Positions 1-20,720 of a stretch of DNA of 20,720 nucleotides are shown in pieces. Location: the NCBI GenBank assembly GCA_044356455.1, contig JBIKWF010000078.1, positions 1 through 20,720 of the forward strand. Reading direction: 5' to 3'. The position numbers and the translations under genes were made by a program. Source of the stretch: Bdellovibrionota bacterium. Its GTDB lineage: Bacteria > Bdellovibrionota_C > UBA2361 > JBGSMV01. The notes below the pieces were generated by a model. That model had not been told where the DNA came from. It was given only the letters and a program-made list of their open reading frames with translations, and did not search any database. Every line of letters begins with the position of its first letter. The first letter of the stretch is position 1.

Positions 1-688
1 TACCACCGAGATCAATGAACGCACCGTAGTCGGTAACATTCTTGACCACGCCTTCCATGACCACGCCTTCGCTGAGAACCTTAAGGGTCTCAGAACGAAG
101 CTGATCACGCTCTGAAAGGAGAACGGCGCGGCGAGAAAGAACGATATTGCCCTTGTCTCTGGTGATCTTGAGAACTTTGAAATCAAAGGTCTCGTTAAGG
201 AACTTGTCCAAATTGCGATGTGGACGCACATCGATCTGGGAACCAGGCAAAAAGGCTGGGATACCACTATCAACTTGGAGACCGCCCTTAACTTTCTGAA
301 CCACGCGGCCAGTGATGATCGCGTTCTTCTTAAATACGTCTTCTACGTAGTTCCAAACTTTAAGTTGGTCAGCCTTCTCTTTCGAGAGAAGCACTTGGCC
401 TGAGTCACCCTCAAGCGCAAGTACGCACACATCAATACCGTCCCCTAATTGAACGGTAAGCTTTCCTTCGCCGTCCATGAACTGCTGAACAGGAACGACG
501 CCATCGGACTTAAATCCGATGTCGACCGTGATCATGTCTTTATTGATGCCAACGACGGTGCCTGAAACAATCTTGCCCGGACGGAGGTTATCAAGCTGCT
601 TGTTGACCAGCTTCTCGAACTCGCTTGCGAACCCTGTCGAGGACCCTTCGTCCCCGAAGCCGCCTTGCGAAAAATTACCTTGTACCAT
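1..688 (-). CDS. rpsA: 30S ribosomal protein S1, 5' part; runs off the window start
   Basis: Not in the ORF track. Manual translation from ATG at 688: MVQGNFSQGG...GKIVSGTVVGINKDMITVDIGFKSDG...KVKGGLQVD.GIPAFLPGSQIDVRP...NIVLSRRAVL...VKNVTDYGAFIDLGG, which are typical S1 repeats. It lies downstream of cmk, the conserved cmk-rpsA order. Confidence 0.97.
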   Translation of the reverse strand, partial: MVQGNFSQGGFGDEGSSTGFASEFEKLVNKQLDNLRPGKIVSGTVVGINKDMITVDIGFKSDGVVPVQQFMDGEGKLTVQLGDGIDVCVLALEGDSGQVLLSKEKADQLKVWNYVEDVFKKNAIITGRVVQKVKGGLQVDSGIPAFLPGSQIDVRPHRNLDKFLNETFDFKVLKITRDKGNIVLSRRAVLLSERDQLRSETLKVLSEGVVMEGVVKNVTDYGAFIDLGG

Positions 689-1090
689 GATTACTCTTTC
701 CTAATTTGCGGAGCTGCTTTTTAGTAGCGCTCCCCACCAAACGTTAATTACGAAAATACGATAAAAATTCCTCTTGCTCCTCCAAGCAATCTCTCTCAAG
801 GCAAACTTTTCGCACATCACTTACCTGGCGCGTAAAAGTTTCTCTGGCTATGCACCTACTCGCACCTTCCCTATCATGTCCCTAGCCTTAGCGGCCTGAT
901 GAACATCACAGGGGAGAAAAAACATCTCACGCCGACCACTATCGCCGCGAAACATCTTTTCGTTCGAAAGGCCTTCTTTCGATGAAATTGCGACCCAAGT
1001 AGCTGAAGCCCAGAAAGCTAAAACAATGCTTTCGCACCTCGCGACCTTGAGGCCGTACTTACTATCGAGACAGCGCCGATTTTTGCGCCG

Positions 1091-1906
1091 TCAAGTTGCA
1101 GTAGCCACGCCCTTAGAGAGGGCGAGACTATACATTTTCTCAAGAACCAGGGTCAATGTTTGCTGGGAGTTATCAATAAAGATGGCATCCGGGGCTGGCT
1201 TGGTGGGCGCTTCTGCACGCCCCTGGTCCCGCTTATCGCGCTCCCGAATCTCGATTTCTATATTCTTTTTAAGCTCTTGGCCTGCTGAGGCAGCCCCTAC
1301 GTCTATGCCCTTGGCGGCATATTGGTCCAGGCGACGGGCTACCCGCACCTCCTCGCTGACCTCTACAAAGAACTTTAAGGGGGCGTCCTTAAACACGACC
1401 GTCCCCATATCCCGCCCTTCGGCTACGAGCCCTTGCCCGGGGAAAGCCTCCCTTTGGTGCATTATAAGTGCCGCCCGAACCTTCGCGTGCCGGGAAGCTT
1501 TTGAGGTTAACTCTGAGATTTGAGGCGTCTGGAGCCTGTCGGAGCAGTCAACACCATCAATAGTAATGAGGGAGCCGCGCTCGGGATCCCCAAGCAACTG
1601 CAAGGTGTGCTCGCCAATGAGCTTTACGAGACAATCTTCATCATCAACTGAGCACCCATTCTGAAGGGCGAGATAAGCAACCGCGCGATAAAGCAGCCCC
1701 GAGTTCAGATGCACAAACCCGAGGCGCTGCGCGAGCATGCGCGCGAGCGTGGTCTTACCGCAACCTGCGAGGCCATCAACGGTCACTACCGGGCGCCCCA
1801 CTTCGGCCGGAATTTTGCCAGCCGGAATTATGGCTGAAGTCGGTGCGCGACCTGCCGCCGGTGGTTCACACGAGGTCTTCTTATTGTCAGAGGACGAGTT
1901 CGTCAC
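1091..1906 (-). CDS. cmk: Cytidylate kinase; start uncertain, conserved core begins near aa 40
   Basis: P-loop VDGLAGCGKTT, NSGLLYRA, AEGRDMGTVVF, RDKRDQGR motifs; adjacent to rpsA. Confidence 0.95.
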   Translation of the reverse strand: MTNSSSDNKKTSCEPPAAGRAPTSAIIPAGKIPAEVGRPVVTVDGLAGCGKTTLARMLAQRLGFVHLNSGLLYRAVAYLALQNGCSVDDEDCLVKLIGEHTLQLLGDPERGSLITIDGVDCSDRLQTPQISELTSKASRHAKVRAALIMHQREAFPGQGLVAEGRDMGTVVFKDAPLKFFVEVSEEVRVARRLDQYAAKGIDVGAASAGQELKKNIEIEIRERDKRDQGRAEAPTKPAPDAIFIDNSQQTLTLVLEKMYSLALSKGVATAT

Positions 1907-2175
1907 ATAACACCATACAAAGCCTCGTAAGATTGCTGGCCGAGGGCAAAAAAAGCAACCACGGCACGAAAAAAGCTATCAGTTGATACCCCTGCCTCTC
2001 CTTCCAAGGCCGATACCAGCCGCCATAGGGAGAACTCGCAGGGGAAACCTTTGCAAAAACTGCAGAGTATACTGAGAACCGGGATACCCAACATGACGCC
2101 GTCTCTCCTGGAGGCAAGGTTCTAACTGCCTCATCCTTCATGAAGTGCCAAAAATTGTCCCTCCCAGAACACCGA

Positions 2176-2190
2176 TGGCCCGCAAATTGC
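2176..2190 (+). promoter_or_regulatory. Putative sigma54 (-24/-12) promoter of the pilin operon
   Basis: TGGCCCGCAAATTGC matches TGGCAC-N5-TTGC with exact GG-N10-GC spacing, about 80 bp upstream of the first prepilin gene. Confidence 0.6.
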
Positions 2191-2270
2191 CCTTGAAGCA
2201 CGTAGGAAGATGGAAGCTCGCTGCCTCGCTACGAATTTGACGCAGGCCGCGAAACAACCCTCGAAAACTT

Positions 2271-2780
2271 ATGACGACTCTTCTTTCAAAATCTCCTCGC
2301 GAAGCGACACAGGTTGTGCCGCGTCATCTCCCCACGCGTGCCTGCTCTGGGGAGAAGGGCTTCTCAGTAATAGAGCTCATTGTCGTCTTGGGCTTTGCTC
2401 TCCTCATAGGTGGCATCGCCATCCTCAATTTAAAAGCATTCGACGACCCTCTACTGAACGGCTCGGCCCAGCTTGCAAGCTTTTTTAAGCAAGTGCGCGC
2501 AAAAGCTATCAGTAGCACCTCTGCCTATATCATCTCCCCGGACGGCTCGAGCGGCGTGCAAACCCAGAGAGGGACAACCTGCGCAGATGCCAGTCCCGTT
2601 GATGACCCGCTTGCGTCCTTGACGCTGCCGTCGGGAGCGTATCTTTTCGATACCTCCTGGAGTTTCTGTTTTAACTCTCGCGGCCTCCCCGATGCCAATA
2701 TTGAAATTGAACTTCGCGACGTAGGGGGAGCAAACCGAATTGTTGAAGTTCTCTTAGGAGGGGCTGTGCGCATTCAATGA
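2271..2780 (+). CDS. Type IV minor pilin/pseudopilin, FimT/FimU/GspH-like
   Basis: Class III signal EKG|FSVIELIVV with Glu at +5, a hydrophobic helix, and a C-terminal FNSRG motif typical of GspH/FimT. Confidence 0.85.
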   Translation: MTTLLSKSPREATQVVPRHLPTRACSGEKGFSVIELIVVLGFALLIGGIAILNLKAFDDPLLNGSAQLASFFKQVRAKAISSTSAYIISPDGSSGVQTQRGTTCADASPVDDPLASLTLPSGAYLFDTSWSFCFNSRGLPDANIEIELRDVGGANRIVEVLLGGAVRIQ

Positions 2781-3172
2781 GAACTCTGCGTATCAACCAT
2801 CGCAATGCCGGCTTCACCCTTATCGAGACACTGGTGTCTTTGCTCATCTTCTCGCTTGTCACCGCTGCCATGATGCCAGCGTTTATGTCTCAGCTTAAGT
2901 ATTCTCACCAATCCAAAGTCAAGACAGGAGCCCTATCGGCGGCGCAGCAAGCCCTTGATGCGGTACGAGTAGTCAACCCAGAGACACTACCAACCGGTGG
3001 AGCAACCACGACTTCGACCATCACTGCTGGTGATTACACGTATTCGGTGGTTCTCACGTACTGCAATCCAGACACGTATTGCTCAACAAGGTCGCGGTTT
3101 ATTACCGCTGAGGTAAGTTATCAAGGAACAGAGCTTTATGAAGTTTCAACGGTCTTTACTCGCTTGCGGTAG
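2777..3172 (+). CDS. Type IV minor pilin, PilV/GspI-like
   Basis: NAG|FTLIETLVS prepilin motif; 131 aa; ATGA overlap with the upstream gene. Confidence 0.85.
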   Translation: MRTLRINHRNAGFTLIETLVSLLIFSLVTAAMMPAFMSQLKYSHQSKVKTGALSAAQQALDAVRVVNPETLPTGGATTTSTITAGDYTYSVVLTYCNPDTYCSTRSRFITAEVSYQGTELYEVSTVFTRLR

Positions 3173-4064
3173 CCAGAAATCCGCTGCGGGATTTACCGTG
3201 GTTGAGTTTCTTGTTGCCTCATTCATTGGCCTTCTCGTCATGGCGCTGGCCATGTCGTCAACGTTAAGCGGAAGAAGCCTCTACCGCGAAGATGTCGTGC
3301 GCACGCGTATACAACAGAACCTTCGCAGTGCGATTGACCTTATTACTCTCAACGCGAGGCAAGCAGGAGAAAGTTTCGAGTCGACCTTTCCCGCAATTCT
3401 TATCTCCAACGGCAGTGGTTCGAACTCTGATGAACTCGTGCTTAGGCGCAACCTTTTTGAAAACGAGGTCCTCAATATCTGCCAAGACCTTACCGCCGGA
3501 GCGGTCAATACCGAAATCGTTACCTCGAACGATCCCGCCAACCTGAACGCGAACTGCAGATATACGGCGGGTTGGCAGACGTTTCTCATGACTACCTGGC
3601 GCAATTACCGGACCGCGCAAGGAGGCACCGTACGCGCATTCGCATTCAACCGCTCGACGCGTGCCGGAGAATTCTTCCCCTATAGCGGCGAAGTGGATTC
3701 AGGCTCTCAGCTTCGTGTGCAACGCTCCAGTGGTTCATGGACAAACAACTACACCGGAGACGGAGTGAGTGCCGCTTTCTATCTCGCGGAGGAATTTAGA
3801 TACCGCCTGTCGTCGGGCGTTCTCCAACTCGTGGTGAACGATGACGCAAGTTCTGCGCTCAACGTGGTTGATGGCATCACAGATTTTCAAGTTCTTGCCC
3901 ACATGGAAGACGGGACAACCAAGACCGCTCTCGCAGCTACGGACGAATGGACAGAAGTGGTCTCGCTTGAGATTAGCGTCTCAGGTTCCGAGACCATTGG
4001 GGGGAAAACAATAGCCGACACCCTTACGACACAGGTATTTGCGAGAAATATTCTTTCTCACTGA
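3138..4064 (+). CDS. Type IV minor pilin, PilW/GspJ-like
   Basis: AAG|FTVVEFLVA prepilin motif; QQNLRSAIDLI...RQAG helix typical of PilW; third position in the operon. Confidence 0.85.
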   Translation: MKFQRSLLACGSQKSAAGFTVVEFLVASFIGLLVMALAMSSTLSGRSLYREDVVRTRIQQNLRSAIDLITLNARQAGESFESTFPAILISNGSGSNSDELVLRRNLFENEVLNICQDLTAGAVNTEIVTSNDPANLNANCRYTAGWQTFLMTTWRNYRTAQGGTVRAFAFNRSTRAGEFFPYSGEVDSGSQLRVQRSSGSWTNNYTGDGVSAAFYLAEEFRYRLSSGVLQLVVNDDASSALNVVDGITDFQVLAHMEDGTTKTALAATDEWTEVVSLEISVSGSETIGGKTIADTLTTQVFARNILSH

Positions 4065-4073
4065 GGACGCACT

Positions 4074-5996
4074 ATGGACACTATCAGCTCTCTCCTGCGA
4101 ACACCTCCCTCACGAAACCGGGCCAACCAAGGGTTCGCCCTCATTTCGATGTTTCTCATGCTCGCTGCGATGAGTGCGCTTCTTGGAGCATACCTTGTCA
4201 TTACCCGGGTTGAACTTGCTACTTCAAAGTCGTCCAAAGATAGCATGTCTGGCTTCTACGCCGCCGAAGCAGGACTTAATATTCGTGCGGAAACGATTCG
4301 CTCCATCTTCATCGGATATAACAGTCCTTCGGGGACCTCTCCTTCTACCGCAACGACCCCCTGCTCAACCGGAAACCTGGGGACAGGAGACATGGCCTGC
4401 GCCACCTACACCTTTAACAATCGCTCCATTCCAACCTATGTTATCGATCATCAGCCGGGTACCGACCCACCCCTCATTCCCATTCGGCAGGGTGAACTTT
4501 ACCAGGGGCTAAACGCACAGGAGTACGTCTACACGGCTGACGCGCAAGCACTTGCAAACGACGGACGCACCGAAGCGATTCTGCAACTTCGCTTCAAGAG
4601 TCGCTTGGTTCCCCTTTTCCAGTTCGCAGTATTTTACGACAAAGACCTCGAGATCTTGCCAGGACCAGCCATGACCTTGAGCGGACCTGTGCACACCAAC
4701 GGGGACCTCTATCTTCAGTCCGATAACGTTCTCACCGTGAACGGACAAGTAAGCTCGACAGGTACGATCTATAGAGGGCGCAAGAATGACGCCACGTGCC
4801 GCAGCAATTCCGCCCGCGTTTTTGACCCTTCTTCCGCTAGGCATCTTGTCCCCTCCTGCTCCTCGCGAACCACGGTAAACGCAAGTCACATTTCTGCCTT
4901 CAATGGGATGATTAAATACGGAGTAGATTCCGTTACGGTGCCTCCTCCCAAAGCCCTGGACCCCACGCCCGGCGCCGTATACTGGGACAAAGCCGATTTG
5001 CGAATTGTTCTCAAAGTCGACGGAAGCTACAACCCGATTGTAAATGTTGCGGGAGTGACCACTGGCATAGAAGTGCGAAATGCAGATAATACAATAAATT
5101 CTGCGGCTACTTCTGCCCTTTTCAACTGCTCCGCGGCTCAAGCCAACAACGTTCGCACCATTCGAAGAAATCCAGCCGGGGGCGACAACAGCATGGCAGT
5201 GGTTGGCACAAGCTACAGCTTCCAGAATCGCCGAGAGAATAGGCGGATTCGAATGCTGGACGTTGATGTGCGGGGGCTCTTTAACTGCCTTCATAGCACA
5301 AGCTGGCTCGGCATCTCAGGAAGAGCGCTCAACGACAGCACTGAAGGCGGCCTCGTATTCTTTCTCACGGTTGATGGGCCAAACGGCACTACCAACACGA
5401 GCCCCTACGGAGTCCGCATCCGAAACGGCGCAACCCTTCAAAGTAATATAGGAGGTGCCGCAACTGTTCGTGGACTTACGGTAGTTTCAGACCAGGCCGT
5501 CTACGTTCAAGGCGATTATAACACCACACCCAAAATTCCGGCAGCGGTTCTCGCTGACTCCTTTAACCCTCTGTCGAATTACTTCTACGACGCAGGAGCT
5601 CAGAACTTTAGAGATGCGTCGACCCTTTTGAACGTGAGCTCTCGCCCTGCAACGAGCACGATTCAAAATACGGCAGTCATGGCAGGAACTGATACCACGG
5701 GCGGGCAAGAAGGCAGCGCAGGCCAAGGGGGTGCTTATAACGGAGGACTCGAAAACTACCCGCGTTTCCACGAGGACTGGACGGGAGATACCTATACGTA
5801 CCGCGGCTCCTTCGTAAGTCTCAACAGGCCGCGCCGCGTAAGTGGAGCTTGGGTGTATGGCAACCCGCAGTACACGGCACCAAACCGCAACTGGGACTAC
5901 GACACCTCATTCAACAACGCGGCAAATTTGCCACCCATTACGCCACGCTTCGTATACCTAAGGCAGGAACTCTTTGTGCGCGACTTTGATCAGTAA
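4074..5996 (+). CDS. Large PilX/GspK-like pilin with an extended beta-rich C-terminal region
   Basis: NQG|FALISMFLML lacks Glu+5, as in PilX/GspK; GFYAAEAGL PilX N-terminal motif; GPVHTNGDL; C-terminal GGLENYPRFHEDW...APNRNWDYD. Confidence 0.8.
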   Translation: MDTISSLLRTPPSRNRANQGFALISMFLMLAAMSALLGAYLVITRVELATSKSSKDSMSGFYAAEAGLNIRAETIRSIFIGYNSPSGTSPSTATTPCSTGNLGTGDMACATYTFNNRSIPTYVIDHQPGTDPPLIPIRQGELYQGLNAQEYVYTADAQALANDGRTEAILQLRFKSRLVPLFQFAVFYDKDLEILPGPAMTLSGPVHTNGDLYLQSDNVLTVNGQVSSTGTIYRGRKNDATCRSNSARVFDPSSARHLVPSCSSRTTVNASHISAFNGMIKYGVDSVTVPPPKALDPTPGAVYWDKADLRIVLKVDGSYNPIVNVAGVTTGIEVRNADNTINSAATSALFNCSAAQANNVRTIRRNPAGGDNSMAVVGTSYSFQNRRENRRIRMLDVDVRGLFNCLHSTSWLGISGRALNDSTEGGLVFFLTVDGPNGTTNTSPYGVRIRNGATLQSNIGGAATVRGLTVVSDQAVYVQGDYNTTPKIPAAVLADSFNPLSNYFYDAGAQNFRDASTLLNVSSRPATSTIQNTAVMAGTDTTGGQEGSAGQGGAYNGGLENYPRFHEDWTGDTYTYRGSFVSLNRPRRVSGAWVYGNPQYTAPNRNWDYDTSFNNAANLPPITPRFVYLRQELFVRDFDQ

Positions 5997-6173
5997 CCTG
6001 TGCAAACTGCCCTTGTAAGTCCCTAGAAAGACAGTGTTCACTATCTTCTCAATACGTTAGCCTCAAGGTTCTTGAAATCTCTGACGACCATACTCACATC
6101 ATAAGGGTATGAGTCACCTCAAGTCCTTCCTTAGGAAGGCGTAGGTACACTCCTTAAGGGACCCAAGAGTCTT

Positions 6174-7361
6174 ATGCGGCGGCGTCCTCAAATTCGCACC
6201 AATCCCTCCATTTCGCATAGCTACGACCCCCTGCCAGGAACTCGATCTATTGGGCTCGTGCTCTCGGGCGGTGGATCTCGCGCTGCCTACCAAGCTGGCG
6301 TGTTGCGCGCGCTTCTCCCCTATCTCCAAGACGGCAGCCAACCCATTTCAGTAATTGTAGGAAGCAGTATTGGCGCGATTAACGGGCTTATAGCCGGCGC
6401 CTGTCTTAAGCACGGGCTTAGTCACGCCGTAGAACAATTGCACGAAATCTGGATAGAACGAACGTACCGAAATACCTTTGCAAACTCCCCCTCAAAAGCA
6501 TTTCTTCGCGCGATTAAAGTCGCCGCAACCCAGTATCTCGCTCCAGGTCCCCACGCCAATGCGGAGTCTATCTTTGACCCCACTCCGCTAGTAAATCGCG
6601 TTGACCAAGTGCTCAAAGATAACGGCGGCCTGAAAGCTGATAATAGACACAAAGACCTGACTGCCGTTGGCGTCATGACTACGCTGGAAGGTGAGAAACG
6701 AAAGCCACTTCTTTTCTTGAGTGCTCGCGATCAAATTTCCACGGAAACTATGTCGGGCGCCACATTCCAAGTGCGCTATCACGACGACCTTCATGCTAAG
6801 CATGGATTTGCTTCCGCTGCCCTACCCTCAGTGCTGCCTCCCGTCGAACTTGATGACGCAGGAAACAAGCTGCGCTTGGTTGACGGGGGAATCTCACAGA
6901 ACGTACCCGTCGACCCAGCGGTGCGACTCGGAGCTCACCGGGTAATTGTTCTCGATATCTCCGGTCGTTCCTGGTGGCTCGACCGATACGGTGAAGCGCA
7001 TGATACGAGACCAAAGTGGGAAGTGCCTGCAGAACTTGAAACGTTCTGTATGCGTCCTCCAGAGACCTTAGTCATTAAGAACCAGGAGCCTTTTGGCCCC
7101 TTACTTAAGGCAGCGGTAGGATCCTCTTCAAGCAAGTTCATCAGTGCGGTAGGTCCCGTCTGGCCCCTCTTTACCCTTCTTCGAAAAAAGCTAGGAGAAG
7201 ATATCGCCTACGAGACAATGTCCTACGTTGCTCTCGATCGCGATTACATTCAGGGACTTCTCGAGCGCGGTTTTAATGAGACGAACAAACTTCTGAGACA
7301 CAAAGTTCAGCTCGAGTTCACGCAAAGCTCAAATTACAAGCAGTGGGCCAGTGGTCTTTAA
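6174..7361 (+). CDS. Patatin-like phospholipase
   Basis: LSGGGSRAAYQAG oxyanion motif, GSSIG nucleophile elbow, ASAALP, and DGG catalytic Asp. Confidence 0.92.
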   Translation: MRRRPQIRTNPSISHSYDPLPGTRSIGLVLSGGGSRAAYQAGVLRALLPYLQDGSQPISVIVGSSIGAINGLIAGACLKHGLSHAVEQLHEIWIERTYRNTFANSPSKAFLRAIKVAATQYLAPGPHANAESIFDPTPLVNRVDQVLKDNGGLKADNRHKDLTAVGVMTTLEGEKRKPLLFLSARDQISTETMSGATFQVRYHDDLHAKHGFASAALPSVLPPVELDDAGNKLRLVDGGISQNVPVDPAVRLGAHRVIVLDISGRSWWLDRYGEAHDTRPKWEVPAELETFCMRPPETLVIKNQEPFGPLLKAAVGSSSSKFISAVGPVWPLFTLLRKKLGEDIAYETMSYVALDRDYIQGLLERGFNETNKLLRHKVQLEFTQSSNYKQWASGL

Positions 7362-8107
7362 TTTTTATCTACGACTAATTCACCGGTTCCCTCTGATCGC
7401 AGATTCTTCTGCGGGCAGCGCGCAGGAATATCGTAGAAATCAAGCACCGCCTGCATAAGCTGGTTTTCTTCACGCCCCGCCTCTAGCGCCAAGCGCCACG
7501 CCGTAGGGAGATGGCTCACCATGCTTTGCGCCTGGCCCAAGAGATACTCATCAGCAAGCCTCGAGGTAACCACTAACGAGGGGCACCTAATTCTCTGCAG
7601 AAAAGGCTTTCCGTCGAAACCTTCCTGCCGCTGCCTTAGAGGAAGCCCAAGGGGGAGATGCTCCTCTAGCCAGTCCACAACTCGGGACCCGCGAGATGGA
7701 TGAGCACGCGTTGCAGCATCTACAAATACCGCCGTGCGAACCAGGCGCGGCTCGGTAAGACAAAGGTGCTGAAGAAGAGTGCCAGCCGCTCCCAGGCTGA
7801 CAAGAGAAGCCTGGCGAATAGACCTTTCGGCAATAATGCCTCGGACTCCCTCGGTAATGCGCTCCCAGGACCCGGCATGTACTCTCTCGGTTTCTATCCA
7901 CACTACGCGGGCGTTCGCGGCTAGGGCCTGCGCTAACTTTTGTGCGAAACCACTATAGGTACTGCGCTCTTGAAGAACGCAAACAACCCTGCCCTTCCCA
8001 CTGTCTGAAAGCAAACGAACTAAGGACTGGGAATCCCTGGCTAAAATAGAGCTCTTCGTTTGTGCGTCCACCGTGTTTTCCATAAGAGCAAATAGAAGGT
8101 TCCCCAA
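7358..8107 (-). CDS. Alpha/beta hydrolase-fold protein, apparently lacking the catalytic Ser
   Basis: Fold-typical segments (PRLVRTAVFVD, LQRIRCPSLVV), but the nucleophile elbow reads LVSLGAAG rather than GxSxG. Confidence 0.6.
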   Translation of the reverse strand: MGNLLFALMENTVDAQTKSSILARDSQSLVRLLSDSGKGRVVCVLQERSTYSGFAQKLAQALAANARVVWIETERVHAGSWERITEGVRGIIAERSIRQASLVSLGAAGTLLQHLCLTEPRLVRTAVFVDAATRAHPSRGSRVVDWLEEHLPLGLPLRQRQEGFDGKPFLQRIRCPSLVVTSRLADEYLLGQAQSMVSHLPTAWRLALEAGREENQLMQAVLDFYDIPARCPQKNLRSEGTGELVVDKN

Positions 8108-8392
8108 GGAAGAGCTTGCTGCCCTGGTGCTCTACCTCAAAGCGATTTGCGAATAGATGTTCTATACTTCCCTGCCCTACAACTGAGAAGAGGCCAAGCT
8201 AACCCCCTCTATAATTGAGCAGAGTTTCAGAATCCATACCGCACTGTAAGAAACGAGAGATCCTATTGGTCCCCCGTGTTTGATATGCCCCATAAATTGT
8301 GTAAGCCTTACCCAGGGTCGCGTTGCTCCCTTCGTTCTTTGACGGTGAATCAGTTCGTGGAAGCTTTTTTCGATTAGCAGATTCTTTCTGAA

Positions 8393-9370
8393 TTGCAGGA
8401 AGGCCAGCGGCAAGCAGAATACGTAGACAGGGGACGCGACTCAAATGGATACGGTATGAAGTGGGGCCAGCCCGGGCCATTTGAGATTATTGAAACCGAG
8501 GCTTTTGTGTCCTCTGGTACACCCGCTCAGGCGGAGCCCGCTTCTGTCTCTTCTGTTCCATCTGTTCCTTTTCCTGCAGTGCATCAATCTGCAGAACCTG
8601 AGTTCTCAGCGCAGGTTTCCCCTTTAGCTAATAGACCAATAGCTAGTAGACCAGGCGCAAGCAGTAAGTCAGCAGCGTCAAATGTTGCCCCCCTCTCCTT
8701 TGCAACAAGCACGAGCGCTGCTCACGAAATAGATAAGACTGAAACAAATCCGAGCCCTAACTCCCCTTCTCCTTACCTGGCCCCTCTTACCATTTTTCGT
8801 AAGGCGGTCCTCAGCGCATGCCCTTCTTCGGGCTCGAAAACTGCCATGGCGGAAAACGTTTCTTCAAGCTCATCTCCGCAGGCTCCTCAGAACCTGCAAA
8901 CACGAAATCCCTTTACTGCAGTAGAGGCTCCTGTTGAAGCACCCCGTAGGCGCTACGACTGCCAGAATTACTGCACCTGCCTTGATCTTGCAGCTGCACT
9001 TAATTGGGATAACTTCACCTGCCGCGGATGTAGCGGTGAGATTGATGAGAAATTGCTTTGGAGGGCTCGGCAGGCTCTTCGGAAGGACGAGATAGCCCGC
9101 CAGGTTTGCGACCTACCCTCGATCGGCATATCGCATAAGGAAGCGAACTCCCCATGCAACGTCACGCGAGGAAAAGGTAACAGCACTCAAGCGACCTCAC
9201 GTGAGTCATGCCGCGAGGTCGGCACGGCTCAAACCTTGGCTTCGAACTCTACCCAAGACTCAACAAGCACCCCGCCCTGTTCTAAAACAGCAGAGGGGAA
9301 GAACAGTCCCGCAAAATCAAATTCCAGCAAAGGGCATCCCGCTGGACTTAGCTTGGCGACGAAGCGCTAG
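8393..9370 (+). CDS. Hypothetical protein: Ser/Pro/Ala-rich arms around a Cys-rich core; likely start ATG 8456
   Basis: Long ORF with low-complexity ends and a compact core YDCQNYCTCLDLAAALNWDNFTCRGC. Confidence 0.6.
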   Translation: MQEGQRQAEYVDRGRDSNGYGMKWGQPGPFEIIETEAFVSSGTPAQAEPASVSSVPSVPFPAVHQSAEPEFSAQVSPLANRPIASRPGASSKSAASNVAPLSFATSTSAAHEIDKTETNPSPNSPSPYLAPLTIFRKAVLSACPSSGSKTAMAENVSSSSSPQAPQNLQTRNPFTAVEAPVEAPRRRYDCQNYCTCLDLAAALNWDNFTCRGCSGEIDEKLLWRARQALRKDEIARQVCDLPSIGISHKEANSPCNVTRGKGNSTQATSRESCREVGTAQTLASNSTQDSTSTPPCSKTAEGKNSPAKSNSSKGHPAGLSLATKR

Positions 9371-10361
9371 GATTCTGTCCTTTAAGAGAGGAATCTGTAG
9401 AGGGGGCAATGGTCCTCTTCTTGCGTTCTTGCCAAAGAACGATGCCCCCAAAAAGAGCGAGCACATAGGATTTGAGCCTAAGCACAAGTGCAACTCCTAT
9501 TGCTTGCGCCGGAGTCGCGCCAACCCCTTGAAGAAAATAGAAGAAGGCTCCCTCTTGAATTCCTAGTCCGCTAGGAGCGAGTGGCAAGGCCCCTATGAGT
9601 AAGATAAGAGGCAAAACAACAAAGAGATCTCCCGCGGGAACCCCTTCCCAGCCGATTGCCCAAGCGGCAGCAATGGTGTTGAGCACCGTAAAACAATGAA
9701 AGAGCAAAGAGAGTCCAAAAGCTTTGATGAGTAATGCCTTATTCTTTCGGGCTAGATGGAGGGCTTCTTGTACCCGAGTGAGATGGGCCGAGATCTTGGA
9801 CCCACCTGGAAGTGAGTGCACAAACGCTACGACGTGCGGGCTGAGTGCAAGAACCGTTAGCCCCACAAGCCCCACTGCCACAGCAATGACCGCGACCTCT
9901 ATCTTCCCTGTCACTAACACCGACGCCGGCATGACGAGCAGAGCAAGTAGCACCATCGCTACCAGTCCCGTATAGCGCTCAAGAATCGTCGCAGCCGCGG
10001 CCCCGTGCTGCCCTACCGACTTACCCGCATAGTAACTCCGCACGGCGTCGCCCCCCACAAAGGAAGGAAGCAGTAAGTTTACAAAGTAGCCCACCAAGTA
10101 AAGGCCAAATAGCCGAGCAGGACTGGGAGCTACGCCATCGGCAGAGAGCTCCCTAAGAAACAACCTCCACTTAAGGGCACTTATCAAGATGAGCGGAATT
10201 GAAATGAGAAGGAGTACCGTAAAGGCAAAAAAGGTCACCTCTTTGAGGGCTGCAAGAACTTCATGCACTCCCGCAAAGTAGACAAGCACACCGATAAGAC
10301 AGGCAGCAAGAAGCCCCCGTACCATTGACCACAATCTTCGCATCTTCAAAAACGGTCCCAT
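9348..10361 (-). CDS. Lysylphosphatidylglycerol synthase TM / UPF0104 flippase-like membrane protein
   Basis: Multiple TM helices; KWRLFL, GYFVNLLLPSFVGGDAVR, ER, LPLAPSGLGIQEG and LVLR motifs. Confidence 0.9.
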   Translation of the reverse strand: MGPFLKMRRLWSMVRGLLAACLIGVLVYFAGVHEVLAALKEVTFFAFTVLLLISIPLILISALKWRLFLRELSADGVAPSPARLFGLYLVGYFVNLLLPSFVGGDAVRSYYAGKSVGQHGAAAATILERYTGLVAMVLLALLVMPASVLVTGKIEVAVIAVAVGLVGLTVLALSPHVVAFVHSLPGGSKISAHLTRVQEALHLARKNKALLIKAFGLSLLFHCFTVLNTIAAAWAIGWEGVPAGDLFVVLPLILLIGALPLAPSGLGIQEGAFFYFLQGVGATPAQAIGVALVLRLKSYVLALFGGIVLWQERKKRTIAPSTDSSLKGQNPSASSPS

Positions 10362-10414
10362 GGGTTAGAGGAAGAAGCAACTCCCCCAAAGCAAGTCTGC
10401 GGTGAGGCTGGTAT

Positions 10415-10430
10415 TGTTATAAGCATAACA
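10415..10430. promoter_or_regulatory. Palindromic operator-like site in a divergent promoter region
   Basis: Perfect TGTTAT-AAGC-ATAACA inverted repeat in an AT-rich divergent intergenic region. Confidence 0.35.
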
Positions 10431-10529
10431 CTATTTGTTACTATCTATTTACTTCGTCACTTTTCTGGCCACTCCCGGCCTTTTCTCGTATCTGCACAGG
10501 ACTAACACTCATGAATTATTTTCAGGCTT

Positions 10530-11522
10530 ATGTCTCTCCCCACCCTTTCTACCGCAGCGCTTCAAGGTTCCGCAGTGAGCACTCCCCCCAACGCGTCTAC
10601 TTCCCCAGTTCGAACGTTTTCTCTCCCCTTCCGCGCTACCCATGAGCGAGTCTCGCTTCGCGGGGCGGAGATGCGAGATCTGCCAGCGGTGATCGCGCAC
10701 CTCTCCCGAAGTCGAGAGCTTAGCTTTTGCCCTCGTTGGGAGGCTGAAAAAATTCGAGAGATGCTCGGCCACCGAGCACCTATCGTAATTGCAGAGGATC
10801 AAGGGCAGATTGTTGGCATAGGAACCGCCGGGATTCACGGCATGCGCGGCATCATCCATAATCTTTCAGTCGATACGGCGCACCAAAACAGCGGAATCGA
10901 CAGAGCGATAGTACGCGAACTTATCGGACAGCTCCTGGACCGAGGGATACGTAGAATCCATACCTTCGTGAATAACGTAGACGAAGATACAAGGGCATTC
11001 TTTGGGGATTTTGGCTTTCGCCCCCAAGACGGAGAACGATTACTGCAACGTGACCTCGTCTCGCCCTTCGATAAAGACCTCGCGCCTCTCGCACCTCCCG
11101 CTGGCCTCACGCTACGAAAGGCGACCCTGGCTGACCTATCGCCCCTATTGAAAACTTTGGAACCAGTTCCCGAGCTGGCCTTTCAGGCGTGGGAGGAGAC
11201 CTTGCTGCGAGAGCAGCTTCTCTCCCCGAATGGCTCAATATTTTTAGTGGCAACGAATTCTTCAGGCGACTACGTGGGAGCCCTTATCGGAGGTCACCAT
11301 GGACTTCGAGGAACTATCAATCACCTATGGGCTGCAGAAAACGTTAGGAGATGCGGCATCGGAAGGCTGCTTCTCAACCACTCCCTGCATGATTTTGAAA
11401 AAGCCAATGTGAAACGCCTCCACATCATGCTGACCTCTGGCAACGAGAAAGGATACGCATTTTGGTCGAAAGTTCATTTTCAAGAGATACCAGGAGAAAC
11501 TTTTCTTGAGGTAGATGTATGA
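10530..11522 (+). CDS. Tandem two-domain GNAT N-acetyltransferase
   Basis: Two related halves: GIHGMRGIIHNLSV..HQNSGID and GHHGLRGTINHLWA..RRCGIGR, each with a motif-A-like segment. Confidence 0.85.
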   Translation: MSLPTLSTAALQGSAVSTPPNASTSPVRTFSLPFRATHERVSLRGAEMRDLPAVIAHLSRSRELSFCPRWEAEKIREMLGHRAPIVIAEDQGQIVGIGTAGIHGMRGIIHNLSVDTAHQNSGIDRAIVRELIGQLLDRGIRRIHTFVNNVDEDTRAFFGDFGFRPQDGERLLQRDLVSPFDKDLAPLAPPAGLTLRKATLADLSPLLKTLEPVPELAFQAWEETLLREQLLSPNGSIFLVATNSSGDYVGALIGGHHGLRGTINHLWAAENVRRCGIGRLLLNHSLHDFEKANVKRLHIMLTSGNEKGYAFWSKVHFQEIPGETFLEVDV

Positions 11523-12211
11523 CCGCTCTCGCTGTTCCTTCGTCAAGAACCCTATCTGAAGTCTTGCGCGAGTACCGCGCTCACGCACACCCGATCCTGC
11601 CCGTACCCGGCACGTGGATTCCCCTTGATCTCTCATCAAAGAATGAGAGTCTCCAAAAACTAGGGATCTTTAATACCACGGCCCTTACGAGCTACCTCTT
11701 TAGCGAGATTTCCTCGCGCGGCGGGAGCGTCGGATACGGGGGCTACAACGAAGAGAGATCTTGGTATCAACGCTCAAAGGCTTTCACCGACAACGAAGAA
11801 CCCCGCACCATTCACCTTGGAATAGATCTTTGGTGCCAAATGCGAACCCCGTGCTACGCACCTTTGGATGGCGTCGTGCATAGCTTTGCCGATAACGCAG
11901 CGTTTGGAGACTATGGCCCTACGATTATTCTTCAGCACTGCCTCGAAGATCAGCGCTTCTACACGCTTTATGGGCACCTGACCCAAGAATCTCTTGAAGG
12001 CGTCACCCAAGGAATGCGCATTCGCGGCGGACAACAGATCGGCTCGGTCGGCTCCCCCCCTACCAATGGAGACTGGCCGCCGCACCTGCATTTCCAGATA
12101 ATTTCAAATATGCTCGGACTCGTAGGTGATTTTCCCGGAGTCGCCGCGCGCTCTCGGCGCGACTATTTTCTTAGCCTGTGCCCGGACCCAAGTGTGCTGA
12201 TTGTGCGTTAA
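11519..12211 (+). CDS. M23 family metallopeptidase, no obvious signal peptide
   Basis: HLGID and HLHF zinc motifs, YTLYGHL, DYGPTIILQH, NGDWPPHLHFQ; ATGA overlap with the GNAT gene. Confidence 0.9.
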   Translation: MTALAVPSSRTLSEVLREYRAHAHPILPVPGTWIPLDLSSKNESLQKLGIFNTTALTSYLFSEISSRGGSVGYGGYNEERSWYQRSKAFTDNEEPRTIHLGIDLWCQMRTPCYAPLDGVVHSFADNAAFGDYGPTIILQHCLEDQRFYTLYGHLTQESLEGVTQGMRIRGGQQIGSVGSPPTNGDWPPHLHFQIISNMLGLVGDFPGVAARSRRDYFLSLCPDPSVLIVR

Positions 12212-12314
12212 GAGTCTGGGCAATCGGGAGAATGCCTGTTATACGCCTGTATACTTGCCAAAGGAATGAACGCGCAGCTTCGTATAACTTAGGAAACCTC
12301 TCACAGGACACGCT

Positions 12315-12656
12315 ATGAAAAACTTGGCACTACTCCTTACCACTCTCCTTGCTGTTTCCACCCCGCTCACGTCTCAGGCCGATGATTTCCGCTGCCCGGG
12401 GTCGAAACAAATCGTATCCGAGGGCATGAACCCCTACGAAGTGGAGTCAAAGTGCGGGGCTCCCTCCGGACGCCACACGATCAATCAGACGCGCAAGCTT
12501 GATGACGGCACTTCGGTCACGGAACCTATTGGCGAAGAATGGACCTATGATTTTGGTCCCCAACAATTTCTTAGAAAGCTGCGCTTTGAAAATGGCGTAC
12601 TCACCAAAGTGACGACCGCCGGCAAGGGAACCGCGGCGGGGGCTTCCTCCAAGTAG
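12315..12656 (+). CDS. Secreted DUF2845-like protein
   Basis: Signal peptide ending SQA; FRC...IVSEG...EVESKCGAP...EEWTYDFGPQQF...LRFENGVL pattern. Confidence 0.8.
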   Translation: MKNLALLLTTLLAVSTPLTSQADDFRCPGSKQIVSEGMNPYEVESKCGAPSGRHTINQTRKLDDGTSVTEPIGEEWTYDFGPQQFLRKLRFENGVLTKVTTAGKGTAAGASSK

Positions 12657-12819
12657 AAGCTCACGGGAACGTCGGCTTCCGCAGTCTCCGCCCCCCTAAT
12701 TCTTCGCGGAGAGGCGATACATTTCCCTCGCCGCCCTTGCTCGGAAGGCAAAGCGTGCTTTTTAAGAGGTTCTCTGGCTTCATCACACGACAGCAAAAAG
12801 CACATAAGGACGCCTCCCG

Positions 12820-13710
12820 ATGTTTCTGCGAAAGCTCTTTAAAATCCTTGGCATACTTTTTATTCTTCTGATCATAGGAGGATTCTTCGCCTACCGCGCA
12901 ATTCAAGGCGCCGTCTCCAATAAAATCATCGCTGCTATGGCTGAGAAGGCTCGTAAGGATGGTAAAGGGCTCTCCGCAACAAAGGCCCTGGTGTATCCCA
13001 TTGGAATTTACTTTGAGAATCTATCCCTTGTTCCTCGCCCTTCCCCCGATGCTGTTTCTTTTCTTCTCGATACACTAGATCTTAGGCTTTCTCTCTTTGA
13101 ATCGAGCCGGGAGCGCCTCTCGGGTTCCGTTGATGCAACGCTTTACCAGGGAACCTTCCACGCAAAGTTTTTCTTCGATCGCAATAAAGAGGGACTGCGC
13201 TTACAGGGGGAACTCACAAACTTTAACCTCGCGAGCTATCCTCAGGCGAAGCAAAACGGTATTGAGACTGGCCGCGTGAGCGTATCGTCCCCAGAAATCC
13301 TGCTCGAACAAACGGGTCTCACGAATGGTCGCATGACGCTCAAAATAGACGGCGTTAAGAAATCTACGCCGACCGTTATTAATAAAGATCTCACGCTTTC
13401 CTCGTTTGAGGTAGCTAGCGGTGACGTTACTCTAGAGGTGACAGCTGCCTCTTATGAAGTAACAAATTTCAGACTCAAGAGCGACTTAGGTACCCTCCAA
13501 GCCTCGCGGCTTACCATAGAACGCATGCCCCTTGGTTCGAGTACTCCCATCTCAGGCAAGGTTGAAATCACTCTGTCTGAGCGCGGCAGTCGTGAGCTTA
13601 GTGGGTGGCTAAAAAGCCTCTTCCCTGATGACCCATTTTCTCCTCATTTTTCAATTGAATATGCAGGAACGGCTGAAGAACCGACGCTAAAGATGAAAGC
13701 GCTCAATTGA
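12820..13710 (+). CDS. Membrane-anchored beta-rich protein, GspN-like (AsmA-like fold)
   Basis: Single N-terminal TM followed by beta-rich sequence (PIGIYFENLSL, LDLRLSLF, ATLYQG), reminiscent of deltaproteobacterial T2SS protein N. Confidence 0.45.
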   Translation: MFLRKLFKILGILFILLIIGGFFAYRAIQGAVSNKIIAAMAEKARKDGKGLSATKALVYPIGIYFENLSLVPRPSPDAVSFLLDTLDLRLSLFESSRERLSGSVDATLYQGTFHAKFFFDRNKEGLRLQGELTNFNLASYPQAKQNGIETGRVSVSSPEILLEQTGLTNGRMTLKIDGVKKSTPTVINKDLTLSSFEVASGDVTLEVTAASYEVTNFRLKSDLGTLQASRLTIERMPLGSSTPISGKVEITLSERGSRELSGWLKSLFPDDPFSPHFSIEYAGTAEEPTLKMKALN

Positions 13711-13947
13711 GTGTGCTTCAACCTCCGCTACCTTTAGCAAAGCACTCAACTATTTCGCCCGCACCTCCAGGCAGCCTTTCCATACTAAAAAGCAGCTAAT
13801 GAAAGGCAGATTGGTTTACTAGCTCCACGGGCAGGAAGATACTGTCCCTACAATCTAGTTGGGTAGACGTCTCTCTTGAGCGCTCGTGTTACGAGTGCAG
13901 GGAACATTGGGTTCCTTCGGTTCATCACTCTTTTCAATGGAGGTTTT

Positions 13948-14217
13948 GTGAAAGGCTCCGACCAAATCGGGGAAGAAGAACTTCTACGTCTCTGTGTCGC
14001 TCAAGAAAAGCGAATGAGGCAGGAAACTCTCGTACGGCGGATGCGGCTGATGATGGCGCTCATTGTGCTGACCATGATTGGTTCAGCGCTTGCGCCAAAG
14101 CCCTGGTGCCTAGCCGTACTGCTCCTCATGCTCGCAGAAATTGCGATCTTCGGGGGAATCGCTGTGCATGGTGTTGAAATGCGAGCTCGACTCACCAAGC
14201 GCCAAAACCGCTCGTGA
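13948..14217 (+). CDS. Small two-TM hypothetical membrane protein; ORF track start is 13876
   Basis: GGAGG at 13939-13943 precedes an in-frame GTG at 13948; two hydrophobic helices. Confidence 0.55.
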   Translation: MKGSDQIGEEELLRLCVAQEKRMRQETLVRRMRLMMALIVLTMIGSALAPKPWCLAVLLLMLAEIAIFGGIAVHGVEMRARLTKRQNRS

Positions 14218-14287
14218 TATCGCACGGTCATGCTTCTTGAATTCCTTCCGAGGAGAAATAACTTGCTATGAGAAAGGAAACTTTACT

Positions 14288-14347
14288 CGAGTGCCGGCGC
14301 TTTCGGATGCCTAAAAGGATTTATGCAACCCAAAGCGCCCGCACTCG
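14288..14347. repeat. Long stem-loop between convergent genes (REP-like or bidirectional terminator)
   Basis: Arms CGAGTGCCGGCGCTTT and AAAGCGCCCGCACTCG pair at 15 of 16 positions, with further inner pairing. Confidence 0.65.
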
Positions 14348-14361
14348 CAACATGACTAATC

Positions 14362-15225
14362 CTAGGCAACAGCCTCCGCAGTGATTACCGCATCAATCTG
14401 CTGAGTAGGCTCTTGGAGCCTCACTCTTGCGGCAAGGACTGCGGCTGACGCAATAGCGACCGGTGGAACAAAAAGGAGCGAGAACGGAATGAAGCTCACC
14501 ACCATGATGAGAGTCCCGAACCAAAGATAGGTATAGAGTCTAGAAAAAGCCCGTCCACAGCGCGTAGAGAAAGAGACGTCGAGCACCTCGTAGCACGGGT
14601 CAAAGCACTGAATCGCGACGGCCCAGCCCATAAGAAGAAATCCAATCGGCGCCAACACTCCAGTCAGTGAACAGATAAAAGCAATTGCCAGTATGGGCAA
14701 GATAAAGAGAAGAACGAGAATTGCTCGGCCGAAGGAGAGCACGTTAAATACGATTAAGCGTGTCATTCCATACTCGTCGCGAGCGAGAGCCACCCCCTTC
14801 TCGCGGAGTACTGCTGCTGCAATCTCGTCCTGAAAAAATGCAAACAGCATCAAAATTAGACACAGAGACCAGAGCGTAAGAAAACCATACAAGGCGAGGC
14901 CGACTGCCCAAGAAATTAGAGCATGAAACATGGAGCTTCCACTCCCAAGTGTCATCTCCGCTGCGGCAGTGAAAAGCGGATGAATATAGAAAGCCCCAAT
15001 CAGAAACACGACCACTGCAATTGCCATTCCGACGAGCCAGGGCAAAAGAACTATTTTTCTGACTTTAGCGTTAAGCACGCAAAGGGTGAGGCCCTCCCAA
15101 AAACTTGCAAGCGCAGCCTTAGGCGCATCGAGAAGTGAAGGTATTGTTCGAGGAGCGGTATTCGTTGAAGCTTCCATTGTCATTGTAATCACCAAATAAA
15201 AGCGCCACTGGTTCGTAACGCTCAC
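14362..15225 (-). CDS. EI24/CysZ-like membrane protein; likely start ATG 15183 or 15177
   Basis: Multi-TM layout (FWEGL...LLPW, F.DEIA..V, SFIPF...PPVA) characteristic of EI24/CysZ. Confidence 0.65.
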   Translation of the reverse strand: MSVTNQWRFYLVITMTMEASTNTAPRTIPSLLDAPKAALASFWEGLTLCVLNAKVRKIVLLPWLVGMAIAVVVFLIGAFYIHPLFTAAAEMTLGSGSSMFHALISWAVGLALYGFLTLWSLCLILMLFAFFQDEIAAAVLREKGVALARDEYGMTRLIVFNVLSFGRAILVLLFILPILAIAFICSLTGVLAPIGFLLMGWAVAIQCFDPCYEVLDVSFSTRCGRAFSRLYTYLWFGTLIMVVSFIPFSLLFVPPVAIASAAVLAARVRLQEPTQQIDAVITAEAVA

Positions 15226-15373
15226 CCCCCCGGAACCAATCGCAAGTTTCTCGGGTGTTATGTGTAGACACGCAGGAGTGATGCACTAGCAGCAGTGCCT
15301 CAAAGCCGTGACACCCTAGTGGCCGGACCCGCGCCTCGCAAGTGACTAGAATTACTAAAGAAACCCCGTCGCC

Positions 15374-15961
15374 CTAAAGCCCAACCGGCGCACCTTGCTG
15401 CCACGTTCGTATCGAGTCGAGGGGTGAAACAAGCATAATGATATTAATGGCAAGACTATCCCGAATCGTCGCAAGAAGAACGACTTCTATCACGAAGAAA
15501 AGAGCGAGGCTCACCTTCCACGGGAGCTTCGTCGCTAAGTAGAATCCCAAAAGGCAACATGCCACATCAGCAACAGAGTTAGTTACACTATCCCCAAAAT
15601 AGTTAAGCGAAATGGTGGCTGCTCGATATCGATCGATGATGAAACTGGTATTTTCAAGTATTTCCCACCCCGCCTCAAGCAACGTGGCAAGAACCATCCT
15701 CGTACCAATCGAATACTTACGCGCGGCAAAATAAAGCAACGCAAAAAAAATCAGTCCATGGGTAACGTGGGTGAAAGAATAGGCATCAATTACATGTTGG
15801 GAGTTGTGTCTACTGATGGTCTCCCAGGTCCATGGGACATACTGCGCGCAGGCACACCACCACGGCTGACCAAAGAACCTGAGCACAAGAACCATGACCA
15901 ACACGATGAGAGCACACCAGCGCGTGCTGGAAAGTCTAAGCGCCACTGTTTGGAAACTCAT
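15374..15961 (-). CDS. DUF2585 (UPF0314) membrane protein
   Basis: WWCAC, HNSQHVIDAYSFTHVTHG, EAGWEILENT..IIDRYR, YFGDSVTNS, IRDSL..NIIML; ATG at 15961 overlaps the alr stop (ATGA). Confidence 0.88.
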   Translation of the reverse strand: MSFQTVALRLSSTRWCALIVLVMVLVLRFFGQPWWCACAQYVPWTWETISRHNSQHVIDAYSFTHVTHGLIFFALLYFAARKYSIGTRMVLATLLEAGWEILENTSFIIDRYRAATISLNYFGDSVTNSVADVACCLLGFYLATKLPWKVSLALFFVIEVVLLATIRDSLAINIIMLVSPLDSIRTWQQGAPVGL

Positions 15962-17142
15962 TGAGGGCACTCCTCTGCCACTACGACGCCACTTCGCAGG
16001 TAACGCCGAGGAATACGCAGATTAAGATCGGTGAGAACCTCGTATGGAATTGTTCCTGCATGCGCCGCAAGATCCTCTACCGTGACTTTTTCACCCCCTT
16101 GGGAGCCCACGAGAACAACCTCGTCCCCATTGTAGGCTTCTCCCTTACCGAGTGAGACCATTATCTGGTCCATACATACTCGGCCAACTACCGGATAACG
16201 TTTCCCGTGGATTATCACTTCTGCTTTATTAGAAAGCGCCCGCGAATACCCATCGCCGTAGCCCACAGGCACCGTGACTACGCGTGAATCCTCTTTGGCA
16301 AACCATGTCCTTCCATAGCTCACGCTTTCTCCTGCACGAACCACCTTAAAATAGACTACCCGTGAAGAGACTTTCATCACCGGTTTAACCAGCTTAGCAA
16401 CCGCAGAGTTAAGGTGCTCGGAGGGAGAGACTCCAAAAAGAGAAATGCCGCAGCGCACCATGTCCAGATGGCTCTCGGGAAGCTGCAAAAGGGCGCCAGA
16501 ATTCGCCGCGTGTCGTAAGGGAAGAGGCTTACCCTTTTCCTGGAAATAAGAGAGGCAGTCGGTAAAGTCTTTTAGTTGCTTACGCGTAAAGGTGAGATCC
16601 TCTTCATCTGCCGTGGCGAAATGTGTAAATACCCCCACAAGATCGCAGTGCGCCGAGGCGTGGGCCGCCTCAAATACGGCAGGAGCCGAAGAAGGACGCA
16701 CGCCAATTCTCCCCATACCGGTATCAATCTTTATGTGAATCCGGGCCCTCTTCCCCAAAGCCTTGGCCGCGCCTTCTATGAGACCGAGCTTTTCAACGGA
16801 AGAGGCGGTGAGATCTAAGTCATGCTCAAGATAGATACCAACTTGGTCAGTAAAAATCCCCCCGAATATTAGAATCGGTGCTTTGATTCCTGCTTGGCGA
16901 AGCCGCACGCCCTCTTCAACAAGAGCTACCCCGAAGTAATCAACTCCACTTTCACGTTCCAGTGCCCGGGCACATTCGATGAGACCATGCCCGTAGGCGT
17001 TTGCCTTCACTACGGCCATAACTTTTGACTGCCCTGCGCGCCTCTTCAGTGCTCGGTAGTTTTCCACCAAGACTCCGAGATCAATCTCCATGAACGTCGG
17101 CCGAAGGGGCACTCGCGAGCTTTCCATTCCGTTAGGCTCCAA
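15958..17142 (-). CDS. alr: Alanine racemase; start may be ATG 17127
   Basis: AVVKANAYGHG (PLP lysine), KIDTGMGRIG, THFATAD, ANS, VSYG, GYGDG, GRVCMDQ, TIPYE. Confidence 0.97.
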   Translation of the reverse strand: MEPNGMESSRVPLRPTFMEIDLGVLVENYRALKRRAGQSKVMAVVKANAYGHGLIECARALERESGVDYFGVALVEEGVRLRQAGIKAPILIFGGIFTDQVGIYLEHDLDLTASSVEKLGLIEGAAKALGKRARIHIKIDTGMGRIGVRPSSAPAVFEAAHASAHCDLVGVFTHFATADEEDLTFTRKQLKDFTDCLSYFQEKGKPLPLRHAANSGALLQLPESHLDMVRCGISLFGVSPSEHLNSAVAKLVKPVMKVSSRVVYFKVVRAGESVSYGRTWFAKEDSRVVTVPVGYGDGYSRALSNKAEVIIHGKRYPVVGRVCMDQIMVSLGKGEAYNGDEVVLVGSQGGEKVTVEDLAAHAGTIPYEVLTDLNLRIPRRYLRSGVVVAEECPQ

Positions 17143-17254
17143 CTTTCACCACTAGATATTCACCTTTCTGAACATTTCCCTTTTGGTCAAACTTCGAAAG
17201 CATTCGAATAGGGCCCTCGCAGAGTACCATTTTGACTACCCGAGCCGGAAGCCC

Positions 17255-18523
17255 TTACCCTGCGTAGGAAAGTCGCAGGACCCGCTTCATTTCAGCGAGC
17301 GTGGAGTCAGGCACAATAAGCTTTGCGGCGGGCGATTGCAGCTTTTGCAAAGCCTCTCTCAAAACGGGTCCATATTTTGCCTTTAGCTTTTGTTTCTTTT
17401 GGCCCTCCAGCAAGTTGTCAATCGCCAGAGCATTCTCAGAGAAATCGGCCATTTTAATTGCAAATGCTTCTACGTCTGCTTCGTATATCTCGAAGAAATG
17501 TTCCTTGTAGAGAACATTTTTTATATCGCTTGCGCTTCGAGCGTCCCCTGCTTCCTTAAGCCTCGCTGCTTCCGCATCAAAATCAGGATTGGTAAGGAGC
17601 CCAACGAGACTGCGCACTTTTTTCCCGAATCTCCCCTCCAGCGCATCGAGAGCTTTTGTCTGAAGGTTGCCCTCCACGGCGAGAGCGCCCCCAAGAATGC
17701 CCACAAGAGTTACCGCTTGATCCTCCACGGTATCGTGCAGGAAGGCCGCACAGATGGCAAAGGGATCCCGGATTCCAAATTTCTCGATGGCTGCTATTGC
17801 CACTCGCAAAGGATGATTCACGTACGGCTCACCGTCGGGACGCGGCTCCTGATACGCATGCAATGCAAGCATGAGCTCAAGAGCGCCATCAATTCTCTCG
17901 CGATGCGAAGCGTCCAAGGAAAGCTGATCGAGTAAGAGAGTAAAGCGGTTTATGAGATGCGGAGAAGCGTTTCGCTGCCCCTCAGCACGGCGCTCAGAAT
18001 AGTCCTCGGAGATACTTGCTCCAACCAAGTTCGCGCCGCCTACACGCACTGACCTATCGATAGTCGCCGCGCTTTCGCCATTAAATCTCTCAAAATCCTC
18101 GCGCGAATTGAACCATATCGCTGTCCAATAGCGAGTTTCCCCTGCGGCCCTGAGCGCGGCATAGCGATGATTCCCATCCGCAAGGCCGAGCTCTCCGTCC
18201 TTGTACTCGGCCACCAGCGGTGGGACCTTCAGCCCCTGCCGCAACTTTGAAGCTAGGTTTTCGACACGCGCTTTCCACCCGTCTTCTTCTTCATGGAATT
18301 TGAGTCCCGGCCCACAGAGCGGGATAAGGGAATTAAGCTCAACCTCCTGAGGAGCTATCCACCAACGACGGGCAAGCTTAAGCCCATCGGCAAGAGCAAG
18401 GTTATTCCCCGGCCCTCGCAGATACGCATCTAACCACGCGTCAAAGGTCCCCCGGCCACCTCGCTCGAGCGCTTCTTCTAATGAAAAGGATAGTGGAAGC
18501 GCGGCCGCATGGACTTGTGACAT
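17255..18523 (-). CDS. Fusion of a ParB/Srx-like N-terminal domain and a RelA/SpoT-type (Mesh1/SAH-like) HD domain
   Basis: N-terminal VPPLVAEY...LADGNHRYAAL; C-terminal H..Q..RPDGEPYVNHPLRVA...AAFLHDTVED...LT...IKMADFSEN. Confidence 0.8.
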   Translation of the reverse strand: MSQVHAAALPLSFSLEEALERGGRGTFDAWLDAYLRGPGNNLALADGLKLARRWWIAPQEVELNSLIPLCGPGLKFHEEEDGWKARVENLASKLRQGLKVPPLVAEYKDGELGLADGNHRYAALRAAGETRYWTAIWFNSREDFERFNGESAATIDRSVRVGGANLVGASISEDYSERRAEGQRNASPHLINRFTLLLDQLSLDASHRERIDGALELMLALHAYQEPRPDGEPYVNHPLRVAIAAIEKFGIRDPFAICAAFLHDTVEDQAVTLVGILGGALAVEGNLQTKALDALEGRFGKKVRSLVGLLTNPDFDAEAARLKEAGDARSASDIKNVLYKEHFFEIYEADVEAFAIKMADFSENALAIDNLLEGQKKQKLKAKYGPVLREALQKLQSPAAKLIVPDSTLAEMKRVLRLSYAG

Positions 18524-18547
18524 TTCTATCCTCTTCCTAAGCGAATA

Positions 18548-18919
18548 CTAAATCGAATCGGACAGGTATTCATCGTTTGCGACCCAACGTGGGGTGCTAA
18601 TTACACAAAGTCGATTCTTTTCCGAAGACTGCGTGATCTGATGATGAATACCCTTCGTAATAAAGCATAGCTCATTGGCCTGCAATTGACGCTCCTCTCG
18701 TCTTCCACTTGAGGGATCGAACGTCTTAAGAGTCACCACACCATCGAGTACCAAATAAATTTCATCAAGCGTTTTATGAAAGTGTGCTTTGGTAGGATGG
18801 ATATCAATCGCTACTGCGAGATCAAGTGTCGGATGTTCTCCGCCGGACAAAATTTCTCGAATCTGACCGCAGGTGTCAGTTTCAATAATCTTATGGTCCT
18901 TATTCAGTTTAACTTTCAC
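18548..18919 (-). CDS. Cupin domain protein
   Basis: AHFHKTLDEIYLVLDG and ITKGIHHQI metal-binding cupin motifs; CGQIREI N-terminus. Confidence 0.88.
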   Translation of the reverse strand: MKVKLNKDHKIIETDTCGQIREILSGGEHPTLDLAVAIDIHPTKAHFHKTLDEIYLVLDGVVTLKTFDPSSGRREERQLQANELCFITKGIHHQITQSSEKNRLCVISTPRWVANDEYLSDSI

Positions 18920-18934
18920 AAAATATCACGGGCG

Positions 18935-18987
18935 TAATAACGGCATAAAGCCAGCGGCCGAAGGTCCGTTGGGCATGATTGTTATTT
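18935..18987 (-). mobile_element. attC site 3 (53 bp), ending the ORF6N cassette
   Basis: Minus strand: R'' AAATAAC, left arm GCC[C]AACGG[A]C, short loop, right arm GCCGCTGGC, R' GTTATTA. Extra C and A are in the left arm. Confidence 0.75.
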
Positions 18988-19146
18988 CCTGAACATACGC
19001 CCACCAATAAAGTAAGCAACTTTTGAAAGAATTCTCCGAATAGTCTTGGGCACTTTGTTAGACACGAGGCGAGAGAAACGACATTTGGAAGAGACGACGG
19101 AGCCGGGCTTGTTGATTTAGCAACACTTAAGGAAGCAATACTAATA

Positions 19147-19632
19147 GTGAGAGGACGGCGAGTTATTATTGATGCCGACTTAGCCGCTCTCTACGGAGTT
19201 AAGACAAAGCGACTCAAGGAGCAAGTAAAAAGAAACATCGAGAGGTTTCCCCATGATTTCATGTTTGAGATGACCTCGAAAGAAGTCGAAAAGGTGGTCG
19301 CAGATTGCGACCACCTCAGAAAATTGAAGTTTTCCAGCGTATTACCTCTGGCTTTTACCGAGCATGGCGCAGTAATGGCAGCGAATGTGCTTAGCAGTCG
19401 CCTCGCCATCGAAGCCAGTATCATGGTCGTCCGCGCATTCATTCATGCGCGCGAAATTGTATCAGAGCACTTCGAGCTTAAGCGGCGCCTCGAGATTCTC
19501 GAGATGAAAGTTGCGCGAGGGTTTGAAGATAACGAAGACGAGCTGAATGCAATCCGCCTTGCGTTACAGCAACTTATGATGCCGATTGATATAGCTCCGA
19601 AGAAGCCGATCGGGTTCGGTCGAGGAAAATAA
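19147..19632 (+). CDS. ORF6N domain protein (phage antirepressor-like DNA-binding); 5' end possibly frameshifted
   Basis: RGRRVIIDADLAALYGVKTKRLKEQVKRNIERFPHDFMFEM...PLAFTEHGAVMAANVLSS..AI; C-terminal KPIGF. Confidence 0.9.
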   Translation: MRGRRVIIDADLAALYGVKTKRLKEQVKRNIERFPHDFMFEMTSKEVEKVVADCDHLRKLKFSSVLPLAFTEHGAVMAANVLSSRLAIEASIMVVRAFIHAREIVSEHFELKRRLEILEMKVARGFEDNEDELNAIRLALQQLMMPIDIAPKKPIGFGRGK

Positions 19633-19724
19633 CGGCCGAATTCTGCAGGAATGGGCGCTCGTAATCAGTTCGAATCACCACCAGTACGCGCGCACCCGTT
19701 CTCGGCCGGAATTGTTTGTTATCC
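19627..19724 (-). mobile_element. attC site 2 (98 bp), ending the GNAT cassette
   Basis: Minus strand: R'' GGATAAC containing the GNAT stop, left arm AATTC[C]GGCCG[A]GAACGGGTGC, right arm GCGCCCATTCCTGCAGAATT, R' GTTATTT. Confidence 0.85.
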
Positions 19725-20315
19725 GCCCACCTTTTCGCCGTAGGGGATCTGGGGTGCATCGTCAATGCTATAGAAGCCGGTGAATCGCCAATCCCTAAAT
19801 TCACCTACGCTAGTCTTAAACTTTGTGAATCCAGCATTCTCGTAAAATGCTAAGGCCTTCGGATGATCCATGCCGCAAGTGCTCAGCCACATTCGTTCGA
19901 CTTCAGTGTTCCATGCTAAATGGATGATGTTCTGAAGAAACCTACGCCCTATCCCTTGGTGTAGAAGGCTCGGTATTAATCCGAAGTGAACCAGTTCAAT
20001 ATCTTTCCCATTCGTAGCATCCAACTCTGCCATCCCGACAACTGCGCTTCCTTCATAAAGAAAATACATCCGCGTAGTCGGGGCCTTTAGAATTTGCTCT
20101 ATCTCATCGGTGCTTTGTCCACCTCTGTAGTTCCAAAGATAGTCCCTCCCTACTGCCTTGTAGACGTCGAGGTAAGAGGCGACGTCGATATTGCTGACCC
20201 TCCGAAGTTGGAACGGTTCCAGGTTCGCCGGCTCAGCGCTCGGGCCTGAAGTCATCTCGAGGTAAATAACTTCACTGCGGATAATTGGAACAGTAAGAGC
20301 GTTTGTTTTGTTCAT
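19719..20315 (-). CDS. GNAT N-acetyltransferase carried as an integron cassette; start revised to ATG 20315
   Basis: YLEM, Y..VGRDYLW, VGMAEL, HFGLIP...QGIGR, WLSTCGMDHPKALAFYENAGF. The ORF-track extension to 20435 only reads through attC1. Confidence 0.88.
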   Translation of the reverse strand: MNKTNALTVPIIRSEVIYLEMTSGPSAEPANLEPFQLRRVSNIDVASYLDVYKAVGRDYLWNYRGGQSTDEIEQILKAPTTRMYFLYEGSAVVGMAELDATNGKDIELVHFGLIPSLLHQGIGRRFLQNIIHLAWNTEVERMWLSTCGMDHPKALAFYENAGFTKFKTSVGEFRDWRFTGFYSIDDAPQIPYGEKVGG

Positions 20316-20338
20316 ATCGTGGCCATGTTCCGCTAGGC

Positions 20339-20400
20339 GGATAACGGCTATGAGCACCGGTGCGACCGCAGGGAGCATCCGCTGGCTCAATTTGTTCTCC
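20339..20400 (-). mobile_element. attC site 1 (62 bp), upstream of the GNAT cassette
   Basis: Minus strand: R'' GGAGAAC, left arm TGAGC[C]AGCGG[A]TGC, right arm GCACCGGTGCTCA, R' GTTATCC. Confidence 0.8.
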
Positions 20401-20473
20401 TCCGTGGTTCTAACTTTGGTGTGGTTTCTAAGCAACCTCTCTGCCGATTTGTCGATTAGGGTTAGAAGGGTTA

Positions 20474-20584
20474 GGAGTCTGTCCCGTAGAAAATTCCGAC
20501 CACTACATGTTGTGGTGGCAGCGGGACAGCCTACCTACGGATTGTGTCCAAAATGAAGATCTATGTTTCTACGGGACACACTCC
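20474..20584. mobile_element. MITE-like element, 111 bp
   Basis: Terminal inverted repeats GGAGTCTGTCCCGTAGAAA (20474-20492) and TTTCTACGGGACACACTCC (20566-20584) match at 18 of 19; TA on both sides (20472-73, 20585-86); too short to encode a transposase. Confidence 0.7.
20500..20547. promoter_or_regulatory. Tandem NrdR-box-like sites
   Basis: CCACTACATGTTGTGG (20500-20515) matches all strongly conserved positions of acaCwAtATaTwGtgt; the weaker TACCTACGGATTGTGT (20532-20547) starts 32 bp later. Confidence 0.5.
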
Positions 20585-20720
20585 TAGGTCGCGGAGACAC
20601 GGAGACCGCGGAGTGTTCGCCTGCAAATTTGTAACTTTCTAGGTGTTACCAGGATTTTGTTTGCGAATGTTCAGGATTACTAGCAATTATGCTAAGGCAC
20701 AGAGCTGAGCAAAATCTCGA

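Follow-up and report, generated by a model that had tools for sequence, protein, structure and literature searches.

A three-site attC array without an integrase in a Bdellovibrionota genome, and the multi-copy cassette with which it begins

The origin of small clusters of attC sites that lack an integron integrase (CALINs) is treated as an open question, with four routes given, by Cury et al. (2016, PMC4889954). Insertion at genomic G-W-T (attG) sites has been published, and small CALINs have been proposed to result from genomic insertion by a distant integrase (Loot et al., bioRxiv 10.1101/2022.09.11.507474). One contig of a Bdellovibrionota bacterium raises the same question: three hairpins lie near its end with small genes between them. 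Are they integron attC sites and, if so, how was the array assembled? The window analysed here is this entire contig of 20,720 bases (C39 of a 4.70-Mb, 216-contig genome, G000). It ends at position 20720 inside a repeat, 320 bases past the first attC site. Features are collected in Table 1.

Table 1. Features of the cassette array and its distal flank (positions in the window)
Feature	Position	Strand	Description
3' part of cassette X	20345..20720	-	about 90 bases of X start missing; contig ends inside X
24-bp inverted repeat and non-coding interior of X	20590..20720		other X copies have an inverted GxxExxY nuclease gene here
MITE nested in X	20472..20587		116 bp; 4-bp target duplication; 195 blast hits
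attC1	20339..20400	-	62 bp; attC of cassette X; crossover G at 20345
GNAT cassette	19633..20344	-	712 bp; start complements its own R'' (10/10)
GNAT acetyltransferase gene	19719..20315	-	198 aa; PF00583, E 1.8e-11; stop codon inside R'' of attC2
attC2	19627..19724	-	98 bp; crossover G at 19633; differs from its relatives at one L-box position
ORF6N cassette	18941..19632	-	692 bp; gene inverted; start complements its own R'' (7/7)
ORF6N-domain gene	19147..19632	+	PF10543, E 3.6e-27; start uncertain; stop codon inside R' of attC2
Bipartite promoter-like motif	19014..19039	+	precedes the inverted ORF6N gene; putative function
attC3	18935..18987	-	53 bp; 12-nt centre; 7-nt spacer; crossover G at 18941
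Cupin gene	18548..18919	-	distal flank; no attC after the gene

The three imperfect palindromes with AAC...GTT boxes that a preliminary description had placed on the minus strand were recovered at the same positions by a structural scanner, which gave exactly three matches at a score of at least 11 in the window. All three share one anatomy on that strand: R'', 5 nt, L'' with an extra C, then L', 6 or 7 nt and R', with an extra A and AAC/GTT boxes; the L'-R' spacer of attC3 is 7 nt, not 6. The extra C and extra A, described beforehand and seen in every site, correspond on the top strand to the two extrahelical bases of the bottom strand. On five plasmid integron loci the scanner recovered 11 attC-like matches, missed others (with none in L010) and returned false matches. 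Because perfect REP-like palindromes swamped this first scan, a weight-matrix-plus-pairing scan took its place, with 28 non-own sites as training data. The window's three sites score 60.9, 55.3 and 41.0 in the trained scan, and the genome holds 20 sites at 34 or above against none in each of three block shuffles. When 5-nt spacers were allowed, 13 sites reached 40 or above against none in shuffled sequence, with the window sites at 55.9, 55.1 and 41.1.

With 18 foreign attC sites as its training set, a covariance model matches attC2 (18.3 bits, E 0.0025) and attC1 (14.1 bits, E 0.035) over their full lengths at the exact coordinates; for attC3 the match has the exact length but lies within noise (6.6 bits, E 3.7). 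Across the whole genome the model gave no match at E<=1 among the 150 of 1083 candidates scored, which is not taken as absence. Folding energy alone is no better for the three sites than for shuffles (z -0.46, -1.20 and -1.23). The probability of the recombinogenic bottom-strand fold is 0.69 for attC1, 0.002 for attC2 and 0.53 for attC3, with three plasmid controls at 0.03-0.40; attC2 therefore looks decayed. Reported attC sites span 56/57-141 bp (PMC5371416), a range that includes attC1 and attC2. The third site had rightly been called very short, and because its 53 bp fall under that range it is treated here as an attC-like short variant; a 52-bp sister site resembling it, with a decayed R', occurs on C212. 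Sites like attC2 are found on C127 and in genomes G014 and G015. The earlier suggestion that three dissimilar sites imply different donors is thus only partly right, since each attC type recurs within this genome or its order.

The weak fold z-scores, in a genome rich in perfect palindromes, are what could still be said for reading the hairpins as terminators or REP-like repeats in a fixed gene order. That reading is largely refuted and hardly credible now: 18400-20720 contains no terminator-like site (shuffle mean 2.4), and the asymmetry of the hairpins, with both extra bases, lies on one strand. A search of 16000-20720 against Rfam gave no match. Fixed gene order in relatives, together with a lack of covariance hits, had been named in advance as the outcome that would count against an array. 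That outcome did not occur: the covariance model matched attC1 and attC2, the GNAT and ORF6N genes occur elsewhere as cassettes with differing neighbours, and the region has no DNA match in the four genomes of the family. We read all three hairpins as integron attC sites that belong to a small array with no integrase on its contig.

Both cassettes between these sites have the ends and sizes given for them beforehand (Table 1). The GNAT gene is single-copy in the assembly and has homologues in 15 of 123 other genomes of the class. Its orthologues are 60-64% identical, with neighbours that vary throughout, and in 3 of 12 loci a 56-bp attC follows directly after the stop codon. The ORF6N cassette, which has five more homologues of its gene in the genome, likewise shows what defines a gene cassette: a start complementary to R'', one gene and variable neighbours. 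An inverted ORF6N gene with its stop in R' also lies near intI in G009 and in a two-cassette array of G001, a congener. The motif before the inverted gene reads AAGCAACTTT-N12-CCGA and has 38 matches in the genome, against 4, 4 and 1 in shuffles; it stands upstream of inverted cassette genes, of X copies and of a family of short repeated genes. It is reminiscent of a sigma-28-type promoter, and its function as a promoter is putative. About 20 flagellin-like loci are present in the genome (C169, C52, C100 and others). Beyond the array, the cupin gene was found in one of 40 relatives, in a different context. The gene at 17255-18523 on the minus strand encodes 422 aa, with an HD (RelA/SpoT hydrolase-like) domain at the C-terminus and an N-terminal half that has no assignment, and four pilin- or pseudopilin-like genes are clustered at 2271-5996 on the plus strand, the last being a 640-aa gene without a Pfam match.

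With three attC sites and no intI anywhere on the contig, as was expected for the window, the array is, as far as the contig extends, a CALIN. In the window it lacks the adjoining intI and attI of a complete integron, an arrangement that is present on C92. There, an open 377-aa frame matches TIGR02249 at 428.8 bits (cut-off 265), the only such match in the genome, and the catalytic residues of integron integrases are recognisable in it; upstream of the gene lie an attI and three attC sites. Integrases above the same cut-off occur in 12 of 40 relatives too. The preliminary description had offered either a CALIN or the tail of a chromosomal integron, and had expected intI beyond 20720. The first alternative holds. 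The second is unlikely and the expectation is not supported, as the contig ends at that point in a repeat and the one intact IntI of the genome stands beside an attI of its own, with another cassette in first place. The window array could still be the tail of the C92 integron, split from it by the assembler at the X repeat, an artefact of draft assemblies of which PMC4889954 warns; the contig does end inside X, and the C92 array reaches to 125 bases from the end of its contig. We regard this as quite improbable, because the C92 end is not X and does not overlap the window contig, and because X has 18 left junctions outside arrays on 18 contigs, several of them behind housekeeping genes.

Everything from attC1 to the contig end is repeat, and the repeat is cassette X. 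In order, the full unit comprises a G/TT start, a segment of 58 bases, an inverted-repeat element, in some copies a MITE, then a spacer and attC1; its start is a 10-base complement of its own R'' region. The genome contains 22 X starts and 16 attC ends, in 37 fragments in all; these counts exclude five weaker or truncated start matches and one truncated end. Summed contig depth on the repeat is about 300 against 8.5 and does not amount to a copy number. The GxxExxY gene of the inverted-repeat element is intact on C216 (TIGR04256, 140 bits) and frameshifted on C138. Many copies lack the MITE, of which a longer form of about 270 bp exists, and contigs that skip it with a 4-base overlap were found in all four lake runs compared. 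At three of the 16 ends (C1, C44 and C180) the attC of X stands behind a different upstream sequence. Two X ends inverted around one inverted-repeat element at C127:45558-46164 reflect an inversion or a misassembly. Further families of perfect palindromic repeats, of 67 and 78 bp, lie on many contigs and resemble the inverted repeats around GxxExxY genes in this genome and its relatives.

X homology stops exactly at the G/TT crossover at both ends. Per-column conservation at the 22 starts is 27-64% before the G and 86-100% after it (one dimorphic column has 50%); at the 16 ends the values are 75-100% as far as the G and 31-56% beyond the TT. These junction positions lend indirect support to recombination of the window's attC sites by IntI. 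They also bear on the idea that X spreads by its own transposition, as a nested MITE or a GxxExxY inverted-repeat element with the attC merely carried along. X does contain a MITE with 195 hits and a nuclease gene between inverted repeats, and a copy on C169 (30042-30420), with a truncated attC, sits inside a direct repeat of about 52 bases. Transposition is nevertheless very improbable, as X ends at the attC crossover rather than at the ends of either nested element, no target duplication flanks the complete copy on C138 and many copies carry no MITE.

The sites at which X begins are of three kinds: four starts lie behind copies of the integron platform, another four behind an attC and the remaining 14 behind other DNA. 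In the last group the sequence just before the G is AT-rich and often lies close behind genes such as atpC and folC. The base before the G is A or T in 12 of the 14 (p 0.004), or 13 of 14 after correction of a one-base misregister on C53. The G-W-T core is also present: GTT stands at 11 of the 14 X starts outside attI and attC, and TT follows all 13 non-tandem ends, in 12 of them after G. The top strand is G-rich in 15 of 18 left-junction contigs (p 0.008) and in 11 of 14 right-junction contigs (p 0.06). This orientation is the one reported for sedentary integrons (PMC5371416), though part of it could stem from gene-strand bias. Upstream of X, C4 and C18 are 72-76% identical over 76-106 bases, and a TCAATA-rich end before G/TT is common to C4, C18, C177 and C123. 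The C4 and C18 flanks possibly represent a second family of docking modules; the other 12 of the 14 non-platform flanks have no extended similarity among them.

The platform itself, an attI and promoter region of about 210 bases on C92, has copies without intI on C40, C173 and C99 and a weaker one on C196. The four are 71-84% identical to the C92 platform, and X comes first in all of them. The C173 copy (C173:145-440) lies behind a tgt-secDF operon and retains a remnant of intI, about 60 bases from the 5' end, that breaks off at a MITE half. In the congener G001 intI abuts tgt, which suggests that C173 may be an older, possibly ancestral, integron locus. A platform travelling as a cassette from a GTT upstream of intI was considered; it fits C40 and C99 but not C173, which keeps intI sequence beyond that GTT. 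An attC-like stretch after the intI stop was scored in no scan, and a supposed second platform in G001 proved to be a partial match without attI. A palindrome, GGTATT-N2-AATACC, with two half-sites lies upstream of intI (L120:1700-1790 on C92; L099:1350-1440) and recurs in the platform copies and in G001; it is a candidate repressor (LexA-like) box.

These platforms admit another history, in which the array is a relic of a duplicated whole integron that lost intI and the docking sites are decayed attI platforms instead of attG sites. The intI remnant on C173 and the tgt neighbourhood in G001 are in keeping with it, as are the C4/C18 similarity as a possible second platform family and C99, a candidate partner of the window contig. 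We consider it unlikely, since beyond the C173 piece no intI remnant was found by tblastn or blastn and most non-platform flanks (12 of 14) are dissimilar; it would, moreover, alter the origin of the docking sites and not the loading of X in trans. The end of the window contig has five near-exact overlaps with other contigs, one being a platform copy, and no exact overlap, so the docking site of the window array may be either a platform copy or an attG-like site. A partner search by synteny of the alanine racemase gene, which is present in one of four family genomes, gave no join.

Taken together, the attC anatomy, the complementary ends, the C92 integron, the four platforms without intI and the G/TT junctions of X lead us to the view that the window probably holds a satellite array without integrase, in the order X, GNAT and inverted ORF6N, built in trans by the single IntI at scattered docking sites. 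The C92 IntI would excise cassettes as circles through folded bottom-strand attC sites and would insert them at a G/TT, either in a platform copy or in a secondary (attG-like) site rich in A and T. New cassettes would enter in front, and X is therefore likely the newest in the window array. Replicative resolution is established integron biology. It would let one cassette multiply, and this would account for X at 18 or more sites. A bolder version is doubtful as a whole, although it deserves statement: X may be a selfish cassette without a recombinase of its own, copied by the host IntI to 20 or more sites and first at every orphan attI, with a GxxExxY nuclease that favours its spread or retention; it might found or cap satellite arrays, and sites of 52-53 bp could be working attC below the reported minimum.

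Relatives and lake contigs provide context for this array. In G001 X is absent at all three loci compared, with no X homology and no attC at E<0.5 near atpC, speA and secF, and that genome is too distant for base-level comparison. It does have a single-copy GxxExxY cassette, which heads the two-cassette array with ORF6N at a different locus far from intI. G002 has a GxxExxY-homologous cassette with an X-like attC and a following start. Among the GxxExxY loci scanned in relatives such an attC occurs in 3 of 21 (two on the same G002 contig), so most GxxExxY genes there showed no such site. Five lake runs contain half or more of the stretch, and run X1 may be its source. Individual contigs, one in each case, depart from the window in several ways. 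In run X1 a GNAT variant is joined to a different attC-like end, and in run X4 the attC of X continues, from its crossover G, into DNA that in this genome lies behind the third attC on C92; such alternative junctions may come from sister strains. The attC3 loop is interrupted in run X3 by an insertion, at least 946 bases long and with a 3-base overlap, whose end resembles IS3-family ends in the genome. A strain in run X6 that matches the window at about 96% identity across the cupin gene departs from it at 18934, six bases from the crossover, and for this reason the distal end is not a clean empty-site remainder. The contigs of six runs, which show presence only, contained no excision joint, circle or cassette-skipping joint. 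Two loose-end sequences of lake contigs are absent from the assembly, pattern scans for the cupin start and X start in JGI metagenomes, where very similar records may be missing, found no match, and no RNA datasets with the stretch are listed among the runs.

At the level of the window this is mostly known biology and a three-site CALIN is ordinary; the new part is the multi-copy cassette at the level of the genome. The array resembles the CALIN/SALIN and attG cases of Cury et al. (2016, PMC4889954) and Loot et al. (bioRxiv 10.1101/2022.09.11.507474) in having at least two attC sites with no intI on the contig, and in X junctions with a G-W-T core. The attG insertions described there are laboratory assays, with natural cases as isolated sites, whereas here one natural cassette stands at 18 or more sites with both junction types. 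Xanthomonas chromosomal integrons (bioRxiv 10.1101/2025.06.18.660453) are alike in one intI locus with distant CALINs and a recurring 'empty' cassette. As described in that preprint, their CALINs occupy seven loci that different species have in common, and the copies of the empty cassette belong to one and the same array; here the congener shares none of the three loci compared, and X repeats across loci, four with attI platform copies. The attI-duplicated or delta-attI cassettes of mobile integrons (PMC12901181) are similar in that attI copies can recombine away from their canonical place. Those copies are described within mobile arrays, in contrast to the whole platforms of about 210 bp on separate contigs here. 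The GxxExxY family (TIGR04256/PF13366) includes the X payload, which is over the cut-off and is here an inverted cassette gene between inverted repeats. Literature searches outside subscription journals and supplements turned up no single cassette at about 20 chromosomal loci, although supplements may include natural multi-copy cases, and no paper pairing 'GxxExxY' with 'integron' was found. The 18 or more sites marked by one cassette in one chromosome would be natural targets for integration in trans or at attG; the same genome has an intact IntI and attI copies that stand apart from it, and lake populations contain variants of the junctions. X is also a candidate for transposon-like spread. 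A different kind of array was observed in a Pseudomonadota MAG (L077:59-6356), in which at least 14 homogeneous attC sites of 112-116 bp lie beside intI.
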